Assembly (NCBI GenBank): GCA_037379345.1
Contig: CM074513.1
Coordinates: 56,275,195-56,339,194, forward strand
DNA from: Perna viridis
Lineage: Eukaryota
DNA length: 64,000 nucleotides
Reading direction: 5' to 3'
Shown here: positions 1 through 64,000 of the stretch, piece after piece
Position numbering within the stretch: the stretch's first letter is position 1
Layout: the number at the start of each line of letters is the position of its first letter
The notes under the pieces: generated by a model
Told to the model about the DNA's origin: nothing
The model's database searches: none
The model's input: the letters and a program-made list of their open reading frames with translations, nothing else
Translations under genes and position numbers: made by a program

Positions 1-106
1 CTTATCTGCTGAATTCGACTTATCTATGTTTTTTTCGTCGATTTTGGTCAAAATTAGGCGATTCAACTTATACTCCACATCAATTTATAGTCCTGAAAAT
101 ACGGTA
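1..106. mobile_element. End of a pogo/Tigger-like (Tc1/mariner superfamily) non-autonomous DNA transposon, truncated by the window edge
   Basis: Ends ...acttatactcc...tttatagtcctgaaaatacgg|TA, which resembles the Tigger-type terminus (reverse complement TA CCGTATTTTCAGGACTATA). The other end lies outside the window. Confidence 0.5.
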
Positions 107-320
107 CAAAATTTTTGTTATATTTTCTTGGCTTCTAATAATCACATGTTGCTGATATACTGTACTAAGCTTCCTATAGGAGTGTTGTATTCTAGGGTAC
201 TTTTTCATACTTGTATGACATCAACTTCCTGTTTGCCGAAAAAGCAATGTATCATTAGTGAGCCATCACTCACAAAATTCTTGTTGTTTGTCTTCTTTTA
301 ATTTTTAATTTTGTCATCAG

Positions 321-458
321 ATTGATCTAGAAAACAATCTTATGGTGCTGTCGTCTCATGCAGTGGATCATCCAAAATGTCCTGTTGAAAAAGACCATGT
401 CAGGGTACATCTTTACTCATCTTCAATGGTTATCAGGCCTCACAAACAGTTTGATGAT
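321..458 (+). CDS. STARD7: STARD7-like START-domain lipid transfer protein, internal exon
   Basis: ttgtcatcag|ATT...GAT|gtaagt, 138 nt, phase 0/0. Translates to IDLENNLMVLSSHAVDHPKCPVEKDHVRVHLYSSSMVIRPHKQFDD, matching the remembered STARD7 segment (VDQENNMMVLVSRAVEHP...VRVRSYESQMVIRPHKSFDE). Confidence 0.88.
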
Positions 459-954
459 GTAAGTAACACCAAGCTTTGTTTCATATCTTTGACAGAAGAT
501 TGTCTTGAACCATGAAAAAAACCTTTATAGAACATAGATGAATGAATTAAGAAATAAGTCAAGGTCACAGAAACTCCATTTCATCATTGTTTTACCATGG
601 GCAGGTCATTTATGTTGTATTGCTTTACCCTGAGCAATAGCGAGCAATAAGAAATGTTGGTCATTTGTTTATGATTTTTTACCATGGCTGTGGTTTAAAG
701 AGCTTTTAAGCATGTCATATTAGAATTCGTAAATAAATTCCATGTCAGCAGCATTTATTCCCATAGTTAACTTATTAAAAAAGGAATAGTTTTTGTTTTC
801 TTTAATTATCTTCAGTTTAATTTATTTTCTCTCTTGGTAATGAATGTTGAGATAGCCTGCAAAGTTATTTGTAGATCAATGACTAGTATCTTAGAAAAAT
901 TCATGGGATCTTCACTTAATATCCTGAATTTTACATACGGTGTATTGCCAATTC

Positions 955-1165
955 TTTGGTCTCATGGTAGCCTGTTCGCTTCAAGTGGTCCTGGTTTTGA
1001 ATTGTGGCCCAGTCAAATGGAAGACTTGCAAATTTGTTGTCATGGCTTCTCTGCCAAGCACACAGCTTAAGTATGATGACCAGTTAAATCTAATGTGTCT
1101 GGGTAATGCAACGGGTCTGCTTTTTGGCTGTTGCTTCTGTGAGCTTAGCACATTAAAATCATGCT
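955..1165 (+). mobile_element. Degenerate tRNA-derived SINE (Meta-domain-like)
   Basis: gtcaaatggaagacttgcaaatttgttgtcatggcttctctgccaagcacacagcttaag...taatgtgtctgggt...ctgttgcttctgtgagcttagcacattaaaatc resembles the common bivalve SINE body (gtcaaaccaaagact...gcttctccgctaagcacgcagc...). Recognised from memory. Confidence 0.5.
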
Positions 1166-1507
1166 CTGAATTTGCCTAAGTCATATTAAAGTATAGGTTA
1201 CACATTATATTACAATTTAACACACTAATATAAGTAGTATAGACTTTTTAAGCATAAAGCAGATAAAGAAATAAAGAGATAAAGTATCAAACAAATGCAA
1301 AGAATAGTATGAAACTTCTGTCATAAGATGTAAAGGTGTAAAATTAAAATCAATCAATCAACATTTGTAATTTAGCTAGAAATCTATGGAAGTATTCAAT
1401 TACACTTTGTTTGCTGAGAAGTTCACTTCAATCACTATGATATATTTTAGCCTAGATGAAACTTAAAAAAAAACATTGCTATCTTATGATTACAATGTAT
1501 ATTATAG

Positions 1508-1592
1508 GATGGGTTTGACTATGTTATGACTTACTATGATGATCCTCAAGCTTCCTATACCAGCTTTTGTTACAGTTGGCTGGCTAAAACAG
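1508..1592 (+). CDS. STARD7: STARD7-like, penultimate coding exon
   Basis: attatag|GAT...ACA G|gtacca, 85 nt, phase 0/1. Encodes DGFDYVMTYYDDPQASYTSFCYSWLAKT(G), comparable to STARD7 NGFDYLLTYSDNPQ...SWMVSSG. Confidence 0.88.
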
Positions 1593-2161
1593 GTACCACT
1601 AAGTATAAGCTATTTGGCTTGGCATACCAAGGCACAAAAAATATATATTGCAGTTTATGTCAGACCATTGGGTACCAAAATGCTTATTTTTCTTCACTTA
1701 ATTTACAAAAGGGGACACTTTTAAAAAGGATATCAAAATCCCAATTTTTCTTTGATATCACTGTCAGATTATTTTGGCAGTTTTCTTTGAAAATATATGT
1801 GTTTAATTTCAGTACATTTAGAATTACAAGTGTTTTAGTTTGAAATTTTCTTCACAGTGGAAACAAGCAATTCTTTTGAAATTATTCCAACACCACCAGT
1901 GACAGAATTATTGCAGCAGTGTACTTTGATAAATGAAGAGTCAGTTTTAAAATTGTTTCATTTGCTCTGGTTTTTAAGGCTTATTGAACATTCAAGTGGT
2001 AATTGACACCTGTAAATAATTAAACCATTATTGTTGTTCTAAGATATCAAATAACTGTAAAGATCAATTGTATTAGTTACAAAGTTGGCCAAGTCATTAA
2101 AGATAATAAGCTGAAATAAAATACTATAGCTTGTGAACCTTTATCACTTTTGTTTTCAGTA

Positions 2162-3068
2162 CAGTCGAACCTCGTTAAGTCGAAGTCGAAGTGACCATGC
2201 AAAAATGTTTGAGTTATCCGAGGTTTCGAGTAATCTGAGGTCGAGGATAAACCAGAAATACTAGTAGTTTGGTCAATGATTGTTTCTGTATTTATATCAT
2301 TTGTTGTGCTTGTACATGTACAGGTACTTCACTTTACATGGTACTTGTAATGTCTTAAGTTTCATATCGGAAGATATTTTTTGTATGTTGTATATCACGT
2401 TTGAAATACTGAATGGCACCAAGTATTTTAGTGAAATTTCCTTTTTTGTTTTTTCTACATCAAAAACGTCATAGTTCATAACATGTTTCTTTGTTTGATT
2501 CACAATCAGAAGTATCGTCAAACCATGTGTTCTACATTATTACGATAAAATTTCAAATTCACTAGCGAAATGAATGTAGTCGTTGATGTTTCATTAAATA
2601 GTCAGATACCATTGCAGTTCATCTGTATTTTTTAAAATTTTTTATCAAACTATCCGATGTCACTTAATATAAATTACGACGTGTTCTTAATACAATTCGT
2701 TTCTTTTAACAACACATGCGATTTTAAATTGATTAAATAAACAAATCAAACCATAAAGAGTGTCAACAAATTAATTTTGAAAGCCATGCTAATCGTTGTT
2801 AAAACACACTTCGATCATGGTTTGTAATAAATCAATCAGTTTTCCAACTAATTAGTTGACTTCGAGACATCAGGGTTAATTAACCTTGAAGTCCTATCGA
2901 GGAGACTGATTGATTACCTCGAGTTATCCTGGGTTTCCATTCAAACGAGTTTGAGTCATCCGAGGTAAAATTGTATTGGAGTAAGGGGAGTTTTGCTGGG
3001 ACTTTGTAATTAGTTCCAGTTATCTGAGATTTCGACTAATCCGAGTTCGACACATCGAGGTTGGACTG
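2162..3068. mobile_element. Non-autonomous Tc1/mariner-superfamily element (MITE-like), 907 bp, in a STARD7 intron
   Basis: TIRs CAGTCGAACCTCG (2162) and CGAGGTTGGACTG (ends 3068), one mismatch. TA on both sides (2160-61, 3069-70). Subterminal ttcgag/tatccgagg repeats, no transposase ORF. Confidence 0.85.
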
Positions 3069-3363
3069 TATATGTTTGTCGGTGAAATAAATCATTAAAA
3101 CTGACAGGTTTTATAAGTCAAATAAATGATGACCTTAATCTGATCATACATATTGCAACATTAAATTTCTGTTCACCTACCAACACAATGATATATATTG
3201 GCTGTCTGAGTCTTTACATTTCTTAGAACTATGATTATAGAAGTTAATTACATGTTGAGACCATATACTAAATAGATACATGTATAATCAAATTGAGTAA
3301 GGCATAGGTAAATTATACACTTCCTTGACAAGTTCAAATTAAAAGTTCAAAATTATTTGATAA

Positions 3364-3801
3364 GGCCATAATAAAAAAAATCCTAGATTCTCATCCAACT
3401 TTTCTGAAAAACTTTGGCGGTGGGGACAAATTTAATTATTTTTTGTTAGTTTTTCCTTCAGTAACTCAATCGTGCTGAAAAACAAGCATCATTGTTGTGA
3501 TCATCTATGTGTGCTTTGTGATTGATCTTACCAGCTCAAAGTTATTGAAAACTCTATCATAGAATACACTTTCTACTTTGCACTTATACCGGTTTTCATC
3601 AAATTTGGTACCATTTTGAACAGAAATAGTAATGAAAATTATGATTTTGAAACAAGAAGTTACTAAATGATGATAATTATAAATCAGGTACAGACAAGGC
3701 ATGGAATATATCAAAACTTTTGGAAATTTGAGTCTGGGAATATTTTTCAAAAAGCATTTTGGCGGATGTGGATGATGTTCTAGGATTTTTTTATTATTGC
3801 C
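3364..3801. mobile_element. PIF/Harbinger-type MITE, about 438 bp
   Basis: TIRs ggccataataaaaaaaatcctaga and tctaggatttttttattattgcc, with TAA target duplication at 3361-63 and 3802-04. Confidence 0.8.
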
Positions 3802-3873
3802 TAAAAGTTTGATGATCTAGGACATGGTTCATGGTAGTGTATAGACATTGTATTTTTGTTTAACTCTCCTTAG

Positions 3874-4007
3874 GTGTGCCTAGATTTGTTGATGAGCTTC
3901 ATGATGCAGCAAAGAATATGGAGAAAAAGAATATTCAAACAGGGATTGTCTCAAAACAAAATTTTACCACAGATTCCAGTACTCAAGACAGAAGACAGTA
4001 TTGTTGA
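3874..4007 (+). CDS. STARD7: STARD7-like, terminal coding exon
   Basis: ctccttag|GT GTG CCT..., phase 1, fits the previous exon. Encodes (G)VPRFVDELHDAAKNMEKKNIQTGIVSKQNFTTDSSTQDRRQYC*, the START C-terminal helix (cf. GMPDFLEKLH). TGA at 4005-4007. Confidence 0.85.
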
Positions 4008-4062
4008 ATTTGTTGATATGTATTTAAGATCATATGTTGATAAACAAGTCTCTCTTCTTCTA

Positions 4063-4800
4063 TTTTTATAGGCTATACAGGAATCCCCGTCTGTCTGTCT
4101 GTCCACATATCAGGCAGTAACGACTATAAATGTATGGATCACTATGATATTAAACCTTCAGGTTCCATACCACAGTTTGGAATGCTGGATTGATTTTGGT
4201 GTGTTATTTTACTGTTAAGGAGTTAGGGACCAAACAAGATGCCAAAACAACAACTTTTCTAATACATCATATATATGGTTTGCATCTTCACAAATTTCAG
4301 TGAGGGTTGATTTAGAGTCTTAAAAGTGGAGATTGTTTGATGTGCTGAATCTCTCAATGTACTAAGATTTGGGTATGCTTTAAAATTTGTTGAAGTTAGG
4401 GTCACAAATTAAGCTTAAAAGAATGAAGTTTATTTGAACCAAAAAGATATTATTGAGGGTCTTCGATATGCTTCATTTATCAGTATATTGATACATTATT
4501 TTGGACTACATTTCCAAATTTGTCCACATTAAGGTCCAGTTGATGCAGAATTGAATATTGTTTGTTTTTATTAAAAATTGAATTCTTGGGGTTCCTTGAC
4601 AATCCAAATATAACCACATATCTATATTTTGATATGGGACCTTTAGATTTTGAATAAGAATCATTCTGTGACAGAAACCTATGTTATGTCAAATATATTA
4701 ATCAATATGAAAAATATGTGCTTGAAGGTGGTGTCCATACTTATCCCAACTATTTAGGGTTATTTCTGTGGACGTATCAAGCTATACCATGAGGAGCATT
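4063..4800 (+). mobile_element. Degenerate Helentron-type non-autonomous repeat just downstream of the STARD7 stop
   Basis: Starts tttttatagg followed by a (gtct)n microsatellite (ccgtctgtctgtctgtcc). Degenerate internal repeats of the type gggttc..tgat(a/g)tgctgaat. Boundaries approximate. Confidence 0.4.
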
Positions 4801-4925
4801 TTTTTCAATGCCACAGAAGAATTCTCTCATTCATGAAGGAAATTTTGTAAAACCATGAGAAGCATTTTTTTTTCAATGCCACAGAAGAATTCTCCCATTC
4901 ATGAAGGAAATCTTGTAAAACCATT
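4787..4925. repeat. Tandem duplication, about 65-69 bp x2
   Basis: accatga(g/a)gagcatttttttcaatgccacagaagaattctc.cattcatgaaggaaat.ttgtaaaaccat occurs twice. Confidence 0.85.
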
Positions 4926-5894
4926 TAAGCGTTCAATTGGGTCAATGCTTTGTCTTTAAAAAATGTTTTTTTGGATAGCACCTATAAATTCTAGATATAT
5001 TATTTTCCTTACATTTGACAGATGTTCATTTAAAAGTACAGTTACCTTTATAGTTGTGCTTTGTGTAATGTGAAAGAGTACTATTATTTGTTTGCAAAGG
5101 CTGTAATTACAGAGCCAAATATTAATGCCTTTAGATTATATACTCAAATGTTGGTATAATACAGTGTCAATACATGTGGTAATTATTGCAAATGAAAAGA
5201 AAGTCCTACAGGGTTATATGTTTGTTTCATATTTGCCCTGTATTATATCCTGACAGAGGTAGTGGATTGAGGATAGCTGTATTGAGCTGAGGTAGTGCCA
5301 AGGCAAAGTATGGTTTGTCTGAGGGCATAATACTAGACTGAAACTTAAAAAAAAAATACATTTTACAGTACCTTTATTATTACCAATTATGTAAAAAAGA
5401 GAAAATATTTCCAGGTATATAAATACTGCTAGAATTTTCAATATTAATATAAAAATATACAGTGTACTTCATTTTTAGGCTGAATTAAGTAAAAACTCAA
5501 ATGTATTTGAACAATGGAAGCAAAAGTCACTGGATGTAAAAAATTCATACTAAGCGTGGATATACCAGGCCTGTTTTTTTTGTATATAGGTGGCCTCTTT
5601 GTCCATATTCCTCCTGCAATTATATGGTATTGACTCTTTGTTAAGTTGTATAAGTATTTACACAAAAAGTTAATAATTTACTCAATCATAACACAGGCAG
5701 TTAACCTTTCATCATCTTGATAAATACATTAAACGTGTTAACTAACCAGTATTGCTTTATATTGTGTTCAGTTTAAAGTATATTTTTATGGTGTTGATAT
5801 GGTTGTATTTAGGTCATCAACTAATTGTAAGGCTAACATTCCAGTTCTAGATTAATTATAATTGAATAATTGGAATACAATGAAAGGCATCTTT

Positions 5895-6018
5895 TGTTAC
5901 TGAGATCATTATTTTTATGTTTCTTACTGAGATTAGTGGTGTCATGTTTCTTACTGAGATCCATAGTGTTGTTTCTTACTGAGATCAGTAGTGTCATGTT
6001 TCTTACTTAGATCAGTAT
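5895..6018. repeat. Minisatellite, about 24-27 bp x5
   Basis: Repeats of gtttcttactgagatcagtagtgtcat. Confidence 0.8.
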
Positions 6019-7894
6019 ACAAAATTGAAAGCAAAGGAACATATATGGATGTCTCAAATCTAGTCTCAGTTTCACCAGAGAATGAACATTTTTGCTGTAC
6101 TCTTTGATTGGCATATTTACTGTCATGTATGATAGAGATGTATTGAAAAGGAATATAATCTTGCTAATGAACTGTGTTGACATTTAAGATGGTTATGACT
6201 TACTGTTATTGTTAACCCAAAGCAGACTTAGACAGATCTGTATAGCTTGGGTATTGTTTAATAATATAGCTTTTCAACTATGTTGGATAGCATTGAAGGT
6301 TACTATTGCTTATCAAATGTATTTTCCTCTTGGAACATACCATGTTGCAAATTTGTAATTTGTATCAAAAAGTCTCCACTAGTGATTTGTTATAACTACA
6401 ACCTGTAAAAATTCAATATGACTAATGTCTTTGCATGAAGTGAATTACACAGACTGGAAATTACAATCATACAATGAATCGTCTAAGGATTGAATAGATC
6501 TATATTTCAGAACAACAATCGGTGATAGGAAGAAAGTAGTCAATATTAGGAGATTAGGGGGTGGGGATCAGGAGGTTTGAACTCACCTTCTTTTGGTCTG
6601 CAAATTGATTTAATTTGGTGCAAAATTTTGGGCAAAAATAAGCTAATAATACCCGAGAATCCCCCTTTTTTTGGAACCAAGCTGGAAAACTTAAAATCGG
6701 TCAGAGTATTTAGTTTGGTCAGTTATTTATTGAATTTAATGGCTTGATACAGCAGCATTTTAAAATTAATTTATTGCTGCAGTTTATCTACAAATAAATG
6801 TTAATTTTCAATTTCATTTATCAGTTATTAAACTCAATCATTCGTTGAACTGAGGGTGAATTTAAACTGAATAATATGATTGCATGTTGGCCAGTGACCA
6901 GACTGACGTATTATATTCCTGGTGTTCGGATGGTTCCATTTATCGAGAGGTACATGTATGATGTCTGTTTTCAGTTTGCACAGCTCACTTCAGGCTATAT
7001 TACAATAGTCATACTATTGTTACAGGTTGTATGTATTGTGGTAACTGTTCATAAGCCATTCTGTTGATTGTTCTTAGATAGACTGGTTCCTATTAGTATT
7101 TTAAAAGTTTCAGTGTAATAACTGTGGTAAATGTTACCCATGAAGGTAGTAGTTATGTTCTAAATGTATTAGTATTGATCATTGGAAATTTTATTTGATG
7201 TGCCTATAGCCTTATACAAGTAGAATATCTATCTGTACATGAAATGAAAATTGCAGATTGTTTTGCATTTTTGTAACATGGGGTAGATTTTTTGATACAT
7301 CAACTTTTAAGGAGATTCATTACTGTAAAACTGTAAGAGTTTCTATTTCAATGAATTGGTTATATTTTATGTGATATCTGTACAAAAGTCTTGTTAGCTT
7401 TATGCAGTTGAAAAGTTTTAGTGCTAGGTTTAATGCTGTAATAGTTTGTTTGATAGTACAAAAATTGTTTCTAAATGAGTTTCTCTGTAAAAATACAGGG
7501 GCTAATAGTGGGAGTGGATGTAAATAGTCAACCAGTTTCAAGCTGTAAATCAGTCAATAAATCCACAAATAATGGATGTCATTTGGTATTTTTTTTTGTA
7601 TCAATATGAACTTATAAAAGTTTTGTTGCTTCATGTGTGGTTGAATAGAACATGGTCATCTTTTGATATTTATATTTTCTGTTGAGTTGTCAAATGATAT
7701 GTAATAAATGGAAAAAAAACCCATTTTGTTTCTTATGCCATTGAAATTTTCCTCTCAAGATATCTGTAAACCCTCAATTGAAGATTATTATCAGAATACA
7801 ATTGCATTAAAACCTATGATTTTTCTACTCAGTTGAAATCCTAACTCAAAAACATTATATATCATTGTTTCTCCAAATTGTGCCCCTCTACTTG

Positions 7895-8100
7895 CTGACG
7901 TGAGAATGCTTACCCTGCTTGTGCACCTGGTCCACGCTTCCAGTTTTTAGTGGAGTTGTGTTACTTTTGTTATGTCGTATGTATTATGTTGGTTATTTTG
8001 TATCCTTTGTTGTGTTTGTCTGTTTTCCATGTCCGACGTTTGTTCTGGATTGCATTCTTTTGGTTTCTGCTAGAATCTTGGTTCCATTGATTACTCTTTA
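7895..8100 (+). mobile_element. 3' remnant of a common bivalve retroelement-related repeat
   Basis: tgcttaccctgcttgtgcacctggtccacgcttccagtttttagtggagttgtgtt resembles the tgcttacccttccggagcacctgagttcacccccggtttttagtggggttc repeat. From memory. Confidence 0.4.
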
Positions 8101-9306
8101 AGCACATAAATCTACCTCACATTTTGGCAAGGAATGTCTGAGTGTTAAAGATGCTTATCTGAAAAAATATATTTTATTCAATGAAAAATTAGATGTACTA
8201 ACTTCAGACAAAATAAAATCCACTTTCTAAAGGCCTGTTTTTCCTCTGTCTAGAAAACAAGTAACTACCTTGATACAGTAAGACCCCAGTATACAGTGTA
8301 TGTATGCCACTTCATTGTACAGGAACATTGTACATATCTCCCCATGGTGGGTTTAGAATGAGGTTTCCTCTACTAGCTCTATTTGTTTGTCTTAAATGTG
8401 AATGAAAGTAAAACATCAACCACTAAAGGAGTGAGTATCTGGTAATAGTGTTCACACAACAGTATTCATTTATTATAAATCAAACCTTAATCCAGTGGTT
8501 ACCTTTCTACCAAGGCTGCCTTTTCTTTGTCCCAACATGTTCAGATAAAATTTTTGAAGCAATAGTTTTAAGGGTCTTTAAGCACGCCGTAGTATTTTCC
8601 TACTTTGTATCACTAGTATTTCTCTGGGTTATTGTGTGTTATTTTTGAACATTTCCTCCAGTGGTGTGGCAAATCAGTTCCCACTCTGAAGAAATTAAGA
8701 GATCTAAGATGTTAAGGGTAAAATCTAAATATGATGAGCTAATTATCTTTTTTTTTGTTTTGGTTCTGTAAGATTAAGGGTCTATCCCAATCACTGAACA
8801 TTGATTCAGTGAGTTTTGTGAGCATTTCAAGTTTATTGCTCTTGTTCAAGTACAAAGACAACAAGAAAATAATAACAGGACATAAAATGTTTATTAACCA
8901 GGCTACAAATAAATGATCTGGGATCTCATAGCAAAATAACTACTGCACATATACAGCAACCAAAGACTGGGGACCAGTCATTGTCGAGCCATTTAATTAT
9001 CTGCCCTTGAAAACTAGTCAGGATAATTCAAATATATTACATCTAAGCTGACTAGGAAAGACCTTAAAAGATCTGTTTAACTACCATGCTTAGTTGATCA
9101 TCCATTTCAGCTCCAACGATATTTTCACTGGCCACATAAAGGCCACTTAAATGCCATTATAAACAATAATTCCAGGAAAAAGTTTAAATCAAATCCATTT
9201 AAATATACCCAATTGTTTTAATTTTATCAGGGACATATAATACATATTATATGTCCAAGTTTTTATCAATTTCCTTGTTTCCATTGGTAAAATTTATTGT
9301 ATATTA

Positions 9307-9847
9307 AACAAGAGGCTCCCAGCAGCCAGAATCGCTCACCTTGTTGAATTTTGCCTTTCAAAGGCAATAAATTAAACAAGAAGTTGTCCAACAATTTTGA
9401 CTCAAGAAGTCTTTGGTAGGACTATCACAAGATATTTTCAACAATTGAAAGTTTCTTTTATTCTATCATAGTTTTCAAGACATTGACTGAAAACTATTAA
9501 AACAAATTGTTTTTCCCCTTTCAAGGGCAATAACTCTTACAAGGAGTCTGAAGACTTTTGTAGTCCTAATAATATGGATCATTTCAGCTATTGAAAGAAT
9601 TTGGATATACCTATTGGTTTTGGAGATATCTGAAAAATTACTGTCTGACCCTTATGTTCTATTTTTAGTAACGGCGGCCATGTTTTTTGATTTCGCAAAA
9701 TCAAAAATGCCCACATTAGTTCTATGCAGTATAACCCAAGGAACATTCATACCAAGTTTGGTTCTAATTAGTCAAGTTGTTTTAGAGGAGAAGAGTTTTG
9801 TATAATTGTTAACGACGACAGACGATGATAGACACCAAGTGAGCTAA
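9307..9847 (-). mobile_element. Helentron-associated non-autonomous element (HINE-like)
   Basis: aacaagaggc...atcgctcacct at one end and gacgac microsatellite...gtgagctaa at the other (gctcac/gtgagc sub-terminal IRs). Internal sequence is highly similar to 36650-37600 (e.g. ctgtctgaccc.tatgttctatttttagtaa, ggaacattcataccaagtttggttc). Confidence 0.75.
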
Positions 9848-12665
9848 CAAAAAAATGGGAATTGTCAAGTTTGTACAAATTTATCTAAATATCCCCATAA
9901 ACAATAAATATCAAAAATAGAACAAAAGAACTAAAGGCTAAACATATGGTTTTCCTTTCCACATTCTGACCTACAATGAGTTGGAAACTTTATATGAACA
10001 TCATGATTTATGTCAAAGTGATGAGTTGTGACACTTATTAACATCATATGTACAACCATTTATAAATGAAACATTACTAGAGTGAAATGGATGAACTAAG
10101 GAGCTTATAGAGCTGAGCAAGACTGTAATAATGACACTCCTTAACAAATGAAAATAGACAACTATACAAGTATATGGCACAAGACTTGATCACATGACAG
10201 GACGTGAGATCTATTGTCTCCTTTTCTAATTCAGCTCAACAGTTCAGAGGTAGACAGATGGCGCTACAAGATCTTTTAAGGCTGTAGAGTGAAATCAATG
10301 AAAACATATTCCTACTATAGATCTTCAGTCAGTCTGAAGAGCTGAAGTGTAATTCATCAAACCTTATAAAGTATGATTTTAACTGATTTCACCTACATTC
10401 TGTAAGCTTAATAATCATAAGAGCATGTTTTTTTGAGAAGTTGAACATTCTAGCTCATTCTGACCAATTAAAACTGAGGTAACAATGTCAATACTCAATA
10501 CTGACCAATCAAAATTACACATACATGCATGTGTTTAAATATACAGATGAAGACAAATATTCCAAAGATTTACATAGCTTAACATCTGCTTTTATTTTTT
10601 TTCCTGATTTTCTTTTAAAAGCAAAATTTCATGTAACAGATGTACAAGATTTCTCACATCAAACATTAAATTGGACAGGCCTTCTATCACATATCACATA
10701 ATCATCAACCTTCTGTGAGATTTGTTTTCGTTGAATCATATCAAAGTTAAAAAGTTAAACAGTTAGACAAATGTTATAGAATAAAGATCTCTATAAAAAT
10801 ATTGTTTAAAAAGAATAAAGTTTCTAAATCTCCATAAAAGTAATGAGAGTAAAAACTAACAGGACTACCTGAATCTATAAGTTGCACTTGTTATATATAA
10901 ATTAGTATCTAACAAATAAACACTTTTTCCACATAGCACTTTCAAAGCACAGAACATAGTATGGCATTATAAAGGGAAATCACTGTAACAGGTTAGCACA
11001 GGTTGAATATTAAACTCAACATTAAAATTAATCTTAAAAATTTACATCTTCATGTAAATCAAATTCATAAGAACTCTTCCTTTAAAACTTAAAATAGTAC
11101 TGCATAAACATTTTCCTCCAATGTTTACAGACTATTTAAACACTATTTTGAACAAAACAATAACAAAGAAATAATTCCCAGTACACACAATTTTTCTGCT
11201 TTAGTTCTGAGGTTGGAACATCACATTAACATTGAAAACATAAACATAGCACTAATAGTAAACAGTCAACCTGTCAATCTGCTCTGTAGTCATGACAATT
11301 CATCAGAAAAATATTACATGATTTCCATAATTTCACATAAAAGCAATATACAGGAATCAATGTGATTTTTATGAATTCTGGTAATTTTGCTTCATTAGAA
11401 ATCAGAAAACATTGAAAGAAACATACAAGAAATTCATCTATTACAGCAAGATACATGTATGAGAATATGAAAAAGAGCTAGCATTTCTTAGTCTAAGATT
11501 TTAATTTGTCTATGACTCCTACAGTGATTAGAAATGATGAAACATCCTAATACTTTCTTTTCGCTTCTTCAGAAATTTAGTCTTATATTGAGAACTTTGA
11601 ACCCTTTATTTTGAAATTAACACAGTTTCTTAATAGAATGTGTTAATTGGAATCAGTTTGTGAACTTTTAACAGAAAGTTTACGAAAGAATACTTGTAAT
11701 ATAAGCGAAATGTTAAAAGCTACACCTTTCCTTCCTTACTACCTGTAGTCATGACAACAGAGCAGGTGATAAATTAATTAGAATCAATATTGAAAAATCT
11801 GTGATAATAGCAACATACAATATTTCCACAGAAATTACTTGTTTATGCACTCTTAGATGCAGAAATAAATACAACCTCCCCGTACAGTTACACTGTATCG
11901 CTGCCCAGTACGACACACCCTTGTCAAATAGATATATAGGTATATACAATATATATTTGTTTATCTACATAATGAAAAAAGAAATATACTTTAAGGTCAA
12001 CTGACACAAAATGGTTGAAGCAATACAAAACCTTGATCTTAGATAAGGAATCTAGAGTTATCTCCCTTATGACAGGGTATTGCTCAATGAATTATTGAAG
12101 AGAAAGGCACCATTTACTGAAACATGTTTCACAGGTGTAGATGCAAAAGTTCCTATAAGAATATTGTATCATAGACAGAGACATATTTTACTGCTTGACT
12201 AAAATTATTGGTTTGATTTTAACAGTTTTGATTTCTGTTATTGCATATTTACAACAGAGAGGAAACCAAAATATTTTGAAATCATCTTCCTGTGAAATTT
12301 CAGTTTATAAAATACAGACAAGTTCACATCCTGGAAATTACTATCACTAATGTTTTAGACAACTGATGCAACAGTCATGCACAACAGCATAAACATACAC
12401 CGGTATATCAACTAACAAGTTTTCTCCATAAAATTTGGACTTAGAAACAGTCTCACTTCTACTCTGTGAGATTATACAATTTCTGGTAGTACTCTACAAT
12501 ATTTTGTACTTCTCTCTTGTAATTCAAGCCTTTACAAACTTCTTCAATTCTCAAAATCAACACAATAAGTGCAGAGTGTTAAAGTGTTCCACCTGAAGGG
12601 TGACACATCAGGTTCTTTATGTATAGAACCTCACATAAAAATGTCACTGGCTAAGTTGTGGGATA

Positions 12666-13470
12666 TCATGACTTCTGATTCTGAGGTGTTTCATTTGGAT
12701 TTAAGTTTAGATCTAGTACTTCTTTCATTAGCGGCTGTATAACTTCTGGATTTACTTTCAAGAGAACATGAGAGTGTTCCTCATTTAAGTTACGAATATC
12801 AGTCAATTTCATCAGCAGCTTTGGGTAAATACTGCGGACTATTTGAGGAGGGTACCTAGATTCTAGGTAACGTAACAGTAACAAGGCATATTTGTCTTGC
12901 TCTTGAGAAATATAAGCTTTGTCCGTAACATTTGGCCGATCAGGGGAAAATAGAGAAATCACAAGCAGAAGCATCAGCATTGTTTCATCCGCTTTCAAGT
13001 CAATGGCAAGCTGTCTTGTGAACTTCATGTGTTCCTCAAATAAATTGGGACCTTCAGCCATTCTCATCTGCTCTGTTGTCATAGCATGATCTGAGTTATC
13101 TAATGGATCCAGCCACTGTTGTTTCTCCTTATCAAATGTTATAACTGATCGTAAGATCAGAAGCTCAATGCTACCTCCTTTAAGTAAGCTGATTTGATCT
13201 AACTGAGAGAGAGCCTTGAATGACTTAATTTTCTTTGCCATGTCAATTACTCTACGCACACTGAGCTCTGCAATGTTCACAAGATCTCCAAACGATGGTC
13301 CTTCCTTCCTGACAGGAGGTTCCATGCACACTTCCAGGGACTGTCTGTAAGCAGATACAACCTCACCAATGAGGTATTCTTCATCAGGCTCCAATGACCT
13401 CATCTTATACTGCGTAGAACTGACCACACCTGACTGTGGACTCAACTTTGATGTTTCTTCCCTCATTTTT
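12666..13470 (-). CDS. HR96: NR1J/HR96-like nuclear receptor, terminal exon (hinge + whole ligand-binding domain)
   Basis: Acceptor ctcttttag|A AAA ATG at 13470 (phase 2). Contains LBD signature VIDMAKKIKSFKALSQLDQISLLKGG, LFSPDRPNV, KLTDIRNLNEEH and AF-2 QPLMKEVLDL. Stop TGA ends at 12666. Symbol denotes the NR1J group, the exact paralog is not determined. Confidence 0.93.
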
Positions 13471-14012
13471 CTAAAAGAGAATCGAACTGAAATTAGTATA
13501 AAAATAGGGCCTGCAGTAAACAATCATAAAATTTAATTTTTCACAATGACTTCAAGGAAATTATCATTTAAGGAAGTGAAGACATTAACTTCAAATTATA
13601 TCAATTGCATGAGGATATTTGAAGATACAAATTAAATTATAAGTTACTAATGTAAAATGATTTATAGAGAATCAAATCAATATTTGACAGCCATTGAAGT
13701 TTGTAGCATTGATCACAACATACAAAAGAATGCTACAGCTTTCACACTTAGATCCTACATAACACTCTGACATGTTCAAATAAAAAAATTCTATGTAAAG
13801 GAATTTCAAGAATTTTCTACAGTTAAATTGACACAAAAGACCAACAAGTATGAAGGTGTTTTTTACTGGATATTATTACCAGTATCATCTGTATCCTCTC
13901 TCAGTAATTATTTCAGATTTCCTTTTTCCTGTATCCTTATGTATTATGTTATGTATACAGTATAAAAAGGCAAATACTTTAGAACTGCTATAAAAATAAA
14001 TTGCTTTTCCTG

Positions 14013-14147
14013 GAAGTATTTTAAAAATTATATCTCTTTTGCATAAATGTTTGAAAGTGGTAATTGAGCTATGTTAAGTTTACCGCATACTGTCTTCATG
14101 TTTTACTTTTTGGAACACAAGCCCAAAACTTTTAATTTATGTTATTT

Positions 14148-14185
<38 letters not shown>

Positions 14186-14342
14186 AGAAGTATTTTAAAA
14201 ATTATATCTCTTTTGCATAAATGTTTGAAAGTGGTAATTGAGCTATGTTAAGTTTACCGCATACTGTCTTCATGTTTTACTTTTTGGAACACAAGCCCAA
14301 AACTTTTAATTTATGTTATTTTTATATATATATATATCCAGA
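14013..14342. repeat. Near-perfect tandem duplication (period about 174 bp), each copy ending in (TA)n
   Basis: gaagtattttaaaaattatatctc...aatttatgttattttt(ta)n tccaga begins at 14013 and at 14187. Copies differ mainly in TA length. Confidence 0.9.
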
Positions 14343-14377
14343 TTTTTAGACCTGGTACTGTTTTAGTCCCATCATAC

Positions 14378-14544
14378 CTATTTTCTTCTATTCTTTGTCT
14401 TTTTCTGGTCTTTTCTTCCTCTGTAAGGATGTATTCTTTTCTCATTCCAATCTCAAAACATTTCCTAAGTCTGCAACGTTTACAGAACCTCCTGTTTGAC
14501 ACATCCATTTTACATTTCTCTTCATAAGGACATTTGAAGTAGTC
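14378..14544 (-). CDS. HR96: NR1J/HR96-like receptor, second zinc finger exon
   Basis: tttcag|GAC TAC...AAT AG|gtatga, 167 nt, phase 0/2. Encodes DYFKCPYEEKCKMDVSNRRFCKRCRLRKCFEIGMRKEYILTEEEKTRKRQRIEEN(R). Confidence 0.95.
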
Positions 14545-17500
14545 CTGAAATTCAAAGAAAATATGTGTTACTTTTCAACACACTTATACATGCAGGGTGA
14601 TAAAGATACCAAATGAACCAATCTTTCTATACAAACACCATCTAGTCTTGATGATGACTTCTTTTTCTGATAAAGCAAAGCATGTACCAGTAACTGGAGG
14701 TTGGTTGAACACCTATTAACAGTTTAAAAAAAAAACTTATTAATTCTTGGAATTGCTAATTCTTTAACCATCTTATCTGTCTTAACCCTTTACTTCATAA
14801 TGATATATAATGACTTCTTCTGAAGCCCCTTCTTTTCTAAGGTTTACAGAAGAATTTAGCCATGGATTTCCCTGCACCTTTTTGGCTAATCTGACAGCAA
14901 ATCTTGAGGCCTTACAACTTTACCAAATATCCTTAAAATTCATTCAATAGCTATATATTATGGATTTAGCAGGTTTCTGACTCTACCATTTCATACTGAT
15001 TTAAAAAGAATTAAAGCCAATTTTCAGTGAAAAAATTGACAAAAAAAATGCATTTTCTCCCCCTTTTAGGACAAAGATTTTAAAAATAGACCACAAAATA
15101 TATTTCTCTGGTTAAATTTTTCATGAACAAATAATACAGGTACATTTCAAGTAAATTTTTATCACTTATGTTAGGTTTTTTGGTTGAATCATTCTTAATT
15201 AGATAATTTTCAATAAGATGATGTGTAGGACAGTGAAAGAGAAACACATTGTAAATGTGACTGACATGTAATGCACTGCATGTTTTCCATATCAATCTTG
15301 TACCTTTATGACAGGTGTCATATGATTTAAATCAACACTTTTACATTAACATTTCAAATTCATCTATTCAAGTAAGTCATTATAGTGATAGCTGACTCCT
15401 AAATCAATCTTAGGAAGGTGACAAAAGTTGGATTCTATTTCTGAATGCACTGCTAAAACATTTATCATCTTCTTGTGCTTCACCTTTTTTATGATTGAAT
15501 AAAAAAATATAACTTATTGATAAACTATACCATAAAAACTTTTTCATTCTAAGGATCACATATACCCCACCAGCTGCCATAAGAATTTTAACCTATCATT
15601 TAAAAATATCAGCTCAACTGCAATAAATCTGCTTAACTAAATCTATTATTTACAATATAAAGAACTTGGATTTTTTCTTACAGAAAAAAATAAATAACAT
15701 ATAAATGTACTATAACATTGTAGAAATGAAAAGTATCATGGTTCTGATGATAGAAACTTGACTACTTAGCCTGACCCTTTCAGAACCCCATATGTCTAAC
15801 ATTTGTAGAAATCATTAGAGATATTCAAAAGAATCAAAACACTAATTCATAATTTGAGTTTAAAACTGATTAATTATAACAGCAAGCGACTGAGATTGGT
15901 GTTTAATGAGAAGAGAAGGTATTGATTTGGCTGTCAACACTGCTGTTAGAGATAATGACAATACATGGTGTATGTGACATATTCTAACGTTGTCAATATA
16001 TTATGGATTACCTTTTTTTCTACTGTGATTATTCAACAGTGAAATTCATGCAAAATTATAAACCTTACTGAAAACATATTAATGAAGATATTGATAATTA
16101 AGTTTTTTCATTACAAACTAAATAAGAACTTGACAAAAAATCTCGTCCTTAAATGTTATCATTAAAGTTTTCCTTCTATAATACCATTAATAATTCAATA
16201 ATTTTATGACAGAAATGATGCTTAACTTGACAATGATGTTTCCTTTTTCAGTTAACCTATAAAAAAAATCATCAATTTTTATTAGTTACATAATTTTAAG
16301 TTACTTGTAGCAAAGTATGCAAGATTGTCTCACAACAAGGAGACACATAGAACAATAGAACTCACTTCTCCTATACAGTTTGGTTAGTTACATTATGTTG
16401 CTGCATTTCCTAGTGATACAATTTTCATAGTGACATATCTTAACTATATCTGTTCTCCTATAAAGTTTGGATTTGGAATGAAAAAATAGAAACTTATTTT
16501 TAATGCCCAAACAACTACTGCCCAAATATTGCTTTCTAACAGTGACTGTTGGTCAAAAGTTTTCTGTGGACAAATATGTTAACATGTAGATAGAATATGT
16601 ATAATTACTTCTCAACTTGGTCAATACTATTCAGTTATCACATACTTAACAGTGATTTTTCCAACAGGGATGCATCTGATACTACCCAACATTATCAGTT
16701 TTAATATCCTGTCATTGTCTCCCAATCATAATGCGGGTACAACCTTCATAAGTTTTAAGTTTCCACCAATCTTGTATACGACCAAATGTGCCACATATGA
16801 TAATCATATGGTGCTCAATTCATATGATAATCATATGACAATCATATGATATTTAACATAGTAAATCATATTTAAGGATGGATGTGTCACATTTGTTTGA
16901 TGCCATCATGACTCTGAGGTGTTGAACTGGACATAGAAAACCACAAATTTTATGATTAAGTAAAATTATCTTCAATTAAACTAATAAACAACTTCTACAG
17001 CTTCATGACTCAGGTTAAATTGCAGAAATTCTTTGCATATTGCAGTTTAGTTTCTTCAATTCAGATGAACAATAAAAAAAATAAAAATAAACAATAAAAA
17101 ATAATTTTGAAACAAATAAAACCTTAGAGAATGAAGAGTATTCATTTGTGTCCTTAAAGATTGGATTCATCAATTTCATTTTTACTCAAACAAATTTCAT
17201 AGAATAAATAAATAATAAGTAAACAGTAGAAAATTTAAAAGGTAATAAGTATACCTATAAAATACAAAACATGTTTATAAAAGTTCTTGTCCAAGAGAAA
17301 TAAGCATCAATTTGATAATTAGTTTTGTCCGATTCAAAATGAAATGAATTGATATAAAAATATGAAGGGATATTCTCCAATGAACCAAATTATAGTACAT
17401 GTAGTCTGAATATTTTCCCTCTTGTTCACTGACCTGTTTTAATTATCATTTTCTGAAATGGGAGTCATGTATAGGACAAAAAATATGCAGATAGATATAT

Positions 17501-18256
17501 GACAAAAAATCTAATTTATCTGAAGACAGAAACCAGGGGTGAATCAGATCACTGTACAAATATTGACTCAATACACAAATTTATTTTTCTGAACAATAAA
17601 ATCCTACAATGTTGACTTGACAGTATAGAAATTCAGCCTTGTAAAATTGAATCAATTTACCAAATATTGTCCTTCTAATTTTTTCTGCAGTTGATTTTTG
17701 GATTCAAGTTGAGATAAACTAAATATTAATTTAGAACTACATGTAGTAAAGTATGTGGTGTATCTCTCTTCAGGAAACCACAACATATAATCTTCTGTAT
17801 TACTAAGTACTGTCTCATTTGGGTATAAACTGAATTTAGAACAACTCTTTTATGATACAAAGGTTTATTGTGCCTAGTGAGTATGCCATATGTTCTCAAT
17901 ATCTTGTAAACTCATACAAACTTTAATGACAGTCATCTACTACATCTAACAAGTTGGATAGTTTCAATGAAGTATTCATATATTCAAAGTGTCGTTTTTT
18001 TTCCTGTTAAAGTAATTATTGAAACCTAGACATTTCCAATAACTTAAAGTACACACAAAAACCAATTACTTCAAACTTAATATAGATATTGTAAAACAAA
18101 TTACTTCACTGCAACTTGTCTCTCACTCTCTTACCTTTTTAAAATATGTTTGGAGTTTTTTTACAATAAAATCAAAGTTGAATAATCACAAGATTTATCT
18201 GGTTATGGAACATATTTACAAAGAATCATAAATAAAATTAAGAAAAAGACACCTAC

Positions 18257-18470
18257 CAATCCCTTTGGTGCATTTCTTCTGAAGAATGCTTTACACGATT
18301 CACATGAGATGGCATCAAAGTTATAGCCTAGAGCTTTATCTCCACATACACCACAGTATTTATCCTCCTTATTCTTCCGAGATTTTTGTGAGGCCAAGTC
18401 AGGTGATATGTCCATTGGACGGTAGACCCCTGCCATTGAAGGCACTCCATTGCTATTTGAGTCTTCAAAA
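18257..18470 (-). CDS. HR96: NR1J/HR96-like receptor, first zinc finger exon
   Basis: tttctcattacag|T TTT GAA...GGA TTG|gtaggt, 214 nt, phase 2/0. Encodes ...KYCGVCGDKALGYNFDAISCESCKAFFRRNAPKGL. The ESCKA P-box is diagnostic of NR1J (HR96/DAF-12/NHR-8). Confidence 0.95.
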
Positions 18471-20509
18471 CTGTAATGAGAAAAAAAATAATATTACAGC
18501 AAAAAAAAAAAAATAATAATAATCCACCTGTAATATATAAAGTGTTGAATGACTGAAAAGGTTAACATTTGGTCAAATGTGCATAATTAAAATATCACAA
18601 TATTTAAATTTACACATTTTTTCTTTGGTGGAAAAAGACCACCTGTTGAAAGAAATTTTTCCTGAAAAACAAAATCATACAGGAAGATACAATCACCATA
18701 ACAGGAAATTACTTTTCAACGAAAACACCTACTATACCACTTAAAATATCTAAAAATATTTGAACAACACAATAATTTTACACAAAATGAAAAAGAAACC
18801 TGCCTAATTCTTTGTGATTTCAGCTTAGTCTTAGGGCAACTATGCCAAAATATGCTATAGGAAGCCATTCCACATTATATTGAAATGTCAAGAATGACTG
18901 CTATATAAGTAAATAGGTGTTAATCATTAATCTATACCTGCAGATAATGTGAGAAATCAGAGAAAAAAACACCATAACACATCACTGTAATCAAATACCT
19001 TATAAACCACTTCATCAGCCTTTCATTAATACATTCAGTTGAAGGTAAAAAAAAGTACAAGACATTGAACAAGGTAAACAGTATTTTTATAAGTGTAAAA
19101 AGAAGTGAATTGTCTGATATCATTTTTATTTGGAAACCATAAATGTTTGACAAGCAGTCACAAAGATTTAGCAGAGTGATTTTTCCTGACTCATTTCAAT
19201 GAATGTTTTCTGTATAAGTACATGTAGGTCTAAAAGTTCCATATATTGTTGCAATTTTGGATTTTTTTAATTCCTAATTATTGGACATTCAGATATTCTT
19301 ATTTTATCATTTGTAATCAAATAACTGAGAGCATTTTTCTAGTACGCTGAGTATAAGGCGACCTCACAAATCTCTTCTTTTCTTGTACAAAATTCTTGTT
19401 TCAGGATTACAGAATAAAATGGTTTTCATCATTTATCTTCAAAACCGTTTTTTTTTTTTTTTTCAAATTTCAAGCCATCTGATGATCATTGATAACTGCA
19501 GTATCTTTGTGCAATTTCCTCAGATATTAGAACAAATTGTCTTCAATACTTCACATATATTGTCCTACTTAGTAATACATAAAAACTGAAAATGTGAGTT
19601 TAATTCATCTGCTAACTATCATAAAAAATCAATACTATACTGCAATCTTTAAAGAGATATCTAAAATGAGAATATTTACAAATAGTAGTTATCTCCCTTT
19701 GATGAGAGAACGAACTTGCACCAAATAACCTCTTGTCCTATTTTAGTTAAAGCCACAAAGTATTGGTGAAAATATTAAAACCTAAAACACTCCCTGAATG
19801 GTGATTTACCTGTTTAAAGTACAATATGAGTGATAAACAAAGTAGAAGAATATTTAACATGATTTCTTTTCCAGAAGTTTATTCAATTATATTTATAATA
19901 TTGAGCCTATTTCTGTTTTTATTGACTATTTCTTTATTCATTCCTAACAGAAAATGTTGATGACTTCCATAAAACTGACAAATTGGTATAATGTTTTTCT
20001 CTTTACTAGCCAGTAGAAATTGGAGTTCATTCAGTACAATGTAAAACTTCCCCCTGTGTAAATGACTTTTCACATGAAAGAATCATTTTATGTAATTGCA
20101 CAAGATTTTAGTAGGCACATCTGGAAGATAACAAATCTATTAGAACAAATAAATGAGTTTCCCTGGTATTTACATTTACCAAAACTTACACCTGATCTCA
20201 ATGAAGTCAATTTTCCAAATCCTTCTATTGGACCTACAGTTAACTTATTTTTATCCTGAAGACAAAAAAATTGTGAATCAACTGAAAACTAAAATAAAGT
20301 TGGTTTTTTTTTGTCGTTTCATGGATTATTAAACTAAAACAAAGCTTTCCTGAGCCTTGTATAAAGTATTATTCTAGATTAGCTTGATTTTGTACCACAT
20401 TTTACCCTATTCCTTACAGTAAATCAATTAAAAAAACCTTACTTCTTTAAGTATAGAATCTGTAAAATATGATAAAATATCAGAGGTCCACACACTTTTA
20501 CTCACAGTA

Positions 20510-21000
20510 TTGTTTGAAAACAAATAAAACTCATGTTTTTGTCCCTTTTCAGCTCGTAATTCCTATTAAAAGAGTATATGTCAGCACTAGCGGTTGCTTT
20601 CACAAAAGTCATCAGTGAAAAAATTAATTGTAGGTATCGACATCTCAATACCGAATTATAATATGAAATTGTAAATTATGATTAATTTTACACTTACAAC
20701 TTTTTTGTGAAATAAAAAAAAACAAAACCCAATATCAATGCAAGTTAGTTACAATATCGTAGAGACCGTAGAGACCATATGCTTTGACTTGAGTTGTGCA
20801 GTTAGATGCTTTGAGCCCCCAACTACAGAGCAGTTAAGCATAAACACAAAAATAAAATACCAACCATCTTCCTACAGTATGGAACCTTGTTCTAAAACTT
20901 TATAAAGATCCAATAACTAGTATTCAAGTTATTGCATGAAAACCATGTGTCTACAGAAAATGATGAGGCATACCATTATATGACCAAAGGAAGGACACAT
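20510..21000. mobile_element. Degenerate Helentron-type repeat remnant
   Basis: Motifs such as aaactttataaagatccaataactagtattcaagttattgcatgaaaacc...ggcataccattatatgacc resemble bivalve HINE bodies. Boundaries uncertain. Confidence 0.35.
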
Positions 21001-24000
21001 ACTAACTCTTCCAATGTAACTTATTGCGTGATAGGTATGAAATGATGGAGACCTAGTGATGACATAAAAGGAAGGTTGATTATTCTATAGGATAAACTGT
21101 GTGATGAAACAAGCAAGTGCTGGTATTTCCATGTGACGAAACAAGCAAGTCCTGGTATTTCCATGTATGCACTTAAAGCTTATATAAATAGCAATAGATA
21201 ATCATAGCTATTAGTATTTTCATTTTTTTTCTTTTAACCTTTTCAGTTTTCTTTTGTTTAATATCAAGCTAAATGTTGTTTGGAACAACAGTAAACTAAA
21301 AGGACCAACACATTTTTACAACTCATAATAGTAGACAAGTAACATTAGGAAGAAGACAAGTCTATTAAAAGCAGGAAACAATTTCTTTTACACCAATATC
21401 AATTAAAAGATGTAAAATATAAGTGCTTCTTCAAAATAATAAAACAGACTTGAACAATATCTAATAACTGAAAAATTCCTTCCCTTCAGCTTTAACATAT
21501 GGTTAAGAAATAATCATAAAATATAATTGGTGATATTAATATAGAGTCTGCATTGATCCATGCAAACTAGATTGTATGGTAACACATCTGAATGCTATTT
21601 CCTGATCAACATAGAAACACAAACATCAACTAATTGGCAGAGAAAAAAAATAAACTTTTGATTAGGCATGTGAAAATACAAAAAAGTCTTAGTAAATTAT
21701 CAGCTTAAGACAAATTATTTTGAGTGTATGCAAGGATGAAAAAACAGTTTGCCTCCAGAACAGATGGTGACACAAAATCACTGGCAATACATTGAACTAT
21801 CTTAAAGCACTGGATGTCAGTCTTAAAATAGAAAGATATTTATAGCTCCATGAATTACAAGACAAACACACCTTTCTCCTTAGGCCCATTTTTACTACTT
21901 GAAAATAAGACATTACTAATACAGAAAACTGGTTGGAAGGAAATCATGTCAATGAAGTACCAATGAGTACCAAAGGATGACACTTGTAAACTAATTGACC
22001 TTCATGTCAAGTAACTTATTACTCCAATATTGACATATGACTTAACACTAGTTATTTAATATCACTTCAATTTTTTAAAACTAAAATAAAGAGTAAATTA
22101 TTTGTATTTTAATATGGGTGGCAATCAAAAAATATCTGGCAGATATTTCTTGTGAATTTAATTACCAACAGCCAAATATAACCCTTTTCTTTTATATATT
22201 TTTTGATAGTAATCAACAAGCTTAGCTGGGAGCTATCTGACGCCTTGTTAACCAAAAGTAATGTGTCCTTTGTGAACCCTTAACTGATAACAAAACAAAC
22301 TTCTTTTCTTTTTTATTCACTTCAGGTGCAATTTACTTGACAAATCACTCCTGGTGCAAAAGCACTTCTATAAATTCGACAAAATAAGCATTTTTTTACT
22401 TATACAGAGAATCAAATTAAAAAAAAATGTCCTTATCTACAGGTAAGATCCAATATTCAAAATTAAAATATTAAGTAGGGCCTAAACAATACCTTAAACT
22501 AATGTCAAACATTTGAATGACAATATATTAGCAAATATACACTACATGTAGAGACAGGAGGTTTACATGGAATACAGCATGTGTTAGAGGTCACACAAGG
22601 ATATTGTAGACAGTACCAAATAATCTGAGCCTGAAGAACAACATTCTTTCTTTAAACTATAATCGAAATGTCAACAAACAAAAAACATATTATATAGCCT
22701 GCAGTACAGCATATTATAAGGTTATCTTAGTCTAATTATACTGATACAAGCATCCTAAAGGCCACGATAGAACTCTTGGTAGTACTAAATCACAACTACC
22801 GGTATAGGTGGTACTGAGGGGAAAAAATTATACTGGCACCGCCAACATGTTTTGAGTGTGTACTAACATACAATATATGTTGGTAAAACATTCTTATTTG
22901 AAACTTTGATTTGTCAAAAAAATTGATACACAAAGTTAGCTTCAAATGGTAAAAATCACGAGCTTTGACTCAAGTTTTTCTGTGGTTATCTGTTAGTGTC
23001 ATTGTCTGTTTCTATTAACTTCTCACCTACAAATACATTGTATTAGATACATTTCATTTCAATTTTATCATTTATTCTGAGCTGCATCCAGTTGTTATAT
23101 AGGGCATCATTTATACACTGTCCATCCTTTTAAGAAGATACACAATTATATTTGAATATTGGAGGGTACTTTTATCAAAGTGACTTTTACAACCAAAAAC
23201 TTTGACCATAAATAAAATAAAAGTACACCAACATATTTCATTGCATGTGAACTTTAACCTGATAATTTGACCATAAACAGAAATAAAAGTACACCATCAT
23301 ATTTCATTGCATGTAATGTTCAATCTAAAAGAACTGAAGCTTTTTGGTCAGTGATCATTGTTGTCAACTTGTGTTCTTATACCAAAAAACCAACCTTGGT
23401 ACAAAAGTAACAGGACGATACTGATCTTTGACACGTACATTTAAACATCATGCAATTCTGTATTTGAGGACCATTGTATGCAGGTGGAGTTTGATTGTAT
23501 CCATTGTTTTCATAAGTACAAATGTCAAAATCTAGCCCTGCCACATCATATCTTATCACAAATAGTTCTGATACTTGTCTATCAATTTAATATTTAAAAC
23601 AGGGAAACCCAGTAATCATTAGATCGACAGTCAGGGAGTATTGTAAGTGATATTGATGAAAACTATCCAAATGTGAAAATAAATGGTTCTATCAGTAAGA
23701 CCATTGTAATATCAAGTTATTCTGCTTTACTAGTTAAGTATTGGTATGTTCACCACGTAGTGATTCATCTTGTTTACCTGTGGAATCATGGGATAGGTCA
23801 CTCAGTACATTTTTTCAGCATTTACTACTATATTACAATCATTTTTGCTGATCAGTTAGTTGAAGGTCTTTAAACTAAATAATGTCCCTACACACCCTTC
23901 TTCTAAATTTATCTGACAATAAGTATTATATAGATTTAGATTTGTGAGTACAATAAAAAGATTATTCTGATGTGACATATTACAATCTTACAAAGAGAAA

Positions 24001-27000
24001 GTTTGCCAAAAATGTACCACTTTTACCAAATACTTCTTCTAGAGTTAAAATATACAAAATTCCTATCTTTCCAGAAAGAACAGTTACACTACTTAATCAA
24101 TATAGAAACAAATTACTACATGTACAAACAGCACTACTGTAAAAATTGGAACTGAAAAACAGAAGAAGAATCACATGTATTTTCCTCTGACATAAATGTG
24201 TAATAATACCTTCTATAAGTATCATAATTATATTCCATTCCTAATAAGATATTATTATTGACTGATAAAAGCGTATTACATGTTGTTTAACAGTATACAT
24301 ATTCCAAAGGAAAGTCACCAATAGTTGTTTTCCTTCTTAAATAAGTATCGATTATATTATACAAGTACCAAACCTAATGGTACTTTACAACATAGATTGT
24401 TTGCTCTATCATCTCAAGATATAATAGATTTTTTTTTATTCCTCAGTGTGCTGTTTCATCATAAATACAAACAAAAAGATTTTTTAACAGATATTCAAAA
24501 AATATTTTAAGTAAATTTAATTGCCAAAGAAATTTGAACAGTAGTAAATACCTTCTGGTAGTCAGTCCTAAGAACATTGTGTATAGTGGTGACCTATTTA
24601 ATTTCTCCAAGATTGGTCACCAACTCCTCTACCCAACAAAGTACACGTGCTTTAATGATTATGGTACAAGTCATGACTGCTTTCAAGGTCTTTACTTATC
24701 ATACGGATATATAGAACTAAGATTTATTGTTTAACAGTTTCTATTCTACTATTTACATGAACTAAGAACCAGATGTAAGTAGATTTGAAAATACATTTCA
24801 GCAGATCAATGTTTTTCTTTACTTTTTTTTCAAGAATTATAAACCAATATTCAAATCTATGCAGGAATTTAAAGAACAAAAAAACAAACAAATAAATGCA
24901 TAGTAAGACTGTTTTCATCTTATCATGCTGTCTTTGTTCATCTTTAAACATCTTTGGTGCTAAAATGGTAATTTTGTAAAGGCTGATAATATTTAAGATG
25001 ACACCTCACATTTAAATTGAAAAGTTCTTGAAAACACCATCAATATCACTAATAAAAGACACATAAATATTTTTTTTGATACATAGGGCGAGGATATATT
25101 GGAATGTAATGGGTATTTGATCACCTCTTGGTTTTACTTGTACTTTCTTATGCTTCAATACACAACGTACTTGATAACCCCTAACACTACACAATACTCA
25201 TATATCTCAATGCAATGTCAACTTTGTGGTCTCATAATAATACAAAATTATACCAACTGCCAATTTATGTGCCTTGTTTATAAAAGGTGAGAAGAATTAA
25301 GTTGACAGTACCAGTGCTATAGAGCTGTCACTTTGAGAGCCGATAGGATCTCCCCATGAATAGTAGCCCTCAAAGCTTTGAACAATCTGAGCAAACTACA
25401 CAATACTTGTCAATTAAGTTGTGAACAAAAGCGAGAAATTTTACACGGTCATTCTTGATCAAATCTAATAGAGACCAGTATCACTAAAATCATAGTAATC
25501 AGTCAATAAATATTCATATAAAACATTGGATAAACAAAGGCTTCAAAATTTCAATACAAAATTATTGAGAATACTTTGTAAAGAAAAAAAAGCAAACAAT
25601 TTTGAAAGTAAAAAGATGTCATATTATCATATAACAACAATTTTCTACAGACCATGTTTTGGCCAACTTAGTCATGGAAGTTTACCATATACAAAATATA
25701 CTAACACAAGGTATTATTGGAATTTGAAATTATTTTGGGGTTAATTTTCTAAATTCTAAAAAAATTCCAAATTGAAATAATACCTTGTTCTAAACACATT
25801 TGTGTGTTCAGTTGAAATTAGCGATGAACAAAAAACATTTTATCAGGGCTTTTCTATGTAGGAAACCCCAATAAAACAGTAACTTGCAGTGGCAAATCAA
25901 AGATCTGTAAATGGAAATCATAGGTATTACCATCTATGTTTCCTCTTTATTGAGTACTCAGGTACTTATCATGTTCTATGACTATCATTTCACTGCAAAT
26001 GTCCCTGATATATTATGTTTCAGAGTTTTCACTCGATTACAAATACCCATGATATATAATGTTTCTGAGTTTTCGCTACATTGCAGATGTGAATATTTCA
26101 CTTCATTTTTCTTCACTATTATTTTGTTATGGAAATCACAAGATATTGTTTCCAACACCAAAACTTGTCAATAATAAATTTGATAGCAAGCAGCATCAGG
26201 ATTAAACATGCAACAGCTTATTTGGGTTTTTGTCACTAAATATGGAATTTAAACAGATGACTTCATGTAACTAGATTATCAAATTAAAACATATGTCCAG
26301 TCCAATGCTTACATGTTCTGCTGAAAAGAGAATCCATTAAATTCTGTAACTAGAAATCGATAAAGATTGGAAAATACCTCTGGTAACGGAAGCTTAATAT
26401 TTCCCCATCACTTAATTTATTGAAAATTTCATTTATTCACTATTGATATTTTTATAACATTGGGATTAAGAGAAAATGATTTATTTTCATGAAATTTATT
26501 CCACAAATGAAGAGAAAAATGTAAATTAACTATTATAGTGGAAACATATATTATGTATTTGTCAGTATGTTTCATGCTAAGTCATCTCATTGTAAAATTG
26601 TCATGATCATTATAAACAATAAAGACACAATGTTTTGTATTCTAAATGCAGCCTTAAGCATTAAACAGTGACAGAAAAAGCGCATTAGAAGGTTTTTATG
26701 AGGTCAGCAAGATGTAAAAACATTTTAAGCTGGATTATGCTTTATTCAAACTTAGACTCTCTCCACTAGGACATTCATTATTAAATGTATTTAAAATTCA
26801 AATCTCATTCTCTCTTTTTGACGAAAGACACTAATTAGAATGCATTACAATTCTATGGACAAACTTGTAATATAACAGATGATTTAAGTTTTTGTCTTCC
26901 AAATAACTGCAAATTGCACTTTTTCCTGTATTTATATAAAACTTTACTGAGGAATATTTTCAGATTAAAAACTTGTAAGGTATATACAAATGCCGCACAC

Positions 27001-27029
27001 TTCTTGTCAAGGTCTGTCTATCAAAATCT

Positions 27030-27500
27030 CCGCCACTGCAGGTAAATATCCCAGAGACAGGACAACCTCCAACATTGCAGGTAAATATCCCAGAGACAGT
27101 ACAATCTCCATCACCGCAGGTAAACATCTCAGAGAGAAGACAACCTCCATCACTGCACATAAACATCCCAGAGACAGGACAACCTCCACCACTGCAGATA
27201 AACATCCCAGAGACAGGACAACCGCCACCGCTGCACATAAACACCCCAGAGACAGAACAACCTCCACAACTGCAGGTGAATATCTCGACATGACAACCTC
27301 TGCACCTTAAATAAATATTTCAGAGTCACTGCAGGTAAATACCACAGAGACAAGACAACCACCACCCATCCAGGTAAATATCTCGAGACAAGACAACCTC
27401 CACTACTGTGGGTAAATATCTCGAGACAAGACAACCCCCACTACTGTGGGTAAATATCTCGAGACAAGACAACCTCCACTACTGTGGGTAAATACATCAG
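27030..27500. repeat. 39-bp minisatellite, about 12 copies
   Basis: Unit ccactgcaggtaaatatcccagagacaggacaacctcca. Explains the overlapping ORFs at 26960-27434. Confidence 0.92.
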
Positions 27501-30004
27501 AAACAATCTGATTGGAGCACCTGCATCTAAGATACATATGGTTAGGTGTTACCAGTAGAATTTATGGATTGACTGAACCACACAAACCAGTGAAATTGGT
27601 ACCCCAAGAATGAGTTTCTATATAGATGATAAATTTTTTTACACATAGAAAATAATTTTTTTCGCACATTGGTTTCATTGGTCTATTTTTCCTCCTTTGA
27701 CATTGCCAATGGTGTAAAACATATTTACATACAAATAACAGGAAGGAGAGATTATAGACAATCCCACCTTCGGAACACTTATATAGTACACAAAATAGAC
27801 GACTATGTGTCCCCAGAGTATAAAGATGAGTTCAAGTGAAAGTTAAAAGTTACTATTCAAATTGTTTCCTAATGCATAAAAATGTTAATAACTTTTGTAT
27901 AATATTTTGTATTTGTTAAATCTTGCTGAAAATGACATTCAAATATCAGAGTGAAAGTAGTCCTATAAAACAGATTTGCATATTGTACCCAAATTACTGT
28001 ACTGAGGAACATAGTGAGAGTTTGTATCTTTATTGATTAGTGATTCTGAAGGAGGAATACCATCAATATGTATTGATAAAATTCAACTCCCTTCATCTTC
28101 TCTTGGATCTTATCTGTATGGCCCACTAGCTGAGCTTATACCAAAATTCATAATATAACATAAAAGCTTCACACTTGTGCTTCTTGAAGATTGCTATGTA
28201 AGCGGATTAACTAAAAATTTCTATTGATACCTTTCTCCGTCACTGATCGTCAAAGCCTGGCTTTCACTAAAACCTTTATCTTTTACTGGCGGCCCATTTA
28301 CTCCTCTTACGGATCATAAGCACTGCTTTTCAAGTTTGTCTAATATATGTATTTAACTTGAGCATGAAATATTGATGATAAAAACTGTAAAAATTATACC
28401 TTCAATTTCAAATTATCACATAAAAGTTAAGTCAATATGTTTAAAGTAAATGTAAAAAAAAATATTACTGTAGGAACATAGAGGTTTAAAGTAATGGATA
28501 GCATTTCAACTTGATTACAGACACACTAAAATACTCTTAAAAAAATGATAATAATTGAAATGAAGAGAATAAAGATCTGTTCAACAAGTATTTGACCAAC
28601 AAAAATAACTTCAAAGCCTGATAGATAAAGTCAAAGATGATCTCCTAACCTGAAAAAAAAAAACTGATGGCTGGCAACATGTAGCATGTCTAAAAAAATC
28701 CAGCAATGAAGGTAAATTAAATCTGGTTGCACTAAACAGAATGTCAAGAATCTCACATTTAGCTCTTTAATGTACCAAATATATTGTACTCAATGTGAAA
28801 AACACATTTCAAATCAGTTCATAAAGGCCAGAATACAGGGAAAAGCTAGCGGTTACAAAACATCAATATTCTGTCAGCACTATAAGCACTACTTTTATAT
28901 CAAATCTGTGACTAAAATGAAATGAATTGAAAAGAACTGTCTGCATTAAATTACTGTAGTTCTAAATAAAATTTTATGATTTTATCTAATTGGTTATAAA
29001 TTAAATACCCTTGACATAATAATCATAATATGATGACAGCCATTTTCCCCCTCAATACTTTATAATGACGTGAGTATATTGTTAGTCATTTTACGCTTTA
29101 TAAGTGGACCATAATATGATTACATCAACTTTTTGTGTTAGTAAACATTCTTCATTCAATAAACTTCACGTAGGAAGAATTTGTTTCATACAAAAAATAT
29201 TACCAAAACATAAAAATAGAATGAATCACACAATTGTTATCAATAATCACTACAAGTACTTAGGGATTGTACAGTAAAATGATGAGAACTAAACAACAAC
29301 AAACTAATACTCATTATATTTGTAGACCAATCTAAAAAAAATTAAATGGGACGTCTTTTAATAAACAACTAACTCACATTTTTTTAAAAGACACTCCAGG
29401 CCATGTAAGACCTCAAACATTCAAGTTTTTTTTTTTAAATTCAAATGTAACAAGTCAAGCTAAAATCTGGTGGTAATAATTGTGTTGTGGTCATCTTTTA
29501 AATAAATAATTATTTTCTGATGAATATGAGTTGTCACAAGTTTTTATATGTACAAGATATGTTACATTATAAACTTGTCAAATGTTGGGAGTACATTATG
29601 TGTATTGAGTCGCCATGCCACATACCCTAAGGCTATAACAATACACTTCCCAGTAGTGTTTTACATGCTATCTGGACTTTGTATGCAATATGTATTTGAT
29701 CCTTTACATAGATAATAAAATCAGTGAACATCCTTTTGACAATTTTTCCCTTTTGTAATCTGAGATGAATAAAGGATGGCTACTTTGTTCACTTCAATAA
29801 ACAAATTATTCATCGAGGAAGCATGTTGCAATCAAAAGCTGCAACAGTTGTGCATGATCTTGTATTAAATTAACATAATATCACTGATACTAATTGTAAC
29901 TTTTTCATCTTATTAAGTGTAAAACAAAGCATTGAATTAAATCCCCTCTGAGACTGGACAAAATGGTTCACAATGCTAATTCCTACCACATACTAACAGA
30001 CAAT

Positions 30005-30188
30005 ATGTTACCAGTTCACAGAGTGGACAGTATAGCACCACTTTATGTTACCAGTTCACAGAGTGGACAGTACAGCACCACTTTATGTTACCAATTCACA
30101 GAGTGGACAGTATAGCACCACTTTATGTTATCAATTCACCGAGTGGACAATGTTACCAGTTCACAAACTGGACACTTTATTACCACTT
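30005..30188. repeat. 40-bp minisatellite, about 4 copies
   Basis: atgttaccagttcacagagtggacagtatagcaccacttt at 30005, 30045, 30085 and 30125. Confidence 0.92.
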
Positions 30189-31876
30189 TTCAGCAAATTT
30201 TAAACTTCTTTGTCAAACCACTAAGGAAGTATTTATACATCCAAGTATCATTTTTTCCTGCCTCCTTAATATCAAACTGAATATTCTTCTATAAACATAT
30301 GAAATCTAAAGTCATATGGAGGGAAATAAGATAAAAAGTTATTGGCAGCGCTGGAAATGTATAGATGAATATCAAGTAAGATTTCAGTTTAAAATATTTT
30401 CATAAGTTTGAATTGCCAAAGACACACTTTAAGTCATTACAGCAGTATTCCAGAAATTTTTTTATCAATATAATGAGAATAGATATGGTGAATATTTCTG
30501 AGAGACAACAACCCTACCAGGATAAAAATGTCAGCCAAAGGCCACCCAATGGTCTTCAAAGAATGATGAGGAAACCAATACAATGGACAATCCTATCACA
30601 GTCATATATAAGAACAAAACTGGTAAATACAGGGTTGCCATACCTAAAATTTACACTAAATGTAACAAAAAAACAAGATATTAACTTAGCATGCTCCCTG
30701 CTATCGACACAAATCATCTATACATGGCAGAGATCCATACCACCCTCAGTATCAACACCTACTTGTTTTTCACATATTACTTTTTAATTTTTCTTTAATA
30801 TGATATCTACAAAATTTCATTAAAATTTACAATCATGTGAACAGAATAAATTCATTTTATTAGAAATTTTCTTCAGATGTGATTATTTTTATGGAATCTA
30901 TCGAATCTTTTTTTATAATTACATCATTTAAGGATGCAAAATCATCTCCCATAAAGTCAAATTCCTACTCAAATTTCATTGATTCTGATACACAGAACTT
31001 AAATGTCAAATCTCAATCAATGTCTATTCCCTTCATAATACTACTTGGTACATTAATGTTGATTTCTGAGTGGCTAAAAAACCTTTAAATTTTATGTCCT
31101 AACCAGATTTTGCAGGAAAATGAGATTTTAATAATATTGCACTTCTCAATGGGACAAAAAGTCACAAAAAAATCCTAGGACATCTCCATGATCAACCATT
31201 GTACAATAATGAATTTCCTTTAGGTGCATTTTCTATTAAATGTTCTCATAAAATATGAACGGGTAATCTATCAATATTATGACAAAGTACTGCTGAACAC
31301 TGAATATTTGTTTTTCTCTACAATATGGTGTATTAAGTCAACAAAATTCAAGTTTGGAAAGTAAAACTTCTCATGAAACATATCAGTGTAAACCTTAGGT
31401 AAGCATAAATGTCATAAATATTCCAAAAATTTTCTTCAAAAAGAGATCATAAATAACAGGTGAAAATTTGAACAAAGTTTGAAAGCTTTAAAGAAGGAAG
31501 AACCATATTTGTACAACAGATTTAAGGACGGCCACACTGAACCACTGATTAATTCATAAAATATTAATACAAATAATTAATAACCAGAATAGTAAAATAA
31601 TGTAAGAGAAGAATGGAAAACAAAATATATACTGTAATATATACAGTCATTTATAATTCATAATAAAGAGGATAGTCGAATTAAACACGATACATAATGT
31701 CAAAGTTTAATTAAAGCAAAATTTACTGAAAGCTATTAATTACCTGACTGCATGACCAAAGAAAACCTGTCTGACAAAAAACTTTATCTCACACAATTTT
31801 GAATGGAAAAAAAACTTATTAAATTCTTAAATAGGTTTCAAACATGTAAGAAAGTTATTAATATTTATTAACTTAC

Positions 31877-32091
31877 CACTTGACAAATAAATCTCCAAAC
31901 AAACAGGTGAAAACATCACTTGTTTGGTCAATCCTTGGCCTCATATAGGGGCTATAGGGGTTAGGGTGGTGATTCATGGGGGGAGGGGGTGGTCCTCCAT
32001 ACCCTCCCATGTGATGGTGATGACCAGGATGATGTCCCGGGTGCCCATGGTGTATAGGGCCATGTCCATGCCCGTTATAGTCCGTGAACAT
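31877..32091 (-). CDS. HR96: Alternative first coding exon (His/Gly/Pro-rich A/B domain) of the NR1J receptor
   Basis: ATG at 32091 with an in-frame TGA just upstream. Locally GC-rich. Ends GTC AAG TG|gtaagt (phase 2), joining 18470 to give ...GDLFVKC|FEDSNSNG. Total CDS 1401 nt, 466 aa. Confidence 0.82.
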
Positions 32092-32273
32092 AACGATAAT
32101 TCAATATCAACTTCCTTTGTTAAGAAAAACTTGTTGTAATCCGCATTGAATAAAAAGTCAATCTAACTAACACAATAAAATCAAAGTTTCTTCCTGTGTG
32201 AGATTCTCTGCAACAATGTCATTGCTAATGTGCGAATTAAAAATAAATGTGGTGTAGATACACACATTAAACT

Positions 32274-32296
32274 AGGACACAGTTCAGCTTGGTTCA
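32274..32296. promoter_or_regulatory. Putative nuclear-receptor response element (DR1+DR4 composite)
   Basis: AGGACA-c-AGTTCA-gctt-GGTTCA, about 190 bp upstream of the ATG at 32091. Confidence 0.5.
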
Positions 32297-32389
32297 CACT
32301 TCACTCATAAATGGGGTTTATACAGTACTCAATAACTGTTTTAGTAAACATAGCATGTAGACTGGGTCGTTTGGTGCATTTCTCTCCTT

Positions 32390-32680
32390 TCAACCAATCA
32401 AATGATGTAAATCCAATAAATGACAAGAAAACTCCGCCCCCAGGACATTTAAGGACATTGTAAATCTGAAGGTTTTTACAGGAGATATCTTAATTTTCTA
32501 ATCTGTCAAATCAGTTATTGGCTCTTGATTATGTTGATGAAGGATATCAAAATTCAAAAATTTGCATTTACAATGATAAAATAGACACAGGCGCTGACAT
32601 CTGATTCAATGTTTCCACTTGGAGAAATTTAAAAGGTAAGTATATAATCTTTTTTCTACCCCATGGCAATCAGCCAATGG
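32390..32680. promoter_or_regulatory. Putative internal promoter for the His-rich isoform
   Basis: CCAAT at 32394, 32413 and 32674, ATTGG at 32517, GC box ctccgccccc at 32432-41 and AGGACA-ttta-AGGACA at 32442-57. Confidence 0.5.
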
Positions 32681-34351
32681 TCATTGTTTAAATATTTACA
32701 CCATGGCTTAGGTCACCTAGTCCAGCTATATAGTAAACATTAATAATATTGTATATTATCTTTAGTTACATATGACATTAATATTTTCACCTATATATTG
32801 ATATCTATACATAACTATATTTTTATCTAATCTTTATAAATTATTTGGTATTGATTATGTATAAAGTTAACTTACATTAATGAATATACTTAAATTAAAA
32901 ACATTGTAGTATTTGAAATTCTGAGAGTGAGTTAGCATGAATATTCACATGCATCATAAAAAGATTATCATTCCAATCAACCTTATTTCTTAATAAACCA
33001 CTTGACACAATTAATTAAATATATAAATTTTACAAATTTTAGTCAATTTTAAATGGACTAAAACTAAAATGCAAAAAGCATAATATAAACTATACTTTCT
33101 TTATACGAAAAAGTAAAATTTTTGAAACACATTGAAAGAAATGAATGAAAATAATGTTTGGGTGATATTCTAAGAGAAGAATATCATTGAATAAATGCAG
33201 TACATTTTACATGAATTTTAATTTTTGTAAAATTGTGAGCTACACTTTCTTAATTAATATTCCTTAAAAACAGGCATAATAATTTATATTTAAAAAATAT
33301 TTTATTGATAATATCTTGAACATTTTGTTTATAGGATTCTAAATTATTTGGTTACCTTAATTAGTTAAAAATAAATAAAACCAAAAGATTTTTTTAAAAA
33401 ACTTATAAAACAAGGACACATAAACATATTTTAATTATTTTCCTTGTAAAAGAAATAGGAATACTGGTGATGAACTCAGTGCAAATCACGGAAGAATCAA
33501 CTCTTGTACATGCAAACTTCAAATCCAAATTTGTGTAGAACTTTGAACAGTTGATCTTAAAATGCCACTTTCAAAATTATTTTGACAAAATCTTGAAATA
33601 AACAAAAACAGGTTTGTAAACTTAAATAGTGTGGTTGGACTAGCATCAACAAACAATACTGCATATGTTTTTTTCCCTCAGATGCAACTACCAAACTTTA
33701 TAATAAACTTCACTCTTAAAAGTGACTTATGTGCACCATGTGTAAATTTGAGTGAAGTCTAAATAAATCTCCTATGTTATCATGGCACAAAGATGTAAAA
33801 CCTGATGGTACAAACCCTAAAACTCCCAACTATCTTTATACATTCTTACACCACCAAAAAGAATTGACTATACATGCACACACATACTATACAAATACCA
33901 GTATGTAACCATCTTTTTGATCCAAGGTAGTGTATTTTTGAAACGATCCAATTTAAACTGTTAATTCCAAAGAATCTACTATGAGCATCATACGTACCAA
34001 AATATGAAAAATATTATTCTGTAACAAATTTTATGACATTAAACTCAACAATCAGCCAGTTATAACTATAACAAAACATTTTGTCCATGTGAAATACCAA
34101 AAAGAAACATAAAAGGAGAGAGATTATTGTTGTCGTAACCTAAGACTTTGGTCTCCACTGATCAGGAGTATACACCAGTATATGGATAATGATGAACACA
34201 TGCACTTTTAAATATTATATTTTCCCCCTATAGAATTTTCCAGTGAAGTATTTCCTGTAACCTGTCATTCAGTACAATTATCAGCCTTCTTGACAGTTTG
34301 TAATGTAATTCAAATGTACTTTTCATTTTAATACATATATATATATATATA

Positions 34352-34631
34352 TATAGAAGGGTCTGAAAAATTCCCAACGATGTTAGAACTGTCAAATTTG
34401 CGAAGCAAATTTTTGTCGTTCCCTCCGCGGGACTCGAACTTGTACCGCTGTGACATCTATGGCAACACCGCCTGCACTAAGTCCAGTGCTCTAGACCATT
34501 AGGCCAGCTGGACTTAGTGCAGGCGGTGTTGCCATAGATGTCACAGCGGTACGAGTTCGAGTCCCGTGGAGGGAACGACAAAAATTTGCGACAGTTCTAA
34601 CATCGTTGGGAATTTTTCAGACCCTTCTATA
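34352..34631. mobile_element. Head-to-head fold-back pair of a tRNA-derived SINE
   Basis: Arms 34352-34486 and 34508-34631 are reverse complements with a 21-nt loop. The minus-strand copy has A-box TGGCCTAATGG, B-box GTTCGAGTCC and a (TA)n tail at 34335-34355. Confidence 0.85.
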
Positions 34632-34894
34632 AGTTTACGTTATCTTCCCTGTATCAATTTGATCCGATGGAGCAGTGTAGTGAATAGAGTCGTCACATTC
34701 TGGACATTGTATATATATTTACAAGACATTGCCTCTAACAGAACTAATACTCCCCTCAGCCTAAGGATATACAATTTAAATTGGACACAATTTTTATGGT
34801 GGATAGACTACACACTTTTGACACACAATTTGCTGCCATTTCTAAAACACCCAACTCCAAACTGCCATCAGTGTTTTTTTTGGGGTGAGAACAC

Positions 34895-35842
34895 AATAAC
34901 AGAATATGACTATTTCCTGACAATATGCACGTCGTTAAGGCGGAGTTGTGGACAATGCATCAGACACAGTTTGTTGAAAAATGCTTAAGCTCCAACAGCC
35001 GTCATTTCTACAATTTTAGTCCAAACATAAATTCTTGACAATATGCACATCTCCATGTGGTAACCTATAGGCTAAAAACCACTAATTCCACTTCCCATAG
35101 GCTTCTATGCTAATTTCACAATATTCAATGGCTTCTCTGGACTTTACCTTAACTTTAACCTGCAGAGGACTATATATCAGCATGATTCTACATATGTCAG
35201 CTCACAATCCTCAGAATGGCATGTGGGGTTAGCAGACTTGCAGTGCAGTACTGGTCACCGGAAGTGAAGGGTCTATAAATAGCATGGGAAATCCAAGTGT
35301 TTTCACAAGATAGGGGTATATTTAAAAATCATTATGGAGATTAGACTTCACATCACAAGAAGCAAAATGCACCTATAAAATGTACAGAAATGTTTTTCCT
35401 TTCAGAAACTGTTTAAATTTTTTAAATAAGATGAGAACTTTTTTCACAGCACTATGAGGAACAGGGGTAATTTCTGCGTAGGACTATTTTTGCGTACGTT
35501 CCAAATGCTCATTGGTTGAATTGGTGGTCTGTAACCTATACCCCATTAAGTTTCATAACAATCTTGCCGGTCATTAAGGAGGTGTTGTGGACAACAAATG
35601 AGACCAAGTTCTGATGAAAATTGCCGAAGTTCAACAGCCATCATTTCTACAAATGTAGTCCAAACATAAATTCCTGACAGTATGTACATCTCCATATGAT
35701 TACATTACATCCCACATAGTTCCATAACAATGCTGCAAACTGCTTAGAAAATACCTTGGACAGACGGACAGAATGACAGACAGGGTGTAACCTATGTACC
35801 CCGAAAGTTTGTTCGGGGGCGGGGTGGGGGGGTTTATAATAA
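34895..35842. mobile_element. Helentron-type non-autonomous element (degenerate)
   Basis: Internal repeat caacagcc.tcatttctaca.....gtccaaacataaattc.tgaca.tatg.acatctccat at about 34993 and 35632. ggacagacggacag microsatellite, terminal hairpin ccccgaa-agtttg-ttcgggg, then tataat. Confidence 0.55.
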
Positions 35843-35939
35843 TATACACACTTCTTTTAACTAAATGAGTCAACATTTCTTTCTTTATCTTTTTTTTGAG
35901 TTCCTTATCTGACCACTAAGCTGTTAATGTACCTTATTA

Positions 35940-36618
35940 TCACTGAGACCTTAGCAGTGACTGTCAGTTATCTTGACAACACTGTGTCAAATTGAGAACA
36001 TAGAAGTGACTGACAGTTACCTGGACAACACTGTGTCAAATGTTGCACTGAGAGATTAGTAGTGACTTACAGTTAGCTAGAGAACCCTGAGACTAAATAG
36101 AAATATTGAGAGCTTAGTAGTGACTGACAGTTTCCATGACAACACTGTGTCAAAAAAGATACATTGAGAGGTTAGTACTGAATGATAGTTACCTGGACAA
36201 CATAATGTCAAAATAAGACAGTGAGAGTTAAGTAGTGATTAACACTTACCTAGACAACACAATGTCACAATAAGATACACAGAGATCTTAGAAGTGACTG
36301 ATAATAATCTTAACAACACAAATGTCAAAATAAGATATACACAGAGTTTAGTAGTGTCTGACAGTTACCTACCTAGAAAACACAGTGTCAAAATAAAATG
36401 CACTGAGAGCTTAGAAATGACTGACAGTTAACCAAAACAACACAAGTAAAAATAAGATACATTGAGGGCTTAGAATTGACTGAATTATACATCAGTGTCA
36501 AAATATGATACACTGAGAGCTAAATAATGACTGACAGTTAACTAGACAACTTAGTGTCAAAATAAGATACACTGAGAGCTTAGAAGTGACTGATAATAAC
36601 CTTAACAAAACAATGTCA
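35940..36618. repeat. About 58-60-bp satellite, left part
   Basis: Unit cactgagagcttagtagtgactgacagttacctggacaacacagtgtcaaaataagata, about 12 diverged copies. Confidence 0.88.
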
Positions 36619-37603
36619 AAAAAAAAAAAAACCTGTCATTTTTCCCTGTCAAGAACAATAACTCTTATAAGAAAGCGTCTAACAAATTTTATGCCTGAAG
36701 ACTTTTGTAGTCCTAAAAATAAGGATCATTTCAGCTATTGAAAGAATTTGGCTAAACCTAAAGGTTTTGGAGATGTATGCAAATAACTACTGTCTGACTC
36801 CTATGTTCTATTTTTAGTAACAGTGGCCATGTTTTTCAACGGATCAAAAAACCCCAATAAAATTCTATGTGGGATACCCCAAGTTGTGTAAAATAGTGTC
36901 AGAGGAGATTTTGAAAGAAATAACATAAAAAATAGCAAAAAACTTTGAAAAAGGGTAATAACTCCAACATGGCTTAATAGATTAAAATGAAAATTTAACC
37001 GCAGATAGATCTCATCATGCTAAACACTTTTATCCCTTTCAGAATGAGCTAAACCTAACCGTTTTGGAGATATATGAGAAAAACTATTGTCTAACCCCTA
37101 TGTTCTATTTTAAGTAAGAGCGGCCATGCTTTTTGACAGATCAAAATCCCCACAACAGTTCTATGCATGATACCCAAAGGAACATTCATACCAAGTTTGG
37201 TTCCAATTGGTCAAGTAGTGTCAGAGGAGAAAATTTTTGAAAGAAATAACATTAAAAATAGCAAAAAAACGTAGAAAAAGGGCAACATCTCCAACATGGT
37301 TTAATAGATTAAAATGAAAATTTGACCACAGATATACCTCATGTCAGAATTGGCTAAACCTAACCATTTTGGAGATATATGCGAAAAACTACTGTCTGAC
37401 CCCTATGTTCTGTTTTTAGTAATGTTTTTTGACGGATCAAAAATTCCCGCATCAGTTCTATGCAGGATACCCCAAGGAAAATTCATACCAAGTTTGGTTC
37501 CAATTGGTCTAATTTTGAAAATTTGTTAACGATGACGACGGACGACAACAGATGCCAAGTGATGGCAATAGCTCACATGGCCTTCGACCAGGTGAGCTAA
37601 AAA
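36619..37603 (-). mobile_element. Helentron-associated element with about 300-bp internal tandem repeats, inserted in the satellite
   Basis: Three copies of gctaaacctaa..ttttggagat.tatg...ctgtct.acccctatgttct (about 36751, 37048, 37353). gacgacggacgac microsatellite and terminus gctcacatggccttcgaccaggtgagctaaaa. Same family as 9307-9847. Confidence 0.78.
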
Positions 37604-37900
37604 GGCACAGTGAGAGTTAAGTAGTACTGAAAGTTACCTGGACAACACAGCAGGGAAATAAGATTCACTGGGAGCTCAGAGGGGATTTACAATTACCTGG
37701 ACAACAGGGTCAAAATAAGATACACTGAAAGCTTAGTAGTGACAAACAGTTACCTGGACAACAAAGCGCTTAAATAAGATACACTGAGAGCTTAGTAGTG
37801 ATGGACAATTACCTAGACAAAACAGCTGGGAAATAAAATACACTAAGTGCATAGCTGTGGCAAACAGTAACCTAGACAACACAGCAGGGAAGTAAAACAC
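37604..37900. repeat. About 58-60-bp satellite, right part
   Basis: The same unit resumes in register after the insertion (cagtgagagttaagtagtactgaaagttacctggacaacacag). Confidence 0.85.
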
Positions 37901-39029
37901 TGGAGCAGTAAAATTACAGACAAAATAGTTTCCAATTATATCGATATACATTGGAAAACTTAAAATTGACAAAACATTACATAGAGAGATATACACATGC
38001 TTTGAAAAGCAGAGGTTAGACAAATAGACAGACAAAAAAAACTACTTCTATCTAACAATTCTTTACTATAGGGCTTTAAGAAACTGGTGGGTATATGTTA
38101 TCAAGCACGGCAATCTACCTTCAGAGAAGTCTTACATAAACTTTTTTTAAAGCAATATTTGTGTCATAACAATTAAAAAGTGAAATAACATGCACTGGCT
38201 CAATCTGTCTTATCTTGTCTAATATAATGAGACTTAGCACTTTTCCTCTCATAGATGTATCATTGTGTTAAGTAAGGAAGTTCTCTACATGAAAATTGCC
38301 AATCATGGTTTCAATTAAATGATGGCATCTTCATAGTTTTGTCTCATAATGTACTTTTATTCACAATATGAACTGATCAGTTTTCTGTAATTATATATTT
38401 ATCATCTCCAGCCACTCTTTGATTGAAAACAGTTTGAATAGTAAAACAAAATGATTAAAGTCTATTAACATGACCATAAAAAAGTACACAAGTTGTTTGT
38501 TCCTAAATGACAAATGGTAATTTGTTTTCTTCTTAATTTGCTTTGGTGTTAGTTTTACAGATCAAATCATTGTACATGATCAGTGATTAACAATATATAG
38601 GAGCTTAGAAGGCAAATACTACTTATTCTGCTATTTGTCAAATGACTGTGATAGAACGCAGTTGTACTTTATAAGGTCATTGGGTAAATACCTTTTTGAC
38701 ATAAAGAATACTGTGACTAGTAATTACACCAAGTCACTGCACTGTATATACTTTAAAATCTCTGAAAACATAAGTCTACTTTCACTTAAAATTCAAAACA
38801 CTTAAAGCATCATGTGTGCATCTATGGCCTATACCTCCAATTTTGGCATTACTTTAAACAAGAGAAGGTTATAGTGTTTCTAAGGAAACTGTGTTAAAAC
38901 AACTCAGAGGTATAATATTGACCAATGCTGTTTTATTTCTAGGGTATGTCAACAAAGCCAGTAATATTGTAGTATTAGAGGACATTGTCTAACAATGGCT
39001 GTGGACAACATCAACAACAGTGTTTCTAA

Positions 39030-40360
39030 GGTAACCCAGTCTTATCAACCTTTTGGAAAACAACTAAAGTCTATAGGCAAACCTGTCTAGTTTTTAACGT
39101 AACCCAGTCTCATCAACCTTTTGGCAAACAACTAAGGTATCCCACTCTCATCAACCTTTTGGCAAACAACCAAGGTAACCCATACTCATCAACCTTTTGG
39201 CAAACAACTAAAGTCTATAGGCAAACCTGTCTAGTTTTTAACGTAACCCAGTCTCATCAACCTTTTGGCAAACAACTAAGGTATCCCACTCTCATCAACC
39301 TTTTGGCAAACAACCAAGGTAACCCATACTCATCAACCTTTTGGCAAACAACTAAGGTCTATAGGCAAACCTGTCCATTGTTTCTAAAGTAACCCTGTCT
39401 CATCAACCTTTGACAAACAACTAAGGACTATAGGCAAACTTGTCCACTGTTTTTAAGGTAACCCAGTCTAATCAACCTTTTGGCAAACAACTAAGGATTA
39501 TAGGCAAACTTGTCCATTATTTGTAAGGTATCCGTCTCATCAACCTTTTGGCAAACAACTAAGGTATCCCACTCTCATCAACCTTTTGGCAAACAACCAA
39601 GGTAACCCATACTCATCAACCTTTTGGCAAACAACTAAGGTCTATAGGCAAACCTGTCCATTGTTTCTAAAGTAACCCTGTCTCATCAACCTTTGACAAA
39701 CAACTAAGGACTATAGGCAAACTTGTCCACTGTTTTTAAGGTAACCCAGTCTAATCAACCTTTTGGCAAACAACTAAGGATTATAGGCAAACTTGTCCAT
39801 TATTTGTAAGGTATCCGTCTCATCAACCTTTTGGCAAACAACTAAGATAACCCAGTCTCATCAACTTTTTGGCAAACAACTAAGGACTATAGGCAAACTT
39901 GTCCATTGTTTGTAAGGTATCCCAGTCTCATCAACATTTTGGCAAACAACTAAGGTCTATAGACAAATCTGTCCATTGTTTGTAAGGTATCCCAGTCTCA
40001 TCAACCTTTTGGCAAACAACTAAGATAACCCAGTCTCATCAACTTTTTGGCAAACAACTAAGGACTATAGGCAAACTTGTCCATTGTTTGTAAGGTATCC
40101 CAGTCTCATCAACATTTTGGCAAACAACTAAGGTCTATAGACAAACCTGTCCATTGTTTGTAAGGTATCCCAGTCTCATCAACCTTTTGGCAAACAACTA
40201 AGGTAACCCAGTCTCATCAACTTTTTGGCAAACAACTAAGGACTGTAGGCAAACTTGTCCATTGTTTTTAAGATAACCCAGTCTCATCCTTTTGGCAAAC
40301 TACTAAGGTCTATAGACAAACTTCTCCATTGTTTGTAAGATATCCAAGTCTCATCATCAA
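39030..40360. repeat. Composite two-monomer minisatellite (A = 38 bp, B = 31-32 bp)
   Basis: A = ggtaacccagtctcatcaaccttttggcaaacaactaa, B = ggtctataggcaaacctgtccattgtttctaa, interspersed in higher-order blocks. Confidence 0.93.
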
Positions 40361-41324
40361 GAGATGGTTAACAGCCAAGGTCTCCTTGCCCAGTGTTTCT
40401 CTCTTACGATGCCTATTCATTTTCTATTGAACAGTATTTCCTTGTTGCTATTGATCTCTATGTCTTGTGTATTTTCTAAGAATGCTGGAGACTTGGATTA
40501 CGGATTCTGCCATGGCTTTCCTTAACTACATAATTTTACAAAGAACAATAAAGAAATAAATGATTATCAAATGAACACATCATAACAATGGCAACTGTGA
40601 TTAATACTAATTATATGAATGTGTAGAATATCATGCTCTTTTGATATTTCTAAAACCAATACCAGTTGATTACACAATGTATGAATGTGTAGAACCTCTT
40701 TTGATATTTTAAAACCAAATTCAGAGAAAATAATGACTACATTGTGTATATAGTGATTTTTTTCCTAGGCTTTAAACACTGTTAGTGTCCTACTGTGGTT
40801 TTCATTTCAAATCAATCACATAAAGTTCTAGATATTCAGTTATTGGAAAATTTCTTGTTATGTAAGCATTTCATAAGCTTCTCAAATCAGATTTAAACTG
40901 AATGCACACAATAGTGACTCAATCTTACCAGCAATGAGTTTACACATTGAATCCAATATAGACATTTCACCAGGAGACAAAGACGTGATGTAACAGATGT
41001 AGAAACTCTACCGAAAATCTATTAACATCAAATTCAGAACTTAATCCTTACAAAACCTTATCTACATCCTACTGACTGAAGTCACACAAAACATTTTATA
41101 TACAAAGGTTTATTCTCTAAATTCTGACCTGCCATTTTTGTCTACATGGTAGAAACAGATGTCTCTTCTACAAGTGAGTTTAAGGAACAAGATCTCATTG
41201 TGAAATATAATAGTTTATAATGTTTATTACATTGGAGGCTCTAAATTGTTAAAAGTTTTGTATTCATTATATTTATAAAGTAGGAAGTTATTCACAATAG
41301 TTTTCTTTCCTCTTAACTTCAAGA

Positions 41325-41600
41325 TAAATAAAAATAGAATTGATCGGTAGGAAATAAAAAATAGGATTGGAGGAAGAAAATAAAAAATAGGATTGGTAGG
41401 TAGGAAATAAAAAAATAGGATTGGAGGTAGGAAATAAAAAAATAAGATTGGAGGTAGGAAATAGAAAATAGGATTAGTAGGTAGGAAATGAAAAATAGAA
41501 TTGATAGATAGGAATTAAAAAATAGGATTGGAGGTAGGAAATAAAAAAAATAAGATTGGAGGTAGGAAATAAAAAAAAAAAGGATTGGAGGTAGGAAATG
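41325..41600. repeat. About 26-28-bp purine-rich minisatellite
   Basis: Repeats of ggtaggaaataaaaaataggattgga, about 10 copies. Confidence 0.88.
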
Positions 41601-44600
41601 TCATTTTACCTTAAATTTTTATCATATTCTTCTTTAATAATTTCTTTAAAAAATCAATAAATCAATACAAACAGAAATACCAGACTTCCATTTCAGGTTA
41701 TATTTTCTATTCTTTGAAAACTATTAGTGCCTAGGTATATAGTGTTTTGACTTGTAATTTGTTTGTTAAACAAATATAATGACAGGTAAAATCAATTAAA
41801 TTAAAACTAATAACAACAAAAGTAAAATAGTAAGAAAAAAAGAAACACTTCAAAAAACTTTTCTTGTTGGTAGATTTTTTTCTTGATGGATTAAAGTGAA
41901 ACCTGGCATAGGTGAAGACAATAAGCCCAGGTTAATAAGACAGGAGAATATTGTGAATTACCATCAAATAAGAGAACAGGTTAAAATATTATAGAAAATA
42001 TGCATGATGCCACTTTTGGGGACAGTTTGTCATGAAGTTATGCCATGTGATTTAATCCTTCTGTTATATGTTAAAGGATATTTCATTTTAGCACTTCAAA
42101 AAGAATGTTTCATGGTGTTTATTTTTTTCATTTTAAATATTATTCAAAGCACTTCTCACATGTGTGGGGCTATGGCCAGTATTGGTAGCAAATCTCTCAA
42201 CACTGTATGTAAACAAACCATGGAAATGGCAAAATATGTAAAATGAACAAACGTTTAAAAAAATGAATGCACTTGAATGAACACTACATAAGATTTTCAG
42301 TTATTCTAGGGTTTATTTACAATGGGCCATAAGTTCATTGAAAACAATAGGACTTTTTTGTTAATTAACCTCCATAGTATGTTCTTCATTCATGTAAATA
42401 GATCAGAAGTCAGAAATATTGTTTCTTACAAATCTCACTTTGAACCATCAGTAAAAGCAAATAAAACTGTAATCTTTATCATGAATTATCAGTAGAATCA
42501 TCCTAGCTTGCACTCTTTATAACTTTGCCCTATATCAGCTGTACCATTACTACCCTTCTCTACCTGAACCTGAACAACCTTACTAATTCTACATAAGAGA
42601 TAATCTCTACAATTCTACAATTTTACCAACATGTTTTTTTGAAATCCAATCTTGCCTTGCTCGTTTGTTGAATGAAGAACATAGTGCACTTTAATTTGTA
42701 TAATATAAATGGGTTTTAAATAAGATTATCAGATCTCTAAAACAGTTTGGAATCACTGTGGCACTTTGTGGAAGATGAAATATCAAGAAAATGTATATTC
42801 AGCACCATCTGGATCATCAAAGGTTATATAAAGGCATTTATACTCATTCCATCATGTGTAGTCCTAATTCATAAATAATTTACTAATGAAATCATGGACT
42901 GCTGAAATCTCAAAGGAAATACTTCAACTAAAGATGGTACTCCTATTTTAACATCAATGTGCATTACCTTAAAATTGAGCTTTTTAATTGATGTACTTTA
43001 GAGAATTATAAAAACATACTACAGTATCAGTCCATATAAAATTCAGACACTAACTATGGTAGAGGTAATTCAAAAATGGTGCTTTTTTGGTGTACATATG
43101 CTACATTTTTACATAATAATAGTCCTTCCTGTAATCAGATCTGTATTTTTGAGCAAACCATACATTCATCTCCCACTAAAATCAACCAAATCAAACAGAA
43201 TCATGAACTGAACTCTTGCCAATTTTATACACACATAATTTGTATCATGAAAGTGCAACCACTGGTTATGTGGTTGGTAACTATTTCTAAATAAAAGATA
43301 AAAATGAATTTGGTGGGTTTTTGACATGTATAAATCACCTCCTGTCTGATTTTTAAAGACTGCAACGTTAAAAGAGTCCTTCATTGATAACTTGACAACA
43401 AGGAAGAGGTCTACTGGTATGTCTGCTTAGGCTTTAATCAAATTCTGTCAAAGGAAGACAAAATGAAAAAGAAAACTGAGTAACCACAAATACACCTAGC
43501 TATGTTTTTTTTTTAATTTTGGATAGGGCACTAGTGTTACCTCATCCACATCTCCTTTTTATTGTCAGAAAATATAGTACTGGTACACATGTTTTGGAAT
43601 AGGAAGGAAACTTCTTTTGCAAAATACATGCACTGAAAACATGAAAGAAACCAATATAGACTTATAGATCTATGATGTCAACACCTACTAGCTCTGAACT
43701 TTCAATTTAATTGGACTTTTTCTGTCTACAATTCTACAGTATAAGTTGTGACCTATCTATGAAGAATGTAACTAAATAGTCATGTCTTCCTTTCATCATT
43801 TCTAGGTTTTCACTTCCATTTACCCATACATTCAGACCAGATGATACCCCCCTTTGTGCTTTTTACTACCAAATTACAGACAAATTATATTTAATTAAAG
43901 TATCATAGCTAAATCAGCAAAAATAATTACATCCAAAACCATTTCTGCCATTGTTATATTTGTACTGGCCTTGGTTTTAACCTCAAAAAGTTTAAACAGC
44001 ATGTGGGTTCAATAAACCATAAGGAGTCACCGAGTGCAAACAGTAACTCACACAAACCTGGCAATAAAATTAACTATATTTTATAATTTAATGGTTTTTA
44101 TTGGCACAATTTAAAATCTTTCTTTCTTCATTATCTACTGAAGTTAATTTACATTTTATCAAAATTAAATGCAGTGTGTTGCCAGAATATGACTTTATGG
44201 GATTAAATATAGAAGAAATTTAGCAGCAAGAAGGTGACTCAGTACAAACATGATTACCTGACAACTGTGGTGAAATTTGACATGTTTTGACACAAACTAT
44301 AGAAATTTTGACCTACATACAGATTGATGTTATTGTTTTTCATGGTAAAGCTTTTAGATAATATACTTTTTATTTTATAAATGCATTACTTATAGTTAGT
44401 AACCTACAGTTATCTTTCTTTTACTTTATTATGTTAATTTTAATCAAAGAAGGAAATGTGGCCTCATTTTTCAAACACAGCAATTATGGCTGAAAAAGCT
44501 TCGTTGAAGTTAAGACCTTGCTTAATACAAAACCAAATATACCCGTCTATGTCTTCTGAAACTCATTCTAAACAACTTTAAAGATTTTTTCTGACAGATC

Positions 44601-47239
44601 CTAACATTCATTCCAATTGAATATCAAACCTTACAATATAGACTTCACAGGCAATCAATGTTGTATACACGAGTCTGTAACCAGCACAAAACCTAATGAA
44701 TTGATGATTTTTTTTTTCGATCTAATTTGAAATACCTGATCAATAACTTAGTGTGATATATTTTCTGAATATTGACTGATTATATTGTTTAAAACAAGAT
44801 TTTCTATAAGGCATGCTTTTAATACTTTCATCGTATTGCTTTTACAAAAAAAAACAAAAAAAAAACTATAATTCGATTTGTTCATGCTTTGTAAAACCAA
44901 CTTGTAGTAATATAATTTGTTCTTAGATGATAATTTTTTTCTGATAATACTGAGTAAGTTTTCATGTAACTAAGCCAAAATAATTCATTGTCTAAGATGG
45001 TATAGATGAGAACCCTAAATTATACCACATAGCTCAGATGGCTATCTTTAACAATAATATAACCTACATTCATCATTAAGATCACTGCATTTGACAATCT
45101 TTTTTCTAGAATACTGTCATCTCTTTGAGGCAATGTAAACAAATGCCAACTGATAATAGATCTGTGTTCCTAAACCATGTAAGCTTCATTTATTCTTGGT
45201 GACAATTTAATTAAAGGGGGAGGGGGTAATAGCATCAACAAAAATTACATTTCACTAGGTTTTCACATCATGTACTTTGACATAAAATTTAATGTCTAAT
45301 ATGGATAGAATAAGCTTTACAAAAGCCATGTTCATCCTAACAACAAATTGTTCACATTGAAGAATTTATATAAAGTAGGACTCCATATAAATAAAAACCC
45401 CCATGATGGCCCAACACATTTAACATTGTACAATATGAAAATTACTTCCATAAATTAAAAGAAGGCATGCTTCACAACTGTGTGTGTTAATGCAGTCTTT
45501 TACCCTCTCCCAGTCAAGGTTCTATAGTATCAAACACAATTACCCTAAAGAATCCTTTAATATATCTCTGACAGTTGTGAAAAATTAAGATGGCAGATAA
45601 ATATATTTGTACGCAGGCACCACAATAAGAAATATGTATCATTCTAAATGAGTTATGCAAGACAAGTTATCAGGTACAGTTGGCCTGCACTCAAAAACTT
45701 ATGACAAAGTGCCAAGCATCAAGAAAACAAATTGATTTTTTAAACAAATGCTCATCTTAATACATTTGATTATATTTGTACTATACAGATAGAAAATTCA
45801 CCAGACACAGACTGATAATACAGAAAGTTAAACTCAAACCAATCAGCCATCAATATTTTTAGTGAGATCATTACGTTGAAAGTGATAAATTCCCTACATT
45901 ACATGGTTTCGGCTTTTTATATATCATTTCCATCATATTTTCCTGGCAGATTTATTATTTGTTGCATTTCTTTGCCATGAACAAGCAGTGTACTCAATCA
46001 CAAAATTACATCACAATTTGATTCATAAACACTGAAAAACAACATTTCTAGCTATATTTTTGGGGGATAGTGAATTAATTAAACAGTCATCTGTCTGAAC
46101 TGACTGTTAATGGAAATCTTATAAATTCTCAAACAAGCACTGTATAACCTAAAGGAAATCAGATCCTCGCTCTAATGTGCCAAATAAGTACCTTGTAACC
46201 CCAGCAAAAAATCAATCATACACATCGCTTTCTCATCAATCAAAATTTCCAGGAATTATCTCCCTTCATTCAAAGGTTAGGTAATTGAGTAAACAATGTC
46301 AACAAACTGGATTGGAAATAATCAAAATAAGTCAATATGAAATTCTCCCAATCCATGACTAGTACCTCATTCAATACACAGCAACTATATAGATCTAGTG
46401 AAATCTACCCTATTCCATAACTTGTGATGATGAGTTTTGTGAAGGTGATTTAACCAACATTCTTACAAGAAGAAAACTTTTGTGTATAGTTAATATGCAC
46501 TTCAGAAGTACAGACTTCCACAAATTCATTTTCTAAGCTATTTGAAAAGATGCAAATTACCAGAACAGAAAAATTCATATAATTGCATTTTTATTTCAAT
46601 TAAATGGCAGTAAAAGTAACTCTATTCTAATAAATCACACTCAACTGTTTCTAAAGGTGCAAAGAACCCTTAGGGACTCCCACAGTACACATGACCTTGT
46701 TAATAATGAGATGCAAATTATCAGAGAACTGTGCAAGGCACTTCATCACTCTGTATGTAAATGTGTTTTATATGTTGCAGGTAAAATGACACTTAAGACA
46801 AGGCTTGAAAGAAGTCTGCATGTCTCTGAGGAAAAATCTAGTATGGAAAGACTTATAACCATCCTTAAGAAATGCATTTGTAAGCTATAACACTAAAAAT
46901 CCTTTATGATTATTTATCATTGAAATAAACATCAGTAGAAGAATATATTTTAATGTGCTGCATGATAATTATAATGTCAACTTGGGAAAGTGAAACAAAC
47001 ACAGAAATGGTGAAACTTATACCTTAACATAACTAGAAACTGGCGTCTTTGGCTTTTTAAATTGTTACTCTCAACCTAGCCTTTTCAAACAGATTGCTGG
47101 AAAGGTTATCTCTCATTAAAAAAAATAAAATCAGAATTCTTAGAACAAGACGTGTAAACAAGACAGGCCTAACCAACAGAATCATAACTTTTACAGGAAT
47201 CTTCACAACCTGATCAGACCTTCAATACAGTGGTGTGAA

Positions 47240-47342
47240 ATACAACATAATGGCACTATCAAAACAAAGACTTGTGCAGTACAACATAACAACACTACCA
47301 AAACAAAGACTTGTGCAGTACAACATAATGGCACTACCAAGA
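47240..47342. repeat. 39-bp tandem repeat, about 2.5 copies
   Basis: tacaacataatggcactaccaaaacaaagacttgtgcag repeated. Confidence 0.8.
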
Positions 47343-47843
47343 ACAATCACCTGACATTATCAGGTAAAATTTGAATAATTGTTATGTACTGCATGTTAAT
47401 AAGGAAATAAATATAACAAATTTGATCTTTATAAACCAACAAAGTCTATAACTTCTTACTCTGGAATATACCTCATGAACTTATATCAACAGAGAGAGCT
47501 TCAGGACACAGACATAAACCACTGTCTGTAGATCAATATCTTCAGTTTTATAAGGGCAATTCTTTAAATAATCTATATAACAGGTTCCTACAATCCAAAT
47601 GTATAAAAAAAGGATTACTTGTATATATCTAAAATTTCTCATAAATACTGACGTTTTAGCAAAATCCATGACTCTCTCCAATCTAAGTTTGTTATGGCTG
47701 TATGTAATGTTTCAGTACTCTTCTCAATTGTGTTAACACATAAATGGAAATATAAAGTACACTGATATTAAATGTTGATCCTGAATGAAAAAAACAATCT
47801 GTTGATGCTGAGAAAAGTATGATGGGGAAATATGATGCTAATA

Positions 47844-48168
47844 GGGTATGTAAGTCTCATTGTGTGACCCCGTGATTTCACGAGAATGGGTCCCAGTTTA
47901 CAATTCAAAAGCACTTAGAGAGCATTGAGTTCAGTGTTAAGGGCAAAAATCTTATTGTGTAAAAAATACCGATCAAAATGACAAATAACTATTTCTACAT
48001 TATAAACGTGTAAGAAAAAACATAAACTCGGGGATTTCTGCATTGTTACACAGCGTTACGAGTACCCGGAAGTAAACAATAAAATACAGATCGGTCTTCC
48101 GTTTTCAATACGTTTTACATCGGAAATTCCGGTGAAGAAAATGAAACTAGAATGAGACTTACATACTT
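47844..48168. mobile_element. MITE, about 325 bp
   Basis: Perfect 16-bp IR gtatgtaagtctcatt (47846-61) / aatgagacttacatac (48151-66), extendable to about 23 bp with 2 mismatches. CpG-rich interior. Confidence 0.72.
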
Positions 48169-48744
48169 TATTACCTGAAAGTCCTTTAAGAAAGTAGGAA
48201 TTTAACTAACCTGAATCAGTAAGCCCAGCCTGTTGCCATTAAATGAAGTCTCAAAACAAATATCAAGAAGATGCAACTACTAGTAGCTGAGAAAAGTGTG
48301 ACAGAAATGTTGCCATCTACCATTTTAATAAAAAAAACTTGGTTGTAAAACAGGAAACAAAAGTGCCACAGATGAGTGAGTGAGGGGGTTTTTAACGTCC
48401 TAGACTACCCTATGCCACAGATCTTTAAATACCCAGATATATGGGACCCCTAACTAAACTGTGTACAGAATATCAAGTGGTTGAGAAATGAGTGATGAAA
48501 AATGTTGCCACTACTGTAAATGTTTAGTATAAACAGGAAGTACAAAAAAAGACAGGCCTTAATTCAATTAGCATGGTATGGAACCTCTCACTGCAATTCT
48601 GTACAAAAGAACAAAAAGGTTGTGATTTGTACTTTTGAAGATAAATGTTCCAAGAAATATTTGTTTTTTTTGGAGCTGGGTTATATAATGATAATCACTA
48701 CAGCATTTAACAAGATAAGGCACACAAAACCTTATGATTTGAGT

Positions 48745-49845
48745 AACAGTAACCTACATCATTAGTCACTGTAACCTGTATTATTAGACACTGTATCCTA
48801 CATAATAAGCCATGGCAACTCACATTATTAGTCACTGTAATCTACATTATTAGCCATGATAACCTACTTTATTAGTCACTGTAACCTACATTATTAGTCA
48901 CAATAACCTACTTTATTAGTCACTGTAATCTACATTATTAGCCACGATAACATGCTTTATTAGTCACGAAAACCTACATTATTAGTCATTGTAACCTACA
49001 TTATTAGCCATGGTAACCTGCATTATTAGTCAATGTAACCTACATTATTAGTCAATGTAACCTACATTATTAGTCATTGTAACCTACATTATTAGCCATG
49101 CTAACCTACATCATTAGTCACTGTAACCTGTAATTATTGGTTATTTGTAACCTACATTATTAGTCATTGTAACCTACATTATTAGCCATGGTAACCTGCA
49201 TTATTAGTCAATGTAACCTACATTATTAGTCAATGTAACCTACATTATTAGTCATTGTAACCTACATTATTAGCCATGCTAACCTACATCATTAGTCACT
49301 GTAACCTGTAATTATTGGTCATTGTAACCTACATTATTAGCTATGGTAACCTACATTATTAGTCATGGAAACCTACATTATTAATCACTGAAACCTACAT
49401 TATCAGCCATTGTAACCTATATAATTAGCCATGGTAACCTACACTATTAGTCATGGTAACCTACATTATTAGCCATGATAACCTACACTATTAGTCAATG
49501 TAACCTACATTATTAGCCAATGTAACCTACATTATTAGTTATTGTAACCTACATTATTAGCCATGGTAACCTACATTATTAGCCATGATAACCTACATTA
49601 TTAGCCATGATAACCTACATTATTAGTCAATGTAACCTACATTATTAGTCAATGTAACCTACATTATTATTTATTGTAACCTACATTATTAGCCATGGTA
49701 ACCTAGATTATTAGTCCATGTAACCTACATTATTAGTCATTGTAACCTACAATATTAGCCATGGTAACCTGCATTATTAGTCAATGTAACCTACATTATT
49801 AGCCATGATAACCTACTTTATCAATCACTGTAACCTACATTACAC
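48745..49845. repeat. 22-bp minisatellite, about 50 copies
   Basis: Unit gtaacctacattattagtcatt (variants gccatg, gtcaat). Confidence 0.95.
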
Positions 49846-51349
49846 TGATGTAAAACATGTATGTAGTTAGAAAAAAAAAACAAGTTCATTTTAAAAAAAA
49901 ACTGGAACTACAATAAGTTTGAAGGTTATAGTAAGCAGTCAAAATATAAATTGATTGACTTTAATTTGGCAGCTGATTTATTTTGGTTTTTTTTTCCTAC
50001 AAAGAAAGGTAACTAAAGAAAGGTAACTCTGTATAAAACCATGTGAAGGTGTTGGTGTACAAAGAAACATAACTCTGTTGGTCTTACACATTCACTAATT
50101 ACACTCCTTAGATCAATAACAGAAATGTCATTAACACACATTCTTATCATATAAACTCAAATACAGGGAATTTTAGTAAAATCTAAACCCTTCTGATATT
50201 GATTAAGACATAGTAGAATAAAAGTAATTAATTTGTACCAAGGACAGGAAAAACAGGGAAAGAAATTATTTATGCATATTTTCTATTTTTAGCTTTCCCT
50301 TGAGGAATGTAATTTATTGTAGGCGCAGCTTATTAGACATTCTATAGAAACAGCTCTCTAGACCAGAATTATAGGGACTGCCTTAGTTGACCTAGATTTT
50401 AAAAGCCAATGGCTTAGCGGAAATAATTTGGTCAAATTAAATAAGAATTGTTAAGTGTAAATTAGCCACTCATGTTCTTAAGTCTATGTATCTAATTTCA
50501 CACTGATAAAAATAAGTGAAAAATATTTAAGGTATAAAATAAAATTTTAAACAGTTTTCAAAACATCACAAAGTCATTTTACATGTCTACTAAATATAAG
50601 TTTTTGAAGCCTGTTAAGGTCAAGTTGTCAGGTCATCCGACTAGATATTTCAAAAGACAGACACACTTACATGATAACATGTGATAAATGATTAACCATA
50701 TGTATATGTACATGTGTTCATATAAACAGGCTTGATTTACTGTAACAATCTAAACTTTTAAACAGCTATCAATGTGATGACATTATTGTAACTGACCAAT
50801 TAAATCACAAAATGTGACAAAAAATCCCCATTTGGACATCAAAATATATCTTCTCAATCATATGAACTAAAGTGTCTGAAAAGGTGAGACATAAACACAT
50901 TCAGGTATAATTCATCTTAGAGGTGTCATGTAACCTGTACCTGTGGGTAATACCTTTCAATCAGACAGAGGAACAGTTTCCTGATAGGTCTGGTCACTGT
51001 CAATCATTTAATTGTAGCCACATTGCATTTACAATTATATACCATAAATGTCTATCTATATATTCCTGAGAAAGATCTACAGATTTAAATTTAAAATACA
51101 CAAGCACTAGTACTCCAGAGAAAGGCCTGAGTACTATATTGTCTTAACCTTAAAACTCATGTCCAACTATAACACTAATAGTATCAATATATTTTGTATG
51201 ACATTTTAGAACAAGATGTAATGTCTTTTATAGGCACAAAAGCCCCTTCCCCTAAATATGCAAATGAAGATTTTCAGTGATTTTGTAGTGATGAGAGAAA
51301 GAAAAGCAAATGGGTCATTTCTGATCTGTAAAAACATGATTAATGCAGT

Positions 51350-51565
51350 AGACTTCTTACAATTCGGCTTCTGGGACAGGGTTATGTTGCTACAAGAGTA
51401 AAGTCATCACTATAGAAGTTTTATGGTTGTCATCATGAACTCAAGGATCGTTACAGTGTATCCATCTGCATCATGAAAAATTATTTGTTCAATGAGCCAT
51501 AGTTTTCCTTTCCTCTATCGTCTACCACAGACTTTAACTTTTCATGAGCAACTTGGTAGGTGTTT
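51350..51565 (+). mobile_element. Decayed retroelement fragment (C-terminal RT region, Penelope-like) with in-frame stop
   Basis: Translates as RLLTIRLLGQGYVATRVKSSL*KFYGCHHELKDRYSVSI, resembling the LLTRKLLNQG...KSSLRKFYGRHHDLVDRY motif of an abundant bivalve retroelement family. From memory. Confidence 0.55.
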
Positions 51566-51604
51566 CTAAAAAAATTACAGTTATACATCTAAATTATGTA
51601 GAAC

Positions 51605-52112
51605 CACGTGCAGGTCCGGGTGTTAAAAGAATAGGCCTGCAGCAGCGCTAAGCTTGTCGTAAAAGGTGACTAAACTGTGCTCAGAAACCTAGATGGGGGG
51701 TAGGCGCTCTGCCCACAGAGCAACTGGGATGTGTGCCCCAGGTGGTGGAATAGGGTACCCCTGGCGTGTTACATGCTGGGGTTGTCAGGCTATAATACGA
51801 AAAACCTGACCGCAAACCATAGTGGTGCACTGTGTTGGGAAAGATGCCACGTTCCTCGCACGTTAAAGAACCCTGCTGTGGTATTCGATAGGAGTAGGAA
51901 TCTTTGCACTCCGCCACAGGAGGCTAAATTGCCCGACCCTGCCCATCCCTCCCTTTTATCTTGTGGCAATCAAAATTTGTCAACCCCATTATCCTTGTGT
52001 CCCATCCTTTTTTTTCATTTCATCATCATTTCATGTTCATTTTATCATCCATTTCATGTTCATTGTCTGAATATAGCTGAAATATTGCAGCTCGGACGTT
52101 AAACCCCAACAA
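51605..52112 (+). mobile_element. SINE with Nin/Deu-like conserved domain
   Basis: GC-rich island containing cttgtcgtaaaaggtgactaaa and gcacgttaaagaaccc...tattcgataggagtagg, with the 3' tail atagctgaaatattgc...ggacgttaaaccccaacaa. Confidence 0.6.
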
Positions 52113-53933
52113 ATTACGAGGAAGAGCATGACAGGCTATACACCAGTGCCATACCACAGTAAGATTGACCAATATTTCACAGACATCTATCATACTTGCA
52201 TTTTCATCATCTTATGTAACTTAGAAACCTAGAAACATGGAAAGTTACCTTTTAGTTCTATGATCAGTCACTCTGAAATCACTTGTTTGGAACTTCATGT
52301 AGCAAGGAAATGGATTATATATTACAATAAAGTTTAACCAAATACATGTAGTTCCCTTCTCTGATGATTCATTAATATCTACATTGTGTAGACTTTGGTT
52401 CTTTCACTCAGTAGATTTTTCTGAAGTACCGGTATACATCAGGAAAAAGCTGACGAAGTTCATTCACTGTTACATTGTATGTATCAAATGCACAGAAGAG
52501 AAAAATTAAAAAAACAATGACGAATGTGCAACTGATAGTTTGAATACATGTACTTATAAAGCAGTGACCATAGAAAGCCACTTCAGCCAAATACAGACAA
52601 GATTTAACAAATATTTGGGTGTGTTAATGATTTATAGGAATGGTTCAAACTATGATATATTGTACTATTCAAAAATACTTCCATATTGTTCATTAAATGG
52701 ATGTTCATTATCACATTCTCAGCAGGAATGAAAAACAAAAATAGTAAGTGATATATGCCTCCAAAGGATTACATGTACTTTATTCAAAAGCTTATTCCAC
52801 AAGGATATTCTATCACATGTCAACCTCATGGAGAAATTTCAAACTGTCATGTTTTTATTTCTTTCAAAAAAGTCAGAATTGGAAAATCTCTATGCAATGT
52901 TTCCGCCAGTATAAGAAGACAAATTCAATTTTAATTTGACAAAGGATTCATATGCTTCCTACATTCATTACCTATACAGAATTCAATTAATAGAAACATT
53001 TACGGTAGACCACCAACTGTGTACATAATGGATGTGACATTTTCAGGGTAGACAAACCCTGCAGACCCCATGCTATTTCTATCGCTTCTCATGGAAATGC
53101 ATGAAAGCTTACAACCTGTTGGAAGTAATAACACTGACTATAATCATTCATTTTCTCATTATGTAAAAATTTCTCCATTTTCCAATATTTTTCTCTGGGT
53201 TATAATTGTTTAGTTTGTCATCAATCTGTCTATAATCCCATGTTACTATAAATAGAAGGACAAGAAAAAATCCTAAAAACGTTCATATTTCCAAAGACTG
53301 TTACACTTTTAAGTCACTCCTATTTAATTTGTGGATTGAAGGTACATGGCAGTATCTGTCCATAAATTATCATTTACAGAAATAAAGTAGTCTAACAATC
53401 ATATTTAGTACATGTAATTAAGTATTTAAAAACAGTTTGAACATAGTATATATATATATTTTTTTTTTGGGGGGGAGGGGGGAGGTGGTTAATGTATACA
53501 ATGTACTTACATGATTTTCATTCATGCATTTCTAGTATTAATCTTAAGATGGAAATGAATAAAAAATGTAAAAATGGGACCATAGAGTTGGGGGAAAAAA
53601 AACGAATTTGATGACATGTTTGTATGTAGGATACATAAGCCACTGACAACTTTAATATTTTAAGAAGAAACATAAAATGTGACAACTTTGAATAAAATAC
53701 TGGAACATGTATCATCTTTATGCAGACATCTGTATGTTGTTCCTAAGCTGACCTCTAGTCTGTAAAGCATGATAATCCTAGGTTTGTATTCCTCTAGATT
53801 TGGTACAAACACTCAACTCATTAAATAGAACTCTTTAACAAGTCCTATTAAGGTGCTGTGTTAGCCGTACTAGTACTGCATATATAAACATAGCAATGAA
53901 CTCATAAAACATAAAAAACATGAAGATTCTTAC

Positions 53934-64000: not shown

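Follow-up and report, generated by a model that had tools for sequence, protein, structure and literature searches.

An alternative first exon of the nuclear receptor gene NR1J1-beta, which lies in the window (the whole 64,000-nucleotide stretch of Perna viridis DNA analysed here), pairs a conspicuous histidine tract with a short hydrophobic block, and it is the invariant predicted helix of that block, not the visible but variable His tract, that is the feature worth following. The reading we favour, at a probability of roughly 0.55, is that this first exon, under its own promoter, supplies an isoform-specific coregulator-docking helix of the AF-1 type together with a variable, disordered His linker. 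Since the A/B regions of nuclear receptors usually show little conservation, a 14-residue block as strict as the DNA-binding domain (DBD) in four mollusc classes would mark an unrecognised interaction, and the motif is a small, defined peptide that is amenable to pull-down and mutagenesis. For bivalves, the metal-sensor idea that an earlier note had put forward is possible, with conservation pointing elsewhere.

Gene identity, exon structure and transcripts

The encoded protein carries both PF00105 (zf-C4) and PF00104 (Hormone_recep) above the curated Pfam cut-offs, its best solved relatives are VDR, DAF-12, PXR and LXR, and ESCKAFFR stands at residue 129 in the DBD, a signature that the available text of PMC4070562 names as unique to the NR1J (HR96/DAF-12) group. 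The 466-aa isoform shares 93-94% identity with three Mytilus proteins that carry the annotation HR96-like isoform X1/X2, and Mytilus NR1J1-beta (XP_052100357.1, XP_063433234.1; the MgaNR1J1-beta of PMC11204112 and PMC13467592) has the same first exon, with that identity over the whole isoform. Because the published beta primers (Table 1 in the accessible text of PMC11204112) encode the MRKEYIL start and the C-terminus of P0127, a protein 93% identical to the His isoform, the gene is NR1J1-beta; judged by primer ends and identity, it is the mytilid orthologue of MgaNR1J1-beta. The NR1J/HR96 identity assigned in the earlier note is upheld by Pfam domains, ESCKAFFR and orthology. Activation by sterol, bile-acid or xenobiotic ligands is shown, in the part of PMC13467592 available to us, only for the M. 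galloprovincialis ligand-binding domain (LBD). Three other NR1J-like loci are present in the genome (C3:55973658-55982895, C3:30587782-30602538 and C5:29712039-29736592; 31-37% identical in the LBD), and the resulting four NR1J-like loci equal the four paralogues described for mussel. One of the further loci sits ~300 kb from NR1J1-beta on the same strand.

The alternative first exon (31877..32305, minus strand) comprises about 32305-32092 of 5' UTR and a coding part at 32091-31877 (71 codons plus 2 nt), which opens with an ATG at 32091, has an in-frame TGA four codons upstream, and ends at a GTAAGT donor directly after 31877. With the acceptor TTACAG directly before 18470, the join 31877->18470 is of the GT-AG type and falls in phase 2, splitting a Cys codon between TG and T and keeping the frame, such that the His exon, 18470-18257, 14544-14378 and 13470-12666 (all minus strand) form one open frame of 466 aa; in-frame splicing onto the DBD exon had been claimed from the letters and is confirmed by these sites. 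The shared exon (18257..18470, minus strand) holds the remaining A/B region and the first zinc finger with its ESCKAFFR signature, followed by an exon for the second zinc finger and hinge (14378..14544, minus strand; joint 14543/18256 in sequencing data) and by the last coding exon (12666..13470, minus strand; a loose end at 14378 reads into it), which encodes hinge and LBD, with the charge-clamp residues Lys278 and Glu449 present in the latter. At the hinge exon junction 14378/13470, Mytilus, scallop and oyster records vary by 3-5 residues (P0126, P0137; 468 vs 463 aa), which suggests a conserved alternative splice site, and reads of the present locus hold only the short join. Upstream ATGs at 32267, 32222 and 32146 (minus strand) form two short ORFs in the 5' UTR (28/13 aa, 8 aa), through which the His isoform may be translated less efficiently.

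Transcripts were sought in 8 of 23 listed public sequencing runs, from 7 studies, among which X21 and X22 are raw stranded RNA reads and X1, X6, X7, X11, X14 and X16 are contigs, presumed RNA or of unknown kind. The joint 18470/31877 (CT..AC ends), that is, the RNA-seq junction 31877>18470 that the earlier note had proposed as a check, was found in 7 of the 8 runs and 6 of the 7 studies (2 reads with 1 start in X21, 1 read in X22, and contigs in X6, X7, X11, X14 and X16); it skips 13,406 bases, and the His-exon DNA is single-copy in the genome. Among the X1 contigs the joint was not listed, contig assembly being a step that drops rare forms. Single contigs of 4,479-4,492 nt in X6, X7 and X14 hold both the His exon and exon 2.

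Contig 5' ends fall at 32292, 32292, 32305, 32299, 32304 and 32232, with no loose end listed there, and the cluster at 32292-32305 gives a weak hint of the transcription start. The likely promoter (32394..32439, minus strand) consists of a GC box at 32439-32434 (the window has only 2 of these) together with a pair of CCAAT boxes in reverse orientation, at 32417 and 32398, all of them consensus matches only, which lie 90-135 nt above the contig 5' ends; a consensus scan found no TATA match there. Because the contig ends cluster without loose ends below GC and CCAAT boxes, the 32091-31877 exon is likely an alternative first exon driven by its own promoter, its start being weakly hinted at by contig ends, as the proposal of a promoter-specific isoform had anticipated. 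Isoform status is confirmed by a different upstream exon that is also joined to 18470, in X21 (16 reads vs 2 for the His exon), X11, X1 and X16. This second exon maps to 53936-53957, within a 38-nt internal exon YLYDEATKMENL (53934..53971, minus strand) of isoforms from more distal promoters, which alternates with the His exon throughout the records seen. Its join was not listed in the X6, X7 and X14 contigs, where rare forms drop out and some loose ends are unshown. Isoform use seems to differ between samples, contigs not being quantitative.

The histidine tract and the adjoining motif

The His/Gly/Pro tract spans residues 8-27 (32011..32070, minus strand), runs into a poly-Pro stretch, and is a predicted disordered linker. 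It contains 11 His, with 13 in the whole exon and a longest run of 4, which agrees with the count first reported from the letters; the peptide quoted then begins one residue early (G7), a trivial offset. When all six frames of the window were scanned, only 1 of 32,230 stop-free segments of 20 residues reached 11 His, the maximum there.

To place the exon among its relatives, homologues were gathered by LBD (best 120 of 214) and by cluster membership, and their N-termini were then read. The orthologous exon starts MF[ST][DE][YF] or MLS[FY]CD, ends D-x-T-x-[DE]-VFTCLFGDLFVKC, and occurs in bivalves (mussels, oysters, pearl oyster, scallops, unionids, Mya and Dreissena) and also in abalone, limpet, Gigantopelta, Pomacea, Babylonia, Biomphalaria, a chiton and octopus. 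Automatic annotation already lists the His isoform in Mytilus, scallops and oysters, and for Mytilus NR1J1-beta the isoform exists solely in that form.

Across molluscs the exon carries 0-15 His, and the longest run is 4 or fewer in 26 of 26 distinct peptides (counted before octopus and unionids were added, with a search pattern that fixed 10 of 12 positions). His-rich forms are found in pteriomorphs, unionids and Babylonia, and His-poor ones in Mya, Dreissena, most gastropods, chiton and octopus, the linker of the His-poor forms being Pro/Gly-rich, Ala-rich or nearly absent. Counts are 0 in chiton, Pomacea and octopus, 1-2 in limpet and abalone, and 0-2 over these five together with Biomphalaria and Mya, all seven of which retain the rest of the exon. 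Conservation of the tract in related species, on which the earlier note had staked its proposal, thus holds in mussels, oysters, scallops, pearl oyster and unionids (7-14 His) and fails in chiton, octopus, Pomacea, limpet, abalone, Biomphalaria and Mya (0-2). A filter-feeder adaptation to metals is not supported, since the number of His does not track feeding mode: Mya and Dreissena, both filter feeders, have 2 and 5 His, and the whelk Babylonia, a carnivore, has 15. The first 26 residues are identical between the present genome and Mytilus and the His codons are mixed CAT/CAC, which argues that the tract is under some selection and maintained in mussels. Overall, the His/Pro/Gly tract probably serves as a linker that is disordered and variable.

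The hydrophobic motif VFTCLFGDLFVKC follows at residues 60-72 (31877..31914, minus strand), its last Cys completed across the junction and succeeded by Phe73 from exon 2, and combines two overlapping FxxLF (FTCLF and FGDLF), a Phe at every fourth residue, and two Cys. In the 14-residue segment VFTCLFGDLFVKCF, 14 of 14 columns are invariant across 11 divergent rows (11 of the 16 in alignment A1, five near-duplicates having been dropped), a figure that can be overstated because the rows were chosen by a loose pattern that flagged the motif. The same rows give 64/67 invariant columns for the DBD, 108/228 for the LBD, 18/52 for the hinge, 7/37 for the shared A/B region and 0/34 for the His tract, where no column is an invariant His. 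With 0/34 columns against 14/14 in the adjacent motif, the view that the tract is the main point of the exon is not supported. Octopus has one T-to-A change with both Cys kept, and the N-termini read held no other diverged version of the motif; FxxLF occurs in 0 of 112 N-termini lacking the His exon. Two metagenome copies (L008, L009) have the same phase-2 donor yet depart from the window in numerous third positions, with third-position changes at at least 9 codons among the three DNA copies (two of them found by a pattern fixing the amino acids), and this synonymous variation argues that the constraint acts on protein. At the level of sequence, these comparisons show that the motif is held, as protein, under a constraint as tight as that on the DBD in four mollusc classes, and that the His tract is not.

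A representative search returned 11 matches, 9 with the motif; P0232 and P0235 were dropped as repeat-rich chance matches. The motif is missing from the records of annelids and brachiopods that were examined (3 Lingula, 3 Owenia, 2 siboglinid, plus clusters), groups with few annotated isoforms, so that these records argue weakly for a restriction to molluscs. When the present genome was searched with the motif region, it matched the locus itself only (next matches at E 4-5), and hence no motif copy was found in the three paralogues. The His exon matched no Pfam family at E up to 1, the 32-residue motif region no PDB sequence at E up to 10, and the ESM Atlas returned low-score leads (0.75, 0.76) to zf-C4 clusters only, which are uninformative. 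A second alternative N-terminus of the same gene, MWSI[IL]HAYQY, of which tblastn found no copy in the window, is conserved in gastropods and octopus (P0178, P0193, P0214, P0267, P0275).

Candidate roles of the motif

AlphaFold2 on the Mytilus stand-in P0126 (132 rows) modelled the DBD and LBD normally and the N-terminus as coil (pLDDT 31-40, the His tract included), apart from a single N-terminal helix at 59-75 of low confidence (pLDDT about 50); a 16-row alignment, with mean pLDDT 40, was not used. The motif is thus weakly predicted to be a helix. Its hydrophobic moment at 100 degrees (0.29) is not above that of shuffles, 22.8% of which reach the value, and this counts against a docking helix; a motif hydrophobic nearly all round does fit a buried interface.

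The docking-helix reading starts from an exon that is transcribed, spliced in frame and alternates with the 38-nt exon, and from protein-level constraint on the motif, not on the His tract, in the four classes. On binding, the motif would fold into a helix that carries Phe60+1/+5/+9/+13 and the Leu residues along one side, and would present an isoform-specific AF-1-type surface, in which case promoter choice would decide whether the receptor carries a ligand-independent contact. In some bivalves the His tract may adjust spacing, solubility or clustering, which would not be its ancestral function. Similar aromatic-leucine activation motifs are held by p53 and VP16. In the accessible text of the papers concerned, the nuclear-receptor A/B region holds AF-1 (PMC4070562), FxxLF is a helical docking motif in the androgen receptor (AR) N-terminus (PMC509409), and Gcn4 WxxLF binds Med15 (PMC13004512). 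The likeness to Gcn4 WxxLF-Med15-type activation cores lies in a short aromatic-leucine helix (here predicted), a disordered region and acidic neighbours; the present motif is far stricter (14 residues invariant) and of modest acidity, with putative activity. Since ordinary activation domains tolerate residue turnover (PMC13004512, available text), complete invariance extending to Cys, Gly and Asp is out of the ordinary and may hint at a different use.

A reading that we consider unlikely has the two FxxLF motifs dock into the AF-2 groove of an LBD, either that of the same receptor or that of a partner, in an AR-type N/C interaction that would stabilise ligand or compete with coactivators. As in AR, exact FxxLF matches stand in the A/B region (here two), and Lys278, Phe283, Gln291 and Glu449 occur at the spacing of AR Lys720, Phe725, Gln733 and the helix-12 Glu, leaving the charge clamp intact; however, Val730, Met734 and Ile737, which the available text of PMC509409 credits with AR's FxxLF preference, correspond to Gln288, Ile292 and Leu295 here (register by spacing count, not structural alignment), an ordinary LxxLL-type groove, and in the single-chain model the helix was not placed with confidence. 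Unlike that of AR, the candidate binding segment here has two overlapping FxxLF and two Cys, is isoform-specific, and faces an LBD without Met734-type groove residues. It is quite unlikely that the motif is instead a lipidation or membrane-anchoring signal whose two S-acylated Cys send the isoform to membranes like palmitoylated steroid receptors. The steroid-receptor palmitoylation motif has its Cys two after Phe. FTCLFGDLF, with an internal Cys, fits F(X6)LL except for the last letter, and a near match of this kind, one letter off a loose pattern, carries little weight; the nine-residue Cys motif that drives steroid-receptor palmitoylation in the accessible text of PMC3248897 also lies in the LBD, whereas the present one lies in the A/B region. 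Both Cys are nevertheless kept in every row seen, octopus included, though the inner x positions of FxxLF face solvent (PMC509409, available text).

Equally hard to credit is a main job for the His tract, perhaps with the two Cys, in binding Zn/Cu/Cd, sensing pH or driving speckle or condensate localisation. Such a His-rich peptide would very likely bind metal in vitro, as general chemistry suggests. A density that is the maximum of the window (11 His in 20 residues), the retention of 7-14 His by pteriomorphs and unionids and of 15 by Babylonia, and the identity of the first 26 residues with Mytilus would all suit that role; yet seven mollusc lineages keep the rest of the exon with 0-2 His, no His column is invariant, no run exceeds 4 in any of the 26 distinct peptides, and there is no link to filter feeding. 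The human poly-His speckle factors likewise have a His/Pro/Gly low-complexity tract outside folded domains that is absent from other isoforms (PMC2644819, in part). That study collected runs of at least 5 His and put the minimum at 6 His, with interrupted tracts also reported to work, so that interrupted tracts can target speckles; the present tract, at a longest run of 4, lacks the 5-6 consecutive His of the speckle signal, and its orthologues range from 0 to 15 His. Isoforms, splicing, N-terminal regions and histidine all go unmentioned in the available main text of PMC11204112 and PMC13467592, whose results report no metal responses either. It is scarcely probable that the conservation stems from a DNA or RNA element governing splicing or the promoter, or from a degron, and not from contact with a coregulator: the invariant block does adjoin the splice donor, and upstream ATGs and a divergent RNA indicate layered regulation, but synonymous changes are many across the three DNA copies (two found by the amino-acid-fixing pattern) and 31500-33000 had no Rfam match at E up to 0.1; a degron stays a candidate. 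A composite is very doubtful as well, in which a promoter-switched, Cys-bearing double-FxxLF helix has clamped the LBD or a membrane since the origin of molluscs and the bivalve His tract gates the contact by metal or pH; if true, the gated clamp would make a sterol/xenobiotic receptor a joint metal and ligand sensor.

In the available text of PMC11204112, mussel NR1J1 reporter assays used hinge and LBD fused to GAL4, which means that the NR1J1-beta N-terminus was left out of them, and beta is among the least responsive mussel paralogues in the ligand panel of PMC13467592 (in part). Given assays that lacked the N-terminus and a beta that responded weakly, the isoform may explain this paralogue's real role in shellfish toxin or pollutant responses. 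A literature search found no description of the exon or motif, and the motif string in no paper, with subscription papers and supplements outside its scope.

A divergent transcript and repeats

On the plus strand, inferred from splice signals, an exon at 32517..32635 joins 38943 through GT-AG sites, and loose ends at 32636 in X7 and X14 contigs (two studies) map to 38944. The resulting divergent spliced RNA, likely a non-coding RNA, runs away from the His-exon promoter, antisense within the distal-isoform intron, and its second exon heads toward a tandem repeat at 39028-40356; its presence counts in favour of the first-exon reading. That repeat (38/144 nt units) is one of the large minisatellite arrays in the upstream introns, the others lying at 48749-49842 (22), 58738-59728 (30) and 62057-63094 (43). 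A short repeat at 16782-16860, matched on either strand by numerous RNA reads whose flanks differ, is a dispersed expressed repeat that does not belong to NR1J1-beta, and an exact 174-nt duplication is present at 14013-14337.

What the first reader, a model, noticed from the sequence alone, without database searches (positions are those of the whole stretch)
32274..32457. Candidate autoregulatory response elements at the receptor's internal promoter
Seen: AGGACA-c-AGTTCA-gctt-GGTTCA (DR1 plus a perfect RGTTCA DR4) at 32274-96, and a second DR4-spaced AGGACA pair at 32442-57 next to a GC box. Known: NR1I (PXR/CAR/VDR) and DAF-12 recognise direct repeats of RGTTCA-type half-sites. Inference: a feedback circuit in which the distal isoform, or another NR, induces the His-rich isoform, giving a ligand-triggered isoform switch.
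Basis: partly seen in the sequence, partly recalled or inferred. Interest (0 to 1): 0.7.

Follow-up and report, generated by a model that had tools for sequence, protein, structure and literature searches.

The report
Receptor-type DNA sites on mussel promoter
A mussel toxin-sensing nuclear receptor gene has a rare cluster of receptor-type DNA repeats where one of its two mRNA forms appears to start, back to back with a spliced non-coding RNA, so a bound receptor would likely act as a feedback brake on that form, but binding, conservation and direction are untested.

Summary
The motifs are exactly where reported and are rarer than chance: a perfect RGTTCA-DR4 occurs once per 1.18 Mb (614 in the genome), and 31 of 20,000 promoter shuffles give one at DR3-5. 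The gene is the mussel NR1J1-beta (HR96-like) receptor, with two mutually exclusive, conserved N-termini. RNA changes the picture. The His-rich mRNA's contigs end at 32299 in two studies, so the DR1/DR4 composite lies at about +4 to +26, inside the transcript. A spliced, non-coding RNA starts about 170 bp away on the other strand, and the AGGACA pair lies at -30 to -15 of it. Self-binding is uncertain: the two tested receptors with this ESCKA P-box use AGTGCA, which is absent here. Published mRNA responses to two agonists go in opposite directions. Paralogue and P450 loci show no matching elements, and cross-species conservation could not be tested. Verdict: probably a real receptor element (about 0.7), most likely damping initiation; the ligand-triggered isoform switch is unsupported. 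A new member of a known kind.

The parts
32274..32296 (+). Composite of three receptor-type half-sites: AGGACA-1-AGTTCA (DR1) and AGTTCA-4-GGTTCA (perfect RGTTCA DR4); about +26 to +4 of the His-rich mRNA, -198 to -176 of the divergent RNA
   Evidence: function inferred
32442..32457 (+). AGGACA DR4; -30 to -15 of the divergent RNA's 5' end, -158 to -143 of the His-rich mRNA's
   Evidence: function inferred
31877..32299 (-). First exon of the His-rich NR1J1-beta isoform (208-nt 5' UTR with three short upstream ORFs; ATG 32091; ends TG|gtaagt, phase 2)
   Evidence: RNA contigs of X9 and X13 span 31877-32299 and splice to the DBD exon; 86% identical to the Mytilus X1 N-terminus. The 5' end is a contig end, not a mapped cap site
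31879..31917 (-). Invariant DVFTCLFGDLFVK block with two overlapping FxxLF motifs, found only in the His-rich isoform
   Evidence: 13 invariant residues in 12 of 12 aligned sequences, mussel to chiton; binding role untested
32300..32471 (.). 172-bp core between the two RNA 5' ends: TATAAA (32317-22, minus), Fox-like TGTTTAC (32344-50), CCAAT boxes (32394-98, 32413-17), GC box (32434-39)
32472..32635 (+). First exon of a divergent spliced RNA without a long ORF (donor GT 32636), antisense to the distal isoform's intron
   Evidence: contigs of X9 and X13 and opposite-strand reads of X22; longest ATG ORF 31 aa in the 656 nt examined; no Rfam match
38943..39434 (+). Second exon of the divergent RNA (acceptor AG 38941-42), running into a tandem array at 39028-40356; end coordinate assumed from contig length
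53934..53971 (-). Distal coding exon YLYDEATKMENLS, shared by upstream-promoter isoforms; phase 2, in frame with the DBD exon
   Evidence: further upstream exons in L023 and L024
18257..18470 (-). DBD exon 1 with P-box CESCKA
14377..14544 (-). DBD exon 2 (approximate ends)
12666..13470 (-). Hinge and ligand-binding domain exon (approximate 5' end)

Best explanation
The three-half-site DR1/DR4 cluster lies over the apparent start of the His-rich mRNA of the mussel NR1J1-beta receptor, and is likely a working nuclear-receptor element whose occupancy would damp initiation of that isoform. Shown: the motifs, their rarity, the gene's identity, two alternative N-termini, the RNA 5' end near 32299 and a divergent spliced RNA. 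Inferred: a DR4-reading dimer binds, most likely an RXR heterodimer with NR1J1-beta itself or another NR1 receptor, with DR1 binders able to compete. Sitting at +4 to +26, it would hinder the initiation complex. The result would be a feedback rheostat on one promoter, not an on-off switch between isoforms. The AGGACA pair is a weaker candidate and by position belongs as much to the divergent RNA.
For: Rarity: 1 per 1.18 Mb, about 4e-4 per 500 bp and 2e-3 over five promoters; shuffles 31 and 32 of 20,000. Position: contigs from two studies end at 32299 and X22 reads fade there, 3 bases from the element. Sites inserted at +25 cut initiation 2-5-fold for human Sp1, NRF1 and NFY (PMC11269187 passages). 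[quoted passage not shown] The helix-10 stretch YPKLLMKLTDIRNLNEEHS aligns closely with VDR's, which is compatible with RXR pairing (role of that helix recalled). Curcumin activates the Mytilus beta LBD (PMC13467592) yet lowered this gene's mRNA in toxin-exposed mussels (PMC8402306; its primers match this gene exactly).
Against: No binding or conservation data. The tested ESCKA receptors use AGTGCA, absent here. Prorocentrum lima exposure raised this mRNA at 48 h, and okadaic acid is a 3.2-fold agonist of the beta LBD, which fits induction better than a brake; the assay cannot tell isoforms apart. No RGTTCA-DR4 in 20 of 20 ten-kb stretches upstream of P450 exons, and no enrichment of pairs there. 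No clear equivalent at the three paralogues (180 kb). The 5' end rests on two contig ends and 21 raw reads; no pile of read starts was reported, and a few minus-strand reads lie further upstream at 32353-32596. The positional rule comes from human non-receptor factors, and receptor elements downstream of a start can activate (Xenopus TR-beta; position recalled).
Confidence: 0.4

Rival explanations
1. Chance: the half-sites are incidental letters of a core promoter and 5' UTR, picked out because they sit in a receptor gene.
For: No genome-wide enrichment of the pairs over controls; relaxed pairs are common (any RGKDCA pair in 2,488 of 20,000 shuffles); a similar three-pair cluster in L007 is not evidently at a promoter; patterns were chosen after seeing the site; nothing matching at P450 or paralogue loci.
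Against: Three pairs within 184 bp at two RNA 5' ends; 0 of 20,000 shuffles gave three DR1-5 pairs; both relaxed DR4s of the 64 kb window are here; all five half-sites share one orientation.
Confidence: 0.3
2. One reading: ligand-bound NR1J1-beta (or another receptor) activates the His-rich promoter through these sites, shifting output toward that isoform.
For: This gene's mRNA rose at 48 h of P. lima exposure; okadaic acid activates the Mytilus beta LBD 3.2-fold; TR autoinduction through a promoter element is established in Xenopus (passage); DR4 of RGTTCA is the PXR/CAR-type geometry (recalled).
Against: The rise was reported at 48 h only and for a shared exon; the agonist curcumin lowered it; the isoform is present in 4 of 4 RNA runs laid (exposure unknown); the site lies inside the transcript; ESCKA receptors tested prefer AGTGCA.
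Confidence: 0.2
3. Direction switch: the sites mainly control the divergent non-coding RNA. A receptor on the composite would activate it from -198 to -176 while blocking the His-rich start; the RNA runs antisense through the distal isoform's intron and could interfere with it.
For: The divergent RNA is spliced and seen in 3 of 4 runs; the CCAAT boxes (-78, -59) and GC box (-38) are well placed for it; all half-sites are on its sense strand.
Against: Divergent transcription from promoters is common (general knowledge); the RNA is about 3.5-6.5 times lower in contig depth than the mRNA and ends in a tandem array; nothing shows that it reaches the distal exon at 53934.
Confidence: 0.1

Closest known systems
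Oyster thyroid hormone receptor autoregulation (CgTR on CgDR5; PMC4692385, passages read)
   Same: Bivalve NR1 gene with a direct-repeat element in its own promoter; repression by the receptor.
   Different: CgDR5 is an imperfect DR5 about 1 kb upstream and was tested by EMSA; here a perfect RGTTCA DR4 plus DR1 sits on the start of one isoform and is untested.
C. elegans DAF-12 elements and self-regulation (PMC3140985, passages read); mite TcHR96h element (PMC10501649, passages read)
   Same: Same receptor group (NR1J); direct repeats of hexamers; DAF-12 reported to regulate its own gene.
   Different: Their half-sites are AGTGCA-type (DR5, or adjacent repeats); here AGTTCA, GGTTCA and AGGACA in DR4 and DR1.
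Vertebrate isoform-promoter feedback: Xenopus TR-beta-A TRE (passage), RAR-beta2 DR5, human LXR-alpha DR4 (the last two recalled)
   Same: Receptor element at one of several promoters of a receptor gene.
   Different: Those are ligand-activated and experimentally mapped; this one overlaps the apparent start site and shares a 172-bp core with a divergent non-coding RNA.
Mytilus galloprovincialis NR1J1-beta (PMC11204112 passages; PMC13467592 abstract, introduction, first part of results)
   Same: Orthologue: the beta primers encode MRKEYIL and ELPQKS, matching this gene's hinge and the end of its 95%-identical Mytilus hit P0002.
   Different: Studied as GAL4-LBD fusions; PMC13467592 has 0 occurrences of 'promoter', 'response element', 'isoform' or 'RXR'.

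Membership tests
NR1J (HR96/DAF-12) receptors | ESCKAFFR in the first zinc finger | tested here: met
   CESCKAFFRR in the DBD exon; called group-unique in PMC4070562; 93 of 93 homologues with the finger carry CESCKA
NR1J (HR96/DAF-12) receptors | C4 DBD plus LBD closest to NR1I receptors | tested here: met
   Pfam PF00105 and PF00104; best PDB hits VDR, then PXR, DAF-12, LXR
NR1J1-beta paralogue | Hinge and C-terminus of the beta clade | tested here: met
   Published beta primers encode MRKEYIL and ELPQKS; three further paralogues in G000; no tree was built
DR4 nuclear-receptor response element | Two RGKTCA hexamers in direct repeat, 4 bp apart | tested here: met
   AGTTCA-GCTT-GGTTCA, 32281-96; the AGGACA pair has one mismatch per half-site to RGKTCA
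DR4 nuclear-receptor response element | Specific binding by a receptor dimer and effect on transcription | not testable with these tools
   needs EMSA, DAP-seq or reporter assays
DR4 nuclear-receptor response element | Conservation in orthologous promoters | tested here: inconclusive
   no mollusc genomic relatives held; metagenome scans gave 0 loci and 1 spurious locus; the lay of possible other-species RNA runs did not complete
DAF-12/HR96-type element | AGTGCA-type half-sites | tested here: not met
   none in 31800-33000; AGTTCA differs by one base, GGTTCA and AGGACA by two
DAF-12/HR96-type element | DR5 spacing of the high-affinity DAF-12 site | tested here: not met
   spacings here are 1 and 4; DR5 from PMC3140985
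Autoregulated receptor promoter | mRNA responds to the receptor's own ligand in one direction | tested here: inconclusive
   literature only: up with P. lima at 48 h, down with added curcumin, both agonist-linked; shared-exon assay
Bidirectional promoter with divergent lncRNA | Opposite-strand RNA 5' ends within 1 kb; spliced, no long ORF | tested here: met
   ends at 32299 (minus) and 32472 (plus); GT-AG intron 32636-38942; longest ATG ORF 31 aa in 656 nt

The most novel reading that the evidence does not exclude
The cluster is a receptor-operated direction switch. NR1J1-beta on the composite shuts the start of its own FxxLF-bearing isoform and fires a divergent non-coding RNA into the intron of the distal isoform, so ligand sets which N-terminus is made. 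The mollusc-wide invariant FxxLF pair of the His-rich form would dock on the receptor's own coactivator groove, as in the androgen receptor (recalled), giving the two isoforms different activity. It would also be the first DNA element assigned to a molluscan NR1J in the searches made.
Probability: 0.07. Interest if true: 0.75.

Novelty: new member of a known kind. Interest (0 to 1): 0.38.

Why it matters
Bivalve NR1J1 receptors are the proposed sensors for algal toxins and pollutants, but in the papers read they were tested only as GAL4 fusions, and the searches made (open-access library only) found no DNA element for them. This site is a concrete, cheap probe for what an ESCKA-type mollusc receptor binds and whether it needs RXR. 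The two conserved N-termini also mean that published shared-exon qPCR of 'HR96' cannot see isoform changes. If the site proves functional, the finding adds one more receptor feedback loop to a well-known class.

Tried and rejected
Conservation: degenerate pattern of the invariant exon block in JGI metagenomes, 0 hits; protein scan, 1 locus of 352 candidate stretches, which reads as an unrelated, bacterial-looking ORF (L002); the lay of four small-share RNA runs (X15, X16, X18, X19) did not complete, so those runs count for nothing. Paralogues: 60 kb around each of three gave scattered pairs (a DR2+DR1 triple about 30 kb upstream of one DBD exon, an AGGACA-T-AGTTCA DR1 9 kb upstream of another, a DR5 and relaxed DR4 about 1 kb upstream of the third), with no start-site data: inconclusive. 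Putative targets: 20 ten-kb stretches upstream of P450 exons (chosen from 93 matches, mostly CYP2-like by eye) hold 0 RGTTCA-DR4; the one AGTGCA-4-AGTTCA and the one GGTTCA DR5 lie in first introns. The published CYP3A4 primer was not found in G000. A second perfect RGTTCA-DR4 lies in an upstream intron of this gene (L022:4982), but one more in 90 kb has P = 0.07. RNA structure as cause of the repeats: 5' UTR z = -0.32; no Rfam match. Repeat origin: 31850-32650 has one match in the genome. The TATAAA at -23 to -18 is too close to 32299 for a canonical TATA box. FxxLF docking: the complex predictor was not available; a single-chain model of the Mytilus orthologue P0122 shows the block as a helix (57-73) at pLDDT about 30, which says nothing either way; Atlas search blank. 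Shostak 2004 and Bethke 2009 were not held; my recollection that DAF-12 also binds AGTTCA repeats found no support and stays unverified. Earlier findings of this scan: none bear on this.

Full report
Observation. Both motifs are present as described: AGGACA-C-AGTTCA-GCTT-GGTTCA at 32274-32296 and AGGACA-TTTA-AGGACA at 32442-32457, both on the plus strand. A GC box lies at 32434-32439 and CCAAT boxes at 32394 and 32413. The stretch 31850-32650 has one match in the 723-Mb genome G000.

Chance. The window holds 96 RGKTCA half-sites and one DR4 of them, this one; both relaxed (RGDDCA) DR4s are in the flagged 184 bp. Genome counts against reversed controls are 614 vs 599 for RGTTCA-DR4, 245 vs 333 for AGGACA-N-RGTTCA, 108 vs 113 for AGGACA-DR4 and 12 vs 2 for the DR1+DR4 triple. 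The pairs are thus not enriched genome-wide but are rare per site: 4e-4 per 500 bp for the DR4, 2e-3 over five promoters. Of 20,000 dinucleotide shuffles of 32050-32550, 31 had an RGTTCA DR3-5, 528 any RGKTCA pair, 32 three relaxed pairs of any geometry and 0 three DR1-5 pairs. These classes were chosen after seeing the site. One other three-pair cluster exists in the 344 kb scanned (L007), and 6 of the 11 other triples, inspected, were repeats, coding or unremarkable DNA. I put the chance of a functional receptor element at about 0.7.

The gene. On the minus strand lie two zinc-finger exons with P-box CESCKA and an LBD exon, 95% identical to a Mytilus HR96-like protein. ESCKAFFR marks NR1J (PMC4070562 passage). 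Published Mytilus NR1J1-beta primers encode this gene's hinge and its orthologue's C-terminus, and three more paralogues exist in G000. Two N-termini splice in frame to the DBD exon: the His-rich exon (ATG 32091) and a distal exon at 53934-53971 with further exons upstream. Among 93 homologues with the first finger (isoforms counted separately), 17 carry the His-exon block, 36 the distal exon and 0 both. The block DVFTCLFGDLFVK is invariant in 12 of 12 aligned sequences from mussels, oysters, scallops, limpets and a chiton.

RNA. Four RNA runs were laid on 31560-33360. All four cover the His-rich exon. Contigs of X9 and X13 (different studies) span 31877-32299, splice to the DBD exon and end at 32299; X22 reads fade in the same place. 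In X13 the exon heads a 4,486-nt contig. Taking 32299 as +1, the composite lies at +4 to +26. Limits: contigs cannot prove a start, only 21 raw reads were laid, no pile of starts was reported, and a few minus-strand reads (X21) and a thin contig (X9) lie at 32350-32596. A second RNA runs on the plus strand from about 32472-32482, in X9, X13 and X22. It splices through a GT-AG intron (32636-38942) into a tandem array, has no ATG ORF over 31 aa in the 656 nt examined and no Rfam match. The promoter is therefore bidirectional, with a 172-bp core; the AGGACA pair is at -30 to -15 of the divergent RNA. Two further RNA-guess runs held next to none of the words, which is no proof of absence.

Who binds. 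The passages read give AGTGCA-type DR5 for DAF-12 (PMC3140985; PMC4434323 says its array motif agrees) and AGTGCA-AGTGCA for mite HR96h (PMC10501649). No AGTGCR lies in 31800-33000. AGTTCA is one base away, and RGTTCA DR4 is the PXR/CAR geometry (recalled), so self-binding stays open at somewhat under even odds. Other mollusc receptors read such repeats: oyster TR bound DR0-DR5 and pairs with RXR (PMC4692385). The LBD's helix-10 region aligns well with VDR; RXR pairing was not tested. PMC12856210 cautions that the P-box is not the sole determinant.

Which direction. In human cells, Sp1, NRF1 and NFY sites at +25 lowered initiation 2-5-fold, with YY1 the exception (PMC11269187); receptors were not among the passages seen. 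Oyster TR represses its own promoter when unliganded. A published mussel 'HR96' qPCR pair matches this gene's LBD exon with no mismatch (13202-13393, 192 bp against 194 stated). That mRNA rose at 48 h of Prorocentrum lima exposure and fell when curcumin was added (PMC8402306). Okadaic acid (3.2-fold) and curcumin both activate the Mytilus beta LBD (PMC13467592). Two agonists with opposite effects on a shared exon do not establish a loop of either sign.

Against. No RGTTCA-DR4 in 20 of 20 ten-kb stretches upstream of P450 exons, and no enrichment of other pairs. No clear equivalent at three paralogues. Cross-species conservation, the most telling computation, stays open: no mollusc genomes are held, two metagenome scans gave nothing usable and the lay of possible other-species runs did not complete.

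Mechanism. Best reading (0.4): a DR4-reading dimer on +4 to +26 damps initiation of the His-rich isoform, as a feedback or cross-regulatory rheostat. Rivals: chance (0.3), ligand-driven induction as first proposed (0.2), and control of the divergent RNA as a direction switch (0.1). Motifs, gene, isoforms and both RNAs are shown; binding, binder, sign and ligand dependence are inferred.

Comparison and novelty. It works like known receptor feedback elements (oyster TR, DAF-12, Xenopus TR-beta; RAR-beta2 and LXR-alpha recalled). It fails the DAF-12-type half-site and spacing tests, so it is not filed as a DAF-12/HR96 element. Searches of the open-access library showed no DNA element or promoter study for a molluscan NR1J; subscription journals were not searched. 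Papers were seen as passages only, except PMC13467592 (abstract, introduction, part 1 of 2 of results); PMC9787296 and PMC8363021 passages added only the ESCKA P-box note. No supplements were read; those of PMC3140985 could hold further DAF-12 half-sites. Verdict: new member of a known kind, interest 0.38.

Noticed in passing
window 31879-31917 (minus): The His-rich exon ends in an invariant DVFTCLFGDLFVK block with two overlapping FxxLF motifs, kept from mussel to chiton while the His/Pro stretch before it is lost in limpet and chiton; recalls the androgen receptor's N-terminal FxxLF (recalled). Docking on the LBD is untested.
   Followed up: partly
window 32472-32635 and 38943 onward (plus): Divergent spliced non-coding RNA from the same promoter, antisense to the distal isoform's intron, with exon 2 running into a tandem array (39028-40356).
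   Followed up: partly
window 32092-32299 (minus): The 208-nt 5' UTR has three upstream ATGs (28, 13 and 8 codons), all closing before the main ATG; possible translational control.
   Followed up: no
L022:4982 (G000:C3:56354176): A second perfect RGTTCA DR4 (AGTTCA-ATCT-AGTTCA) in an upstream intron of the same gene; P = 0.07 on its own.
   Followed up: partly
L023:9341 and L024:8247: Further upstream coding exons (MFSLFSKQIE; DTDLELQAAALGLDSV) matching Mytilus isoforms; the gene spans about 90 kb and likely has several promoters.
   Followed up: partly
G000:C3:55982731 (L015-L016): Another NR1J paralogue lies about 310 kb away on the same contig and strand, with a DR5 and a relaxed DR4 about 0.8-1.2 kb upstream of its DBD exon.
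   Followed up: partly
window 3819-3831: AGGACA-T-GGTTCA DR1, like the promoter's, about 8.8 kb downstream of the receptor's stop codon; context not worked out.
   Followed up: no
window 14068-14250: A near-duplicate of the sequence following DBD exon 2 (about 174 bp apart, flanking an AT run), seen in the translations.
   Followed up: no
L047 (621 bases before its end) and L054: AGTGCA-containing pairs near P450 genes (AGTGCA-4-AGTTCA in a first intron; two DR3 ending in AGTGCA about 3 kb upstream of an ATG), closer to the DAF-12/HR96 half-site than the flagged element; not enriched over background.
   Followed up: partly
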